NCBI GenBank assembly: GCA_964394075.1
Contig: CAYMVI010000004.1
Span: 28,563 to 92,562 of the forward strand
Reading direction: 5' to 3'
Length of the DNA: 64,000 nucleotides
Source of the DNA: an uncultured Eubacteriales bacterium
GTDB lineage: Bacteria > Bacillota > Clostridia > TANB77 > UBA1234
Shown: piece by piece, positions 1 through 64,000 of the stretch
How positions within the stretch are numbered: the first letter of the stretch is position 1
Layout of the letters: each line of letters opens with the position of its first letter
Notes under the pieces: generated by a model
Told to the model about the DNA's origin: nothing
Database searches by the model: none
Seen by the model: only the letters and a program-made list of their open reading frames with translations
Translations under genes and position numbers: made by a program

Positions 1-239
1 AAATATTTAACCGTGCCATCTTTTGATTTTTGGAAATCATCTATAAATATACATTCTAGTGTATAATTTGCTTTTAACTTTTCAATTAGATCTTTTGATA
101 AATCTGTCATTTCATCAAATGTATTAACGCCGCGATAAAGCCAAGCAAAAATTTGCTTAGCTCTATACTTCTTTTCTCCAAGATTTAGCATCTCTTCTTC
201 TAATTCAGTTAGTTCAAAATCTCTAATATTTTTCATCAT
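1..239 (-). CDS. rlmN: 23S rRNA (adenine2503-C2)-methyltransferase RlmN, N-terminal ~80 aa only (gene runs off window start)
   Basis: Reverse-complement of 1-239 translates to MMKNIRDFELTELEEEMLNLGEKKYRAKQIFAWLYRG..., which resembles the RlmN N-terminus; RBS AAAGGAAAA upstream; conserved rsmB-rlmN order. Confidence 0.7.
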   Translation of the reverse strand, partial: MMKNIRDFELTELEEEMLNLGEKKYRAKQIFAWLYRGVNTFDEMTDLSKDLIEKLKANYTLECIFIDDFQKSKDGTVKY

Positions 240-260
240 ATTTTCCTTTTCAGTTAGGTA

Positions 261-1538
261 TTATATTCGTTCTAACACAGCTATGAAAAATCCATCCGCT
301 CCATCTGTATGAGGAAACAAATTAATTTGTTCAATCAATTTAAAGTTGTCATGTATTCTTAAGAACTTCTCAACTTGTTCTTCGTTTTCTTGTTTTAAAA
401 CCGTGCATGTACTATAAACCATTCTTCCACCTGGTTTTAAGTAGTCAGAACATTTTTCTAAAATTTCCATTTGAATCTTTTGTAATTCTGCTATATCTTC
501 TGGTTTTCTTGTCCATTTAATATCTGGTTTCTTTCTGATAACGCCTAACCCACTGCAAGGAACATCTAACAATATCTTGTCATATCGTTTCATAAGTCCT
601 GCAGAATATGTTGTAGCATCTTTCACAGTTGCATTAATAATATTTATATCTAATTTTTTAGCAGCAGCTTCTACTAGTCTAACTCTGTGCGGATGTAAAT
701 CCCACGCATCGATATTACCAGTATTGTTCATAAGTTCTGCTAAATATGTAGTTTTTCCGCCAGGTGCACTACATGCATCTAAAACTTCATCTCCTGGTTT
801 AGGATCAAGTTTTAAACATGCAAGTTGTGCCGCTTCATCTTGTACAGAAAATAAAGTGTTGCCAAACTCAGTAAGCTTTCTTACCTTTATGCTATCCTTT
901 AATTTTCCTTTTTTACAATCAATATTTTTAAGAGACAATAATTTGAAAAGTTCATCTCGAGAAGTCTTTAAAGTATTAGCTCTTATCGTTATTTCTGGTG
1001 TTATATTATTTGCATTTAAAAGTTCTGTTACGAATTTTTTATCATATTGTTTTAACAATTCCTCAACTAACCATACAGGATGTGAAGTAACTATTGAAAT
1101 TAACTCTTCTTCTGTAAGTGGCTTTGTTGCTAAGTGTTCAAGTAATTTATCCATCTCATCTTTAGATATTTTTCTTAAGATTGCATTTACAAACTTACTT
1201 GAAACTTCATGACCATATTTTTTAGCAAGGTTAACACTTTCGTTTACTGCTGCACTTTCTGGAATTTTGTCCAAGAATACAATTTGATATATTCCTGTTC
1301 TTAATATGTTTAATATCCATGGTGAAATTTTCTTTAATCTTATACTTGAATACTTTTTTATAATTTCATCCAATGTTATTTTCCAAGTAAGTACACCATA
1401 AACAATTTCAGAAGCGAGTGCTTTATCTAAAGCACTCAACTCTGATTTGTTTAATTCTTTATCTAATTCAACATTTGAATAACCTTCGCCAAATTCAACT
1501 TTGTATAAAACATTTATTGCTAATTCTCTTGAATTCAT
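261..1538 (-). CDS. rsmB: 16S rRNA m5C967 methyltransferase RsmB (Sun family)
   Basis: NusB-like N-terminus plus SAM-MTase motifs (DACSAPGGKT, PCSGLG) in 425-aa ORF. Confidence 0.85.
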   Translation of the reverse strand: MNSRELAINVLYKVEFGEGYSNVELDKELNKSELSALDKALASEIVYGVLTWKITLDEIIKKYSSIRLKKISPWILNILRTGIYQIVFLDKIPESAAVNESVNLAKKYGHEVSSKFVNAILRKISKDEMDKLLEHLATKPLTEEELISIVTSHPVWLVEELLKQYDKKFVTELLNANNITPEITIRANTLKTSRDELFKLLSLKNIDCKKGKLKDSIKVRKLTEFGNTLFSVQDEAAQLACLKLDPKPGDEVLDACSAPGGKTTYLAELMNNTGNIDAWDLHPHRVRLVEAAAKKLDINIINATVKDATTYSAGLMKRYDKILLDVPCSGLGVIRKKPDIKWTRKPEDIAELQKIQMEILEKCSDYLKPGGRMVYSTCTVLKQENEEQVEKFLRIHDNFKLIEQINLFPHTDGADGFFIAVLERI

Positions 1539-1589
1539 TTTCTCTCCTAAATTTATAAAACTCTTTTTATCTTTTGTATGCTAAGTTAA

Positions 1590-3824
1590 TTACATATCCT
1601 TTGGTTTTTCGTCTGTCATTCCGAAGTAATACATGATTCCATCAACGATACGATCACATGAATTACCATCACCATAAGGATTTAAAGCTCTACTCATTTT
1701 CTTGTATTCTTCTTTGTCATCTAATAATTTTTGAGCTTCTTCTATGATTATCTTTTTGTCTGTTCCTACAATTTTTACAGTTCCAGCAGCAACAGCTTCT
1801 GGTCTTTCAGTTTCTGTTCTTAACACTAATACTGGTTTTCCTAATGATGGAGCTTCTTCTTGAATTCCACCAGAATCAGTTAATACCATGTAAGATCTAT
1901 TAATTAGGTTGTGTGTTGTTATAACATCAAGTGGTTCAATCAAATGAACGTTTTTAACTTCACCTAATGTCTTTGTTGCAACATCTTGTACAGCTGGATT
2001 TAAGTGCACTGGATATACAACTACAACATCTTTATTTTTCTTTGCAATTTCTTTAACAGCATTACAAATATTTTGAAGTGGTTCTCCAAGATTTTCTCTT
2101 CTATGTGCTGTCATGAAAATAATTTTCTTACTAAAGTCTAATTTTGATAGTACCGGATGAGTGAATTTATAATCATCTCTTACTGTTGTTTTTAAAGCAT
2201 CAATAACTGTATTACCAGTTGTATAAATTAAGCTTTCATCCACTAATTCTCTAAGTAGATTATTTTTGTTATTTATTGTTGGAGCAAAGTATAAGTCAGC
2301 AATCTTAGTTACTAATTGTCTGTTCATCTCCTCTGGATATGGAGAATATTTATCATAAGTTCTAAGACCAGCTTCTACGTGACCAACTTTTACTCTGTTA
2401 TAGAACGCTGCAAGCGCTGCTGAGAAAGTAGTTGTTGTATCACCATGAACTAATACGATGTCTGGTTGTTCTTTTTGAATAACTTCACAAAGTCTTTCTA
2501 ACACTTCTGCTGTTATATGCGTAAGTGTTTGTTTATCTTTCATTACATTCAAATCGTATTCAGGTTTGATTTTGAAAGCTTCTAAAACTTGATCAAGCAT
2601 TTGACGATGTTGTGCTGTAACACAAACGATTGTCTCAATGTTTTCTCTTTCTTTTAATTTAAGTGCAAGTGGGCACATTTTAATAGCTTCCGGTCTTGTA
2701 CCAAACACAAGCATAACTTTTATTTTTTCTTTCTTTTCTGCATTTCTCTTATCCATAACTACAGCTTTTCTCTTCTTGCCATTGTCTAAGTAAACAAGAA
2801 TGTCGTTTGCATTTCTAATTCCAATTACTGATAAGATAGCAAGTATAGCCATTAAAATAAGAACTTTCCAGAAGTTACTTTCTAGAATAATTACAGCCAA
2901 TATTCCAAGCAAAGCAGTTACGCCATAAAGAACTAATACAGCTTGCTTTTGTGAAAGACCAGCATCTATTAATCTGTGATGAATGTGACCTCTATCAGCT
3001 TCCATTATTGATTTGTGATGTAGCACTCTTCTGCAAATAGCAAACAATGTATCAAAAATAGGTAATCCTAGAATTACAACTGGAACTACGATTGCCATAA
3101 GTGTGTATGTTTTAGCCATACCAATCATTGAAACTGTAGCTAAAGTAAATCCTAAGAAATTCGAACCTGTATCACCCATAAATGTTTTGGCCGGGTTAAA
3201 GTTGTAAGGTAAGAATCCTACTAAACCACCAAGTAAAGCAACAGTTATTAAAAGTGGTAATTCACCAGAACCATTAAGCGCAAATACTATTGTAAGTGCT
3301 AATGTTGCAATGGCTGAAACACCAGTTGCTAAACCATCTAATCCATCAATTAGGTTTAATGCATTTGTAACACCGATAATCCAGAAGAATGTGATTATCA
3401 CCGATAATATATCGTTTAATCCATACATTGTTATAAAAGGAATATTTATATAACAAATTCTTAATCCGCTAATTATTACTAGAATAGCTGCAATAACTTG
3501 TCCTAATAATTTTTGCCAAGGTTTAATGTGATAAATATCATCTAAAAATCCTACTGCAGCAACTATTGCTGAACCAATAAAGAATCCAACTAAATTAACA
3601 GATGTATCAACTTTAACTGTTAATAAAGAAAATATAATTGCTACGAAGAAACCTAATATAAATGAAAGTCCGCCAATTCTAGGCATTGGCTTAGCATGAA
3701 TCTTTCTTTCATCTTTTGGAACGTCTACTGCTCCCACTTTAAACGCAAACTTTATCATTAGCGGTGCAACGATCATTGATGTAATAGCTGCTAATATAAA
3801 AGCTATCATTGTGTTTATTATCAT
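1590..3824 (-). CDS. Fusion protein: N-terminal polyprenyl-phosphate GlcNAc-1-phosphate transferase (TagO/WecA, MraY-like GT4) + C-terminal UDP-N-acetylglucosamine 2-epimerase (MnaA/WecB)
   Basis: First ~340 aa polytopic membrane with MraY/WecA-like motifs (DDxxD-like, NALNLIDGLDGLA); C-terminal ~380 aa KVMLVFGTRPEAIKM...HVEAGLRT...epimerase motifs. Confidence 0.8.
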   Translation of the reverse strand: MIINTMIAFILAAITSMIVAPLMIKFAFKVGAVDVPKDERKIHAKPMPRIGGLSFILGFFVAIIFSLLTVKVDTSVNLVGFFIGSAIVAAVGFLDDIYHIKPWQKLLGQVIAAILVIISGLRICYINIPFITMYGLNDILSVIITFFWIIGVTNALNLIDGLDGLATGVSAIATLALTIVFALNGSGELPLLITVALLGGLVGFLPYNFNPAKTFMGDTGSNFLGFTLATVSMIGMAKTYTLMAIVVPVVILGLPIFDTLFAICRRVLHHKSIMEADRGHIHHRLIDAGLSQKQAVLVLYGVTALLGILAVIILESNFWKVLILMAILAILSVIGIRNANDILVYLDNGKKRKAVVMDKRNAEKKEKIKVMLVFGTRPEAIKMCPLALKLKERENIETIVCVTAQHRQMLDQVLEAFKIKPEYDLNVMKDKQTLTHITAEVLERLCEVIQKEQPDIVLVHGDTTTTFSAALAAFYNRVKVGHVEAGLRTYDKYSPYPEEMNRQLVTKIADLYFAPTINNKNNLLRELVDESLIYTTGNTVIDALKTTVRDDYKFTHPVLSKLDFSKKIIFMTAHRRENLGEPLQNICNAVKEIAKKNKDVVVVYPVHLNPAVQDVATKTLGEVKNVHLIEPLDVITTHNLINRSYMVLTDSGGIQEEAPSLGKPVLVLRTETERPEAVAAGTVKIVGTDKKIIIEEAQKLLDDKEEYKKMSRALNPYGDGNSCDRIVDGIMYYFGMTDEKPKDM

Positions 3825-3832
3825 AATATTTT

Positions 3833-4750
3833 TTACTTCCTTTCAAGTTCATATTTTTGAACTATATCTAATCTCTCTTGGTAAATACCATCTAAGAATT
3901 TAGCACTTTTCCATAGTTCAATTAATTTAATTGCTTGTTCTAGATTTATATAATCAGCACCTAAAGTTATTACATTGGCATTATTGTGCTCTTTAGCAGA
4001 CTTTGCTGTTTCTTCGTTATAGCAAAGTGCACATCTTACACCATTAACTTTATTAGCTGCTATTGCCATACCTATTCCGCTTCTGCAGATTAAAATTCCT
4101 GCATCCACTTCACCTTTGGCTACTGCTTCACCAACAGCAACTGCTGTTTGTGGCTCATCGATACCTCTTACATCATTGTAAGCACCGAAATCTTTTAATT
4201 CATCTTTGTAATATGCTCTAAGTTGTTCTTTTAAAGCAAATCCACCATGATCTGAACCTATCGCTATCATTAGTTTTCTCCCTTCAGTTTTCTCTAGTTT
4301 ATCCATAAGTAGTTCTACCAATTCTTTAATATTCTCAGCACATGCTTCATATTCAGCTTCATCGCCGCCGAATGGATCGACCACATCACCTTCTTTTCCA
4401 AGATAATGAGTTAATGTGTCTACATGAGCTTTTGGTATATCTATTTGATTTAATACATTCTTCATAGAAGCTTGCATACACAAAATGATATCTGCATCTT
4501 TTATGCTGTCATAATTAATGTTCTTTGGTTTGTAATCTTCTATATCAATTCCATATTTTTCCTTCATTACTTTTATCGTATTTGAAGAAGGTTTTCTTGA
4601 GTCCAAAGTAACATATAAACCTACGGAATCAGCACTTAGCTCTCTTTCCAGTCCTTTTTCGCAAGCAAGCTTGTTGAATAGCGCTTGAGCCATTGGACTT
4701 CTGCACGTATTTCCTGTGCAAACAAACAAAATTTTCTTCAAAAAAATCAC
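3833..4750 (-). CDS. Fusion: low-molecular-weight protein Tyr/Arg phosphatase (YwlE-like) + ribose-5-phosphate isomerase B (RpiB/LacAB)
   Basis: N-term CTGNTCRSPMA P-loop of LMW-PTP; C-term MIAIGSDHGGF...RSGIGMAIAANK RpiB motifs; 305 aa. Confidence 0.8.
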   Translation of the reverse strand: MIFLKKILFVCTGNTCRSPMAQALFNKLACEKGLERELSADSVGLYVTLDSRKPSSNTIKVMKEKYGIDIEDYKPKNINYDSIKDADIILCMQASMKNVLNQIDIPKAHVDTLTHYLGKEGDVVDPFGGDEAEYEACAENIKELVELLMDKLEKTEGRKLMIAIGSDHGGFALKEQLRAYYKDELKDFGAYNDVRGIDEPQTAVAVGEAVAKGEVDAGILICRSGIGMAIAANKVNGVRCALCYNEETAKSAKEHNNANVITLGADYINLEQAIKLIELWKSAKFLDGIYQERLDIVQKYELERK

Positions 4751-4843
4751 CTCAAATCCATACTCCCCTAATTATACAACAAATCTTAAAATTTGCAATA
4801 AAACCATCAAAAGTTAACAACTTCCTACTTATATTAGTATGAT

Positions 4844-4872
4844 TTGCAATTTTTGCCAAATTAATGTATAAT
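4844..4872 (+). promoter_or_regulatory. sigma-A-type promoter for tagA-tsaC (TTGCAA-17-TATAAT)
   Basis: -35 TTGCAA 4844-4849, 17-bp spacer, -10 TATAAT 4867-4872; RBS AAAGGAGG before ATG 4905. Confidence 0.5.
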
Positions 4873-4904
4873 GTCGATGTTTTAAGAAACAAAGGAGGAT
4901 TTAT

Positions 4905-5630
4905 ATGGATAGAGTATTTGTTTTAGGCGTAGGCTTTGATAACGTAAATATGGCTGAAGCCGTTGATAAATGTATGGATTTCATAAAAGGAGAAAACGCT
5001 AATTTAATTGTTACTCCAAACCCTGAAATTGTAATGAAAGCTAAAGATGATCCAGAATTTAAGGATATTATAAATAATGCCGCACTAGTTATTCCTGATG
5101 GAATCGGTGTAGTAAAAGGTGCTAAAATCCTAGGGACACCGCTAAAAGAGCGCGTTGCTGGATATGATTTAATTTGTGAACTTTTAGAAAAAGGGCAAGA
5201 TGGTTCTATATCATTCTACTTCTGGGGTGGAAAACCTGGTGTTGCAGACAAAGCAAAAGCTAATTTAGAAGAAAAATATCCTAACATCAAGATATTAGGA
5301 ACTCACGATGGATATTTCAACGATGATCAAGAGAAAGAAATCATTGCTGAAATAAAAGAGTTAAAGCCAGATGTTGTGCTTTGTGGCTGTGGTTTTCCAA
5401 AACAAGAAAAATTAATAAACAAATATTTGAACGAAAAAGCATATAAAATCGGAATTGGTTGCGGCGGAAGCCTAGACGTTCTAGCTGGTGAAGTAAAACG
5501 TGCTCCAAAGCTATTTATTAAACTTCACTTAGAATGGTTCTATAGACTTTTAAAGCAACCTTCAAGAATCGGAAGAATGATGGTTTTACCAAAGTTCATT
5601 ATTGAAGTAAAGAAAGAAGCGAAAAAGTAA
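4905..5630 (+). CDS. tagA: WecB/TagA/CpsF-family N-acetylmannosaminyltransferase (TagA)
   Basis: 241 aa, typical TagA family size and motifs (VTPNPEI, VIPDGIGVV, GCG). Confidence 0.8.
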   Translation: MDRVFVLGVGFDNVNMAEAVDKCMDFIKGENANLIVTPNPEIVMKAKDDPEFKDIINNAALVIPDGIGVVKGAKILGTPLKERVAGYDLICELLEKGQDGSISFYFWGGKPGVADKAKANLEEKYPNIKILGTHDGYFNDDQEKEIIAEIKELKPDVVLCGCGFPKQEKLINKYLNEKAYKIGIGCGGSLDVLAGEVKRAPKLFIKLHLEWFYRLLKQPSRIGRMMVLPKFIIEVKKEAKK

Positions 5631-6668
5631 TTGGAGAAGTATTTAGATTTAAGAAATTCAACTGAACTACATAGCATCGAGGCCGCCGCTAATGTAATTA
5701 AAAGCGGTGGCTTAGTTTTGTTTCCAACAGAAACTGTGTATGGCTTAGGAGCTAACGGATTAGATGAAAATGCTGTAAAAAACATCTTCGTTGCAAAAGG
5801 ACGTAAACAAGATAATCCGCTTATATTGCATGTTTCATCTTTTGAAATGGTTGATGAAATAGCACAAAATATTTCTGATATCGAAAGAAAACTTATGGAT
5901 GCATTTTGGCCAGGACCGTTCACCATAGTTTTAGATAAAAAAGACATCGTTCCAACTTGTGTAACAGGCGGTTTAGATACCGTTGGTGTTAGGATGCCAA
6001 GTAACAAAATAGCTCACGAATTAATTAAATTATCTAATCTTCCTATCGCAGCACCAAGTGCAAATATTTCTGGCAAACCAAGTGGAACTAACCTGCAAGA
6101 TATTTTCGGCGAACTTGCTGATAAAGTTGATTTCATAATTGACGGCGGCGAATGCAAAGTCGGCGTTGAATCAACTGTAGTTCGAGTTGTTAATAATATT
6201 CCTGTTATTCTAAGACCAGGAGGAATCACACCAGAAATGATTCAAGAAATTGTTGGCGTGGTTGAAGTCGATAAGCACATCCTTGGCAAAATTGAAGAAG
6301 GTGAAAAAGTAATGTCGCCCGGTATGAAGTATCGCCACTACGCTCCAAACAGCAAATGCATTTTAGTATACAGCGAAGAAAACGATAAACTTGTGAACAA
6401 AATAAAAGAGATAACAAGCGAATACAAAAATCCACTTATTATCTCTTCTACCGAAAACAAAAGTTTGTATAACATTCAAAATGTGCTTGATATGGGTTCT
6501 AAAAATAATCTATCTGAAATCGCTCAAAACATTTTCACGATTCTTCGAAAGGTTGATTCTTACAACCCAGATATCGTTGTAATCGAAGGTGTTCCAAACG
6601 ATGATATCGGTCTTGCTATAATGAATCGTTTGATTAGAGCCTGCGAATATAATTTACAAATTGTCTAA
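5631..6668 (+). CDS. tsaC: L-threonylcarbamoyladenylate synthase TsaC/Sua5 (YwlC), long form with Sua5 C-domain
   Basis: LVLFPTETVYGLGANGLDENAVKNIFVAKGRKQDNPLILHVSS YrdC motif; TTG start abutting tagA stop. Confidence 0.8.
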   Translation: MEKYLDLRNSTELHSIEAAANVIKSGGLVLFPTETVYGLGANGLDENAVKNIFVAKGRKQDNPLILHVSSFEMVDEIAQNISDIERKLMDAFWPGPFTIVLDKKDIVPTCVTGGLDTVGVRMPSNKIAHELIKLSNLPIAAPSANISGKPSGTNLQDIFGELADKVDFIIDGGECKVGVESTVVRVVNNIPVILRPGGITPEMIQEIVGVVEVDKHILGKIEEGEKVMSPGMKYRHYAPNSKCILVYSEENDKLVNKIKEITSEYKNPLIISSTENKSLYNIQNVLDMGSKNNLSEIAQNIFTILRKVDSYNPDIVVIEGVPNDDIGLAIMNRLIRACEYNLQIV

Positions 6669-7229
6669 TTGATTTTTTAAATCCATCAGCGCGAGATATC
6701 TTGCGCTGATTTTATTTTTTTCTTCACCAGACATCTCAGCCAAGGTTACACCACTTTCTGTTTCAAAAATCTCATCAAAGCCAAAGCCATTGTCTCCTCT
6801 TCTGCTTGTCGAGATTTTTCCTCTTAGTATGCCTTCTCCCACAATTGTGTTTGTTCCGTCATAATAAGCCATCGAGCACATTACTTTCGCAGCTCTTTGA
6901 TTGCCATCGTAAGCAGTCATTTTGTCGATGATTGCTTCGTTTCTTTGTTCATCATTAGCATCGTCGCCCAAAAATCTGTGTGTGAATACGCCAGGCCAAC
7001 CGCTTAATACATCAATGCATAAGCCCGAATCATCAGCGATAACTGGAACTTTTGCAATTTCATAAATCTCGCGTGCTTTTTTAATAGCATTGCCTGCAAA
7101 TGTGTCAGCGTTCTCTTCAACGTCTACGAAAATTTCTTTTTCTTTCAAACTGAAAACTTGATAATTAGCAAATATGCTTTTAATTTCAGCAATTTTGCCA
7201 GGATTATTTGTTGCTAAAAGTAAAACCAT
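6654..7229 (-). CDS. rdgB: dITP/XTP pyrophosphatase (RdgB/Ham1 family)
   Basis: MVLLLATNNPGKIAEIK...SGWPGVFTHRF Ham1 motifs; ATG 7229 with AAAGGAG RBS (ORF-track GTG start 7247 overlaps the RBS). Confidence 0.8.
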   Translation of the reverse strand: MVLLLATNNPGKIAEIKSIFANYQVFSLKEKEIFVDVEENADTFAGNAIKKAREIYEIAKVPVIADDSGLCIDVLSGWPGVFTHRFLGDDANDEQRNEAIIDKMTAYDGNQRAAKVMCSMAYYDGTNTIVGEGILRGKISTSRRGDNGFGFDEIFETESGVTLAEMSGEEKNKISARYLALMDLKNQLDNL

Positions 7230-7321
7230 TTTAGTGCTCCTTTCCACTTACAATATTTCTGCCACAAGTATATTAACGCAGGATTCCAATTTTATCAATA
7301 GTCAATTTACTTTTCACAATT

Positions 7322-9166
7322 CTAAAGTAACACACCTACCCAATTCACAATTCCACAAACTATTACTCCGCATATCGTCGGTAATACAATTGCAAGCATT
7401 GTCCACTTCACACTTTTCGTTTCTTTGTAAATAGTAAGACATGTTGTAGAACACGGCCAATGCATTAGTGAGAAAAGAATTGTGCATACTGCTGTTTTTA
7501 TTGTCCAACCATTCACAAGTAATATTTCTTTAGTTTGAATCAGATCCATTCCATCACTTAAAACTCCTGACGAACTATACAGCATTAATGCTATTGGTAA
7601 TACAATTTCATTTGCCGGAAATCCTAAAATAAATGCCATTAAGATTACACCATCTAATCCAATTAATTGTGCAAATGGATTCAAAAAATTTGTGCAGTAA
7701 TTCAAAATACTCATCTCATTTATTTGTACATTTGATAGTAACCAGATAATAATTCCTGCAGGCAATGCAATTACTATTGCACGAAATAACACTTGAAGCG
7801 TTCTATCAAAAATTGATCTTACAATTACCTCTCCCACTTTCGGTTTTCTATATGGCGGAAGTTCTAAAACAAACGAAGACTGTTCACCTTTTAAAATTGT
7901 TTTTGACAACAACTTTGAGACAATCAAAGTCATGGCAACACCAATAAAAATTACTATACAAAAGATTATTACCCCTGTGAAGACACTGGCCCTATTACTT
8001 ACTGTCGCTAAGAACATTGTAATAATTGCTATTATTGTTGGAAACCTTCCGTTGCAGGGGACAAAAGAATTCGTAAGAATCGCTAACAACCTTTCTCTTG
8101 GCGAATCAATTATTCTAGCGCCAGTTACTCCACACGCATTACATCCAAATCCCATACACATTGTTAAAGATTGTTTACCACATGCACCACATCTTTTTAA
8201 GACACCATCCATATTAAAAGCTATTCGCGGTAGCACACCTAAATCTTCTAAAATTGTAAATAGCGGAAAAAATATTGCCATCGGCGGAAGCATAACTGCA
8301 ATTACCCAAGTTAAAACTTTATATCCGCCATCAACTAGAAGTCCTACCCAAAATTCTGTAGCGCCCCAATCAAGCAAAACATTTTTTATTTGTTCACCCA
8401 CAAAATTGAATGCCATGAATAACAATTCTGACGGATAATTTGCAAACCTTATCGTTATAAAAAATATAATCATCAAAAGCAAAAACATTGCTGGTATAGC
8501 AGTATATTTATTTGTTAATACTTTATCTATTTTTCTTTCTTTTGCAGTATAGTCTTTGTCATTAAAGATCACCGCATCTTTGCAAACTAATTCTGACCAT
8601 TTGATATATTCTTCTGTTTTATTTTCCTCTTCTTTTATCTCTGTATTCTTGGTTATACGCTCCTTTTTCGACGTTTCAACAATTGTCTTTACAACACTAT
8701 CTAAACCATCTTTATTTCGCGCACAAATAGGTAAAAATGGAATCTTTAATCTTTTAGAAAGTAGTTTGTAGTCTATAGAAATATTTTTCTTTTTTGCCTC
8801 ATCTATCAGATTTACACACACTATAACATTCGATGTGACATCTAAAACTTGCAAAAGTAAATTCATGTTTCTTTCAAGACAAACTGCATCACAAACAACA
8901 AGTGCAACATCATAAATTTCATCACATAAGAAATCTCTTGTTACTTCTTCCTCTTTCGATCTTGAAAACAAAGAATATGTACCAGGCAAATCATAAATTT
9001 CTATCGTTTGATTTTTATATTGAATTTCTCCTTTTGCACTTTCAACTGTTTTTCCTGCCCAATTTCCAGTATGTTGTTTCATTCCTGTTAAAGCATTAAA
9101 AACAGTGCTTTTACCAACATTAGGATTACCGACCAAAGCAACTTTTATCAAATCTTTACTCATCAC
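7322..9166 (-). CDS. feoB: Ferrous iron transporter FeoB
   Basis: N-terminal G-domain VALVGNPNVGKSTVFNALTG plus polytopic C-terminal permease, 614 aa. Confidence 0.9.
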   Translation of the reverse strand: MMSKDLIKVALVGNPNVGKSTVFNALTGMKQHTGNWAGKTVESAKGEIQYKNQTIEIYDLPGTYSLFSRSKEEEVTRDFLCDEIYDVALVVCDAVCLERNMNLLLQVLDVTSNVIVCVNLIDEAKKKNISIDYKLLSKRLKIPFLPICARNKDGLDSVVKTIVETSKKERITKNTEIKEEENKTEEYIKWSELVCKDAVIFNDKDYTAKERKIDKVLTNKYTAIPAMFLLLMIIFFITIRFANYPSELLFMAFNFVGEQIKNVLLDWGATEFWVGLLVDGGYKVLTWVIAVMLPPMAIFFPLFTILEDLGVLPRIAFNMDGVLKRCGACGKQSLTMCMGFGCNACGVTGARIIDSPRERLLAILTNSFVPCNGRFPTIIAIITMFLATVSNRASVFTGVIIFCIVIFIGVAMTLIVSKLLSKTILKGEQSSFVLELPPYRKPKVGEVIVRSIFDRTLQVLFRAIVIALPAGIIIWLLSNVQINEMSILNYCTNFLNPFAQLIGLDGVILMAFILGFPANEIVLPIALMLYSSSGVLSDGMDLIQTKEILLVNGWTIKTAVCTILFSLMHWPCSTTCLTIYKETKSVKWTMLAIVLPTICGVIVCGIVNWVGVLL

Positions 9167-9395
9167 ACATCACATCTCTTTCAACGTGAATATATGACGC
9201 ATCTTCATCTCTAATAGCAATAAGTGCACCTCTAATAAAATATGCTTTTATTTTTCCAAACGAACTTTTCAATACACATTCAATTTTAGTACCAACTACA
9301 ATTCCCAAATCTATAAAACGTTGATATAAATTAGCAGTTTTATCAACCTCTATAACTTTCACTTTTTCTCCAACGCACAAATTTTCCAAAGTCAT
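9156..9395 (-). CDS. feoA: FeoA
   Basis: 79-aa SH3-like FeoA domain, overlaps feoB start. Confidence 0.8.
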   Translation of the reverse strand: MTLENLCVGEKVKVIEVDKTANLYQRFIDLGIVVGTKIECVLKSSFGKIKAYFIRGALIAIRDEDASYIHVERDVMCDE

Positions 9396-9454
9396 ATAAA
9401 CACATCCTAAAACATATTTGCTTTATACTATGATTATTCTTTCAAATTTGTGCA

Positions 9455-9482
9455 TAAAAAAACTCTCCCAAATTGGGAGAGT
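9455..9482 (-). terminator. Intrinsic terminator downstream of lon-like gene
   Basis: CTCTCCC-AAATT-GGGAGAG hairpin with T-run on minus strand. Confidence 0.6.
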
Positions 9483-9488
9483 CACTTA

Positions 9489-11879
9489 TTAATCTTGTTT
9501 CATTTTAGCAGCTTTTTCCGAATAGTCTTTTAGTTTTTCATTTACTAAATAATTAACTGTTCCGATTGTGTATTCGCCATTTTTATTTTTCTTTCCTGCA
9601 GGTACTCCTGTTAGAAGTTCAATTCCTTCGTCTATTGTCTTAACTGCATATACATGGAATTGTCCTTTCTTAACAGCTTCAATTACTTCCTCAGAAAGAT
9701 TTAAATTCTTAATGTTTTGATGAGGTATCATTACACCTTGATCACCAGTTAAACCACGTAGCTTACAGATGTTGAAGAAACCTTCAATCTTATCTGTTAC
9801 ACCACCGATTGCTTGTACTTCACCTTTTTGATTAACAGATCCAGTAACAGCAATTTCTTGTTTGATTGGTAATCCAGATAAACTTGAAAGTATCGCATAC
9901 AACTCTGTACTTGATGCACTATCTCCATCAACGCCGTTATACATTTGTTCAAAGCATAAGCTTGCAGATAATGATAATGGTCTTTCTTGAGCAAATTTTT
10001 CTCCAATGTATGCAGATAAAATCATAACACCTTTTGAGTGTGATGTTCCAGAAAGTTCAACTTCTCTTTCTACGTTTACGATACCAGTTTTACCAACATA
10101 TGTGTTAGCTGTAATCTTAGCTGGTTTTCCGAAAGAATATTCTCCAATACTCATGATTGAAAGACCATTGATTTGTCCAACTTTCTTTCCTTCAGTATCT
10201 ATCATGATTGTTCCGTTTTGAATCATTTCAATTAAACGTTGATCATATTTATTTATTCTTTCAATTCTCTCAGCAATAGCTTTTTTCACGTAAGCTGCTG
10301 TTACAACTTTTGCACCTTCCATCTTAGCCCATGTGCAAGCTTCACCGATAAGCTCTGTTATATCATTTAATTGTGTAGATAATTTATTTTGGTTTTCAAC
10401 CGCTCTTGAACAATATTCAATTACTTCAGCAACAGCACCAGCATTTAAGTGTGGAGCTTTCTCTTTCTCACAGAAGTTATGAATGAATTGTGCAATCTTA
10501 AACATATTAGCTTCTGTTCTTGGAGCTTCTTCATCAAATTCAACTTTTACTTTGAATAATTTTCTGAAGTCCTCATCATAATCTAATAATTGATAGTAAA
10601 TACTATCTGGTCCAACCAATATAACTTTAATGTTTACAGGGATTGGTTCTGGTTTTAATGAAGCAATCGCAACTGTATTCATTTGATAATCTTTTAATGT
10701 GTCTACGTATACAAGTTTTGTTCTAAGAACTCTTTTTAAAGAATCCCAAATAATTGGATTTGTTAATAAATCTCTAACTTGTAATACTAAATAACCACCA
10801 TTTGCTTGGTGAATTAAACCTGGTTTAATTAAAGTAAAATCTGTTTTTAATGTTCCAAAACTATTTTCATATTCCAGCTTTCCAAACAAATTATAGAAAG
10901 ATGTGTTTGAGTCTATAATTACTGGAGCACACTCTAATTCAGAGTTGTCAACAAACAAATTAACTTTATATTTTTCCCATGGTCTAGGAGCTTCTAACTT
11001 ACCCATAGGTCCTGGTTGACATTGTGGTTCTTCTATAAATTCATTTAAATGTGACAAAATATCTTTTTGAACATTCTTTAAGAATGTTTGAATTTTAGGA
11101 AACTTTTTATATTTGTTTCTCAACTCATTTATTTGAATACTTACTGCAAATAACGCAATGTTATTTTGCCAAGAACTCATCTTTTCATTTGCTTTGCGCT
11201 CAAGTTCTTTGATTTTTTGCATTGTTTCAATTGTAGCTTTTTGAATGTCTACAGAACGTTGTTCAAACTCAGCTTTTGTTGCTTCATCTAACGCATTAAA
11301 CTCATCTTCAGATAAAGTTTTTCCATCAATCATTGGTAAGAAATAAATTCCTGAAGGAGTATTTTTGATTTCGAAACCTTGACGCATTGCATCTTTATTT
11401 AATTTTTCTATTAACTTAACTTTCTTTTCTTCAACCGCTTGTTCAATATTATTTTTTTCAGTAGCAAAATCTTGATTATTAAATGCAGATTTTATTTCTA
11501 CTTTCATTGTCTCAATAAATTGATCAATATCCGCAGCAAATTCTTTACCCATTTTAGCAGGAAGTGAAATTGCTACCGGCTCGTTTGGATTATCAAAATT
11601 AAAAACATAGCACCAATCATCTGGTACAGGTTTTGTTTTTGCAACAGCATTTAATTTATCTCTCGCATAAATTGTTTTTCCTATACCTGTTGGTCCTTCA
11701 AGATACATGTTGTATCCTTTAATATCAATATTAAGACCAAAGTCCATTGCTTTGATTCCTCTTGTTTGTCCTATTGTTCCAACAAAAGGTTCTAGCTCCT
11801 TTGTAGTTTTAAACTTAAACGAAGCAGGATCGCAAGTTTTCTTTAATTGGTTAAAGCTAAGTTCTTTAATTCTTGACAT
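9489..11879 (-). CDS. Lon-like ATP-dependent protease (COG1067/LonB-type: AAA+ ATPase + S16 protease domain)
   Basis: Walker A LEGPTGIGKT; Lon proteolytic domain DGDSAS...VTGSVNQKGEVQAIGG; 796 aa. Confidence 0.75.
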   Translation of the reverse strand: MSRIKELSFNQLKKTCDPASFKFKTTKELEPFVGTIGQTRGIKAMDFGLNIDIKGYNMYLEGPTGIGKTIYARDKLNAVAKTKPVPDDWCYVFNFDNPNEPVAISLPAKMGKEFAADIDQFIETMKVEIKSAFNNQDFATEKNNIEQAVEEKKVKLIEKLNKDAMRQGFEIKNTPSGIYFLPMIDGKTLSEDEFNALDEATKAEFEQRSVDIQKATIETMQKIKELERKANEKMSSWQNNIALFAVSIQINELRNKYKKFPKIQTFLKNVQKDILSHLNEFIEEPQCQPGPMGKLEAPRPWEKYKVNLFVDNSELECAPVIIDSNTSFYNLFGKLEYENSFGTLKTDFTLIKPGLIHQANGGYLVLQVRDLLTNPIIWDSLKRVLRTKLVYVDTLKDYQMNTVAIASLKPEPIPVNIKVILVGPDSIYYQLLDYDEDFRKLFKVKVEFDEEAPRTEANMFKIAQFIHNFCEKEKAPHLNAGAVAEVIEYCSRAVENQNKLSTQLNDITELIGEACTWAKMEGAKVVTAAYVKKAIAERIERINKYDQRLIEMIQNGTIMIDTEGKKVGQINGLSIMSIGEYSFGKPAKITANTYVGKTGIVNVEREVELSGTSHSKGVMILSAYIGEKFAQERPLSLSASLCFEQMYNGVDGDSASSTELYAILSSLSGLPIKQEIAVTGSVNQKGEVQAIGGVTDKIEGFFNICKLRGLTGDQGVMIPHQNIKNLNLSEEVIEAVKKGQFHVYAVKTIDEGIELLTGVPAGKKNKNGEYTIGTVNYLVNEKLKDYSEKAAKMKQD

Positions 11880-11906
11880 TTTATTTCTCCTTTGTATATT
11901 GAAATT

Positions 11907-12365
11907 TTAATTCCTTATTTCTAAAGACATTACAATTGCATCTTCTCTTGTATTATCAGGATTTTTGTAATAATCCTTTCTTACTATATCTTCTTTAAAA
12001 CCAAATTTCTTATATAGTTCTTTTGCTGCTACATTACTACTACGAACTTCTAACAAAACATATGTTGTTTCATGTTCTTTGCAATACCCAAACATCGCAT
12101 TAACAAGTTCTGTAGCAATATGTTTATTTCTATATTCGTTATGTACCGCAATATTTGTTATGTGGCATTCATCCATAACAAACCAAAGACCTATAAAACC
12201 TACAACTTTTTCTTCAAGTTTAGCCACAAGATATGTAGCTAACATGTTATTTAATTCATCTTCAAAAGACTTTCTTGACCAAGGAATTGGAAATGAATTT
12301 TCACACACTTCGCATACTCCATCTATATCATCAAGTGTCATCTTTTCAATTTTAATTTTCTCCAT
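11907..12365 (-). CDS. rimI: Ribosomal-protein-alanine N-acetyltransferase RimI (GNAT)
   Basis: GNAT motifs, 152 aa, upstream of tsaB as in conserved operon. Confidence 0.8.
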   Translation of the reverse strand: MEKIKIEKMTLDDIDGVCEVCENSFPIPWSRKSFEDELNNMLATYLVAKLEEKVVGFIGLWFVMDECHITNIAVHNEYRNKHIATELVNAMFGYCKEHETTYVLLEVRSSNVAAKELYKKFGFKEDIVRKDYYKNPDNTREDAIVMSLEIRN

Positions 12366-13050
12366 CTAGCATCCTCTCCGCTTGTGATTTTTTTAGATAT
12401 AACGGATTTAATTTATCCATATCGTCAAAATCATTTTTTAATGCTCTATCTAATGCTGCTTTTGCAATTGATGAAGCTAATTGGTTGTTTAAGTGTACTG
12501 GTGCAAATGAAGCTTTGTCTGCAAATGCATTTTCAAAATTTGTTTTAAAGCTTTGTGCACCATCACCCACAAATAAAATTTTAGAATCATATTCTTTTAA
12601 GATATTGATTAGTGTCTCCAAATCTTCAGTAATATAATCACCAATTCTTGTAGGTTTTCCATTTTCATATTTATAAATTCCAGCATAAACATTATTGTTT
12701 TTTGCATCTAACACACTACATACAATTCCATCAAATTCTGTTGTGTTATACGCAAGACCTTCTAAAGTAGAAATTCCAACAACCTTCTTTTCTGCACCTA
12801 AGCAAAAACCTTTAAGCGTTGCAATTCCTATTCTAAGCCCTGTAAAAGAACCCGGTCCTAATGCACACGCCAAAACATCTATATCATCTAAATCTATTTT
12901 TGAAAATTTGCATAGTGTATCTATGATTGGTAATAATGTTTCAGAATGAGTTGTACCTGTGCTTAAGTTAAAATCACAAATAACTTTTTCTTCATTCATT
13001 ATGCATACACTACAATTTTGACCCGAAGTGTCAAGTGCTAAAATTTTCAT
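12352..13050 (-). CDS. tsaB: tRNA t6A biosynthesis protein TsaB (YeaZ)
   Basis: MKILALDTSG... inactive Kae1 paralogue, 232 aa. Confidence 0.85.
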   Translation of the reverse strand: MKILALDTSGQNCSVCIMNEEKVICDFNLSTGTTHSETLLPIIDTLCKFSKIDLDDIDVLACALGPGSFTGLRIGIATLKGFCLGAEKKVVGISTLEGLAYNTTEFDGIVCSVLDAKNNNVYAGIYKYENGKPTRIGDYITEDLETLINILKEYDSKILFVGDGAQSFKTNFENAFADKASFAPVHLNNQLASSIAKAALDRALKNDFDDMDKLNPLYLKKSQAERMLDGEN

Positions 13051-13051
13051 T

Positions 13052-13513
13052 TTAAATTACCTCCTTAAACAATTCATCATAACGATTACTTGTTGTACTA
13101 AATGAAAAAATTCTTTTACCATCTTCTTCAGTATCTTTTTTTATATTTATTCTAAGCACATCCTTAGGTAAATATTCTTCTATTTTTTCTCCCCACTCGA
13201 TAAGACAAATTCCTTTTTCAAAAAATTCATCTCCGCCAATTGCTAAAAATTCTTCTGGCGATTCAAGTCTGTATACATCAAAATGAAAAAGCTTCAAATC
13301 TTCCTTTAAATCATACTCATTTACTATAGTGAATGTTGGACTTGAAACTTCATCTTTCTTTTCATAAAAATCTAATATTCCCGTTGTAAACAAAGTCTTA
13401 CCAGCACCAAGATCGCCTGTCATAACAAGCACATCACCTTTTTTCAAAAGCGGTGCAATCTTGCGCCCTAAAGCCAATGTTTCTTCTGCGGAATTTGAAA
13501 TAACATCATACAT
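13052..13513 (-). CDS. tsaE: tRNA t6A ATPase TsaE (YjeE)
   Basis: Walker A TGDLGAGKT, 153 aa. Confidence 0.85.
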   Translation of the reverse strand: MYDVISNSAEETLALGRKIAPLLKKGDVLVMTGDLGAGKTLFTTGILDFYEKKDEVSSPTFTIVNEYDLKEDLKLFHFDVYRLESPEEFLAIGGDEFFEKGICLIEWGEKIEEYLPKDVLRINIKKDTEEDGKRIFSFSTTSNRYDELFKEVI

Positions 13514-13609
13514 ACAAAATAAAACTCCTTTTACATATTATTTCACGATTATTTTATACCAAATATTTCAAAGTGTAAACCCAAAAAAACGGAATCTTGT
13601 CCAAACGAG

Positions 13610-13708
13610 TGACCAAACAGGGACGCCCTCATTTGGACACTTCTCAACCAACATTTTCATGTTTGAAAGTTTTTGAAGTGTCCAAATGAGGGCGTCCCTG
13701 TTTGGTCA
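13610..13708. repeat. Palindromic repeat element, copy A: perfect 34-bp inverted repeat (TGACCAAACAGGGACGCCCTCATTTGGACACTTC) flanking a ~31-nt loop
   Basis: Arms 13610-13643 and 13675-13708 are exact reverse complements; GC-rich core in AT-rich intergenic DNA; the same core occurs at 48087-48202. Confidence 0.9.
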
Positions 13709-13711
13709 TTT

Positions 13712-14410
13712 CTAATTCATTATTTCATTTGCTTGTTCTAAAGTTATTTCTCCATACTCAAGCATTTTGTCTAACACTTGTCGTTGTCTTTGTTTGGCCA
13801 AGTCCGGATTTACTGTTGGTGCATATACGGATGGTGCATTGGGAATTCCAGCAAGCATTGTTGCTTCATCCAAATTCATATCTATTGGTTCTTTATCAAA
13901 GTATGTCATGCTCGCATCATATACAGTATAACATCCTTCTCCAAAGTAACTTGTGTTTAGATATAATTCTAAAATTTCATCTTTTGTACATTCACTTTCT
14001 ATTTTAAATGCCATAAACATTTCTGCAATTTTTCTTTCAATCTTTTTTTCCTGTGTGAAGTATGTATTTTTCGCAAGCTGTTGAGTTATTGTGCTTCCGC
14101 CTTCAACAAAACTACCTTCTTGAATATCTCGTTTTATTGCACGTGCAATAGAAATAATATCTATTCCACCATGAGAATAAAACCTTCTATCTTCTACAGT
14201 TATAACAGCTTTTTTATAATAAGCTGGCATTTCAGAAATTTCGGTATATGATTCTTTTTCTTTAATTTGCGATATCATTTCTTGAACACTTTTTTCAGCA
14301 AGTGCAGTTTCATATATCGTATAACCTTTGTATACAACTAAGCCACATGTTACAACAATAAACACTATGCAAATTAATAAAATCCCCTTAATAAAATTAA
14401 GTAACTTCAT
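13712..14410 (-). CDS. Monofunctional peptidoglycan glycosyltransferase (GT51, MtgA-like), membrane-anchored
   Basis: N-terminal TM then EDRRFYSHGGID...GGSTITQQLAKN GT51 motifs; 232 aa. Confidence 0.8.
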   Translation of the reverse strand: MKLLNFIKGILLICIVFIVVTCGLVVYKGYTIYETALAEKSVQEMISQIKEKESYTEISEMPAYYKKAVITVEDRRFYSHGGIDIISIARAIKRDIQEGSFVEGGSTITQQLAKNTYFTQEKKIERKIAEMFMAFKIESECTKDEILELYLNTSYFGEGCYTVYDASMTYFDKEPIDMNLDEATMLAGIPNAPSVYAPTVNPDLAKQRQRQVLDKMLEYGEITLEQANEIMN

Positions 14411-14444
14411 CTATTAGCTCGTTTCCTTTCGCTAAGCACATATA

Positions 14445-15158
14445 CTATGATAAAACTACAAGAGCATTAAGTTTGTCATTTACTTTTAATGCCACTATTT
14501 CTTTTCCCTCTTCATTTTTATAATATACATGCACATCTTCTCCGTACATTATTTCCTTTTTAAACTCTATCAATACATTATCAAAATTATTAATGCTTTC
14601 ATCAAAGTTAGGTATAATTTCAAACGCTACATCTAAGTAATTTGAATTATGAAAATGTCCATTAACATCTATGTCTGACTCTTTTATTTGATATTGTTTT
14701 TCTAATGTATATTCACCCGGTTCTCTCACTCTTGGCAGCTCTTCTCCAAAAGCATTTCTATCTTCAGGTTGATACGCATTTGAAAGTTCATCATCAAATC
14801 TTACAGGACGTCTTGTTTCTAAGTTTATTAGACACCATTTTGAAGATGCAACAATTATTTTTTCGTTATCTGAATTATACACTTCAAAATCTCTAACCGA
14901 TGTTATTCCATCAGATTTTCTAACCCATGTTTTTACTAAAATTTCATCATCAAGTTTTGGTCTTTTTATAAAATTAATTCTCCAAGTTAATAATACCCAA
15001 GATAATTTTTTTGCCATCAATGCATCTGCACCATTGCCAATCATATCAGAATGTATGCCACCCATTTCAGTAAGCATCTCAAATAGTTCTTGTGTTCTAA
15101 ATTCTTGAGCTCCATTTACTTGTTGTTCATTTATAATATATTTCTTTTCTACTATCAT
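14445..15158 (-). CDS. Acyl-ACP thioesterase (FatA/FatB family)
   Basis: 237 aa, double hot-dog thioesterase pattern (…WVRKSDGITSVRDFEV…NGHFHNSNY). Confidence 0.7.
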   Translation of the reverse strand: MIVEKKYIINEQQVNGAQEFRTQELFEMLTEMGGIHSDMIGNGADALMAKKLSWVLLTWRINFIKRPKLDDEILVKTWVRKSDGITSVRDFEVYNSDNEKIIVASSKWCLINLETRRPVRFDDELSNAYQPEDRNAFGEELPRVREPGEYTLEKQYQIKESDIDVNGHFHNSNYLDVAFEIIPNFDESINNFDNVLIEFKKEIMYGEDVHVYYKNEEGKEIVALKVNDKLNALVVLS

Positions 15159-15229
15159 ACTCCACCTCTCAAACGAGCTGATTATAGCATACTTTACTCT
15201 ATTTTGGCAATTTTAACGAAAGTTTCACA

Positions 15230-16705
15230 TTATAAAATTATACAGATTAACCCTCCACTTCCCTCATTAATAATTTTTTCAAGTGTTTCTTGTAACTTAC
15301 ATTGTGCATCCTCAGGCATTTTCGCAAGTTTAGTTTGTAATCCTTCATTTACTAATTCATGTAGTGATTTTCCAAAAATATTTGACTCCCAAATTTTTAT
15401 AGGATCATCTTCAAATTCTTTCAGTAAATAGTTGACCAATTCTTCTGATTGTTTTTCACTACCTACTATCGGAGAAACTTCTGTTTCAATTTCAGCTCTT
15501 ACTATGTGCAAGCTTGGAGCTTTTGCTTTTAATTTAACTCCAAACTTTGAACCTTGTTTTACTATTTCTGGCTCTGCCAAGCTCAAATCTTCTATATCCG
15601 GAGATACAATTCCATATCCTTTTCTTTTAACATCGTTTAATGCTTTTTCTATTTTGTCATAACTTTTTTTACTTTGAGAAAGATTAGTTACAACAGAAAA
15701 TAGATCTCCTTCTTCTTCAACTTTTATTCCAGAAAGTTCGCTTAGAATTTTATAAAATAATTCTTGATTAATTTTTACATCAACACTTGTGTTTCCTGTA
15801 CCCATTGAAATCGCTTCGACACTAACATTTTCAAACTCATCTGGATATTCCAAATTATCTACTACGTTTCTCACCTGTCTTAAATTTTTTATAGATTTAA
15901 AATTATTCTTTGCAAAATTTCTAATTTTTTCTTTCAGCCAATATTCATCTTCCAAAGCATCTATCCACTTTGGTAATTTAAATGTGATTTCATTTATAGG
16001 AAACTCATATAACACATTTTCTATAATAGTATTAATATCATTTTCAGAAAGCATTGCACAATTTATTGGCAATATAGGCACATCATATTTTTGATTTAAT
16101 TCATTCGTTAAATTTATTGCATTTTCAGAATACGGATTATCTGTATTTAAAATTACCACGAATGGTTTGCCTTGATTTTTCAACTCATTAATCACGCGTT
16201 CTTCTGCTCGTAAATAATCATTTCTCCCAAACTCCGTAACACTTCCATCTGTTGTTACTACAACTCCAATTGTAGAATGTTCATCGATTACTTTTTTAGT
16301 TCCTATTTCAGCTGCTTCCGCAAATGGAATTTGTCTTTCGGACCAAGGCGTATTCACCATTCGTGGCGCATCATCTTCCATATGACCAATTGCATTTTCT
16401 GTTAAATACCCCACGCAGTCTATCATTCTCATGTTAAATTTTAAATTGCCAATCGAAACTTCCACAGCTTCATTAGGAACAAATTTAGGTTCTGTTGTCA
16501 TTATTGTTTTTCCATTTGAACTTTGCGGCAATTCATCCAGAGCTCTTTCTTTTTTGTGTTCATCCTTGATATTTGGTATCACCGCCATATTCATAAAGTT
16601 TTTTATAAAAGTAGATTTTCCTGTACGCACCGGGCCAACCACTCCTATATATATTTCGCCATTCGTCCTTGTAGCAATGTCGCCGTATATATCATAATTA
16701 TTCAT
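15230..16705 (-). CDS. spoIVA: Stage IV sporulation protein A (spore coat morphogenetic ATPase)
   Basis: N-terminus ...GEIYIGVVGPVRTGKSTFIKNFM... resembles the SpoIVA Walker A region; 491 aa. Confidence 0.9.
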   Translation of the reverse strand: MNNYDIYGDIATRTNGEIYIGVVGPVRTGKSTFIKNFMNMAVIPNIKDEHKKERALDELPQSSNGKTIMTTEPKFVPNEAVEVSIGNLKFNMRMIDCVGYLTENAIGHMEDDAPRMVNTPWSERQIPFAEAAEIGTKKVIDEHSTIGVVVTTDGSVTEFGRNDYLRAEERVINELKNQGKPFVVILNTDNPYSENAINLTNELNQKYDVPILPINCAMLSENDINTIIENVLYEFPINEITFKLPKWIDALEDEYWLKEKIRNFAKNNFKSIKNLRQVRNVVDNLEYPDEFENVSVEAISMGTGNTSVDVKINQELFYKILSELSGIKVEEEGDLFSVVTNLSQSKKSYDKIEKALNDVKRKGYGIVSPDIEDLSLAEPEIVKQGSKFGVKLKAKAPSLHIVRAEIETEVSPIVGSEKQSEELVNYLLKEFEDDPIKIWESNIFGKSLHELVNEGLQTKLAKMPEDAQCKLQETLEKIINEGSGGLICIIL

Positions 16706-16782
16706 ACACTACCTCCTTGTACTCTCTGTACACATTTGTTTAGTTAAATATATGTACGAGCAAAAGGATTATTCCATCAAAA

Positions 16783-16822
16783 CACAAAAGACGGGATGAA
16801 CCTTAAGTTCATTCCCGTCTTT
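16783..16822 (-). terminator. Intrinsic terminator after small lipoprotein gene
   Basis: GACGGGATGAAC-CTTAA-GTTCAT(T)CCCGTC hairpin followed by T-run on minus strand. Confidence 0.6.
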
Positions 16823-16839
16823 GCATCAACAGATATGCA

Positions 16840-17192
16840 TTATCCCGGCAAAAGAAGTTCCTTCTTTACCAGTTCGCGATCTTCATTGTAACCGCGGTAC
16901 AGAATTACTGTAATAGTATCGCCTTCCGAAACATTCTCATATAACGCTTGATTATTAAAGGTTTGTGCCATGTCTTCGTATACAATTGTGACATTATACT
17001 GGGCTGGATGAAACTGAGGTGACATCATAGTTACCTTGCCGACGCGCATAGGAATATATGTGGTATAACTGCTCTTATATTCTTTTTCCGTCACGGTGGC
17101 AGTCACTTCAAAAGTTTCCTCTTCTACGATTTTTTGACATCCTGCCAAAAGGATACACAAGATGATGGTTGATACTAAAATTATCCGTTTCA
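16840..17192 (-). CDS. Small lipoprotein, unknown function (GC-enriched gene)
   Basis: MKRIILVSTIILCILLAGC lipobox signal; strong RBS GGAGGA; about 40% GC by eye vs ~30% flanks. Confidence 0.65.
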
Positions 17193-17316
17193 TTTTTTCC
17201 TCCTCAAATTTAGTTGGTGGATAGACGTACAGAGATATTGCCAAGAATATTTTACACTTGTTTACATAAAAAATCAAGTGGTATTAGCACTACAACCCTA
17301 CATTTTATCTATACAA

Positions 17317-17343
17317 AAAAGCCTCACAAAAGTGAGGCTTTTA
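17317..17343 (-). terminator. Bidirectional intrinsic terminator (downstream of GT4 gene)
   Basis: AAAAGCCTCAC-AAAA-GTGAGGCTTTT. Confidence 0.7.
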
Positions 17344-17347
17344 ATAA

Positions 17348-18688
17348 TTAAGATTGTTTAGCTAATTTTTGTCTTACCGGATTGTGTAAAGCTTGAATTT
17401 CTTTATCTGTTGTACCAGTAGTAATTGTTGTATCTCTTCCGTTTACTTCTACTGCTGTGCCCATGCTTTCTGCTGTAGCAAGTGAAGAAAGTTTTACCTT
17501 GTTCTTTGCATCAGATTTAGCCATAGCAATAGTTTTCTTATATACATCCATTGTCTTTTTACTGATTGTCTCCCAGTTGAATTCGCTTACAACTTTTTCG
17601 TGAGCTTTCTTTGACATTCTCTCGCAAAGTTTTTCATCGAATAAACATTCTAGAATTGAGTCAGCTAATGAATTTGGATTACCAGCATAAGATTTCATTC
17701 CATCGATACCATGAGATATAATTTCGTTTAATCCACCTGTATCTGAAACTACTGTAGCAGCTCCTGCAAGCATACCTTCTAATGCAACAATTCCGAATGG
17801 CTCATATAAGCTTGGGAATGTAGCAATATCTATAGCTTTATACATCTTTGTTATTTGAACATCATTCAAATAACCTGTGAAGTATACTTTACTGTCTAAA
17901 CCTAAATAACTTGTTAATCCCTTTAATTCATCTAGGCAAGGTCCACGACCAGCAATTACAAATTTAACATTTGGATAATTTGCTAAAATCTTTGGTGCTG
18001 CATTTAACAACACTTGGATTCCTTTTTCATTAACAATTCTGCCTGCGAAGAATATGATTTTTTCATAATCAGCAGCATAGTTTCTTCTAAAATCCCAATC
18101 TCTTTCTTTTCCTTCGAATTTGTTAACATTAATACCATTTGGTACTACGAAAACATTTTCAGATGGTTTTCCGAACAAGTTTTTAATTTCGTTTTTCATA
18201 AACATACTGTTACAAATTACATTTGAAGCTTCGTATGTTAACATCCATTCAACATCATTTACATATCCTTGTGAACTGTTGTGGATACCTCTATTTCTAC
18301 CACTCTCTGTGGCATGAATTGTAGCAACTAATGGTAATTTATAAGTTTTCTTAATTGCTCTTGCAGCATAAGCAACAAGCCAATCATGAGCATGTACTAT
18401 ATTAAATTTTCCGTACTCTTTAATAACATCTGCAGCTTTTTCGACCATGCAGAAATTAAGTTGCATTACCCAATCGATAAAGTTATTTGCATTGATAGGA
18501 TAATTTGTAACTCTATGTACAAATACTTCTCCATCTTTTTCAAATTCTTTAGTATCTCCTTCTTGGTATGTGATTACATGAACTTCATGACCTTGTTTTG
18601 CAAAAGTATGTGATAAATCATGAACTACTCTCGCAATACCTCCAACAATTCTTGGTGGGTACTCCCATGAAAGCATCATTATTTTCAT
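17348..18688 (-). CDS. GT4/GT5-type glycosyltransferase, putative alpha-glucan (glycogen) synthase, with ~60-aa C-terminal extension
   Basis: MKIMMLSWEYPPRIVGGIARVV N-terminus typical of retaining GT-B glycosyltransferases; located in alpha-glucan locus. Confidence 0.55.
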   Translation of the reverse strand: MKIMMLSWEYPPRIVGGIARVVHDLSHTFAKQGHEVHVITYQEGDTKEFEKDGEVFVHRVTNYPINANNFIDWVMQLNFCMVEKAADVIKEYGKFNIVHAHDWLVAYAARAIKKTYKLPLVATIHATESGRNRGIHNSSQGYVNDVEWMLTYEASNVICNSMFMKNEIKNLFGKPSENVFVVPNGINVNKFEGKERDWDFRRNYAADYEKIIFFAGRIVNEKGIQVLLNAAPKILANYPNVKFVIAGRGPCLDELKGLTSYLGLDSKVYFTGYLNDVQITKMYKAIDIATFPSLYEPFGIVALEGMLAGAATVVSDTGGLNEIISHGIDGMKSYAGNPNSLADSILECLFDEKLCERMSKKAHEKVVSEFNWETISKKTMDVYKKTIAMAKSDAKNKVKLSSLATAESMGTAVEVNGRDTTITTGTTDKEIQALHNPVRQKLAKQS

Positions 18689-18996
18689 ATTACGAACCCC
18701 TTTCGTTCTTCGTTTGTTTCTAGGACTTTTTTCCCTCTTTAATCATTTCGATTGTATATTAACAAAATTAAAAAGTAAACAATTTTGACAAATTATTTTT
18801 TAATACTTTTTTATATTTGTTTTTGGTTTTCATTACTAGCATTTTACCCATTTTTTCTCCCTAATTTTTCGCTAAGATTTTTTTCTTTTTACTTGCTATT
18901 TGTTTTATGTTGATATATTATTTATTAGTAATAAATTCGTATTAGTGGTTTTTTGACTTTACGTAAGATAAAAATTTTAAGAGGGAGGCCGTATTG

Positions 18997-19566
18997 GTGC
19001 GTTTACTAAAGACAGAGTATTATGAATTACCAACTAAATATGACAGAACCATCGTGCGACTTCTTGTTCAATCACCTACTAGAATGTATGTTTACTGGGA
19101 TGTTTCAGATGATTCTATAAGAGATTTCGAAAAAACAAATAATGATTATTCTAATTCTACACCAGTATTAAGAATCACTAATAAAACTATGAATTATACT
19201 TACGATGTTCCTATCGATCCTTTTACAAACAATTATTATATTGAAACAAAAGATGCTGATTGCGAATATCAAGTTGAACTTGGTAGAGTTGCAAAGAACC
19301 AATTCATAAATATCTATACATCAAACACTGTAAAAGTTCCGCGTAATGCACCTGTACCATTTGATGAAAATCAAGAAATTATATATAGAAATTATATTAG
19401 ACTTGACGTGTCTGATAAGTTTACTCTATATCGCAAAGATAAAAGACGTGAATATAACCTTGATGGAAAACATCCTCAAGATTATTCAGCTCTTGCATTT
19501 TCTACAGAAGATACAAACGGAATTAGTTCTATGGAAAATGTAAGTTCGTTTACAAGATACGAATAA
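18997..19566 (+). CDS. DUF4912-like protein (family frequently encoded next to GH57 genes)
   Basis: ~190 aa, YYELP...RLLVQSPTRMYVYWDVS pattern; RBS AGAGGGAGG; GTG/TTG start. Confidence 0.5.
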   Translation: MRLLKTEYYELPTKYDRTIVRLLVQSPTRMYVYWDVSDDSIRDFEKTNNDYSNSTPVLRITNKTMNYTYDVPIDPFTNNYYIETKDADCEYQVELGRVAKNQFINIYTSNTVKVPRNAPVPFDENQEIIYRNYIRLDVSDKFTLYRKDKRREYNLDGKHPQDYSALAFSTEDTNGISSMENVSSFTRYE

Positions 19567-19621
19567 TAACAACGACGCGAGTACACATTAAAACTCGCGT
19601 CTTTTTAATATCACAGAAAGG

Positions 19622-21214
19622 GTGAATACTTTGAAAGAAAAAGGATATCTAAGTTTTGTACTTCATGCACATTTACCTTATGTAAGACATCCAGAAGCAG
19701 ATACATATATAGAAGAAAGATGGTTATTCGAAGCTATTTCTGAAACATATCTTCCACTTTTAATCAATTTTGAAAAATTAGTTGAAGAAAAAATAGATTT
19801 CAGATTAACAATGAACGTGACTCCACCTCTTATAACTATGCTTACTGATGAACTACTTCAACAAAGATACTTAAGATATTTGCTAGAAAGATTTAGACTT
19901 GCAGGCAAAGAAATAAGAAGAACGAAAGACAACAAAGAATTAAACGATTTAGCAAAAACTTATTTTTATAATTTCAAAGAATTCTATAAAGTTTATAAAA
20001 GAAAATACAATTGCAATTTGGTTGAAGCATTTAAACATTTCCAAGATATTGGTGTTTTAGAAATTATTTCTTGTCCTGCAACTCATGGTTTTCTACCTTT
20101 ATTAAATGTAGTACCTTCAGCAGCAAGAGCACAAATTGCAGTTGGTGTTGAAACATATAAAAAAGCTTTTGGAAGACCGCCAAAAGGAATGTGGCTTTCT
20201 GAATGTGCATACGTACCAGAATTAGAACCTTATCTTAAAGAGTTTGGAATTAAATATGTATTATTAGAAACACATGGTATTACATATGCAAATCCAAAAC
20301 CTTTATATGGTACACTTGCTCCTATCGTTTCTCCAAATGGATTAGTTGCATTCGGCAGAGACTTAGAAAGTTCAAAACAAGTTTGGAGTTCAATTTGCGG
20401 ATACCCAGGTGATCCTAACTATCGTGAATTTTATAAAGACATCGGATACGAATCAGATTGGGAATATATTAAACCATACGTAGCCAAAGCCGGTGTAAGA
20501 GTTGATACCGGAATCAAATATCACAAAATCACCGGCAAAACTTCAAATAAAGAATTATATAATTTTGACAATGCAAAAGCTGTTGCAGAAATGCAAGCAG
20601 ACCACTTCATGTATTCAAGAATAGAACAAATTAGCAAAGCTGCGCCTCACATGAAAAATCCACCAATTGTGACTTGTCCTTATGATGCAGAATTATATGG
20701 TCACTGGTGGTTTGAAGGACCTTATTGGTTATATGTTCTATGCAAAAAGATTCACCACAATCAAGATACTTTCAAATTAATCACACCAAGTGAATATTTA
20801 GAAAGATATCAAGATGTGCAAGAATGTGCACCATGCATTTCTACTTGGGGAGCTCATGGATATAATGAAGTTTGGTTAAATCCAGGTAACGATTATATTT
20901 ACCGTCACTTAAATAATATTGCAGAAAGAATGCATTACTTAGCATATCTTTATAACGAACCTCACGATTTACAAAGACGTGCACTTAACCAATGTGCAAG
21001 AGAATTACTTTTAGCACAAAGTAGCGACTGGCCATTCATCATTACTGGTAACACAATGGTTGATTATGCGCATAAACGAATTCGTGATCATGTTGGAAGA
21101 TTTAATGCTTTAGCTGATATGATTGACAAAGATGAAATCAACGAAGAATATCTTGCAGATATTGAGTTTAAAGATTTAATCTTCCCAGATATTGATTATA
21201 AAATTTACAAATAA
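19622..21214 (+). CDS. Glycoside hydrolase family 57 enzyme (GH57 alpha-glucan branching enzyme / amylopullulanase-like)
   Basis: Hallmark N-terminus GYLSFVLHAHLPYVRH and later GH57 motifs; 530 aa. Confidence 0.8.
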   Translation: MNTLKEKGYLSFVLHAHLPYVRHPEADTYIEERWLFEAISETYLPLLINFEKLVEEKIDFRLTMNVTPPLITMLTDELLQQRYLRYLLERFRLAGKEIRRTKDNKELNDLAKTYFYNFKEFYKVYKRKYNCNLVEAFKHFQDIGVLEIISCPATHGFLPLLNVVPSAARAQIAVGVETYKKAFGRPPKGMWLSECAYVPELEPYLKEFGIKYVLLETHGITYANPKPLYGTLAPIVSPNGLVAFGRDLESSKQVWSSICGYPGDPNYREFYKDIGYESDWEYIKPYVAKAGVRVDTGIKYHKITGKTSNKELYNFDNAKAVAEMQADHFMYSRIEQISKAAPHMKNPPIVTCPYDAELYGHWWFEGPYWLYVLCKKIHHNQDTFKLITPSEYLERYQDVQECAPCISTWGAHGYNEVWLNPGNDYIYRHLNNIAERMHYLAYLYNEPHDLQRRALNQCARELLLAQSSDWPFIITGNTMVDYAHKRIRDHVGRFNALADMIDKDEINEEYLADIEFKDLIFPDIDYKIYK

Positions 21215-21218
21215 AATA

Positions 21219-21250
21219 AAGCACTTCTCATTTCGAGAAGTGCTTATTTT
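21219..21250. terminator. Bidirectional terminator between convergent GH57 gene and giant gene
   Basis: AAGCACTTCTC-ATTTC-GAGAAGTGCTT flanked by A/T runs. Confidence 0.7.
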
Positions 21251-24200
21251 TTATTTCATTCCTGTTAATTCTTTGAATACTTTCAATTGCATTTTTCTTT
21301 CTTTGCCATCTGGTATTCTATTTATTTCTGTAATTAGTCCGTTTATTTGTTGCTGATTCAAAAGAAGTAATGTTGCTTCTAACTCATTATATTGCGCAAG
21401 TGATAACGATGCATGTTTTGAAAGTAAGCGTAAAGCTTGTTTTGGTAATAAGTTTGTAACCATAATTACAACTTCACTATCCATTTCAGCTCTGCTTGCA
21501 GGACTATCAAAATAATTATCTTTTGCAACACTTCTTGCCCTATAATAATTATCTAACATTACGCTTTCATAAATTAAGATAATTCTTAATTTTCTTAAGT
21601 CCGTATTCGGAAGCGAATGTCCGCCTGATGCATCTTTTACAATTTCAAGTCCTTGCTTATTTTTACCACGCATTATAATATAGTTTGCCTCTTCTTGTGT
21701 CGTTACTTTATTATCAACAAAGTAATCCGCAAATAATACTGCTTTTCTTTGATCCAAGAAATAGAAATCTTTATCATCCATTTCTGAATTTGTAATAGCT
21801 TCAAAGATTTTCAAAATCTTATTACCGGTTCTGTCTTCAGCAATAATCTCTTTCAAACCTTCTTCAACTAATTGTTTTTCTTTTCTGATAACAGTGCTTA
21901 ACTTCTCAGCCAAACCATACTCTTCCATAGAACCTTCCCATCTTAAAGCTTCTCTCAAGTAAGTAACGATTTCTGTATTGTAATCGTTTAGCTGATTAAT
22001 AGTTACTATTTCATCATTCTTAAGCACAACACTTCTACCTAATGCTTGCAAATATGGATCTGTAAATACAGCTTCTGGTTCTTTTTGAGCTTCTTCCAGA
22101 GCTTTTCTTTCTTTTTCCTCTTCTTCAAGTCTTAACTTCTCTGCTTCTTCAGCCTCAACTTGAGCAACCAAATCAGCATCAATAAACTTCTGTGCATCAG
22201 GATTGAAGTATGCTTTATTCTCTGGTTTCTTTTCGCCAAAATTATCAGCAGTAAAGTATTGTATTACAACATTTTCTATCGGATTTTCATCTACAATGAT
22301 ATCAGAAGGATTGTTGTGTGAATAACGCCATGTATCATTGTTATTATCATAAATCACTTTAATAACTGGCTTTGGTGCAAACCTTGTACCAATTTGCGCT
22401 TTTACAATTACATCATCTTTTAATGTTCTACCATCTGCCGTTTGAAGTTTAATTGTAACGATAGCTTTCTTTTCTTGATATATAACGTTGATAATATTAT
22501 TGATACTTCCAACAGTAAGTTTGATTGGTTCTGTTCTGTTGTATAACCATCTTCTGTTTTGTTCGTCAACAAATTCTCTTTCAACCTCAGGCACAAATTC
22601 ACTACCTACTTCTAAGTTAAGTAGATCCGTCTTCTTGATAGTATTTCCTTCAGTATCTTTATAACGTACAGAGATTTCAGCTTTGGCAACCTCATACGTC
22701 ATAATGATTTCATTTTCTCTATTATCTTCTTTTACTGTAATCGGATCTATCTTATCATTTAAAAGTTGCCACTGAATTCCGTTTCTGTCAGTAACAAATC
22801 TAATAGGATCCTGTCTATAAACAGTTCCAACAGGCATATCTATTTCCATATCATCTTTTAATTTATTACCATCGATATCTTGGAATGATACTTTTACTTT
22901 TGTAACAAGTGATTCATAAGTTAAGTCAAAGAAGTTTATAACCTGATTGCTGCCTAGTGGCACTTCTTTTACTTTTATTGTTTGTGGCTCACATTTTACA
23001 AATTTATATTGTTTAGATTCTTCATCCGAAATTCTTTGATCTATATCAGGTTTAAATGTACTACCCAATTGTGCTTTAACAATCTTGTCTTTCATAATTG
23101 AGTTACCATTCTTTGTAATAAATCTCAAGTTAACATTTACCTTCAACGGAATATACAAGAATTCGATTACATTATTTTTATCTTCTTCATTAACAAGAAT
23201 TTCTTCTTTATTAGCAGCTTTAAACTCCCAAACGCGTCCATCTGAACCTTCAATAACGTTATCAGGTGATATTTTGTGAGCACTACCAATTTGAGCAAGA
23301 ACTTTCTTTGGTTCTTTCAACTTATTGTTGTCTTGATCTTTATATTGATATATAACAAAAGCTTTTTCTTGTTCATAAGCAAGTACAACAACGTTTTCTT
23401 TCACGTCTTTACTTACTCTTATTGTTGCTTTACTATTTACGTTATAAGTCCATTTCTTGTTAGCTGCGCCAGAGATTTTTTCAATAATTTCCGGTGTGTA
23501 ATTAGAACCAATTTGCGCTTCATATTGATCGTACTGTTTTATTTCTGCGCCAAGAGGATCTACATATCTTACAACAACTTTATTCATAGACGGTTTGTAA
23601 TAAAGTTTAGTGAAATTCTGATCTAACTTCACAGTAACTGGAAGCGGATCAATCTTTTTGCCACCGCCGAAAAGTTTGTTTTCAATTCTACAATCTGCAA
23701 TCCATTCTCTGCCAAATTCATCTTCAACATACTCTTCAATCTTTGGTAAAAATTCTGTACCAACTTGTACTCTTTCTACCTTAGGTTTTATAATGTCGTT
23801 TTCAGCTGCATCTTTATAGTAGATTGTTACATCCACTATATATTTATCATATAACACACTGATTGTATTTTCGTTTGGCTTTCTTGAGACTTTTAATGGT
23901 TTTAAAGATTCTTGATCTATTAACCATCCCATCTTGTTTTCATCAACAATAACAAGCTGTGCTGTAGGATTAAAAGTGCTACCAATTTGAGCTTTAATTG
24001 TTTTCCATGAAGCAATTTGTTGCAACTCTTTATTAAAGAATTCCATTCTAACTTCTGCCATATCTTTTTTGTATGAAATAATAATGTTATTTTCCTCTTC
24101 ATTTTCAGAAACAACAAGTTTGCTTTCATTAATTTCAGTAAACAACCACGCTTTGCCATCTGGATCAATAAAGTTTTGTTTAACTCTAACTTCCACATTT

Positions 24201-27200
24201 GTTCCAACCTGGTATTTGTTAATAACTTCTGGAGCAATTAAGTCGCCTTCTTCATCAACGTAGCTAATTGTAACTTCTGATAACAATTTTTCATATCTAC
24301 ATGTAATTACATTATCTCCGTCCTTAACTACAAACTCTGGCATACTTGCAGTTTTATATTCCCATTTTGCCCCATCTTTATTTGCAACAACTTTTTGTAT
24401 ATCAAGTTTGTAACGTTTACCAACTTGAATCTTTTCTTCCTTCGCAGTTGTTATTTCTTTATTTTCTTCATCAACATATTTTGTAATAATTTTTCCAAGT
24501 AACGGTTCATAAATATTAACCACTAAATTGCCATCTTCTTTTACAATTTGTGAATCCATATTAGATTTTACAAATTTCCAACCGATACCTTTTGAATCAT
24601 TAAACTTATTTGCTGCCTCAATACGAATTTCTTTTCCTACTTGAATATCTTTTGTAACATCAGGTTTTAATTGCTGTCCATCTTTGTTTTGATATTTCAT
24701 CAAAACTTGTGCTCTGCGCTCTTCATAATTTAATACAATGATGTTTTCTTGTTCATTTTCTTTGGCAATTATATTGATATTTTCATCGCCAATATAATTC
24801 CACTCCCATTTATTTTTATCAATTAATCTTTGTCTAATATTAGGTACATATATTCCACCCAAAGCAACTGTTGTAATAATATCTTCAACAACACTTTTTT
24901 GTGTTTTAACATCGATGTGTTTAACTAATATTTTAGCTTTTACTTCACCATAGATAAATTTAAATTTATTGCCTTGTTCTCTTACTGTCAAAATCTTAGG
25001 TTCAGTATTTTCTAGCATCCAACGTTGCCCATTCATGTCTGTGATTTTATACAGTGTGTTTGTGTCATACTCAGCACCTATTTGCCACGGAAGTTCTTTT
25101 TCTTCTAGAAGTACATTTCCAAAAGCATCATAAAAACTAATTCTAACATTTGTAGTTTCTTTATCATAATAAATTGAAACAACATTTTCTTCTTCATGTT
25201 TTCCAACAACAAGCGTTGGAATTTTAGATTCATCAATAACCCATTTCTTACCGTCTTTTCCAGTAATCTTTTTAATTGGATCATTTTTATATTGAGTACC
25301 TGCTTGCACAACTTGTGTCTTAGACGGAATAAGTTCTCTTGATTCCGCATCAAAATATTTAACTGTTACTTTTGCCATTAAAGGTTCATACTTCAAAGTT
25401 ACTACATTTTCTTGAACATTTTCCGAAATGACAATCGATTTTCCAGCATCAATTAATGTCCAAATTTTACCGAAATTATCTGAGATTTCATTGCGACTAG
25501 CATAGTTGAAAATACCACCAATTTGAGCTTCTTCAAAGACCGCATCTCTAATCGCTCTACCATCTTCCCTTATAAATTTCAATGACGCTTTAGCAAGTCT
25601 TGGCTTGTATACTGCTTGTAAAATATTTTGAGATTCATCGCTATTAACAACAATAGAATCTGTAACAGCATTTCTATATTCCCACTCTTTGCACTCATAG
25701 TCATATAACATTTTTTCAAAATTTACTGAATGTGTTTTTCCTATTTGTACAAAAGAAACCTCTTCATCTACAAGATTATTTCCATTTTCATCAATAACTC
25801 TTGTGATAACTTTTTGTTTTGCTTCATCGTATAGCAAATTAATTTCATTATTTACTCCAGTTTGCACCACAATATAGTCTACAGAAGCTTCTGAATATAG
25901 CCAACCTAATCCATCCATATCTACGATATAAGGAACAGATTGTGCCCTGCACATTTTACCAACCGCACTTTGTATAATTTGTGGCGGTGCTATTTCTTTA
26001 CCATTTTTGTTCAAATATTTTACAACAACATCCGCTCTATCTATGTCATACACCAATATAATTTTATTTCTTTGTTCATCATCTGAAATAACCAATCTCG
26101 ATGGTCTAGCACTTTTTAGTTTCCACTCATCACCTTTTTCATCAGTAAAATGAGCTTTTGATTCCATATCAAAAACAGAACCAACTTGCCAAATCTCAGA
26201 TTTTTCTTCAGTTAAATTTTTACCATCTCTATTAATTATAGAAATGTGCACTCTAGCATATCTTTCGATGTATTTTATCTCTATAATATTTTCTGAAGGA
26301 TCTGTTTGCACTACAAAATTAGCAGGGTTTTCATTTTCAATCAACCACTCTTTTCCTTCACTATCATTAATTATTGGAATAACATCAGGTATATATATAG
26401 TATTTGGGAATAAATTTCCGATTCTATTTTCTTTTAATACTACACCTTTTGAATTAACGTATCTAACAGTTAATGTAGTCGAACCCGGTAACGCATTTGC
26501 ACTCGATGCAATATAACTTGTTGAACCTCCAAAATCACCTTGCGAATTGCCAAAGAAAGAATCTTCTGATTCTTGGTTCGCATTTCCACCAACATTAGTA
26601 CCATTAAACATCACTACTTGTCTTCTATCTGGATTACCTAAAGGTATATAAATATCTACTTCGATATTTGGTACAGGCAAAGAATCTGCGCCACTATAAT
26701 TTACATCTTCGTAAATATATCCTAATAAGTCTGGAATACAACTATCATCAATAATCGTCTCTCTCTTAATAATAACAGCCATTGCATTAACATTAAAATC
26801 AGCAATAGATTGTTTTCTTATAACATTACCTTTTCTATCTGTATATTCTAACTTCGTTCCAATCTTTGTATTGTCTTCCAAGACATTCTCTACCAACTTA
26901 TATTTGTATCTTCTTCCCACATTATCTTCGATTGTTACATATAATCTTTCTTCGAATTCGGCAGGATCAGTTATGATTCTATATCTGTATCTTAGTGGTT
27001 CAAACGTATCTGTTCTAACCTGCAAATTGTTATAAATCAAATCTGTAGACGGACACACAAGTTCAGGATTAAGTTTTAATAATATCTCACGAAGTGCATT
27101 AACATCTAACTCTTGGCTAGATTCAAGTCTAGATCTTCTCAAAATTTCTTTTGCTACATTATCTACTTTTGAATCATCTTCAAAAAGTTCTGAATACATT

Positions 27201-28081
27201 GATTTTTCGGAAGAACGAGTAGCAACAAATATTGCAATTTCTCCTTGTGAACCTCTAGTCTTTTCTGACCAATAATAAGAAATATGATTAAGTGGAAAAT
27301 CTACTCTTGGTGGCAACTCATTTATTTTTACATAAGGATCATTTGTAACAATTCCAGCCGATACATTTTTAGATTTTATTTTTATTTGAACATCACGTTC
27401 AAAAATTTCTAATCTATTCGTTTTTGTGTTTATATATCTTATTGAATATGCATTTAAATTTTCAGCATATTTTGCAGGAGTATCATAATTTCTAATCAAT
27501 GGATTCAAATCATTTACAGCCATATCGTCAATTACGAAATCCGACAATAACATAGTAAGTATATCTCTTACTTTTCTATCATTTAAAACAATCTTTTTAC
27601 TATTCAAGAAAGCTTCATAATAATCTTTTGTTATCGCATCTCTTTCAGGTTTATAAATTTGTTCATAAGTCATGTTGTTATACATGTTCATTGTTTTTTG
27701 TGACGGAACATACTTAACGATTTTTATTTTTCCTTCAGCAGTTACACCAACAATTGCATTTCTTTTAGACAATGTATAATCAGCAGTAGGTATTCTTGTT
27801 TTTACTGCAGACTCTGTTGAAGAAGGCGTAATATCTCCCTCTAAAACAGAACAACCTAACATTTCTTCTCCTATGTTTAAGAAAGTTTGTATTATATCAA
27901 CATTAGGTTCTGAATACTCTTTTATGACAAAAATATTTTCTTCGATTTTACTTTCATCAAGCTGTTCTATTCTATTATCAACAACAGTCAAATCTAATTT
28001 ATCTAACGCTGCATTTATTGACATGCTGTTATATCCTAAAGCAATAAGTTTATCTCTAAGCAGAGTTGCACTTTTTTTCAT
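21251..28081 (-). CDS. Giant (~2276 aa) cytoplasmic tandem-repeat protein: ~500-aa N-terminal region, >=17 consecutive ~85-90-aa beta-rich modules, coiled-coil/acidic linker, ~300-aa C-terminal domain
   Basis: Uninterrupted ORF; likely ATG 28081 (MKKSATLL) preceded by AAGGGGTGAA; no signal peptide/TM; repeat consensus [VI]x[VI]xYxDxxGxx[IL]...Q[VI]G...DxxGxxW...[VI]x.E..EN[VI][VI]..Y. Confidence 0.8.
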   Translation of the reverse strand: MKKSATLLRDKLIALGYNSMSINAALDKLDLTVVDNRIEQLDESKIEENIFVIKEYSEPNVDIIQTFLNIGEEMLGCSVLEGDITPSSTESAVKTRIPTADYTLSKRNAIVGVTAEGKIKIVKYVPSQKTMNMYNNMTYEQIYKPERDAITKDYYEAFLNSKKIVLNDRKVRDILTMLLSDFVIDDMAVNDLNPLIRNYDTPAKYAENLNAYSIRYINTKTNRLEIFERDVQIKIKSKNVSAGIVTNDPYVKINELPPRVDFPLNHISYYWSEKTRGSQGEIAIFVATRSSEKSMYSELFEDDSKVDNVAKEILRRSRLESSQELDVNALREILLKLNPELVCPSTDLIYNNLQVRTDTFEPLRYRYRIITDPAEFEERLYVTIEDNVGRRYKYKLVENVLEDNTKIGTKLEYTDRKGNVIRKQSIADFNVNAMAVIIKRETIIDDSCIPDLLGYIYEDVNYSGADSLPVPNIEVDIYIPLGNPDRRQVVMFNGTNVGGNANQESEDSFFGNSQGDFGGSTSYIASSANALPGSTTLTVRYVNSKGVVLKENRIGNLFPNTIYIPDVIPIINDSEGKEWLIENENPANFVVQTDPSENIIEIKYIERYARVHISIINRDGKNLTEEKSEIWQVGSVFDMESKAHFTDEKGDEWKLKSARPSRLVISDDEQRNKIILVYDIDRADVVVKYLNKNGKEIAPPQIIQSAVGKMCRAQSVPYIVDMDGLGWLYSEASVDYIVVQTGVNNEINLLYDEAKQKVITRVIDENGNNLVDEEVSFVQIGKTHSVNFEKMLYDYECKEWEYRNAVTDSIVVNSDESQNILQAVYKPRLAKASLKFIREDGRAIRDAVFEEAQIGGIFNYASRNEISDNFGKIWTLIDAGKSIVISENVQENVVTLKYEPLMAKVTVKYFDAESRELIPSKTQVVQAGTQYKNDPIKKITGKDGKKWVIDESKIPTLVVGKHEEENVVSIYYDKETTNVRISFYDAFGNVLLEEKELPWQIGAEYDTNTLYKITDMNGQRWMLENTEPKILTVREQGNKFKFIYGEVKAKILVKHIDVKTQKSVVEDIITTVALGGIYVPNIRQRLIDKNKWEWNYIGDENINIIAKENEQENIIVLNYEERRAQVLMKYQNKDGQQLKPDVTKDIQVGKEIRIEAANKFNDSKGIGWKFVKSNMDSQIVKEDGNLVVNIYEPLLGKIITKYVDEENKEITTAKEEKIQVGKRYKLDIQKVVANKDGAKWEYKTASMPEFVVKDGDNVITCRYEKLLSEVTISYVDEEGDLIAPEVINKYQVGTNVEVRVKQNFIDPDGKAWLFTEINESKLVVSENEEENNIIISYKKDMAEVRMEFFNKELQQIASWKTIKAQIGSTFNPTAQLVIVDENKMGWLIDQESLKPLKVSRKPNENTISVLYDKYIVDVTIYYKDAAENDIIKPKVERVQVGTEFLPKIEEYVEDEFGREWIADCRIENKLFGGGKKIDPLPVTVKLDQNFTKLYYKPSMNKVVVRYVDPLGAEIKQYDQYEAQIGSNYTPEIIEKISGAANKKWTYNVNSKATIRVSKDVKENVVVLAYEQEKAFVIYQYKDQDNNKLKEPKKVLAQIGSAHKISPDNVIEGSDGRVWEFKAANKEEILVNEEDKNNVIEFLYIPLKVNVNLRFITKNGNSIMKDKIVKAQLGSTFKPDIDQRISDEESKQYKFVKCEPQTIKVKEVPLGSNQVINFFDLTYESLVTKVKVSFQDIDGNKLKDDMEIDMPVGTVYRQDPIRFVTDRNGIQWQLLNDKIDPITVKEDNRENEIIMTYEVAKAEISVRYKDTEGNTIKKTDLLNLEVGSEFVPEVEREFVDEQNRRWLYNRTEPIKLTVGSINNIINVIYQEKKAIVTIKLQTADGRTLKDDVIVKAQIGTRFAPKPVIKVIYDNNNDTWRYSHNNPSDIIVDENPIENVVIQYFTADNFGEKKPENKAYFNPDAQKFIDADLVAQVEAEEAEKLRLEEEEKERKALEEAQKEPEAVFTDPYLQALGRSVVLKNDEIVTINQLNDYNTEIVTYLREALRWEGSMEEYGLAEKLSTVIRKEKQLVEEGLKEIIAEDRTGNKILKIFEAITNSEMDDKDFYFLDQRKAVLFADYFVDNKVTTQEEANYIIMRGKNKQGLEIVKDASGGHSLPNTDLRKLRIILIYESVMLDNYYRARSVAKDNYFDSPASRAEMDSEVVIMVTNLLPKQALRLLSKHASLSLAQYNELEATLLLLNQQQINGLITEINRIPDGKERKMQLKVFKELTGMK

Positions 28082-28224
28082 TTGTTCACCCCTTGATTTA
28101 AAATCAATTACGCACATAATAATACAAATAATATTATATCTTAATGAGTATTTTTTTCAATACTTTTACTTATACTAATTAAAAATTTCAATCAAACTTT
28201 TTTGAGTTTTTCGAAAGGATTTTT

Positions 28225-28764
28225 ATGCAACCAAAATTTTTAATTTTAAAATTTTATTCTAAGGATTTGTTTAATCTATTTTCAAAAAAAATTTCAGAAT
28301 ATCCACACATAATTTTTTCTTCAAAAAAATTTAATGGAACTTATAACGTGATTGTAAAAACGAATAAATATTTCGAATCTGTTTTTCAAGATGATTACGA
28401 CAACAAATTTTATACATCCTATATTTACCTGTACACTAGCATTTCCATAGTTTTATCAGAATTTATAATCGATAATTTTGAACTAAAATTAGCACATCAA
28501 ATTCTTTCCACAAAATATAAATATTTGAGTCCATATTCAAAAAATAAATTAAAAAACATTTTACACTTTGTTTTAGATTCAAATTACCCAAGTGCATCTT
28601 CTAAAAATTTATTTTTGTATCGAAAAGATTTAATACTTAGAAAATTACTTTTGAATTTTAGAAGAGCAAATTATTTGTATGTTGATTACTTTATTTATTT
28701 CAAATTAACCGACTATTATTTACACTTAGAAAATATAATTTCAAAAACATATTTGCGTTATTAA
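28225..28764 (+). CDS. Hypothetical Tyr/Lys-rich protein (179 aa)
   Basis: ORF with AGGA RBS; no recognisable motifs; AT-rich, so coding status moderately uncertain. Confidence 0.4.
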   Translation: MQPKFLILKFYSKDLFNLFSKKISEYPHIIFSSKKFNGTYNVIVKTNKYFESVFQDDYDNKFYTSYIYLYTSISIVLSEFIIDNFELKLAHQILSTKYKYLSPYSKNKLKNILHFVLDSNYPSASSKNLFLYRKDLILRKLLLNFRRANYLYVDYFIYFKLTDYYLHLENIISKTYLRY

Positions 28765-28864
28765 AATAATAAACTTCCTACTATTATTCATTTGACATTT
28801 TTATCATATTGAATGATAATATTTATGTGTATGTAAACGCGAATTACAAAGGAGGAAATTTAAA

Positions 28865-31417
28865 GTGTACTTATTCGGAAAAATCACGGTAAAACCACAA
28901 TTACCAGAAAGAATTTCAGAGCTTTCAACTATCGCAAATAATTTGTGGTGGTCTTGGAACACTTATGCTCTTCAATTATATGATTATATTGATTCAAATT
29001 TATTTACGAAAGTTGGAAAAAATCCAATAAGATTTCTTTCGCAAATAAATCAAAAAAGACTTTTAGAAGTTGCTAATGATCAAGAATTTTTAAAAGAGTA
29101 TGACATGATTGCAGACAATTTTAAAAATTATATGGAATCTAAATCAACTTATTTCAACGAACATTTTCCAAATAATAAAAATGATATAATTGCATATTTT
29201 TCTGCAGAGTATGGATTAGATGAAACATTACCAATTTACGCTGGTGGTCTTGGTATTTTATCAGGTGACCATTGTAAATCTGCAAGTGATTTAGGTATAC
29301 CTTTTGTTCCAATAGGATTACTTTATAAACAAGGTTACTTCAATCAATTCATAAACAAAGATGGTAGTGAACTTTTTGATTACACACAAAGTGTAATGGA
29401 AGACCTACCTATCTCTCCTGTTCTTGATGAAAACGGAAATGAACTTGTTATATCAGTTAATTTCCCAGGCAGAGTAGTTTATCTAAAAGTTTGGAACATT
29501 CATGTTGGTAGAGTTAATTTATACTTACTTGATACAGATATAGATTTAAACTCAGCACTTGATAGACAACTTACATTAAAACTATATGGCGGAAATCAAG
29601 AAATGAGAATTGCGCAAGAAGTTATTCTTGATGTTGGTGGAATGAAATTATTAGAAACATTAAACATTCGTCCAACAATTTATCACATGAACGAAGGACA
29701 TTCTTCTTTTGTAGCAATCGAAGTAATCAAAAAATTCATGCAAGAGAAAAACGTTTCTTTTGAAGTTGCTAAAAAATTAACTTCAAACTGTACTGTATTT
29801 ACAACTCATACACCAGTACCAGCAGGAAACGATATTTTCCCAATGGATTTAGTTGATAGATATTTTTCAGAATATTACGAAGAATTAGGAATTTCAAAAA
29901 ATGATTTCTTAAATCTTGGTACTAAACATGAAAATGCATTTAACGAAGGATTCAATATGGCTGTACTTGCTCTTAAAATTGCAGGTGCAAGAAATGGTGT
30001 AAGTAAATTACATGGTGAAGTTTCAAAAGAATTATTCTCAGAACTTTGGCCAGAAACTGCTTCAAACGAAATTCCAATAGATTACGTTACTAACGGTATT
30101 CACACTGGAACATGGCTTGCCCCTACTCTAAAAGATTTGTACAACGCATACATGAAACCATTCTGGCAAGAAAAAATTTACGACAGAGAAATCTGGGACG
30201 AAATCGATAATATTCCTGACCAAGAATTATGGAATGCACACATGATTCAAAAGAATAAATTAGCAACTATGCTAAGAAAAAATATTAAGAATCAAAAAAT
30301 TAGACACGGTGCTTCTATCGAAGAAGTTAATGATGTTGAAAAATATTTTGATCCTAACGTTTTAACAATAGGATTCGCAAGACGTTTTGCAACATATAAA
30401 CGTGCCGACTTAATCTTCAGAGATTTAGAACGTATTACAAAAATCTTAAACGACCCAAGCAAACCAGTTCAATTAGTGTTTGCTGGAAAACCTCACCCAG
30501 CTGATGTTCAAGGTCAAGATTTAGTAAAACGTATTTATGAAATTTCTGAAATGCCACAGTTCAAAGGCAAAGTATTTATATTAGAAAATTACAACATGGC
30601 TGTTGCTAGACATCTAGTAAGCGGTGTTGATGTATGGCTAAATAACCCACGCCGTCCATTAGAAGCTAGTGGAACAAGTGGTGAAAAAGCTGGCGTTAAC
30701 GGTGTTATCAACTTCAGTATTTTAGATGGTTGGTGGTACGAAGGTTATGATGGAGAAAATGGTTGGGCAATTGGTGATGATACAGAATATACAAATTACG
30801 AATTGCAAGATGCTGCAGATTCACAAAGTATTTACAACATTTTAGAAAACGAAATCATTCCTCTATATTACTCAAAAGATTCTAAAGAAAAATGGATTAA
30901 GAAGATGAAATCTTCTATCAAATCTGTTGGTGGTATCTACAACACAGCACGTATGCTAGTTGATTATTTAAATAAACTATATATTCCACAAATAAATAGA
31001 ATTAACGATGTTTCAAACAAAATTGAATCAATTCAAAACTATTTAAATTGGGAAAACGACATTAAATCAAAATGGTCAATGGTAAAAGTTATCCCTACTT
31101 CTCCACTTAACGAATTATTTGTTAAAGCCGGAAACAATATCGAAATGAAATGTGGAGTTTCATTAAACGGTATTAACCCTGATAGCGTTACTGTAGAAGT
31201 TTATTGTGGAAAGATAGATGAAAAAGGAAAAATGATAAATAGTTTATATTCAGAAATGCAACTTGCTAAAGACCTTGGCAATTCAAATTATGAATATACA
31301 ACAAATCTTTCAATAGATGATGGTGGAAGCTATGGTTATACATTTAGAGTTTTACCAAAGAATGATTTAATCATTAACAAACACGATTTATCATTATGTA
31401 AGTGGTTAACAAACTAA
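28865..31417 (+). CDS. glgP: Alpha-glucan phosphorylase (GT35, archaeal/Thermotoga-type GlgP/MalP)
   Basis: 850 aa; GGLGILSGDH near N-terminus and GTSGEKAGVNG PLP-Lys region; GTG start with AAAGGAGG RBS. Confidence 0.85.
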   Translation: MYLFGKITVKPQLPERISELSTIANNLWWSWNTYALQLYDYIDSNLFTKVGKNPIRFLSQINQKRLLEVANDQEFLKEYDMIADNFKNYMESKSTYFNEHFPNNKNDIIAYFSAEYGLDETLPIYAGGLGILSGDHCKSASDLGIPFVPIGLLYKQGYFNQFINKDGSELFDYTQSVMEDLPISPVLDENGNELVISVNFPGRVVYLKVWNIHVGRVNLYLLDTDIDLNSALDRQLTLKLYGGNQEMRIAQEVILDVGGMKLLETLNIRPTIYHMNEGHSSFVAIEVIKKFMQEKNVSFEVAKKLTSNCTVFTTHTPVPAGNDIFPMDLVDRYFSEYYEELGISKNDFLNLGTKHENAFNEGFNMAVLALKIAGARNGVSKLHGEVSKELFSELWPETASNEIPIDYVTNGIHTGTWLAPTLKDLYNAYMKPFWQEKIYDREIWDEIDNIPDQELWNAHMIQKNKLATMLRKNIKNQKIRHGASIEEVNDVEKYFDPNVLTIGFARRFATYKRADLIFRDLERITKILNDPSKPVQLVFAGKPHPADVQGQDLVKRIYEISEMPQFKGKVFILENYNMAVARHLVSGVDVWLNNPRRPLEASGTSGEKAGVNGVINFSILDGWWYEGYDGENGWAIGDDTEYTNYELQDAADSQSIYNILENEIIPLYYSKDSKEKWIKKMKSSIKSVGGIYNTARMLVDYLNKLYIPQINRINDVSNKIESIQNYLNWENDIKSKWSMVKVIPTSPLNELFVKAGNNIEMKCGVSLNGINPDSVTVEVYCGKIDEKGKMINSLYSEMQLAKDLGNSNYEYTTNLSIDDGGSYGYTFRVLPKNDLIINKHDLSLCKWLTN

Positions 31418-31438
31418 TGAATTGAAAGGGAGATTTCA

Positions 31439-32878
31439 ATGAGAAAAACAAAAATTGTTTGTACTCTTGGACCCGCAGTTGACGATGTGCAGACTCTTAC
31501 AAGAGTCTGCGCTGCAGGTATGAATGTTGCAAGATTTAATTTTTCTCATGGCGACTACTCAGAACAACAAAAAAGAATTGATCTTTTTAAAAGTATTCGC
31601 GATGAGTTAGATTTACCTATTGCAATGATGCTTGATACAAAAGGTCCTGAAATAAGAATTGGTGCATTTAAAGATAACGAAGTTTATTTGGAAGACAATT
31701 CAATATTTGTTTTATCTAATAGAGAATGTTTAGGCGATAAAGAACATGTGTATGTTAATTACCCTACACTTTATTCTGAAATAGAAACAGGAGCAACTAT
31801 CCTTATCAATGATGGTCTTATCGAATTAAAAGTCTTAGAAATCGAAGGTAAAGATATTAAATGTAAAGTTATCCATGGCGGAAAATTAACAAATAAAAAA
31901 AGTGTTAATATTCCTGGATTATCTTTAAACTTTCCTTTAATTACAGATAAAGATAAAGAAGACATCACATTCGGTGTTCAAAACGGATTTGATATGATTG
32001 CTGTGTCATTTGTTAGAAAAGCGGATGACATCTTAGCAATAAGACATTTACTAGATGAACTTAAAGCTCCTAATGTTTCTATTATCGCAAAGATAGAAAA
32101 TCAAGAAGGTATAGACAATTTTGACTCCATTCTCGACGCTGCAAACGGTATAATGGTTGCACGTGGCGATTTAGGAGTTGAAGTTTCTGCTGAAAAAGTT
32201 CCTTTGCTGCAAAAAGCTTTTATAAAAAAATGCAACCAAAAAGGAAAAATCGTTATCGTTGCAACACAAATGTTGGAGTCGATGTGTAACTCGCCTCGAC
32301 CTACTCGTGCCGAAGTAAATGATGTTGCAAACGCGGTATACGATGGTGCTTCTGCAGTAATGCTTTCTGGCGAAGTTGCTGCTGGTAAATATCCAGTTGA
32401 ATGCGTAGCAATGATGGCTAGAATCGCAAAATCTGTAGAAAACGACATTGATTATTGGAAGAAATTCAAAGCAATTGACACAGATTATCTTATCGGCAAC
32501 AGACCAAACCTTATCGTTGGTCATGCGTTATGCGAATTAGCATTAAGAAAAGATGCAAAAGCAATCTTTTCAGTGTCTTCTGGAGGACATACTCCAGCAG
32601 CAATAGCAAGTTTTAAACCAGACTGTCCGGTATTCGCTATAACGCCAAATGCAGCTACTGCAAGAAAAATGTCTGCTATATGGGGCGTAACTTCAATTTT
32701 AGTCCCGGAATCTGACGACGAAAACGAACTTATTCGTTTAGGAATTGTCGAAGCAAAAGAAGCTGGCTACATTTCCGATGGAGATACCGTTATAATCGGC
32801 GAAAGTGATACATATGCTAAAAATAAACTATTAGGAGTATCACAATCAAAGAAAGTCGGCGGTATTTATATAATCTAA
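31439..32878 (+). CDS. pyk: Pyruvate kinase
   Basis: MRKTKIVCTLGP...MLDTKGPEIR...MVARGDLGVE motifs; 479 aa. Confidence 0.9.
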   Translation: MRKTKIVCTLGPAVDDVQTLTRVCAAGMNVARFNFSHGDYSEQQKRIDLFKSIRDELDLPIAMMLDTKGPEIRIGAFKDNEVYLEDNSIFVLSNRECLGDKEHVYVNYPTLYSEIETGATILINDGLIELKVLEIEGKDIKCKVIHGGKLTNKKSVNIPGLSLNFPLITDKDKEDITFGVQNGFDMIAVSFVRKADDILAIRHLLDELKAPNVSIIAKIENQEGIDNFDSILDAANGIMVARGDLGVEVSAEKVPLLQKAFIKKCNQKGKIVIVATQMLESMCNSPRPTRAEVNDVANAVYDGASAVMLSGEVAAGKYPVECVAMMARIAKSVENDIDYWKKFKAIDTDYLIGNRPNLIVGHALCELALRKDAKAIFSVSSGGHTPAAIASFKPDCPVFAITPNAATARKMSAIWGVTSILVPESDDENELIRLGIVEAKEAGYISDGDTVIIGESDTYAKNKLLGVSQSKKVGGIYII

Positions 32879-32889
32879 CCCCCATCAAT

Positions 32890-32926
32890 AAAGCTCCTCT
32901 TTCGAGGAGCTTTTGTTTGTTTTTTC
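32890..32926 (+). terminator. Intrinsic terminator after pyk
   Basis: AAAGCTCCTC-TTTC-GAGGAGCTTT + T-run. Confidence 0.7.
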
Positions 32927-32996
32927 TAACTTTTTTGTTGACAAAATAATACAATAGTGTTAATATACTAATTGTCGCTTAGACATAGCGACCCAT

Positions 32997-33073
<77 letters not shown>

Positions 33074-33076
33074 TGG

Positions 33077-33110
33077 AACCTCGTAAATCGTTGATTTACG
33101 AGGTTTTTTA
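33077..33110 (+). terminator. Intrinsic terminator after tRNA-Arg
   Basis: AACCTCGTAAATC-GTT-GATTTACGAGGTT + TTTTT. Confidence 0.7.
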
Positions 33111-33124
33111 TTGTTTTGTTGAAT

Positions 33125-33152
33125 TTACATAATACAAAAAGTGTGGTATAAT
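33125..33152 (+). promoter_or_regulatory. sigma-A-type promoter for HD-domain gene (TTACAT-16-TGgTATAAT)
   Basis: -35 TTACAT 33125-33130, extended -10 TGgTATAAT 33144-33152; GGAGG RBS before ATG 33197. Confidence 0.5.
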
Positions 33153-33196
33153 ATTAGTGTTGCAAAAACGCAATTCTGATGACTGGAGGTATAGAT

Positions 33197-34009
33197 ATGA
33201 ACATCAATGTAAGTGCAACACTTTGGCAATTTGCCATCCAGAACACCCCGGAAATTCTGTTTGGCCCACCCGCTAGTAGCGGCATTGGCGCCAAAACCAC
33301 ACACATCCACAACGTCACTCAAATCGGCATGCAGATTCCTCATGATGAGCTAAACGATGGCTTACTCGAGATCTGTCTGCAGCTGCATGACATCGGTCGC
33401 AGCGTCCAGTGGAATATCCAACATTCCTTCAATGACAGGCTCGTTAACCACAGATACATCGCTCTGCAGATGATTGAGCAGTACATCCGTGAAAATAACG
33501 TGACTCTCACTGAGGACTGGAAAATCGTTACCGATGTTATTCAGTATCACGGTGTGGCTCACATGTATCCGCTGGTTGATGCAGCTTCTCTTCCCTATGT
33601 CAAGATCGTTTCTCAGGCAGACGACATTGAAAACGGCTGTCTTGGCGCTCTTGGCTACCTGGAAGACGAAAAAACTCGCGATGACAAAGGTTATATCGCA
33701 GCCGCTCCCTACCAGGATCAAGGATACTGCAAGCCCGAACTGCTTGGCTATCTCGAAAGAGGTGAAAAGTTCAACAAGATGGAGCTCTGCAAAACTTATG
33801 CAGAATACTTTGTCTTCGCTGCTATGCTGGCTGTCAATGCCTGCATTCACCACGGCGATATCGCCAAGAAGGCTATGACCACTCTGTGCTACACCGACAG
33901 CGAGGGACAGTACGATGCAGTCGATGGATACTGCAGAATTTTCCGCAAGCATCTTCACCCTGAGGATGCTGAAAAAGCCTGTGCTATCATGATTAAAATG
34001 TGCAGGTAA
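33197..34009 (+). CDS. HD-domain metal-dependent phosphohydrolase (GC-rich, likely horizontally acquired)
   Basis: H...HD...H...D motif series (HIHN, LQLHDIGR, SQADDIEN); about 50% GC vs ~30% flanks; own promoter and terminator. Confidence 0.7.
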   Translation: MNINVSATLWQFAIQNTPEILFGPPASSGIGAKTTHIHNVTQIGMQIPHDELNDGLLEICLQLHDIGRSVQWNIQHSFNDRLVNHRYIALQMIEQYIRENNVTLTEDWKIVTDVIQYHGVAHMYPLVDAASLPYVKIVSQADDIENGCLGALGYLEDEKTRDDKGYIAAAPYQDQGYCKPELLGYLERGEKFNKMELCKTYAEYFVFAAMLAVNACIHHGDIAKKAMTTLCYTDSEGQYDAVDGYCRIFRKHLHPEDAEKACAIMIKMCR

Positions 34010-34015
34010 GCGTAC

Positions 34016-34050
34016 AACGCAAAAAGAACCGCCCCACAAAGGCGGTTCTT
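34016..34050. terminator. Bidirectional terminator (HD gene / spoIIE)
   Basis: AAGAACCGCC-CCACAAA-GGCGGTTCTT with T-runs on both strands. Confidence 0.7.
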
Positions 34051-34056
34051 TACTTT

Positions 34057-36174
34057 TTATATTACTTTTGCAACTATGACTGTCATATCATCTTTTGCAA
34101 TCCCAAAATTTGAATCAATTGTTTCTTGTAAAATAATATCTGCCAATCTTTGTGGCGTTATATTTTTTACTGTTAATAACAGTTTCTTCATTGTTTCTAT
34201 TTGATTTTCTTGCATTCCATCGATAATACCATCAGAAACCATAACAATTAAATCATCACGTTTTAACAATCTTGTCTTTGTTTCAATTTCAATATCTCCC
34301 AAAATTCCAGCAGGCAATGAGTTTGATTCTACTGTTAAGAATTGGCCATCTCTTGTACTTATAAAAGTTGGACAAGCTCCTATCTTTATAAATTCAGTAA
34401 GACCAACCAACGGATCAAAAATCATCGCATCTATTGTTGCAAAATTGTCTGGATTTTTTCCAACAAGCATATATGAGTTAATCATTTTAATTGCTCTATC
34501 TTCTTCAAAACCAGTATTCAAAAGTTTCTCTAAATTCAAAACAACTTTCTTACTATTTCGTGCAGCAACTTCTCCAGAACCCATACCGTCACTAATTGCA
34601 ACTAATATTTTTCCATCCTTTAATTTTATAACTGTATTGCTATCACCAGAAATTATACTATTTGACTTCTTTGCTTTTGCAATACCTAGTTCCAAAGTAT
34701 GTATTTCATTTGCAGCTGGATCTTCAACGCTTTCTTTATTTAAATTTCCTTTGATATTGTTTTTCATTTTATCAATCTCTTGAGAAACTTCTTTTAATTG
34801 CATTGCCATTTGAATACGTTGTTCTTTTACTTTTGCTTGCCACTCTTTGTTAACTTTGTATATTTCAAAGCACAAATTTAAACCTTCTGCAAACAAAGCT
34901 TTTTGAGTACAAATCGAATCTTTCAAATCTCTTTCTGTAATCACATTATTGCCTTGCAGTTTTTCTATCGCATTAAATGTTTCTTCATACATTTTATGAT
35001 AATTTTCTTTCCAACATTTATCATAATTTTGACAACGCTTACATGTATTTTCATTAAGAGTTTTTATAAAACTTCCTATTTGATCTGTTGGAACATCATC
35101 TCTATTAGCAGAAACATTATCCGCCATATCATTGATTACTTCGCTTACTGCAGACAATTTAAATATAGTATTTTCTTCTATATATCCTGCAACACCTTCG
35201 CCAGGCAAAGCTCTGTTGTAATCAAACAAATCATCTAATATAACTAATAATTTTTTTGGAATTAAGAACAACACAAGTGATGCTAAAACTATCTCTTTAA
35301 TACTGATTAAAACTTCTGTAGATCCATTTGCAAAGAAAACTAAAATAATGTTTCCCAAAACAAACCCAATTACTGCTCCCCACTTTCCAAACTTAGAAAG
35401 CATTCCAGCAAGCAATCCACAAAAAGCATAAGTCGCAACAGTCGCTACATTTCCAAAGCCCATAAGCCCCATAGAAAGTGAAATTATTAAACCACTTGTT
35501 GCTCCAATTGAACTTCCTAATTTCCAACCTAATACCATAACGCTTAGGATACTTATAGTTCCTCTTAACGTAATTCCAGCAATACCCACACTACCAAAAC
35601 TACTTACCAATATCGAAACTATAACACCCATGCATATCAAACTTTCAGTCGAATAAATCTTAGCTTTATCAATGTTGTATAACACAGGAAGTCCTTCACA
35701 AAACATTAAATAAAATATTCCGACCATGATACTGTTATAGACTGCAAATAACGCATCATATAACAACAATCCATTAATCGATAATCCCACAATTTCTGAA
35801 ATCAAAGTGGAGAAAAGTATGATTCCTGTATTAGAAATTTTCGTATTCTCCAGCTTCAAAAACGACTTAATTGCAACGTATAATATTCCAGCGATAAGAA
35901 ACTTAACCAAAGCAATATTTCCAAAAAATACGCCCGTTATTATCGCTATAATTAAGAATGGAATTATCAGCGGAACATTGATTGTATTTATCGCCGCAAA
36001 CATTGCTATTCCAAAAGGAGTCGCTCCAGAAATTAACTTTGAAGAAGCCATAAAGGCACATAAAAAATAAATTAATATGTCCTTTACGCTTCCTAATATT
36101 TTTTTTACATTAATCTTGCTTTTGATGTCATCAAAGTTTTCAAAATTAATTTTATCTTTAAACATTTGAACCAC
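34057..36174 (-). CDS. spoIIE: Stage II sporulation protein E (membrane PP2C phosphatase)
   Basis: ~10 TM segments followed by PP2C domain (VAISDGMGSG...VMVSDGIIDG); 705 aa; GTG start with GAGGTG RBS. Confidence 0.85.
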   Translation of the reverse strand: MVQMFKDKINFENFDDIKSKINVKKILGSVKDILIYFLCAFMASSKLISGATPFGIAMFAAINTINVPLIIPFLIIAIITGVFFGNIALVKFLIAGILYVAIKSFLKLENTKISNTGIILFSTLISEIVGLSINGLLLYDALFAVYNSIMVGIFYLMFCEGLPVLYNIDKAKIYSTESLICMGVIVSILVSSFGSVGIAGITLRGTISILSVMVLGWKLGSSIGATSGLIISLSMGLMGFGNVATVATYAFCGLLAGMLSKFGKWGAVIGFVLGNIILVFFANGSTEVLISIKEIVLASLVLFLIPKKLLVILDDLFDYNRALPGEGVAGYIEENTIFKLSAVSEVINDMADNVSANRDDVPTDQIGSFIKTLNENTCKRCQNYDKCWKENYHKMYEETFNAIEKLQGNNVITERDLKDSICTQKALFAEGLNLCFEIYKVNKEWQAKVKEQRIQMAMQLKEVSQEIDKMKNNIKGNLNKESVEDPAANEIHTLELGIAKAKKSNSIISGDSNTVIKLKDGKILVAISDGMGSGEVAARNSKKVVLNLEKLLNTGFEEDRAIKMINSYMLVGKNPDNFATIDAMIFDPLVGLTEFIKIGACPTFISTRDGQFLTVESNSLPAGILGDIEIETKTRLLKRDDLIVMVSDGIIDGMQENQIETMKKLLLTVKNITPQRLADIILQETIDSNFGIAKDDMTVIVAKVI

Positions 36175-36317
36175 TACTTAAAACACCTCACAACTTTTTC
36201 TATTTGTTATCCATTGGACAACCTCTACAATCTACCTAATTATAAAAAACAATTTAAAAATATATTGTCGTATTGTAGTAAAACTTAAGAAAAAGTTTCT
36301 TACAAAAAACTTTCTTT

Positions 36318-39300
36318 TTATAACTTAATCGATAATAATTTTGAAATTCCTCTCTCTTCCATCGTTACTCCATACATTGTATTAGCAGCTTCCATTGTTC
36401 CTTTTCTGTGAGTAATGATTAAGAATTGAGTTTCTTTACTAAACTTCTTCAAGAAATCTGCATATCTATGAACATTTATATCATCCAACGCAGCTTCAAT
36501 TTCATCAAGCACGCAGAATGGAGATGGATTCAATTTCAAAATTGCAAACAATAATGCAATCGCTGTAAGAGCTCTCTCTCCTCCTGAAAGAAGCATCATA
36601 TTTTGAAGTTTCTTTCCTGGTGGTTGAACTTCAATTTCAATGCCACACTCTAGGATGTTACTTTCATCAGCTAGTTTTAAGTTTGCCTTACCACCACCAA
36701 ACAAATCAGTAAATACTTCTGTGAAGTTTTTATTAATCAATTCGAATTGTTCAGCAAATTGAATCTTCATAAGTCTAGTCATATCATCAATAATTTTATT
36801 TAAAGATTTTTCTGACTCTTCCAAATCCATTCTTTGAGTAGTTAAGAAATCAAATCTTTCTTTAAGCGCTTTAAACTCTTCCACAGCATTTACATTTACA
36901 GTTCCCAAAGCTCTCATTTCAGTCTTTAATTTTTCAACTTCTTTTTGAGTCGTTGGTGTAACCTCTGCATAATTAGATGCTGTATTTGGAGTAGTTTCAT
37001 AGTCTTCCCACATTTTATTTGTAATAGCTTCAATATCTGTTTCTAACTTACTCTTTCTAACTTCTAATTTATTAGCTTGTTCTCTTAATATTTCTAATGT
37101 CTTAAACTCAGATGTAATACCATCTTCAACAGAAACAAGCTCAGCATTTTTAGCTTCTCTAGTTTCTTTTAATTCTGCAACTTTCTTTTCGATTTCACTA
37201 GCATTGTTATCAGAATTATCAATAGTAGTTTGTATACTTGTTATTTGTTCTTTCAACTTATCATTTTCAGCTAACAATTGCTCTCTTTCTGCAGTTTTAT
37301 TTTCAACATTTTGAACGCAATTGTTAATTTCTTGTTCAATCATTGCAACCATTTCATCAATAGACAATGAGCTTTCATCAAATGAAGAAACAGAAATCTT
37401 AAGATCCATAATATCTGAATTTAAATCATCGATAACTTTTTGTTGTTCTTCATTCTTCTTTGCAAATTCATCTACTACAGCTTGTAACTCTTCGTTTTCT
37501 TTTTCAAGATTTTCGATAAGTCCATTAATATCATCTTCATTTTGCTTTTCAGCAACCAAGCCCTCTTCAAGCTTTTCTTTTTCACCTTTTAATAAAGCAA
37601 TCTTCTTTTGATATCTTTCAATGTTGTTATTTATTTCACTCATCTTTTGAGCTTCACGAGCATAATCAACTTCAACCGCTTGAGCTTCTTTCTCAGCAAC
37701 TTCATATTCATTCATTGTTGCTTCAGAATCTTTTTCATATTTTTCAAGATTTGCAATCGCATCTTCTTTTGCTTTTTGCAATTCTTTTAATTTTTTCTCA
37801 AGTTCTTTAATTTCTCTTCCACGACTTAACAAGCTTGTAGTTTTCTTTGCAACACTACCACCAGTCATTTGTCCAGAAGGATTAATTATATCGCCGTCCA
37901 AAGTTACAATCTTAAATGCATATTTATACTTCTTTGAAAGTGCTACTGCATTATCCATGTTGTCTACAACAACAGTTTTACCTAGCAAACTTTGAACTAC
38001 ATTTTCAAACTTAGAATCATATTTAACTAGGTCACTTGCAATTCCTACCACGCCAGCATCACCTTTAAAGTTTTGTGAAACTTTACCTGGCTTAACAGCT
38101 GTTATTGGTAAGAATGATGCACGTCCTAAATTATTGTTTTTCAAAAATTCAATTGCACGTTTTGCATCATCTTCCGACTCTGTAACAACGTTTTGAATCA
38201 TTGCACCTAAAGTCATTTCTATCGCTGTTTCATATTCGGAAGGCACTTGAATAAGATTTGCAACTGCACCATAAATATTTTTTCCAAAGTTTTTATCAGA
38301 TTGACATTTGCTAAGAACTTCTTTTACTGCTCTGTTGTATCCTTCAAATTCATTTTCTGTTTCAACTAAGAATTTATATCTTGATTCTGTTACACGATAA
38401 TCCGAATCAGCTTTCTTAATTTCTTCTTCCAACTCATTTATTTTTTGAATGCATAAATCCCTATTCTTAGAAAGTTTTTCAATATTTTCAGCAAGTTTGT
38501 TTTTCTTAGAAGTAACTTCATTTAATAAAACATTTGCCTCTTCTTTTACCATTCTTTCTTTATCTAATTCGTGAATGTTATCTCTAATTTCTTCATCAAT
38601 TTGATGAGATCTACGAGTACTTGCTTCAACATTCGCAGATATATCTGTAAGAATTTCTAATTTTTCAAACTTCAAATCCATATTAGAAAGAATCTTTGCT
38701 TTCTTTTCTTCAATATGTTTTTGCTCATTAGAAAAGTTTTCAGAAAGTTTTGCAAACTCTGCTTCTTTTTCTTTAAGTTCATCTTCGAATCTTTTCTTAT
38801 CTGCAAACAATCTTTCTTTTCTAAGTCTTCTATCATCTTTTTCTTTTTCTAATTCTGCTTTTCTTGCGTTGCTTTTCTCGATATCTTCAGCATTTAATTC
38901 GTACTTGTTTGTATTATTTTGAATTCTTTCTTCAAGAACGTTTATCTCAGCTTTTTGTTTTTCAATATTATTTTGGAATTCAAATATACTCGCTTGTGCT
39001 TGTTCAATTTCATTAATAATATTTTCAACCGCAATTCTTAACTCTTCTTTTTGTTTTTGGAAAGATTCTAATTTACCATTTTCATCTTCGATTTGAGTAA
39101 GAATTTCATTTGTTTGCTCTTCAACTTCTTCAAGCTTCTTTTTGTTCTTAGAAATATTGTTAATCAAAAGACCAACTTCTAAATATCTTAAACTGTCTCT
39201 AATCTCTAAAAACTTTTTAGCTTTTTCAGCTTGATTTTCTAAAGGTCCTAATTGTCCTTCAATCTCAGTTATAATATCGTTTATTCTAACAAGATTTTGA

Positions 39301-39854
39301 CGTGTATTTTCTATCTTTTTTTCAGCCTCGTTCTTACGCGTTCTGTACTTTACTATTCCCGCAGCTTCTTCGAAAATATTTCTTCTTTCCTCAGATTTCG
39401 TACTCAAAATCTCATCAATTCGACCTTGTCCAATAATAGAATATCCATCTCTACCAATACCAGTATCCATGAATAGTTCCACTATATCTTTAAGTCTACA
39501 ATGATTTTTATTTATAAAAAATTCACTATCTCCGCTTCTATAAACCCTTCTAGTTACAGTAACTTCAGAGTAATCAACTGGCAATTTACCGTCTGTATTA
39601 TCGATAGTCATATTAACTTCAGCAAATCCTAAAGATTTTCTTGCTTGTGTTCCAGCAAAAATAACATCTTCCATTTTAGATCCACGTAGAGTTTTTATGC
39701 TTTGTTCGCCTAAAACCCATCTAATAGCATCAGAAATGTTACTTTTTCCACTACCATTCGGACCTATTACAGCCGTAATACCATCTTCAAATTCAAGTGT
39801 TGTCTTATCAGCAAAAGATTTAAAACCTTGCATTTCTAGTTTTTTCAAATACAT
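36318..39854 (-). CDS. smc: Chromosome partition protein SMC
   Basis: N-term GPNGSGKSN Walker A, long coiled coils, hinge, C-term LSGGE...DEIEAALD; 1178 aa. Confidence 0.9.
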   Translation of the reverse strand: MYLKKLEMQGFKSFADKTTLEFEDGITAVIGPNGSGKSNISDAIRWVLGEQSIKTLRGSKMEDVIFAGTQARKSLGFAEVNMTIDNTDGKLPVDYSEVTVTRRVYRSGDSEFFINKNHCRLKDIVELFMDTGIGRDGYSIIGQGRIDEILSTKSEERRNIFEEAAGIVKYRTRKNEAEKKIENTRQNLVRINDIITEIEGQLGPLENQAEKAKKFLEIRDSLRYLEVGLLINNISKNKKKLEEVEEQTNEILTQIEDENGKLESFQKQKEELRIAVENIINEIEQAQASIFEFQNNIEKQKAEINVLEERIQNNTNKYELNAEDIEKSNARKAELEKEKDDRRLRKERLFADKKRFEDELKEKEAEFAKLSENFSNEQKHIEEKKAKILSNMDLKFEKLEILTDISANVEASTRRSHQIDEEIRDNIHELDKERMVKEEANVLLNEVTSKKNKLAENIEKLSKNRDLCIQKINELEEEIKKADSDYRVTESRYKFLVETENEFEGYNRAVKEVLSKCQSDKNFGKNIYGAVANLIQVPSEYETAIEMTLGAMIQNVVTESEDDAKRAIEFLKNNNLGRASFLPITAVKPGKVSQNFKGDAGVVGIASDLVKYDSKFENVVQSLLGKTVVVDNMDNAVALSKKYKYAFKIVTLDGDIINPSGQMTGGSVAKKTTSLLSRGREIKELEKKLKELQKAKEDAIANLEKYEKDSEATMNEYEVAEKEAQAVEVDYAREAQKMSEINNNIERYQKKIALLKGEKEKLEEGLVAEKQNEDDINGLIENLEKENEELQAVVDEFAKKNEEQQKVIDDLNSDIMDLKISVSSFDESSLSIDEMVAMIEQEINNCVQNVENKTAEREQLLAENDKLKEQITSIQTTIDNSDNNASEIEKKVAELKETREAKNAELVSVEDGITSEFKTLEILREQANKLEVRKSKLETDIEAITNKMWEDYETTPNTASNYAEVTPTTQKEVEKLKTEMRALGTVNVNAVEEFKALKERFDFLTTQRMDLEESEKSLNKIIDDMTRLMKIQFAEQFELINKNFTEVFTDLFGGGKANLKLADESNILECGIEIEVQPPGKKLQNMMLLSGGERALTAIALLFAILKLNPSPFCVLDEIEAALDDINVHRYADFLKKFSKETQFLIITHRKGTMEAANTMYGVTMEERGISKLLSIKL

Positions 39855-40089
39855 ATTTTTAAAACCCTCTCCTCCGTAAGTCTATACCACAAATATCTTA
39901 TACTAAACTCCCCCAATAAGCAAGCAAAAAAAGCCAAAAGAAATCTCGTGTTCTTCCATATATTTCAAGGGTTTTGTCAAGTAAAATATTTACCAAATTT
40001 TGCTTATTTTCCATCAAAATCTATTGTAACAACTTTTTACAAATGGTATAATTATATCTAGAGTTATAAAAAAAGAGGAGGAGACTATT

Positions 40090-40641
40090 ATGCCAATATT
40101 AATCGGAATTTTAGTAATTATTGTACTATTATTGGTTTGGGTGATAGCTGTATATAATAAACTTGTTCAATCAAGAAATAAAGTTAAAAATGCTTTCGCA
40201 CAAATTGATACTCAATTACAAAGAAGATTTGACCTTATTCCTAATTTAGTAGAAACAGTTAAAGGTTATGCTTCTCATGAAAAAGAGCTTCTTGAGAATG
40301 TTACAGCAAGTAGAAGTGGATATATGAGTGCTACCACAAATGCTGAAAAAATGGCTGCTGATAACCAATTAACATCAACTTTGAAATCACTTTTCGCTGT
40401 TGCTGAAAATTATCCTGAATTAAAAGCAAACCAAAACTTTGCTAAATTACAAGATGATTTAAAAGGAACAGAAGACAAAGTTGCATATTCAAGACAATTC
40501 TACAATGATGCTGTTACAATGTATAACAATGACTTGCAAATATTCCCTAACAATATCATTGCTGGAATATTCAATTTCAAAGAAGAAGACCTATTTAAAA
40601 CAGAAGAAGCTGCAAAAGCTGCTCCAAAGGTTCAATTCTAA
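40090..40641 (+). CDS. lemA: LemA-family membrane protein
   Basis: Single N-terminal TM + LemA motifs ([20 protein letters not shown]); 183 aa. Confidence 0.8.
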
Positions 40642-40650
40642 TTGTACTAA

Positions 40651-40682
40651 CAAAGGCCGCAAAACAGCGGCCTTGTTTTTTT
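40651..40682 (+). terminator. Intrinsic terminator after lemA
   Basis: AAAGGCCGC-AAAACAGC-GGCCTT + T-run. Confidence 0.6.
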
Positions 40683-40693
40683 GAAAGGATGAA

Positions 40694-41602
40694 TTGCTCA
40701 TGTTTGATTCAAGCAAAAAAAATAAAAGAAAAACATATGGAATAGTTTCACTTTTCTTGGTTTTTCTATCAGTAATTGTATATTTTATAATGACATATTG
40801 TTTTGAAGTAAGCGGAACAATCGCTTTAGTTGTATCTATGCTCATTGCAATACTTACTTCTTGGGCAAGTTACTATAATTCAGATAAAATCGTTTTATCT
40901 TTGAATGGCGCTCGTCCAGCGACAAAAGAAGAAAATCAAAGAATGGTAGATAATTTAGAAGCTCTTTGTATAGCCGCAGGAGGAATGCCAGTACCAAAAC
41001 TATATATCATGGACGACGGTTCACCAAACGCATTTGCAACAGGTCGTGATCCAGAGCATGGCGTAATTTGCGTAACAACTGGGCTTCTTGAAAAACTTGA
41101 TTCCAACGAATTAGAAGGCGTATTAGCGCATGAATTATCGCATATAAAAAACTACGATACATTACTTCAAACAATAGCATCTGTATTTGTAGGATTTGTA
41201 ACAATCTTATCTGATTTGTTCTTTAGAATAGGGCTAGATGTAATGTCTGATTCAGATAGTGATAGTAAAGGCGGTGTAATCGGAATAATCGGATTCGTAG
41301 CAGGAGTAATCTTTCTCGCTTTATCTCCTCTATTCGCTAATTTATTAAAACTTGCTTTATCTAGAAACAGAGAATTCTTAGCAGATTCATCTGCAATCGA
41401 GCTTACAAGAAACCCAGAAGGATTAATAAATGCATTAATAAAAATTTCTACAGATACAGATCCATTAGAACAAGCAAATAAATCTACAGAGTGTATGTAT
41501 ATTTCAAATCCAATAAAAGACAAAAAAGGAAAAACAAGTTCCCTATTCTCTACTCACCCATCAGTTGAAGATAGAATAGAAGCATTGAGACATATACATT
41601 AA
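40694..41602 (+). CDS. htpX: Zinc metalloprotease HtpX (M48)
   Basis: HELSH zinc motif, TM segments; 302 aa; classic lemA-htpX pairing. Confidence 0.85.
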   Translation: MLMFDSSKKNKRKTYGIVSLFLVFLSVIVYFIMTYCFEVSGTIALVVSMLIAILTSWASYYNSDKIVLSLNGARPATKEENQRMVDNLEALCIAAGGMPVPKLYIMDDGSPNAFATGRDPEHGVICVTTGLLEKLDSNELEGVLAHELSHIKNYDTLLQTIASVFVGFVTILSDLFFRIGLDVMSDSDSDSKGGVIGIIGFVAGVIFLALSPLFANLLKLALSRNREFLADSSAIELTRNPEGLINALIKISTDTDPLEQANKSTECMYISNPIKDKKGKTSSLFSTHPSVEDRIEALRHIH

Positions 41603-41617
41603 TTCAATAAATATTTA

Positions 41618-41650
41618 AAAGCGACTATAGATTTTATAGTCGCTTTTTCA
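41618..41650 (+). terminator. Intrinsic terminator after htpX
   Basis: AAAGCGACTATAGA-TTTT-ATAGTCGCTTT + T-run. Confidence 0.7.
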
Positions 41651-41672
41651 TTTCGTATTTTTTACAAATATA

Positions 41673-41701
41673 AAAAGCTGTGAGTTTTCTCACAGCTTTT
41701 T
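41673..41701 (-). terminator. Terminator downstream of tRNA-Lys(CTT)
   Basis: AAAAGCTGTGAG-TTTTC-TCACAGCTTTT hairpin. Confidence 0.6.
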
Positions 41702-41777
41702 TGGTGCACCACCGGGGACTCGAACCCCGGACCCACTGATTAAGAGTCAGTTGCTCTACCAACTGAGCTAGTGGTGC
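41702..41777 (-). tRNA. tRNA-Lys (anticodon CTT)
   Basis: Reverse complement GCACCAC TA GCTCAGTTGGTAGAGC A ACTGA-CTCTTAA-TCAGT GGGTC CGGGG-TTCGAGT-CCCCG GTGGTGC A CCA. Confidence 0.8.
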
Positions 41778-41917
41778 ATACGAGTTATATTATAGCACAA
41801 TTCGCTTTCGTGTCAATCATTATTTTGTCTACTTTTCTATCATTAAAGATAGTTATTTCAACTCTTGAAACATGAAGAAACGCCCCCAAAACGGGAGCGT
41901 TTCAAAAACTCATTTGA

Positions 41918-42475
41918 TTATTCAGGTCTTTCGATTGCCTTCTGATTTGACAAGATTGTTGCGTTTCCGAAGAACGAAACCTCCAAGGAAAGTACATCAC
42001 CAACACCCACATCAAGCCAAGCTTCCTTCTCGACAGTGTATTTTACCTCTTCACCATCTTGATTTTTGCCGTGAATATAGTGGTTCTTTCTTTCAGAGTC
42101 CACACGCTCATTTTCAGCCAAAGTATACTCCGGAAAATGAGGTTCGTAGTCGTCTCCAGTTTCCGTTACAGTGCGGTCATATTTCCAACGAAGAATCTCG
42201 TAATAATATTTTGTCCGATACTCATAACCGTCGAAGTTGCCTTCATCATCGTACTTTGTCTTGTAAATCTCACGTTTCTTTTTGATAAGTTCTGCCTCAC
42301 TCGGCAAAGACCAACCGCTTTCTTCGCACAGTACCTCTTTCTCGATTTCAACCGAGTATTCCCAGCTAATGCCGGTAACGGTTACTGTTTCCTCGCGAGT
42401 CATACAGCCGGTGCATGCAAAAAGCACCATCAGAACCATGAAAATCACAAAGATCTTCCGCCATACATGACACAT
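41918..42475 (-). CDS. Lipoprotein, unknown function (GC-enriched; N-terminal mature region similar to lipoprotein at 16840-17192)
   Basis: MCHVWRKIFVIFMVLMVLFACTGC signal/lipobox, then ...EETVTVTG...EY as in the other lipoprotein (CQKIVEEETFEVTATVTEKEY); start codon uncertain (ATG ~42475 vs upstream GTG 42547). Confidence 0.55.
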   Translation of the reverse strand: MCHVWRKIFVIFMVLMVLFACTGCMTREETVTVTGISWEYSVEIEKEVLCEESGWSLPSEAELIKKKREIYKTKYDDEGNFDGYEYRTKYYYEILRWKYDRTVTETGDDYEPHFPEYTLAENERVDSERKNHYIHGKNQDGEEVKYTVEKEAWLDVGVGDVLSLEVSFFGNATILSNQKAIERPE

Positions 42476-42614
42476 TTTCAAAGCATATTCCCCCAATCGA
42501 AGTATATATTTGTATTTGCTTTTATCTTCAAGTCCAGATTTTATCACGTTTTTCCACTTTTTTCAAGTTAAAGTTCGCTATTTACAAGCATTTCCGCAAT
42601 TAGGCCCTCGATTT

Positions 42615-43043
42615 TTATAGATATTGCCTTAATTCATTCATAAAATGCTGTTCTAAAACTACAATATCATTTGCAATTCCCATGATTTCTTTAGAAGCCC
42701 CAGCATATTGATTCATGTATCTGCTAACCGACTTTATGCCCATATTGCAACCGTCCATCATAATATCCGCAATCTTTTCATCAGTATTATTCATCATTAA
42801 CTTCATATCCGTACTCATGTTAGACATCGCTCTAGCTACTGGATTAGCGCTTTTCCCGCTCACTCCTATCTCGTCTAACTTTTCATGAATAACACCCAAA
42901 ATCTTAACATGTTCCTCTTCATATTGTTGTAATAAGTTCTTGAAATCTTGTCCAGAAGCATTATCTCTCACTTCTGCAATCCCCTGAATTCCCATTTTTA
43001 CTCCCGAGTCACACTCTTTTAAAAGCTCTATATCGTCTCTCAT
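42615..43043 (-). CDS. Hypothetical alpha-helical protein (142 aa)
   Basis: Clean ORF, moderately GC-enriched; no motif recognised. Confidence 0.45.
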   Translation of the reverse strand: MRDDIELLKECDSGVKMGIQGIAEVRDNASGQDFKNLLQQYEEEHVKILGVIHEKLDEIGVSGKSANPVARAMSNMSTDMKLMMNNTDEKIADIMMDGCNMGIKSVSRYMNQYAGASKEIMGIANDIVVLEQHFMNELRQYL

Positions 43044-43160
43044 TTATATCTCTCCTTTAACAAAAATTGTAATAATATTCTTACCCGATAACCGAAAAAT
43101 ATACTATTTTCAAGCATTTACAATATCTAAAAATATATTTCAAAATTCTTAAAAAAATTG

Positions 43161-43189
43161 TTGACACCTAAATATCTTTGTAGTAATAT
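43161..43189 (+). promoter_or_regulatory. Near-consensus sigma-A promoter for tRNA operon (TTGACA-17-TAATAT) with upstream A-tract
   Basis: TTGACA 43161-43166, 17-bp spacer, TAATAT 43184-43189. Confidence 0.6.
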
Positions 43190-43225
43190 ATAGAAGCAGT
43201 CGCAAATACAGACTGTTATGGTGAT

Positions 43226-43301
43226 GGGCCATTAGCTCAGTTGGCAGAGCACTTGACTTTTAATCAAGTTGTCCGCAGTTCGAATCTGCGATGGCTCACC
43301 A
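43226..43301 (+). tRNA. tRNA-Lys (anticodon TTT)
   Basis: GGGCCAT TA GCTCAGTTGGCAGAGC A CTTGA-CTTTTAA-TCAAG ... ATGGCTC A CCA. Confidence 0.85.
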
Positions 43302-43308
43302 TTAAACT

Positions 43309-43383
43309 GGCCCGTTGGTCAATCGGTTAAGACATCGCCCTTTCACGGCGGAGTGGGGAGTTCGACTCTCCCACGGGTCACCA
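43309..43383 (+). tRNA. tRNA-Glu (anticodon TTC)
   Basis: GGCCCGTTGGTCAA.CGGTTAAGAC...CCTTTCACGG...CGGGTCACCA; close to the B. subtilis tRNA-Glu sequence. Confidence 0.85.
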
Positions 43384-43384
43384 T

Positions 43385-43460
<76 letters not shown>

Positions 43461-43493
43461 AAAAACCTCGAATGTAAATTCGAGGTTTTTTAT
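43461..43493 (+). terminator. Intrinsic terminator after tRNA operon
   Basis: AAAAACCTCGAAT-GTAA-ATTCGAGGTTTTT. Confidence 0.7.
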
Positions 43494-43593
43494 TATCATT
43501 TTTTTGAGAAGGTTTTTATCTTCTCTTTTTTTATTTTTCTCCCCTATTTGTCTTTTCTATGATAGAATACTAGCAATATAAAGGAGATTAATT

Positions 43594-44079
43594 ATGGACA
43601 TTTTGTTTAAAAACGAATATACGATGAGAACCGAATTTTTCAATGAATATGTGTACAACGTGCTTTGCAAAAATATGACTATCGCCGGAGTATTAATATC
43701 ATTATTAGGAATAGTTTTCTTCTTTTTTGCTGATGAAGCTACATCGTATGTTGTTCTTACTGCCGCAATCATATCAGGTATAGCTGATATATTAACTCCT
43801 ATAACAATGGTTAGACAATTAGAAGAAACCGAAAAAAGATTAAATAACGGAAAGATTGAAACTACTAAAGTTGTTTTTTCTAACAATATTACAATGAACG
43901 AAGGTAAAGTTCATTTAGAATTTGAATATAATCAAATTTCTAAGATTGTACAAACTAAAAATTTTATTATTTTAAAGACAAGCAAACAATCAGCTATACT
44001 AGTATTTAAAAACGGCTTTTTAAAAGGTAATGAAAAAGATTTTCTAAATTTTATAGAAGAAAAAGTAAATGCTAAATAG
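43594..44079 (+). CDS. YcxB-like membrane protein (hypothetical)
   Basis: 161 aa, two central TM helices then beta-rich tail, YcxB-like architecture. Confidence 0.5.
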   Translation: MDILFKNEYTMRTEFFNEYVYNVLCKNMTIAGVLISLLGIVFFFFADEATSYVVLTAAIISGIADILTPITMVRQLEETEKRLNNGKIETTKVVFSNNITMNEGKVHLEFEYNQISKIVQTKNFIILKTSKQSAILVFKNGFLKGNEKDFLNFIEEKVNAK

Positions 44080-44103
44080 GTATGTTTTGAAAGGAAAGAC
44101 TCT

Positions 44104-44808
44104 ATGAAAAGAATTGATAAATTAATATCTGAACACACGCATTACACTAGAAGTGAAATTAAAAAAATAATTGCACGTGGCGTTGTTTTAGCTAATGATG
44201 AACGTGTTAAAAAGCCTGAGGATAAGTATGATGAAAATAGTGTTTCTATAAAAATAAATGGTAATGAAATTGATACTAGAAAGCATGTTTATTTGTTGTT
44301 GAATAAACCTAGGGGATATGTCTCTGCAACCGAAGATGCTAATCAAAGTACAGTCTTAGATTTGGTTCCGGAGAAATATAAAACTAGAAACATCTTCCCT
44401 GCTGGCCGTCTTGATAAAGACACAACTGGACTTATGCTAATTACTGATGATGGCGAATTTGCACATAACATCTTATCTCCAAAAAAACATGTAAAGAAAG
44501 AATATGAGGTTACTTTAGACATTCCTATGACAGAAGAAATGGTTGTTGGATTTAAAGAAGGAATCAATTTAAAAGATGGCGAATGCAAATCTGCAGTCTT
44601 AGTAATCACTGGAGAATACACAGGAAATGTAACTATTATAGAAGGAAGATATCATCAAATTAAAAGAATGTTTGGATGCTACGGTGCTAAAGTAATTGAA
44701 CTTAATAGAATTTGTATGGGAGACTTATATTTACCTAAAGACATCGCACTTGGCGAAATTAGAGAAGCTACTCCAGAAGAATTAGAAAAAATACAAACAA
44801 GAAATTAA
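44104..44808 (+). CDS. rsuA: 16S rRNA pseudouridine synthase (RsuA/RluB family, S4 domain + PUS catalytic domain)
   Basis: S4 domain N-term; catalytic Asp motif GRLDKDTTGLMLITDDGE; 234 aa. Confidence 0.8.
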   Translation: MKRIDKLISEHTHYTRSEIKKIIARGVVLANDERVKKPEDKYDENSVSIKINGNEIDTRKHVYLLLNKPRGYVSATEDANQSTVLDLVPEKYKTRNIFPAGRLDKDTTGLMLITDDGEFAHNILSPKKHVKKEYEVTLDIPMTEEMVVGFKEGINLKDGECKSAVLVITGEYTGNVTIIEGRYHQIKRMFGCYGAKVIELNRICMGDLYLPKDIALGEIREATPEELEKIQTRN

Positions 44809-44815
44809 CATTATA

Positions 44816-44845
44816 AAAACCTCGAGATAAGCTCGAGGTTTTTAT
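44816..44845 (+). terminator. Intrinsic terminator after rsuA
   Basis: AAAACCTCGAG-ATAAGC-TCGAGGTTTT. Confidence 0.7.
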
Positions 44846-44957
44846 TTTCTACCTCTTCCTCGAATATATTGACAAAAAGCCTGTCCTTAAAATATACTAC
44901 CCTTACAAACGCATAAACTTATAGTAACGCCACTTAATATTTTAGGAGGGATCATTC

Positions 44958-45230
44958 ATGGCAAGCTCAGACGTTTACTATTCATCAACTACCGGTTACC
45001 CCATCAACAACAAAGCTGACGTTATCAAACTTGTCACCTACACTGGCAGCAGACCTTTCGAGCTTTTCAAGGTTGAGCAGCATGATGCCCAGAACTGGGT
45101 TTATATGATGCTCATCGACAACGATGTTCTGCCTATTGTAGTTTCTGAAGAGCTGGCGCAGTCCATCATCGCCGATCCGGCCATTGGTGGTACCATCGCT
45201 TACAACACGTGGTATGAGCGTCATCGCTAA
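44958..45230 (+). CDS. Small hypothetical protein (90 aa), GC-rich gene
   Basis: RBS AGGAGGG; about 48% GC by eye; followed by GC-rich terminator. Confidence 0.55.
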   Translation: MASSDVYYSSTTGYPINNKADVIKLVTYTGSRPFELFKVEQHDAQNWVYMMLIDNDVLPIVVSEELAQSIIADPAIGGTIAYNTWYERHR

Positions 45231-45236
45231 TTCATT

Positions 45237-45268
45237 CTCCCCCTCGACTATTGAGGGGGAGTTTTTCT
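45237..45268 (+). terminator. Intrinsic terminator
   Basis: CTCCCCCTC-GACTATT-GAGGGGGAG + TTTTTC. Confidence 0.7.
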
Positions 45269-45337
45269 TTTTCTTGTGTCACTTTTCATCTCATTTGCAT
45301 AACTTGTATTATACCAATTTATTAGGAGGTTTTATTA

Positions 45338-45609
45338 TGATAAATAGGTGTAATAACAGGCGCAGATGTTCTTGTAATTGTTGCAATAGAAATTGCAGAA
45401 TGCTACCTGTAATGCCTGAAAATCCTTTACTTGCAAATGCTTATGTTCCATATCAATATAGTGAAGATCTTTTCTGTCCAAACGAAGCTTTAGCACATGG
45501 CACTGCATTTCCAGAGTTAGTTAGTCCTTATGAAAGAAATCAATCTCAAAACACAATTCAATATTTAAGAGAAACTCAAACTTGTGAGGAGGCTGATTTA
45601 GATGACTGA
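45338..45609 (+). CDS. cotJA: Spore coat-associated protein CotJA
   Basis: ATG 45338 after TTAGGAGG RBS; Cys-rich N-term and ANAYVPYQY motif resembling CotJA; first gene of cotJABC. Confidence 0.65.
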
Positions 45610-45853
45610 ACAACAAGCTTGTTTACAAGAATTAATGGCTCTTGATTTTAAGCTATATGATTTACAATTATATTTAAATACACATCCTTTTGATTCTGAA
45701 GTATTAGAAACATATCAAGATTTGAGCAAAGAAGCTCAAGCAGCAAGAACAAAATACGAATCAATGTATGGTCCTCTATCACCTACTAACGCTGCTACAA
45801 ACTGCGAATGGACTTGGATTAATAATCCTTGGCCTTGGGAAGGGATGGTGTAG
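45602..45853 (+). CDS. cotJB: Spore coat protein CotJB
   Basis: 83 aa, overlaps cotJA stop, precedes cotJC; CotJB-like helical protein. Confidence 0.7.
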   Translation: MTEQQACLQELMALDFKLYDLQLYLNTHPFDSEVLETYQDLSKEAQAARTKYESMYGPLSPTNAATNCEWTWINNPWPWEGMV

Positions 45854-45856
45854 ATT

Positions 45857-46501
45857 ATGTGGGGTTATGATAAAAAATTGCAGTATCCTGTAAATATTAA
45901 AAATCCAAATCCTCAACTTGCTAAATTTATAATAAGTCAATACGGCGGTCCCGATGGTGAGCTTGGAGCTTCTCTTAGATACCTAAGCCAACGTTTCAGT
46001 ATGCCAACCGAAATCACTAAAGCAACTCTTAATGATATCGGCACAGAAGAACTTGGACATTTAGAAATGATAGGCACAATGGTTAATCAATTGACACGTG
46101 GTGTCTCTCCTGAGAATTTAAGACGTGCCGGATTAGGTGATTATTATACTGATCATGGTGTTTCAATATTCCCTCAAAATGCTGCAGGCGTTCCTTTTAC
46201 AGCATCCTATATAGGTGTTAAAGGTGATCCTGTAACAGACCTTTATGAAGACATGGCTGCTGAACAAAAAGCTCGTTCAACATATGAATATTTGATCGAC
46301 TTATCCGATGATCCTGATGTAACTAATATATTAAAATTCTTGCGTGAAAGAGAAATTGTCCACTTTCAAAGATTTGGAGAAGCATTAAGAACTGTGCAAG
46401 AAAAACTTGCTCAAAGAAAGTTTTATATGAATCACCAAATGCCGAACTGTGGATGTCAAAACATACAATCGAATTCTGAACGTCAAAACACGAATAATTA
46501 A
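45857..46501 (+). CDS. cotJC: Spore coat protein CotJC (manganese-catalase/ferritin-like)
   Basis: 214 aa; diiron/Mn ligand pattern (EELGHLEMIG ... REREIVHFQRF). Confidence 0.85.
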   Translation: MWGYDKKLQYPVNIKNPNPQLAKFIISQYGGPDGELGASLRYLSQRFSMPTEITKATLNDIGTEELGHLEMIGTMVNQLTRGVSPENLRRAGLGDYYTDHGVSIFPQNAAGVPFTASYIGVKGDPVTDLYEDMAAEQKARSTYEYLIDLSDDPDVTNILKFLREREIVHFQRFGEALRTVQEKLAQRKFYMNHQMPNCGCQNIQSNSERQNTNN

Positions 46502-46511
46502 ATTAAACCAA

Positions 46512-46553
46512 AAATACACTTCAGGTGCAATCGCATTTTGAAGTGTATTTTTG
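46512..46553 (+). terminator. Intrinsic terminator after cotJC
   Basis: AAATACACTTCA-(14 nt)-TGAAGTGTATTT + T-run. Confidence 0.7.
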
Positions 46554-46627
46554 TTGTCAATCTTATTTAATTCACAAGTTGAATTTTATTTTCCATTGAG
46601 ATACTATAATAATCGGAGGAATTAACA

Positions 46628-47476
46628 ATGCAAACTTGGATTATATATACATTTTTATACGCACTTTTTTCTGGACTATTTCAATCTTCAAATAAAAAAG
46701 CACGTGAAAAAAATTCTACTTATGAAGTATTAGCAGGAATGTCATTAATTGCGTTTTTAGCAGGGCTACCACTTAACCATGACGTATTTAATGTCAATCT
46801 AATAGGACTTGGCATCGTATTTGCAAAATCTCTTTTTGTGTTTTTTGCATTTATTTTAGGAGTATCTGCTATGTATCAAATGCCACTTAGTCTATATAGT
46901 GTAATTAATCTTGGTAGAATAATTTTTACTATAATATTAAGTGTCTTAGTGTTGGGCGAAACCCTTACTCTAACTACATTCATAGGTATGTTAATTGTTT
47001 TGATTGGTGTATTGCTCGTTAATGCTCCATCAAAAACAAATAGAAAAAAAGAAACATCTTTATCTGCAGTTTTTATATTAATCTTGGCATGTTTTCTTAA
47101 TGCCTGTTCCGCAACTACAGATAAATTAATCATGGCATATATGACACCTGGTCAAGTACAATTTTGGTTTTTACTATTTTTAAGTATAAGCTATTGGATT
47201 TTACTTCTATGCAAAAGAAAGAAAATTAATTATAAACAAATGATAAGAAATCCATGGGTTTACGTTGCTGGATTAGCTTTATCATTTGGCGATCAACTTT
47301 TATTTAGAGCCAATGCCGAGCCAGATTGTATAGTAAGTATCATGACTCTTATAAAACAAATTTCTGCTGTTGAAATGATTTTACTTGGCAAACTACTTTT
47401 CAAAGAAAAAGGAATTGCAAAAAAACTTGCTTGTTCAACAGTAATTATTGCAGGAATTGCATTAACATTAATTTAA
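46628..47476 (+). CDS. EamA/DMT-family transporter
   Basis: 282 aa, ~10 TM, duplicated EamA pattern. Confidence 0.7.
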   Translation: MQTWIIYTFLYALFSGLFQSSNKKAREKNSTYEVLAGMSLIAFLAGLPLNHDVFNVNLIGLGIVFAKSLFVFFAFILGVSAMYQMPLSLYSVINLGRIIFTIILSVLVLGETLTLTTFIGMLIVLIGVLLVNAPSKTNRKKETSLSAVFILILACFLNACSATTDKLIMAYMTPGQVQFWFLLFLSISYWILLLCKRKKINYKQMIRNPWVYVAGLALSFGDQLLFRANAEPDCIVSIMTLIKQISAVEMILLGKLLFKEKGIAKKLACSTVIIAGIALTLI

Positions 47477-47526
47477 ATTTTATTTATAATAACTAACATA
47501 TTAACATCGTGAAAGGAGATTACAAA

Positions 47527-48087
47527 ATGATTAAAAAAATTACATACGTTACTGGCAACTGGGCAAAGATTGCCAGTGCTAGACAAATATTAGAACCACT
47601 TGGAATCGAAGTAGATAATATCAAAATGGATACTATAGAAATCCAAGCTGATGACGTAGAAGACATCGCAAAATACTCTGCTAAATGGGCTAGCAAACAG
47701 CTTAAATGCGATGTACTAAAAAATGATAGTGGACTATTTGTAGAATCGTTAAAAGGTTTTCCTGGACCTTATACACATTATGCAGATGATACTCTTGGTG
47801 AAGATGGTTTGTTAAAACTTTTAGCTGGCGAAGAAAATCGTCGTGCATATTTCAAAGAAGTTTTAGCCTATTGCGAATATGGCAAAGAACCAATCACATT
47901 CGTAGGAATCACACCTGGAACAATAGCATTAGAGAAGTCCGGAACATACGGATGGAGTTGGGATTTCATCTTCATACCAGATGGTTCAGACAAAACTTTA
48001 GCTTGCTATCCCGATGAAGAAAGATGGAAATTCTGGAGCTTAGATTCATACAAAAAACTAGTTGATTATCTAAAAGAAAATAATTAG
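47527..48087 (+). CDS. Ham1/RdgB-family non-canonical NTP pyrophosphatase paralogue
   Basis: MIKKITYVTGNWAKI...SGLFVESLKGFPGPYT Ham1 motifs; ATG 47527 after GAAAGGAG. Confidence 0.65.
   Translation: MIKKITYVTGNWAKIASARQILEPLGIEVDNIKMDTIEIQADDVEDIAKYSAKWASKQLKCDVLKNDSGLFVESLKGFPGPYTHYADDTLGEDGLLKLLAGEENRRAYFKEVLAYCEYGKEPITFVGITPGTIALEKSGTYGWSWDFIFIPDGSDKTLACYPDEERWKFWSLDSYKKLVDYLKENN

Positions 48088-64000: not shown

Follow-up and report, generated by a model that had tools for sequence, protein, structure and literature searches.

The DNA analysed here, a stretch of 64,000 nucleotides (the window), carries two copies of a long palindromic element at gene ends (Table 1). Copy A is located between the stop codon of the MtgA-like gene and the start of tsaE, upstream of both tsaE and its promoter-like site. 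Its 34-nt arm, TGACCAAACAGGGACGCCCTCATTTGGACACTTC, is repeated as the exact reverse complement on the other side of the centre. A preliminary description of this DNA had reported a pair of exact 34-nt arms around a 31-nt loop in the spacer between mtgA-like and tsaE, and both the coordinates and the gene context were found to match. The same description had noted that the arm recurs about 34 kb away. This was confirmed as copy B (48086–48203), one core arm of which is exact and the other of which has 1 mismatch. Copy B fills the 130-nt spacer between the convergent Ham1-family and ABC-F genes, and its complementarity extends to 48-nt arms (48086–48133 and 48156–48203). The number of matches to the copy A arm expected by chance was 0, as estimated from 100 shuffles. 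Because the flanks of the two copies are unrelated, copies A and B lie outside any larger duplication. Judged by the loop, the two copies have opposite orientations.

Table 1. Features at the two palindrome-bearing sites of the window (site A, between the MtgA-like gene and tsaE; site B, between the Ham1-family and ABC-F genes)
Feature	Position	Strand	Remarks
tsaE gene	13052–13513	−	
Promoter-like site for tsaE, TTTACA-17-TAAAAT	13551–13579	−	just beyond copy A
Copy A, one-sided flank GGAATCTTGTCCAAACGAG	13591–13609	+	partial unit
Copy A, arm 1	13610–13643		TGACC, A-tract AAACA, GGGACGCCC (13620–13628), then CTCATTTGGACACTTC
Copy A, centre (type-1 loop)	13644–13674		31 nt, asymmetric, small apical hairpin
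Copy A, arm 2	13675–13708		exact reverse complement of arm 1; ends ...GGGCGTCCC TGTTT GGTCA
Monofunctional transglycosylase (MtgA-like; Transgly) gene	13712–14410	−	stop codon 3 nt from copy A
Ham1-family NTP pyrophosphatase gene	47527–48087	+	
Copy B, outer arm extension AGGGACGACT	48086–48095		first two bases within Ham1 stop TAG (48085–48087)
Copy B, core arm 1	48096–48129		identical to copy A arm (0 mismatches)
Copy B, centre (type-1 loop)	48130–48159		inverted vs orthologous copy L004 in related MAG
Copy B, core arm 2	48160–48193		1 mismatch, adjoining loop
Copy B, outer arm extension AGTCGTCCCT	48194–48203		mirror of 48086–48095; present in window and L025, missing from L004
T-rich tail TCTCGTTTCAAAAA	48204–48217	+	common to L025 allele; reaches ABC-F stop codon (48218–48220, −)
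ABC-F ATPase gene	48218–50110	−	convergent with Ham1 gene

The element is non-coding, and its length is ∼70–170 bp across the family and ∼100–120 bp for the window copies. From outside to inside, every arm was observed to contain (T)G(A/T)CC, an A-tract (AAAC or AAAA plus A or G), GGGACG(C/T)CC and TCATTTGGACA; the mirror arm therefore ends with GGGCGTCCC, a T-tract (TGTTT, TTTTT or CGTTT) and GG(T/A)C. The innermost 14 nt of the arm, CCCTCATTTGGACA, were invariant in 20 of 20 arms. The centres are asymmetric, usually with a small apical hairpin, and keep the arms 4 to 39 nt apart. Most belong to one of two related types; the exceptions are those of L007a (only ∼4–6 nt) and L007b (unrelated). 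The G+C content of the arm is 53%, compared with 32.6% for the window. When folded as RNA, either strand gave one hairpin with an energy of −74 to −94 kcal/mol (z = −13 to −18), and the DNA folds of the window elements had energies of −48 and −60 kcal/mol. A single arm alone is an imperfect palindrome (−9 kcal/mol as DNA, z = −4.5); the intra-arm pairing showed no covariation across copies, and the common TGACC variant breaks one of the pairs. The window elements had no match in Rfam at gathering thresholds. Matches to miRNA precursors were found far below threshold on both strands; these were generic hairpins and gave no family information. Integron attC sites, CRISPR repeats, retrons and DGR hairpins were also considered and rejected, as arrays were lacking, no RT, integrase or cas gene was adjacent, and housekeeping genes surround the elements.

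Further copies were searched for with an exact 21-nt arm core in one genome per species of ∼185,000 species (GTDB representatives). The core was found in only one of these genomes, the MAG CAZEVD01 (‘uncultured Eubacteriales bacterium’), which is a different MAG from that of the window and is 82–84% identical to it where the two are syntenic. Seven loci with 8 copies were identified in CAZEVD01, among them the orthologue of copy B (L004), which gives 10 copies in two species together with the two of the window. Hence the palindrome is indeed present in more than two copies, and the earlier proposal of a propagated, multi-copy element of the MITE/REP/BIME kind was supported by the occurrence of these copies at unrelated gene ends in two species and by the polymorphism of the sites described below. 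The arm core was absent from viral contigs in the scan and from plasmids and phages in a BLAST search. A single-arm match in a JGI metagenome had neither a mirror arm nor a common flank and was probably due to chance. Literature searches on REPIN/RAYT systems in Firmicutes and on MITEs at Clostridium terminators revealed no account of the family.

The copy counts (2 in the 64-kb window and at least 8 in the fragmented MAG) are minima, because short-read assemblies break at the element. Each Logan k-mer contig reaching site A (L010–L015 and L020–L023) ended ∼30 nt inside the arm. Since k-mer assemblies stop at fixed points in these perfect inverted repeats, MAGs of the lineage are fragmented and the elements are undercounted. 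Perfect inverted repeats are also prone to mis-assembly, and since all Logan unitigs break inside the arm, it was considered whether the palindrome itself could have been made by the assembler. This is extremely improbable: independent Logan contigs (L010–L015, L020–L023) run from either flank into the arms and are identical in sequence there, whole elements are spanned at an orthologous site in two independent MAGs, and the palindrome is bordered by proper genes.

All 10 copies are intergenic, and 9 of them follow at least one gene end, most lying 0–5 nt past a stop codon or filling a convergent spacer. The stops preceding the copies include those of ileS-like, prfB and PBP-like genes. Two copies lie farther downstream of a gene end, namely L003 (39 nt, preceded by a separate canonical terminator) and L002 (∼213 nt). 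In L007a (L007 160–255), the terminal TGAC/GTCA forms the stop codons of both convergent genes, which encode an rRNA-methyltransferase-like protein (a name based on the C-terminal sequence alone) and a DUF4364 protein. A second copy, L007b (L007 895–1000), separates the opposite end of the DUF4364 gene from recN and thus sits between divergent gene starts. The DUF4364 gene, being flanked by two copies, was considered as a possible transposase gene; Pfam assigned it to DUF4364 and not to a transposase. The genes adjoining the copies are housekeeping genes that are functionally unrelated to each other.

It was found that both window sites are polymorphic. At site A, strains of the window's species-level cluster were compared over a common stretch of 1,090 nt on the tsaE side. 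The element was present in L010 and L011 (100% identical to the window) and in L012 and L014 (96.0%). L013 (98.7%) had the ancestral terminator together with another hairpin, GGGGCGTCCCC, and L009 (97.0%) had an unrelated terminator, indicating that the presence of the element does not track relatedness. On the mtgA side, L020–L023 were ∼89–94% identical and had the element at the identical junction. In the outgroup species (L016–L019, ∼87% identity), TAA was followed by TTTTCGCGACT, a terminator GGGGACAGTCCTTGTAATGT...ACATTGCAGGAGTGTCTC with T6, and the conserved tsaE promoter region. The canonical site A terminator common to the outgroups and L013 reads GGGGACAGTCC..GGAGTGTCTC, then T6. The whole stretch from the stop codon to the promoter was exchanged between alleles, including the one-sided flank of copy A, and the promoter-like site itself was kept in all of them. 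The terminator of L009 (4081–4135, AAGAAGAGCTTAAAACGATATTGTTTTAAGCTCTCTTTTT) is a third, unrelated one at this site; therefore, the site A spacer has been replaced at least twice within the species-level cluster.

At site B, L024 had a plain bidirectional terminator only. In L025, the homologous terminator was nested in a short inverted pair, GGGACACTCTT...GAAGGGCGTCCC (GGGAC..GTCCC), after which comes TTTCTCGTTTCAAGAATCA. Between the outer pieces that it has in common with L025, the window carries the full element, and in L004 the element is present without the outer piece on the ABC-F side. Altogether, ordinary terminators were observed at orthologous positions in L009, L013, L016, L017, L024 and L025. 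The element is a dispersed, non-coding palindromic repeat, which is polymorphic between close strains and stands in the positions of intrinsic terminators.

The layout of the element is that of an over-long bidirectional intrinsic terminator (A-tract, GGGACG-stem...stem-CGTCCC, T-tract). A plain terminator with the same clamp was found after lonC in a relative (L017 14910–14954, AAAGGGGACGCTCC...GGAGCGTCCCTTTT), and the A-tract/GGGACG..CGTCCC/T-tract clamp also surrounds unrelated inner hairpins. Ordinary bidirectional intrinsic terminators likewise consist of an A-tract, a GC-rich stem and a T-tract, and are located after stops or between convergent genes. Their stems are ∼5–15 bp in length, in contrast to 34–48 bp here, where the centre measures 4–39 nt. 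They also differ from the element in that its T-tract is interrupted, the same sequence is found at many loci, and a consensus terminator scan, in which the loop was limited to 8 nt and thus was shorter than the element centre, called nothing at copy A or copy B. Past CGTCCC, the T-tract has 3–5 T in 8 nt, and these are base-paired with the A-tract. The preliminary description had suggested that the hairpin may double as a strong terminator. The replacement of canonical terminators at both sites and the A-tract/GC-stem/T-tract layout agree with such a role, but the role is called into question by the weak T-tract, the failed scan and the copy between divergent gene starts. If transcribed, the element would act as a gene-end hairpin in both directions, through termination, attenuation or 3′-end protection.

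The two arms of each copy were found to change together. In the 29-nt core, five columns vary among the ten copies, and the arms agree in 49 of 50 copy-by-column cells; there are six arm haplotypes, each mirrored on both sides. Arm–arm pairing was observed in 98.5% of 334 cells, and in 6 of 34 pairs both partners had changed (14 cells). Covariation scored 0.131 compared with 0.052 in shuffles, and none of 500 shuffles reached the observed value. When the partners were slid as a control, pairing fell to 30–52%. Beyond the core, the flanks agree at chance level only, except where a further unit is nested. Such nesting was found in copy B, which has AGGGACGACT on the outside; in L002, where both flanks bear one more complete unit; in L006, where both bear an outer GGGGACGCCCTCATCCGGGAGCCATCAAG; and in L007a, where a single flank has an additional unit. 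Between copy B and its orthologue L004, the core arms are identical in 68 of 68 nt, whereas the flanks are ∼84% identical. With the two arms taken as one unit, the chance of an unchanged arm is 0.837^34, or ∼0.002. These results demonstrate that the element arms are sequence-constrained and strictly co-varying.

Arms that remain unchanged between species with such diverged flanks, together with the invariant inner arm and the co-varying arms, are also consistent with a non-mobile host cis-element under selection, i.e. a protein-binding palindrome, a structured 3′-UTR RNA or an RNase III substrate, multiplied by ordinary duplication. Nevertheless, this is very unlikely. Strains that are 96–100% identical at housekeeping loci differ in whether they have the element, and ordinary terminators can stand in its place. 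The arm spacing ranges from 4 to 39 nt, the neighbour genes are functionally unrelated, and Rfam offered no family, only the sub-threshold generic miRNA hairpins on both strands.

The centre of the element appears inverted between copy B and L004, with an alignment score of 17 when flipped and 2.5 in the same orientation, and no such change affects the asymmetric outer flank on the Ham1 side. This inversion is read from short-read assemblies, in which the orientation between perfect repeats is resolved only if k-mers or reads span the arm; the CAZEVD01 contigs bear SPAdes-style names. Replication template switching at inverted repeats has been reported to cause arm homogenisation, spacer inversion and arm expansion (PMC8604942, PMC13100816, PMC8794818). 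All three outcomes of this process, known as quasipalindrome correction, were also observed here, and template switching probably keeps the arms perfect. Within the palindrome, it would keep the arms identical, invert the centre and extend the arms outward. However, template switching is a process and not an element family, and alone it does not account for dispersal to unrelated loci. An invertible DNA switch (inverton) was also considered, as the centre inverts, and was rejected, because the inverting segment is only 26–36 nt, there is no recombinase nearby and no promoter was called inside.

A similar pattern was noticed by eye in the plain terminators at site B. Those of L024 (1731–1770) and L025 (1072–1108) look homologous only with one loop flipped, and the flipped match involves compensatory stem changes. 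Going by such sequence comparisons, spacer inversion may be general for the gene-end hairpins of this lineage.

As to how the element reaches new gene ends, a classical MITE would be a deletion derivative of a DDE-type insertion sequence that is mobilised in trans via its long terminal inverted repeats. The element is small, non-coding, multi-copy and polymorphic, and does have long terminal inverted repeats; its TG...CA ends and the inner TGGACAC may be reminiscent of IS3-family ends. We nevertheless regard this origin as improbable. The preliminary description had looked to insertion-like boundaries and target-site duplications, and in this respect it was not borne out. No target-site duplication was observed at any of the 10 copies, the matching flanks being inverted complements, and the alleles were replacements or nestings. 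In ∼185,000 genomes, no locus was found at which single arms bound a longer element, as judged by an exact 21-mer that a diverged parent would escape; the sole single-arm match, L003, was accounted for by a point variant. Plasmids and phages had no match. In addition, arm–arm covariation, nested symmetric units and the sharing of a clamp with terminators are unexpected for the terminal repeats of a MITE.

With confidence a little above even, we favour a lineage-restricted repeat of the REP/BIME/REPIN type that substitutes for terminators. The element DNA would reach new gene ends non-autonomously by a hairpin- or ssDNA-based route of this kind, which leaves no target duplication, and a RAYT-type Y1 transposase would be the most plausible enzyme. 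Group 1 RAYTs with low-copy flanking repeats have been reported in Clostridia (PMC5581495). A Y1/HUH-type ssDNA enzyme, as envisaged in the preliminary description, was not found among 900 six-frame ORFs of 259 kb including the window: a phmmer search with approximate sequences of IS608 TnpA, IS200 TnpA and an E. coli RAYT as queries gave only noise (E > 0.8). Pfam analysis of the genes adjoining the copies and of the unassigned window ORFs revealed housekeeping genes, T4SS remnants and DnaD/DnaC-like genes and no transposase or recombinase.

The element resembles REP/BIME/REPIN repeats with RAYT (TnpA-REP) of Proteobacteria in several respects. Those repeats are likewise extragenic and located mostly just past gene ends. 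A REP unit is an imperfect palindrome of 25–35 nt, comparable to a single arm here, and inverted doublets of such units form long hairpins. As in REPINs, the inverted doublets here evolve as one unit, with mirrored haplotypes and 98.5% pairing. Modular clusters of single, tandem and inverted units, lack of target duplication and strain-polymorphic sites are also REP-like, and transcription attenuation and mRNA 3′ protection are known REP/BIME roles. REP/REPIN systems have tens to hundreds of copies per genome and a single-copy RAYT flanked by repeats. The arms here are perfect and much longer (34–48 bp), the copies counted, as minima, are few, and the host belongs to Clostridia. The explicit A-tract/T-tract terminator layout and the nesting of hairpins within hairpins are further differences. 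Moreover, a conserved 5′ tetranucleotide of the GT[AG]G type is not evident, as the arm ends read (T)G(A/T)CC, and no RAYT was detected in the 259 kb.

Two other explanations of the spread were considered. In the first, no dedicated enzyme is needed: a short A-tract/GGGGACG clamp is common to the terminators of the lineage, template switching or ectopic conversion at the clamps copies inner sequences between terminators, and the alleles are then swapped between strains by homologous recombination of the flanks, so that the ‘family’ is a by-product of palindrome dynamics. The same clamp was found around unrelated inner hairpins (L005 500–585, L025 and L013) and in the plain terminator of L017. 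The replacement-like boundaries without target-site duplication fit this explanation, as do the independence of element presence from flank relatedness within the species cluster and the observation of loop inversion, arm homogenisation and arm extension together. It is nonetheless unlikely. At site A, the replaced segment overshoots the clamp in both directions; to place identical 34-nt arms and related asymmetric loops at 10 unrelated loci, long-range copying from only 10–13 nt of homology would have to occur repeatedly; and the invariance of the inner arm suggests sequence-specific recognition.

The second explanation, which we hold to be quite unlikely, is that the elements are self-propagating ‘terminator modules’ entering the tips of hairpins, either those of ordinary terminators or those of their own copies, or that they spread by transposase-free inter-locus template switching at the A-tract/GGGGACG clamp. 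Either route would explain the hairpin-in-hairpin nesting (copy B, L002, L006 and L025), the replacement-like alleles and the missing target duplications. If true, it would represent an undescribed mode of repeat dispersal and terminator turnover.

The element was also compared with two other groups of small repeats. Correia elements (CREE/NEMIS) of Neisseria are ∼100–150 bp in length, have long terminal inverted repeats and are strain-polymorphic; near gene ends, their transcripts form hairpins at which termination or processing can take place. They also have a TA target duplication, an IHF site and hundreds of copies, none of which was observed in the elements here. BOX, RUP and SPRITE of Streptococcus pneumoniae are small modular intergenic repeats of Firmicutes that form stable hairpins. 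BOX has a variable number of internal modules, and no transposase is known for it. The sequences of these repeats are unrelated to that of the element. In BOX, the modules are ordered A-B-C and pair imperfectly, and RUP is accompanied by a parent IS and a target duplication, neither of which was detected for the elements here.

The flanks of the copies are variable except for a one-sided CGAG/CGACT string. Short strings of this type lie on one side of A, B, L001, L004 and L006. The one-sided flank of copy A resembles both these strings and the tail (..TCCTTGTAATCAAATTTTCGCGAGT) of another repeat, ‘family 2’. In relatives, this repeat precedes terminators at unrelated gene ends as tandem units of ∼34 nt, GGGGACAC(C/T)CCTTGTAATCAAATTTTCGCGAGT. 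It was found after mtgA and after lonC in L016 (10702–10790 and 14935–15010), in L005 (1–105) and in L013 (1–110), and no unit was found in the 64-kb window. Family 2 and the palindrome flanks have in common a GGGG-ACN-CCCC mini-hairpin and a TTTTCGCGAGT module, and the family 2 tail, TTTTCGCGA(C/G)T, directly flanks the L003 element. A sister palindrome in L005 (490–596, GGTCTCAAAAAGGGACGGACTCAAGGT.GACCACT...mirror...TTTTTGAGACC) has the same outer A-tract/GGGACG clamp and a different inner arm, and is followed by a T-run and a separate canonical terminator. Taken together, units with a GGGGAC core form a BIME-like mosaic at gene ends.

The element adds a member to a known kind of bacterial repeat and does not constitute a new kind of system. 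The features worth attention are its nesting inside other hairpins and its swapping with terminators. If the REP/BIME/REPIN-like reading holds, gene-end palindromes of the REP/BIME type extend to an uncultured Clostridia lineage, and the sites described here are a clean natural example of terminator-for-repeat swaps between near-identical strains. The same example would show long stems that stay perfect across species, spacer inversion and arm growth, as template switching predicts.

Several observations concern other parts of the window. An inverted repeat at 56199–56356, with 27-nt arms of 89% complementarity (ATAAAAATATATATCAAGGTGCGGAGC / GCTCCGTACCCTGATGTATATTTTTAT), encloses 104 nt of C-rich sequence, with a small ORF to one side and a DnaD/DnaB_2-like gene to the other, and its sequence is unrelated to the palindromic element family. 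It lies within a region (53524–58454) that contains conjugation remnants, namely a short TraG-D_C/TrwB-like ORF and a T4SS pilin-like ORF, followed by DnaD/DnaB_2-like and DnaC/IstB-like genes; this region may be a decayed integrated mobile element. Homologues of the Ham1-family protein with 82–84% identity were found on unrelated contigs (L026–L029). They were considered as comparators for site B and proved uninformative, being not syntenic with it and located beside a Cas9-Cas1-Cas2 locus and Abi/GmrSD defence genes. One homologue cluster, P0132, is labelled Mycoplasmatota. These observations suggest horizontal transfer of the small Ham1-family gene.

Follow-up and report, generated by a model that had tools for sequence, protein, structure and literature searches.

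Atypical GC content is routinely taken as a sign of recent gene transfer, with amelioration serving as a clock; the amelioration model of atypical transferred genes reportedly stems from Lawrence & Ochman. We analyzed a stretch of 64,000 nucleotides (the window) with an overall GC content of 32.6%, in which the initial annotation had singled out five isolated genes as GC-enriched cassettes and had attributed them either to repeated, independent acquisitions from a higher-GC donor or to a common cassette-delivery mechanism. The question raised by this locus is whether the high GC content of these genes indeed reports a recent arrival or a shared route of entry, or whether it has another cause.

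Composition and architecture of the five genes

The genes in question encode the lipoproteins L1 and L2, a predicted, divergent HD-domain phosphohydrolase (HD), a 90-aa product, and a DEAH-box protein resembling RNA helicases (the helicase). As proposed, all five were clearly richer in GC than their surroundings. Their GC3 values of 0.40–0.57 (z = 5–10) lie outside the normal distribution of the window, in which 44 ordinary ORFs have a GC3 of 0.210 ± 0.035 with a maximum of 0.318, and their codon usage is atypical as well. L1 was the weakest outlier (z = 5.4). The excess GC is confined to the coding sequences and has sharp edges, with a GC content of only 0.28–0.36 in the 150-bp flanks. The claimed architecture was also corroborated, as all five genes are monocistronic and each has its own sigma-A-like promoter (scores of 9–11/12) and its own terminator hairpin (-17 to -24 kcal/mol, z = -4 to -6). 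Two of the five, HD and L2, adjoin tRNA genes, in agreement with the initial annotation: HD starts 124 bp past tRNA-Arg(TCT), and the end of L2 is 141 bp away from tRNA-Lys(CTT). The features are as follows:

16778–16827, minus strand: L1 terminator hairpin with T-tract (-24.2 kcal/mol, z = -5.9)
16840–17193, minus strand: L1, 117-aa lipoprotein gene with signal peptide and lipobox LLAGC (GC 0.39, GC3 0.40)
17199–17205: L1 ribosome-binding site GAGGAGG
17249–17277, minus strand: L1 promoter-like site TTGATT-17-TAAAAT
32997–33107, plus strand: tRNA-Arg(TCT) with its own AACCTCG..CGAGGTT terminator, bordering the HD slot and outside the cassette
33124–33152, plus strand: HD promoter-like site TTTACA-17-TATAAT with upstream TG (11/12)
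33197–34009, plus strand: predicted HD-domain phosphohydrolase gene, 270 aa (GC 0.48, GC3 0.56, z = 10)
34023–34051, plus strand: HD terminator hairpin between HD and the convergent spoIIE-like gene (-17.3 kcal/mol)
41702–41777, minus strand: tRNA-Lys(CTT), bordering the L2 slot
41877–41903, minus strand: L2 terminator hairpin (-19.4 kcal/mol)
41918–42475, minus strand: L2, 185-aa lipoprotein gene with lipobox ACTGC (GC 0.43, GC3 0.46, z = 7.2)
42538–42566, minus strand: L2 promoter-like site TTGAAA-17-TAAAAT with TG
44869–44898, plus strand: promoter-like site of the 90-aa ORF, TTGACA-18-TATACT (11/12)
44958–45230, plus strand: 90-aa ORF, immediately upstream of cotJA-cotJB-cotJC (GC 0.48, GC3 0.57, z = 10.3)
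45237–45261, plus strand: terminator hairpin of the 90-aa ORF (-19.7 kcal/mol)
60203–60231, plus strand: helicase promoter-like site TTGACA-17-TACAAT with TG (11/12)
60312–62552, plus strand: DEAH-box HrpA/HrpB-like helicase gene, 746 aa from the ATG at 60312, with the ORF opening at 60300 (GC 0.47, GC3 0.53, z = 9.1)
62570–62593, plus strand: helicase terminator hairpin (-18.5 kcal/mol)

The density of five such genes in 64 kb had been considered unusual. It is only about 2–3 times that of relatives, as comparable GC3 outliers make up about 4% of the ORFs that encode 100 aa or more in about 1.5 Mb of related loci. A mild sixth elevation in the window was seen with the DUF2383 gene at 42615–43043 (GC3 0.36).

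The codons enriched in the GC-rich genes include CCC, CTG/CTC, CAG, GAG, and AAG, together with the NNC codons for Asn, Tyr, Phe, and Ile, and GC1 and GARP content are raised likewise. The composition-normalized dinucleotide signatures are host-like, which fits a long residence of these genes. Rfam detected no structured RNAs within them, its sole matches being five tRNAs. Native sequences folded better than synonymous shuffles with the helicase (z = -6.6) and HD (z = -3.3), but this was equally true of two AT-rich genes used as controls, pyk (z = -5.6) and DnaI (z = -2.6). Selection for extra mRNA structure was therefore rejected as not specific to the GC-rich genes.

Conservation of the genes and their slots in relatives

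In the helicase, a DEAD/Helicase_C core and an HA2 winged-helix/ratchet domain were recognized with Pfam scores above the gathering thresholds. The NCBIfam equivalog scores were far under the cut-offs (254 vs 546 for HrpA and 240 vs 723 for HrpB), indicating that the protein represents a distinct short subfamily. The gene lies in the order DnaD-like, DnaI-like, 472 aa, helicase, 154 aa, SbcC-like, SbcD-like, VirD4-like, and this order is identical in six lineages, namely the window and the related loci L006, L009, L011, L180, and L181. Relative to the window, the helicase identities in these five loci are 92, 64, 52, 46, and 39%, respectively. The helicase GC3 is 0.53 in the window and 0.51, 0.46, 0.53, 0.48, and 0.41 in the same five loci, with flanks at about 0.2, and the helicase synonymous sites are saturated (pS 0.80–0.82). 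As the identity matrix of the helicase correlates with those of DnaD, DnaI, and the 472-aa protein (r = 0.86–0.95), the helicase co-diverges with its neighbors. Its synonymous distance does not exceed that of the flanks. The initial annotation had set its proposal against the alternative that all five are conserved core genes in relatives, and this alternative describes the helicase, which has kept its slot in six lineages at identities as low as 39%. CPR-like metagenome contigs had suggested that the helicase subfamily is intrinsically GC-rich. This was rejected, as 41%-identical homologues on AT-rich IMG/VR contigs of 95–250 kb have a native GC3 of 0.11–0.13.

The HD protein is predicted from its sequence to belong to the HD-domain phosphohydrolase superfamily: it matches Pfam HD with 27.7 bits (cut-off 22), and H64, D65, H85, H118, and D142 are invariant, so that the H...HD...D metal ligands are conserved. 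Its AF2 model has a pLDDT of 94 and gave only weak fold matches (YpgQ, PgpH-HD, and HDDC2), and a PDB sequence search gave no match. The family comprises only 40 clusters among 5.8 billion proteins, and no relatives were found in phage or plasmid sources, including IMG/VR. The slot between pyk/tRNA-Arg and spoIIE/smc harbors HD also in L016 (85% identity), L013 (74%), and L094 (60%), and HD was found in two other contexts (L092 and L095). In every relative, its GC3 is 0.45–0.60, again with flanks at about 0.2. Between the window and L016, the synonymous distance of HD is about 1.5, in contrast to 0.2–0.8 for the flanks, and this high value could mean continuing allele import rather than persistence in place.

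L2 is syntenic in L016 (92%) and L013 (63%) with a GC3 of 0.39–0.43, and its wider family has 634 representatives. The L1 family has only five clusters among the 5.8 billion proteins searched, and no relatives of L1 were found in phage sources or IMG/VR. A homologue with 47% identity and a GC3 of 0.47 occupies the same slot between glgA and spoIVA in a relative, the family is present also at other sites in related genomes, and one homologue from a genome with 27.5% GC has a GC3 of only 0.18. The two lipoproteins had been proposed to be paralogs that share an N-terminal motif. This idea did not withstand comparison, as BLASTP gave E = 3 and a profile-profile alignment with hhalign gave a probability of 31% over 18 C-terminal residues, outside the proposed motif.

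The 90-aa ORF had no match in Pfam, PHROG, PADLOC, or NCBIfam, and its occurrences are limited to contigs of the same species; it may be a recent arrival. An anti-phage defense annotation of the locus was rejected, as PADLOC gave only sub-threshold Cas3-like matches (E = 5e-5 to 6e-3), which came from the helicase core and from residues 38–119 of the HD protein, the HD-domain stretch.

Borders of the genes and possible routes of entry

Terminators of the type AACCTCG...CGAGGTT had been named as an example of a possible shared flanking motif. The hairpin itself is real, with three copies in the window versus none expected, and it seemed at first sight to be compatible with a common delivery, as did the autonomous promoter-gene-terminator units and the two adjoining tRNAs. 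However, the three copies terminate the upstream genes tRNA-Arg, tRNA-Thr, and rsuA, and the tRNA-Arg copy is kept in L015, in which HD is absent. The hairpin was therefore rejected as a common border motif. The terminators of the five genes themselves differ from gene to gene and are unrelated in sequence. There were no flanking direct or inverted repeats beyond chance, and neither attC-like or att sites nor shared flanking motifs were found at the five genes. The window ORFs and annotated contexts contained no integrase, transposase, or prophage genes near them, and no arrays were seen. In addition, the insertion ages are very different. A common delivery with a shared hairpin family, be it by integron-like attC recombination, by moron-like spread, or through an integrase that targets tRNA genes, is thus very improbable, and this part of the initial proposal was not borne out.

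The slots are flanked by glgA/spoIVA, pyk/spoIIE/smc, tRNAs, rsuA/cotJ, and DnaD/DnaI/SbcCD. In relatives, the tRNA-Arg and tRNA-Lys(CTT) slots contain other cargo or none; the alternative cargo includes NlpC/P60 with a 329-aa ORF, an unannotated 207-aa AT-rich ORF in L069, and a VanW-like GC-rich gene. In this variability, the HD and L2 slots resemble tRNA-adjacent islands, but they lack an integrase, a duplicated tRNA 3' end, and a direct repeat, and their cargo is 0.6–0.8 kb rather than many kb. Integron cassettes and CALINs likewise consist of a single promoter-proximal ORF followed by an imperfect hairpin, but the five genes have no attC consensus, no shared hairpin, no integrase, and no array, and each has its own promoter. 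Phage morons are independent promoter-gene-terminator units of deviant GC content that are inserted between phage genes (PMC3594210). The five genes share this architecture, as each is a single gene that has a promoter and a terminator of its own and differs in composition from its neighbors, but they are located between chromosomal housekeeping and sporulation genes and not in a prophage, and no phage or IMG/VR relatives of HD and L1 were found.

Persistence of the GC excess and its possible causes

The five genes are unrelated and differ in their phyletic distributions, which makes independent histories and an ultimately horizontal origin reasonable, and we infer that they were acquired horizontally. 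To this extent, the claim of independent single-gene acquisitions stood. What did not stand were the recency and the higher-GC donor. Recent, repeated acquisitions that are not yet ameliorated would account for the strong GC3 excess delimited by the coding sequences, for the patchy occurrence of HD, L1, and L2 across relatives, for the restriction of the 90-aa ORF to this species, and for the other GC-rich cargo in relatives (a TelA fragment, VanW, ABC transporter parts, radical SAM, AAA, and PFK). However, the synteny of the GC-rich helicase in six saturated lineages, in which it co-diverges with its flanks, and the synteny of the likewise GC-rich HD, L2, and L1 at 60, 63, and 47% identity, respectively, contradict a recent acquisition of these four genes. 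A search of 5.8 billion proteins and of phage, plasmid, and IMG/VR data revealed neither a GC-rich donor nor a phage or plasmid source, and all homologues of HD and L1 of which the DNA was examined are located in contexts of 27–34% GC; the host-like dinucleotide signatures also speak against a recent acquisition. We therefore regard recent acquisition as quite unlikely. An assembly chimera, in which GC-rich reads of another organism contaminate an AT-rich contig, could come to mind, as the source is evidently an uncultured organism known from metagenome assemblies. This explanation has virtually no probability and is refuted by the recurrence of the identical junctions in Logan, ENA, and NCBI assemblies that are independent of one another and stem from several studies and species. 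High expression with optimal C-ending codons would agree with the near-consensus promoters, the strong ribosome-binding sites, and the enriched NNC codons. However, G-ending and generally non-optimal codons (CAG, GAG, AAG, CCC, and CTG/CTC) are equally enriched, and housekeeping genes of the clade have a GC3 of 0.17–0.23, with 0.17 for rpsL of a relative. The GC excess is thus not an expression-linked codon bias, and translational selection is highly improbable.

GC-biased gene conversion (gBGC) or a continual import of alleles at recombination-hot, fast-evolving genes, that is, a neutral fixation bias, also has to be considered. The synonymous distance of HD to its closest relative is 2–7 times that of the flanks, many GC-rich genes of the clade encode hypervariable secreted proteins or lipoproteins (for example, a 35%-identical pair in the same slot of L017 and L018), and the raised GC1 and GARP content would be in agreement with such a process. 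Nevertheless, to our knowledge, the gBGC effects reported in bacteria are far smaller than the GC3 excess of +0.3 observed here. In recombining bacterial genes, gBGC raises GC3 via non-optimal GC-ending codons (Lassalle et al., 2015, PMC4450053). Our genes are similar in that they have an excess of such codons, and HD in addition shows apparent allele exchange, but the excess of +0.3 and the sharp limits at the ends of the coding sequences, without fading into the flanks, exceed what was described in that work, and the helicase is without excess synonymous divergence. We regard such a neutral fixation bias as unlikely. Genomic islets are also similar to the five genes, as they are single, lineage-restricted genes of atypical GC3 and codon usage that occupy variable slots, with patchy distribution and miscellaneous function. 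They differ from the helicase and from HD (at 60% identity), which keep a GC3 of about 0.5 versus a genomic value of about 0.2 without decay and for which a donor lineage was not found.

In our view, the five are probably accessory genes of long standing that were acquired independently and reside in variable slots, with a GC excess that is not decaying and is kept up by a gene-specific force that favors GC. The excess would thus not indicate recency: in the helicase, and probably also in HD, it persists at a GC3 of about 0.45–0.55 across saturated lineages. As the excess persists through synonymous saturation, the composition appears to be held off the AT-rich equilibrium by a gene-specific fixation bias favoring GC. 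A rough amelioration arithmetic, in which a host GC3 of 0.2 and an AT bias of about 4:1 were used and saturated distances are lower bounds, agrees with this view. The flank synonymous distances between the window and L009 are 1.0–1.6 as derived from pS values of 0.53–0.60 via the F81 formula, and under neutral decay, the helicase of the ancestor would have needed a GC3 of about 0.9 or higher, and of more than 1 for deeper splits. For the shallower splits, it is, strictly speaking, conceivable that an ancestor of extremely high GC decayed slowly and in parallel. Polarized synonymous counts in the GC-rich genes (18/24 GC>AT vs 22/29 AT>GC), with the saturated outgroups L009 and L013, were balanced, which is the random expectation for such outgroups, and are not counted as evidence. 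A literature search on persistent GC-rich genes in AT-rich genomes gave nothing specific.

The host is an uncultured, AT-rich, spore-forming gut Clostridia lineage in which the content of intergenic slots varies between species. According to this proposal of persisting accessory genes, foreign DNA would have been inserted on separate occasions by ordinary illegitimate or homologous recombination, without a common delivery machine. The genes would be inherited in this form with host-type sigma-A promoters, Shine-Dalgarno sites, and intrinsic terminators on which they run. After their entry, they would have been passed on vertically in place, with HD and L1 also having moved to other sites in related genomes. 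The fixation bias toward GC would be roughly S = 1–1.4 per site and could result from selection on the nucleotide or codon content of the coding sequences or, alternatively, from gBGC or allele import tied to recombination. The more specific idea that we are dealing with a vertically inherited gene class that is actively held near 50% GC against a 4:1 AT mutational bias, by selection on the composition of the coding sequence itself, is rather doubtful. In this case, RNA decay, host shut-off, silencing, or another process directed at AU/AT could be evaded by these transcripts or genes, or translation could be gated by tRNAs for G/C-ending codons, such as the adjacent tRNA-Lys(CUU).

If slow decay or repeated import were responsible instead, the locus would consist of ordinary genomic islets. 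The helicase, however, keeps a GC3 about 0.3 above that of the genome while co-diverging with its neighbors through saturation. If the excess is indeed maintained, the composition of single genes would be stably decoupled from the genomic mutation bias, and composition-based dating of horizontal gene transfer would call for caution. If selection on composition were the cause, these genes would be compositional islands by design and not relics of transfer. A confirmed maintenance of the excess would also make this lineage, for which the gene set is defined and many MAGs exist, a tractable case in which bacterial selection on nucleotide content could be told apart from biased gene conversion.

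Five GC-rich genes and their transcription units

The initial annotation had singled out five genes as GC-richer than their surroundings, and all five are clear outliers in GC at third codon positions (GC3) when compared with the per-ORF values of 44 window ORFs, which are 0.210 ± 0.035 with a maximum of 0.318. The window as a whole has a GC content of 32.6%.

GC3 of the five genes and z-scores relative to the 44-ORF background
16840-17193, minus strand, lipoprotein gene L1: GC3 0.40, z 5.4
33197-34009, plus strand, HD-domain phosphohydrolase gene (HD): GC3 0.56, z 10
41918-42475, minus strand, lipoprotein gene L2: GC3 0.46, z 7.2
44958-45230, plus strand, 90-aa ORF: GC3 0.57, z 10.3
60312-62552, plus strand, DEAH-box helicase gene: GC3 0.53, z 9.1

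The excess is limited to the coding sequences: the 90 nt at either end of each CDS are already at 0.34-0.54 GC, versus 0.28-0.36 in the 150-bp flanks. Orthologues consistently show a modest rise in GC at first codon positions (GC1) and in their share of GARP amino acids, so the force operates on the DNA itself and not just on the third position. After normalization for composition, the dinucleotide signatures of all five genes lie inside the host's own range, which fits a long residence.

Several simple causes of the excess could be rejected. Expression-driven codon optimization does not explain it, as G-ending and generally poor codons (CAG, GAG, AAG, CCC, and CTG/CTC in the codon table) were raised as much as the NNC codons, and rpsL of a relative has a GC3 of 0.17. 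Special mRNA structure was dismissed because AT-rich control genes exceed synonymous shuffles likewise, and an embedded RNA gene was rejected as a source of the GC excess. An assembly artefact is refuted by the same junctions in many independent assemblies.

As had been proposed, each gene forms a separate transcription unit, with a sigma-A-like promoter (score 9-11 of 12, with an upstream TG in three cases), a canonical Shine-Dalgarno site, and a terminator hairpin of -17 to -24 kcal/mol (z = -4 to -6). Two of them abut tRNAs, HD following tRNA-Arg(TCT) and the end of L2 adjoining tRNA-Lys(CTT). The suggested AACCTCG…CGAGGTT terminator family is a real hairpin, present in three copies (33077-33105, 43464-43487, and 44818-44840) where none is expected by shuffling, but these copies end other genes, namely tRNA-Arg, the tRNA-Lys-Glu-Thr cluster (after tRNA-Thr), and rsuA. 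The tRNA-Arg hairpin is kept in a relative that lacks the HD gene, and the tRNA-Arg and tRNA-Thr copies are conserved in relatives. The recurrence of this hairpin could reflect convergence on an A-tract/GC-clamp/T-tract design or duplication of a small terminator element. None of the five genes was found to be flanked by direct or inverted repeats.

The helicase contains the domains DEAD, Helicase_C, and HA2 and scores well under the HrpA and HrpB equivalog cut-offs. The HD protein is above the Pfam HD threshold with its metal ligands retained, and its confident AlphaFold model (pLDDT 94) weakly matches small-molecule HD hydrolases. Both L1 and L2 carry a lipobox-containing signal peptide; their supposed paralogy did not hold, with a BLASTP E-value of 3 and a profile-profile probability of 31% over 18 C-terminal residues. 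The 90-aa ORF had no match in any library searched, and none of the five genes matches known defence models.

Host lineage and variable gene slots

The window carries spoIVA, spoIIE, cotJABC, smc, pyk, glgA, and glgP, and exact-protein look-ups of its proteins match metagenome contigs only. An SMC-anchored scan of species-representative genomes yielded 79 loci, all from uncultured 'Clostridia / Eubacteriales bacterium' MAGs of sheep, roe deer, goat, rabbit, and human guts, with SMC identities from 96% down to 43% and a locus GC of 25-41%. Some other window features are also kept in relatives. A YtxC-like ORF (28225-28764) is an outlier in the opposite direction, with an exceptionally low GC of 0.21 and GC1 of 0.24. 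A giant 2288-aa ORF (21251-28117) with a faint MucBP signal, probably encoding a surface adhesin, lies beside the glycogen genes. Between a DUF1858 gene and a TraG-D_C-like gene lies a conserved gap of about 0.85-0.9 kb without a called gene (52684-53523; 2364-3293 in the related locus L006); in the window, it contains a 145-aa ORF (52993-53430, GC3 0.38) for which no family match was found, and Rfam was empty across the gap.

HD occupies the same slot between pyk/tRNA-Arg and spoIIE/smc in three relatives (L016, 85%; L013, 74%; L094, 60% identity), is missing from it in others, and is found in two unrelated contexts (L092 and L095). Its GC3 stays at 0.45-0.60 in each of these six places, within DNA of 32-33% GC. 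Among 5.8 billion proteins, the family accounts for just 40 clusters. No GC-rich source was recognisable for any homologue, and phage and plasmid searches gave no match. Between the window and L016 (10941-11753), the proportion of synonymous differences (pS) in HD is 0.63, a synonymous distance of about 1.5; the neighbouring glgP, pyk, smc, spoIIE, and lemA have pS values of 0.18-0.46, and HD exceeds their distances 2- to 7-fold. This excess suggests allele exchange. The flanks of HD vary four-fold in synonymous divergence, hinting at a recombination mosaic.

L2 belongs to a larger family and has syntenic homologues of 92% and 63% identity, in which GC3 is about 0.4. L1 has five related clusters; one homologue (47% identical) lies in the same glgA…spoIVA slot with a GC3 of 0.47, and another (52%), from a 27.5% GC genome, sits between spoVG and pth and has a GC3 of only 0.18. 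The 90-aa ORF was found on same-species contigs only. In relatives, the tRNA-Arg slot holds an NlpC/P60 gene plus a 329-aa gene or a 207-aa AT-rich ORF (L069), and the tRNA-Lys(CTT) slot holds a GC-rich VanW/SH3 protein (L015 7104-8288, 394 aa; L030 4199-5392, 397 aa; GC3 about 0.4). Across related loci, about 4% of the ORFs of at least 100 aa are comparable GC3 outliers with miscellaneous functions, and the lineage therefore routinely takes up GC-richer genes. A C-terminal TelA fragment beside pyk (L015 20170-20616, 148 aa) has a GC3 of 0.59. Two secreted proteins in one slot (L017 2613-3716 and L018 3672-4688) are only 35% identical, with GC3 values of 0.38 versus 0.59; they too illustrate the hypervariable GC-rich surface genes of this clade.

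History of the helicase

Identity to the helicase declines by degrees among its homologues, from 98% to 39%, and five other lineages (L006, L009, L011, L180, and L181) have the gene in the identical slot, preceded by genes for DnaD-like, DnaI-like, and 472-aa pilin-like (p472) proteins and followed by those for a 154-aa protein and SbcC-, SbcD-, and VirD4-like proteins. No other gene of the neighbourhood is GC-rich in any of the six lineages (helicase GC3 0.53, 0.51, 0.46, 0.53, 0.48, and 0.41; every neighbour about 0.2). As its pairwise identity matrix correlates with those of DnaD, DnaI, and p472 (r = 0.86, 0.86, and 0.95), the helicase co-diverged with its flanks. Between the window and L009 or L011, its synonymous differences are saturated (pS 0.80-0.82; flanks 0.51-0.73). 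In a rough two-state decay calculation with a host equilibrium GC3 of 0.2 and the flank synonymous distances of the shallowest of these splits (1.0-1.6), neutral decay would need an ancestral GC3 of at least 0.9, and above 1 for deeper splits. The helicase thus acts like a gene that has reached a compositional equilibrium of its own. Polarised synonymous substitutions were unusable as equilibrium evidence, as the outgroups were saturated.

An intrinsic GC requirement of the subfamily is ruled out by 41%-identical homologues with a native GC3 of 0.11-0.13 on AT-rich IMG/VR contigs of 95-250 kb. Several 37-40%-identical homologues on CPR-like metagenome contigs likewise exceed their flanks in GC.

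The six lineages share a syntenic chromosomal cluster (53524-63932 and past the window end) of genes for a TraG-D_C-like ATPase, a T4SS-pilin-like protein, two small ORFs, DnaD- and DnaI-like proteins, the 472-aa protein with its pilin-like N-terminus, the helicase, the 154-aa protein, SbcC- and SbcD-like proteins, and a VirD4/TrwB-like coupling protein, with mnmA at one border and dnaJ plus an SLH protein at the other. Its appearance is that of a domesticated conjugation or DNA-transfer module and not of a mobile ICE. The short HrpA-like subfamily is also present in very large AT-rich 'viral' contigs (L184, L187, and L191; IMG/VR, 26% GC), where a conserved partner gene comes after the helicase. 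The N-terminal ~100 aa of the partners in L100 (10031-11440) and L103 (2789-4219) align (31% identity over 106 aa, E = 2e-14), and the L184 partner resembles these by eye only. On the CPR-like contigs, helicase and partner are both GC-richer than their surroundings, which suggests a mobile two-gene module.

Probable absence of amelioration

The pattern of GC-rich single genes is real. The proposed cassette system or burst of recent acquisitions is not borne out; instead, the five are accessory genes without relation to one another, which differ in age and lie in slots of variable content. Since no donor was found, a horizontal origin, although plausible, is only what we infer. Among known categories, horizontally acquired genomic islets come closest, as do phage morons (PMC3594210) in their architecture, and the nearest precedent for the mechanism is GC-biased gene conversion in recombining bacterial genes (PMC4450053).

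What is unusual about the set is that amelioration is lacking; for the helicase this has good support, and for HD it is likely. We attribute it to a gene-specific fixation bias in favour of GC, whose source could be selection on nucleotide or codon content, or biased gene conversion or allele import. To our knowledge, the effect seen here is much larger than those of GC-biased gene conversion in recombining bacterial genes. The sharp CDS boundaries and the ordinary synonymous rate of the helicase lean towards selection; the excess synonymous divergence of HD and the many hypervariable secreted proteins among the GC-rich genes of the clade lean towards recombination.

Follow-up and report, generated by a model that had tools for sequence, protein, structure and literature searches.

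Arrays of MucBP modules are treated as parts of Sec-exported, wall-anchored adhesins, but one gene of the window (the whole 64-kb stretch of DNA analyzed here) places the same module in a protein of 2276 amino acids (aa) that has neither a Sec signal nor an anchor and is encoded near genes of α-glucan metabolism. This raises the question of where such a protein is located and what purpose its long array serves there. A preliminary description of the locus had called the protein cytoplasmic, which was a mere inference from the missing signal peptide, and had suggested a role as a scaffold in polyglucan metabolism or in spore biology.

Architecture and conservation of a 19-module protein

The gene is a single uninterrupted open reading frame, as previously described, and begins with an ATG at 28081 that is preceded, 6 nt upstream, by the ribosome-binding site AGGGGTG (Table 1). 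Inspection of hydropathy showed that the N terminus of the window protein has no hydrophobic core and is not Sec-like, and the highest 19-residue Kyte-Doolittle mean anywhere in the protein is 1.31, so there is no transmembrane (TM) segment; by the same measure, the orthologs reach a maximum of at most 1.82, in no case located N-terminally. The absence of a signal peptide and of TM segments noted in the preliminary description thus holds. LPXTG is absent from the last 80 residues in all 24 sequences, no ortholog has a TM segment, and no cell wall-anchoring domain was detected in the 2276-aa protein. MucBP was the only Pfam family to reach significance in the whole protein, with no Pfam match to a WXG100 or LXG domain; the NCBIfam search and a PDB sequence search with the whole protein gave no match. 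Cysteine is depleted, at 0.18 to 0.86% in the family versus 1.25% for a set of 15 other window proteins.

Table 1. Features of the gene, its flanking signals, and the regions of the encoded protein (positions in the window)
Feature	Residues (aa)	Positions	Strand	Remarks
Sigma-A-type promoter		28133..28160	minus	TTGAAA-N16-TATAAT; 11/12 consensus positions
Whole gene	1-2276	21251..28081	minus	ORF list and translation; stop codon at 21251-21253 included
N-terminal region	1-495	26596..28081	minus	Small four-helix head, mixed α/β domains, degenerate module-like subdomain
Gly/Ser/Asn-rich linker	496-532	26485..26595	minus	pLDDT <50; conservation index 0.19, poorly conserved
19 tandem MucBP modules	533-1943	22253..26484	minus	71-83 aa each; period ~74 aa
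Acidic linker	1944-2010	22052..22252	minus	Partly disordered, long charged helix; conservation index 0.23
All-α C-terminal domain	about 2011-2276	21254..22051	minus
Bidirectional intrinsic terminator, common to the gene and convergent GH57		21219..21245	.	11-12 bp stem; T-runs on both strands

The whole protein belongs to the MucBP family (PF06458), which it matches in 9 stretches with an E value of 4.6e-37 and 127 bits against a curated cut-off of 23; when modules were tested alone, 9 of the 19 matched at E<0.01, and one such single-module score was 21.6 bits, slightly below the 23-bit cut-off. The preliminary description had recognized the β-grasp MucBP type correctly, and its skeleton of the module agrees with our module alignment, but what it took for a mere resemblance is true Pfam MucBP; at the domain level, the modules therefore belong to a known, canonical family. 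The estimate of about 20 modules, and at least 17, can be replaced by an exact count of 19, and the claimed period of about 88 aa was too long: the measured period is 74 aa (range, 72 to 75), apart from two modules that extend to 84 and 79 aa. Structure prediction, which had been proposed as a check, returned a β-grasp fold for the module, from models built on alignments shallower than the 24-genome set. Since no tandem repeat was found in the gene at the DNA level and the modules share only 14 to 36% pairwise identity, the array is old, as had been claimed; because the modules are also positionally orthologous, an assembly artifact or a recent repeat expansion is ruled out.

The regions on either side of the array are less familiar. 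The model of the N-terminal region predicts four helices of 8 to 12 residues and no long helical hairpin, and a highly conserved, degenerate module-like subdomain lies at about aa 396 to 480. The acidic linker and the C-terminal domain of about 300 aa given in the preliminary description both appear in the AF2 model, the linker as a predicted disordered stretch followed by a 35-residue helix; the C-terminal domain is about 270 to 330 aa in size. Neither the N-domain nor the C-domain matched a Pfam family or a convincing solved fold, neither matched NCBIfam or PHROGs, and no homologs of the N-domain were found in phage and plasmid collections.

Orthologs of this long form were found in 26 species genomes, all of them metagenome-assembled genomes of uncultured gut Clostridia, and on 10 metagenome contigs, giving 36 long-form loci. 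The full-length relatives came from an exhaustive search; word-indexed searches yielded no more than metagenome fragments, 6 with the N-domain, 2 with the C-domain, and 6 with an alignment of the N-domain. In all intact copies (23 genome copies; 24 full-length sequences), the module count is exactly 19 and the spacing pattern is the same, even between species with copies that share only about 35% identity. The gene is under purifying selection, with a dN/dS of 0.05 against the closest ortholog that is uniform along its length, which rules out a pseudogene. Together, the fixed number and spacing of the modules and the uniformly low dN/dS suggest that length itself is constrained. The family nevertheless diverges much faster than its neighbors, in keeping with an exposed protein: between distant genomes the long-form protein is 32 to 54% identical, versus 65 to 89% for GH57, GlgP, and GT4, and the short forms described below are 28 to 36% identical while their EssC proteins are 60% identical.

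Short homologs beside genes resembling those of type VII secretion

Shorter, distant homologs have the same N-domain in full (profile E values of 1e-86 to 1e-131), 3 to 7 modules, and no C-domain. They are encoded directly 3′ of genes for an EssC-like ATPase of about 1515 aa (FHA plus FtsK_SpoIIIE) and a conserved 83-aa protein, and/or adjoin a gene for a 204-aa WXG100-family protein, and this context, resembling a type VII secretion system (T7SS), occurs in four separate lineages (L028-30, L031, L032, and L033). Only about 35 nt separate the short form from the 83-aa gene, an arrangement suggestive of cotranscription. The modules of the short forms are collinear with those of the long form, and modules 17 to 19 are always retained, consistent with a central spacer that varies and is flanked by functional ends. 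The 64-kb window contains no EssC, WXG100, or 83-aa gene, and none was found when the 36 long-form loci were surveyed to a distance of 10 kb, so clustering with genes for a WXG100 protein and an EssC/TsxC ATPase is a property of the short forms and not, over this distance, of the long-form loci. The C-domain showed no similarity to the 204-aa WXG100-like protein (hhalign probability, 0.6%).

The presence of shorter relatives inside T7SS-like gene clusters makes a secretion-linked surface fiber likelier than a glycogen-granule scaffold. Our leading explanation, which we put forward tentatively and with less than even confidence, is that the protein is a Sec-independent, T7SS-linked stalk protein of the surface or envelope. 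It would be produced in growing cells, from the conserved sigma-A-type promoter, and would leave the cytoplasm, or be assembled at the envelope, by a pathway that does not depend on Sec and is related to type VII secretion. There it might form a rod-like stalk composed of a head of about 500 aa, a stiff array of 19 MucBP β-grasp modules, and a linker with the all-α C-terminal domain; by our estimate, which is not a computed value, the extended array could be about 60 to 80 nm long. The array would then act as a spacer of fixed length, with the head and modules 17 to 19 as functional ends; we infer that the long form is exported and located at the surface and that its head and tail domains play such roles. 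Several points count against export linked to a T7SS: most known substrates of these systems are helical, and to our knowledge the export of 19 folded β-grasp domains is without precedent; further, no T7SS gene was found within 10 kb of the long form, and the searches for a WXG100 or LXG targeting domain, for similarity of the C-domain to the WXG100-like partner, and for a wall-anchoring domain were negative. A more far-reaching proposal, which we regard as doubtful, is that the family forms the stalk or fiber of an undescribed T7SS variant of low-GC gut Clostridia, the first type VII-type machine to export or assemble a long MucBP rod without a Sec signal, and that in one clade the gene moved out of the secretion locus, acquired the all-α C-domain, and turned into a ruler-like surface structure of fixed length with 19 modules.

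The short form could instead be a cytoplasmic accessory part of a T7SS and not a substrate. Extended to the whole family, this alternative, which seems to us unlikely, holds that the protein is a cytoplasmic accessory factor or scaffold of a T7SS-type machine, with β-grasp arrays analogous to the ubiquitin-like EsaB/YukD, and that the long form is a detached derivative that may still be cytoplasmic. It would account for the location of the short forms straight after the EssC-like gene and the 83-aa gene, whose product resembles EsaB/TsxB in size and position, and it agrees with the negative search for a T7SS targeting domain in the family; moreover, cytoplasmic accessory proteins that lack a signal peptide and TM segments belong to several of the T7SS variants already described (PMC11217815). 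However, the modules match MucBP of extracellular proteins and not YukD or ubiquitin, and the 83-aa protein has no match to YukD among Pfam or PDB profiles, so its assignment to YukD/EsaB was not adopted and the analogy is one of position. The depletion of cysteine and the fast divergence suggest exposure, and it is difficult to see why a cytoplasmic regulator would be a rod of 19 modules.

The glucan and sporulation gene neighborhood

The gene had been described as lying antiparallel between a GH57 gene and an α-glucan phosphorylase gene, and a check on the conservation of this position in related genomes had been proposed. The position is conserved, since the GH57 branching-enzyme cluster (GH57-DUF4912-GT4) and the phosphorylase gene (GlgP) flank the gene in every long-form locus covering both sides, but the direct upstream neighbor is a YtxC-like gene (28225-28764), which is followed by the phosphorylase gene. 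This arrangement, together with the absence of a Sec signal and a TM segment, could point to a cytoplasmic scaffold for polyglucan (granulose or glycogen) whose 19 modules bind α-glucan and organize granules or the neighboring enzymes. MucBP modules do occur in α-glucan enzymes of R. bromii, the pullulanases Amy10, Amy11, and Amy12 (PDB 9qf8, 9qfa, and 7lst), and Amy10 was the single, weak match of the module profile in the PDB (E=4e-4); Amy11 is given without a signal peptide (PMC5814915). In those enzymes, however, one to three modules are attached to GH13/CBM48 catalytic domains, whereas the 2276-aa protein has no catalytic domain, and no carbohydrate-binding module (CBM20, 21, 25, 26, 48, and similar) was detected by Pfam search of the protein.

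Several further observations make a polyglucan scaffold quite improbable. The gene is monocistronic: it has a conserved promoter to itself, and its bidirectional terminator also serves the convergent GH57 gene (only 0.2 terminator-like sites are expected by chance). Pyruvate kinase, SpoIVA, and SpoIIE belong to the conserved syntenic block as well, so that proximity to the gene is no special trait of the glucan genes; in two loci (L012 and L019), insertions of unrelated genes separate the long-form gene from GH57, and the linkage is kept only within one clade, the short forms being located away from glucan genes, in T7SS-like clusters. Neither specific, lineage-independent linkage nor cotranscription with glucan genes was therefore found. 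The gene also evolves far faster than the glucan enzymes, and the literature searched for MucBP makes no mention of glucan binding by MucBP domains. We read the adjacency as inherited synteny, not functional coupling, and the scaffold role suggested earlier is not upheld. The conserved housekeeping block and the lack of phage matches also rule out a prophage or mobile origin.

Weakest of all, and very unlikely in our judgment, is a spore-surface protein (coat, exosporium, or appendage) produced in the mother cell: the organism is a spore former with spoIVA, spoIIE, and the ytxC-like gene within 10 kb, and spore-surface proteins of mother-cell origin need no signal peptide, which would explain why none is present here, but the nearby sporulation genes are separate transcription units in a housekeeping block, the short forms are operonic with the EssC-like gene, and the promoter is of the wrong type. 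A sigma-A-type motif (−35 with at most one mismatch, −10 perfect) lies 5′ of 27 of 27 orthologs, whose proteins are about 35 to 50% identical, while consensus scans of the 27 upstream regions with regular expressions gave sigma-K-like motifs in none, sigma-E-like motifs in two, and a sigma-F/G-like motif in one; a conserved sporulation-sigma promoter was thus not found, contrary to the suggested role in spore biology. Both the glucan-scaffold and the spore-surface readings are weaker than the T7SS-linked stalk.

Relation to known systems

The closest known proteins by repeat unit are the MucBP surface adhesins of Bacillota (PF06458; the Lactobacillus Mub-type, Listeria, and Pediococcus MucBP proteins, PDB 2kyw, and YwfG), which have the same module, predicted to be β-grasp and arranged in tandem with very short linkers. 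The 2276-aa protein differs from them in lacking a Sec signal peptide, LPXTG, or other wall anchor and in its unique N- and C-terminal domains. The number of modules in MucBP adhesins varies between strains, whereas in this family it is fixed across species. The canonical MucBP motif is GY, in whose apparent place the modules carry G-x-x-W.

Among T7SS proteins, the likeness is one of gene position. EsaA/YueB of T7SSb and the Ig-repeat proteins TsdI, TseI, and TsjI are large and repeat-rich, are encoded beside EssC/TsxC and TsxB genes, and are envelope-spanning components according to a published proposal (Garrett et al. 2024, PMC11217815). The short forms of the present family take the same position in their clusters, but TM segments are found in EsaA, and TsdI combines a signal peptide with a TM anchor, whereas the present family has neither; the repeats of TsdI, TseI, and TsjI are Ig-like and not MucBP, and no T7SS gene is visible within 10 kb of the long form. 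The family also shares features with T7SSb substrates (WXG100 and LXG proteins), namely the absence of a Sec signal, adjacent genes for small WXG100-like partners (in the short forms), and fast divergence. It differs from them in having no helical WXG100 or LXG targeting domain at either end and a body that is β-rich and very long. TslA is a T7SSb substrate of reverse arrangement.

Our literature search found no link between MucBP proteins and type VII secretion. If the protein is cytoplasmic, it would represent an intracellular use of an adhesin module, of which we know of no earlier description, and in either case no relatives of known structure could be detected for the families that its N- and C-terminal domains represent. 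If instead the type VII link is true, the range of cargo would widen from small helical proteins and toxins to long, β-rich fibers, and a surface structure of a new type would be added to those of gut Clostridia. The carriers belong to the common, uncultured gut bacteria of ruminants, rabbits, and humans.

Architecture of the giant protein

The giant gene is a single uninterrupted open reading frame of 2276 codons. Its longest frame extends to an ATG at 28117; since AGGGGTG stands at a suitable distance before the ATG at 28081, where the orthologues also start, the start was placed there. The product is acidic (pI ~5.1; 0.35% cysteine), and its highest 19-residue Kyte-Doolittle mean is only 1.31, so that it has no membrane segment; for residues 1 to 50, a high-confidence model shows four short helices rather than a signal peptide. 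The preliminary description, which had reported neither membrane segment nor signal peptide, agrees with this. A search for LPXTG in the protein found none.

Modules were located with a profile made from the protein's own sequence. Their spacings (74, 74, 73, 74, 73, 74, 72, 75, 72, 72, 74, 74, 84, 74, 74, 79, 74, and 72) give a period of 74 aa, which replaces the ~88 aa first proposed; the module consensus proposed with it was otherwise correct. Pairwise identity among the modules is 14 to 36% (mean, 23%), and Tandem Repeats Finder detected no DNA-level repeat in the gene; the array is therefore ancient, as had been claimed, and an assembly artifact is ruled out as its source. The modules are true MucBP domains, a kinship which the former term "MucBP-like" recognized too cautiously; two orthologues are labeled "MucBP domain-containing protein [Clostridia bacterium]" at NCBI (MBQ9267667.1 and MBR4110299.1). 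Module 19 is followed by a linker, acidic and in part disordered, and then by a charged helix of 35 residues; an all-alpha domain of ~270 residues (model pLDDT, ~85 to 95) completes the protein, and only generic helical matches were obtained for it.

Features of the window, the giant protein, and homologous loci (L0xx)
Feature	Position	Strand	Remark
Giant gene	21251-28081	-
Promoter TTGAAA-N16-TATAAT	28160-28133		51 nt upstream of giant gene start
Bidirectional terminator	21219-21245		Occupies 36-nt gap to convergent GH57 gene
19 head-to-tail modules	aa 533-1943		Own-sequence profile
Partial degenerate module copy	~aa 396-480		Own-sequence profile
Linker, N-terminal region to array	aa 496-532		Disordered, poorly conserved
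YtxC-like gene	28225-28764	+	179 aa; divergent from giant gene
145-aa ORF	16840-17277	-	Between GT4 gene and spoIVA
Glycos_transf_4 (WecA/TagO-like) + UDP-GlcNAc 2-epimerase	1590-3824	-	Fused gene
Low-molecular-weight phosphotyrosine phosphatase + RpiB	3833-4750	-	Fused gene
376-aa ORF	53524-54654	+	TraG-D_C (coupling-protein C-terminal) match
472-aa ORF	58529-59947	-	No Pfam family; adjoins helicase gene
DEAD/HA2 helicase gene	60300-62552	+	750 aa
Insertion	L012:16853-20077		Broken AAA ATPase, metallophosphoesterase, HTH-Fic protein
Insertion	L019:16766-18271		Secreted 501-aa protein with SLH-like repeats
Broken giant ORF	L020:9965-10966		Ends after 333 aa
Broken giant ORF	L021:9986-10261		Ends after 91 aa
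T7SS-like clusters	L028:20-13078; L032:719-12556; L031:1633-5993; L033:3-3397		Low-GC gut metagenome contigs
1341-aa protein	L028:20-4045		No Pfam match

Distribution and constancy of the array

When 1.84 billion cluster representatives were scanned exhaustively by HMMER with the N-terminal domain, only 27 proteins matched, 6 of them full length (2227 to 2324 aa). A species-level scan (one genome for each of 185,579 species) yielded 26 loci, all in MAGs of uncultured Clostridia or "Eubacteriales" that came from the guts of sheep, roe deer, rabbits, and humans. The nearest relative is a MAG from sheep rectum (N-domain identity, 91%); a metagenome scan added 10 long-form loci. The ORF is intact (2227 to 2326 aa) in 23 of the 26 genome loci, leaves the contig end in 1, and is interrupted in 2. 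In L020 and L021 it breaks early, with the C-terminal part detectable downstream; the cause could be an error in MAG sequencing or recent pseudogene formation.

Exactly 19 modules were found in 24/24 full-length sequences, in a nearly identical spacing pattern that includes the long modules 13 and 16. Identity to the same-index module in distant orthologues is 36 to 40%, versus 24% to other modules, and in three distant orthologues the best match stood at the same index for 11, 13, and 14 of the 19 modules. Relative to the closest relative, dN/dS is 0.05 at a dS of 0.85, uniformly across head, array, and tail. These comparisons mark it as a functional gene whose length is apparently under constraint.

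Short relatives in type VII secretion-like loci

Four proteins found by exhaustive search share the N-terminal domain (profile E, 1e-86 to 1e-131) with only three to seven modules and end directly after the last one, without the C-terminal domain. Their modules are collinear with long-form modules 1, 2, 3, 4 or 5, 17, 18, and 19 (P0018, 1025 aa); 17, 18, and 19 (P0019, 783 aa); 3, 4, 5, 6, 17, 18, and 19 (P0020, 999 aa); and an unassigned one, 3, 15, 17, 18, and 19 (P0022, 851 aa). All four keep the head and modules 17 to 19, and the alignments suggest that the array center is a spacer, variable in length between lineages and fixed at 19 modules in the long-form clade.

These short forms are encoded in divergent clusters resembling type VII secretion system (T7SS) loci. 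In L028-30 and L032, an EssC-like ATPase gene (~1515 aa; FHA and FtsK_SpoIIIE) is followed by an 83-aa gene and, after ~35 nt, by the short form; the same conserved 83-aa gene stands at the start of L033. A 204-aa WXG100-family gene directly follows the short form in L031 and L033 and lies upstream of the EssC-like gene in L028. Between two of the lineages, identity is 60% for EssC, 65% for the 83-aa protein, and 28 to 36% for the short forms; the GC content of these loci (29 to 31%) is near the window's 33%. Most remaining genes of the clusters lack a Pfam match, and there is no obvious correspondence to the T7SSb-j variants (PMC11217815). Downstream of its WXG100-like gene, L031 also has a gene of 132 aa whose YwqH-like match is weak (E = 3e-4) and, at 21.3 bits, falls short of the 33.7-bit cutoff. 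The C-terminal ~180 aa of the 1341-aa L028 protein are 29% identical to the adjoining 204-aa WXG100-like protein, which makes the larger protein a possible T7SS substrate whose targeting domain would be reversed, at the C terminus.

The best-supported reading, which we put forward tentatively, is that the giant protein is a Sec-independent stalk or fiber with ancestry in T7SS-like loci. The head domain and modules 17 to 19 would be functional ends with a rigid MucBP spacer between them, and the helical tail would have been added in the long-form clade, perhaps for anchoring or oligomerization. Cysteine depletion (0.18 to 0.86% versus 1.25% in neighboring proteins) and rapid divergence fit exposure outside the cell. 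Garrett et al. (2024) described eight additional T7SS variants; for some of these, large repeat proteins are proposed as envelope-spanning parts, and none has a MucBP component (PMC11217815); our full-text literature search retrieved no paper connecting MucBP proteins with type VII secretion. The stalk reading has serious weak points: no T7SS gene lies within 10 kb of any of the 36 long-form loci, no WXG100 or LXG targeting domain was found in the protein's family, and the short form might act in the cytoplasm as an accessory instead of being cargo. That the giant protein itself is a cytoplasmic T7SS accessory seems unlikely.

The repeat unit belongs to a known family, and the gene already bears that family's label in public databases. 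What is new is the architecture without signal or anchor, the two end domains without relatives of known fold, the unchanging module number across species, and the T7SS-locus context of the short relatives; the argument is one of comparative inference, drawn from uncultured organisms.

Glucan genes, transcription, and the remaining window

The gene order is SpoIIE, HD, tRNA-Arg, pyruvate kinase, alpha-glucan phosphorylase, YtxC-like, giant gene, GH57 branching enzyme, DUF4912, GT4 glycogen-synthase-like, 145-aa ORF, and SpoIVA, and every long-form locus of sufficient length retains it, which answers positively the preliminary description's call for a check of conserved position. This adjacency speaks for the glucan scaffold proposed there, as does the presence of MucBP modules in pullulanases of R. 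bromii, one of which, Amy11, is listed without a signal peptide (PMC5814915). Its functional reading is weakened because the conserved block reaches well past the glucan genes, neighboring proteins are better conserved (65 to 99% identical, versus 32 to 54% for the giant protein), and unrelated genes separate the giant gene from GH57 in L012 and L019. No CBM was detected in the giant protein, and with operon linkage and lineage-independent association failing as well, a scaffold role is quite improbable. The giant gene-GH57 gap is an insertion spot. The YtxC-like gene matches YtxC models in its first half only and is missing or unrecognizable in the L018-L024 subclade; the 145-aa ORF, conserved in close relatives, has only weak phage-family matches (phrog_6716, E = 6e-7; Cor superinfection exclusion, E = 3e-4).

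The promoter motif (perfect -10, at most one mismatch in -35) recurs upstream of 27/27 orthologues, although their proteins have diverged to ~35% identity. With this conserved promoter and the terminator, the giant gene is monocistronic, and its promoter is of the housekeeping type; consensus scans of the 27 upstream regions found sigma-K-like motifs in 0, sigma-E-like motifs in 2, and sigma-F/G-like motifs in 1. A spore-surface role, contradicted by this promoter, is very unlikely. Taken together, the stalk, accessory, scaffold, and spore-surface readings leave an appreciable share of the probability unallotted.

Elsewhere, the window consists of ordinary housekeeping DNA in which neither secretion nor flagellar genes occur. 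The 376-aa ORF, which precedes an unannotated ORF of 297 aa and a dnaB/dnaI-like pair, may be a conjugative-element remnant. GC content reaches 44.8% in block 60001-62000, against a background of ~31%, and the helicase gene there may have been acquired through horizontal transfer.
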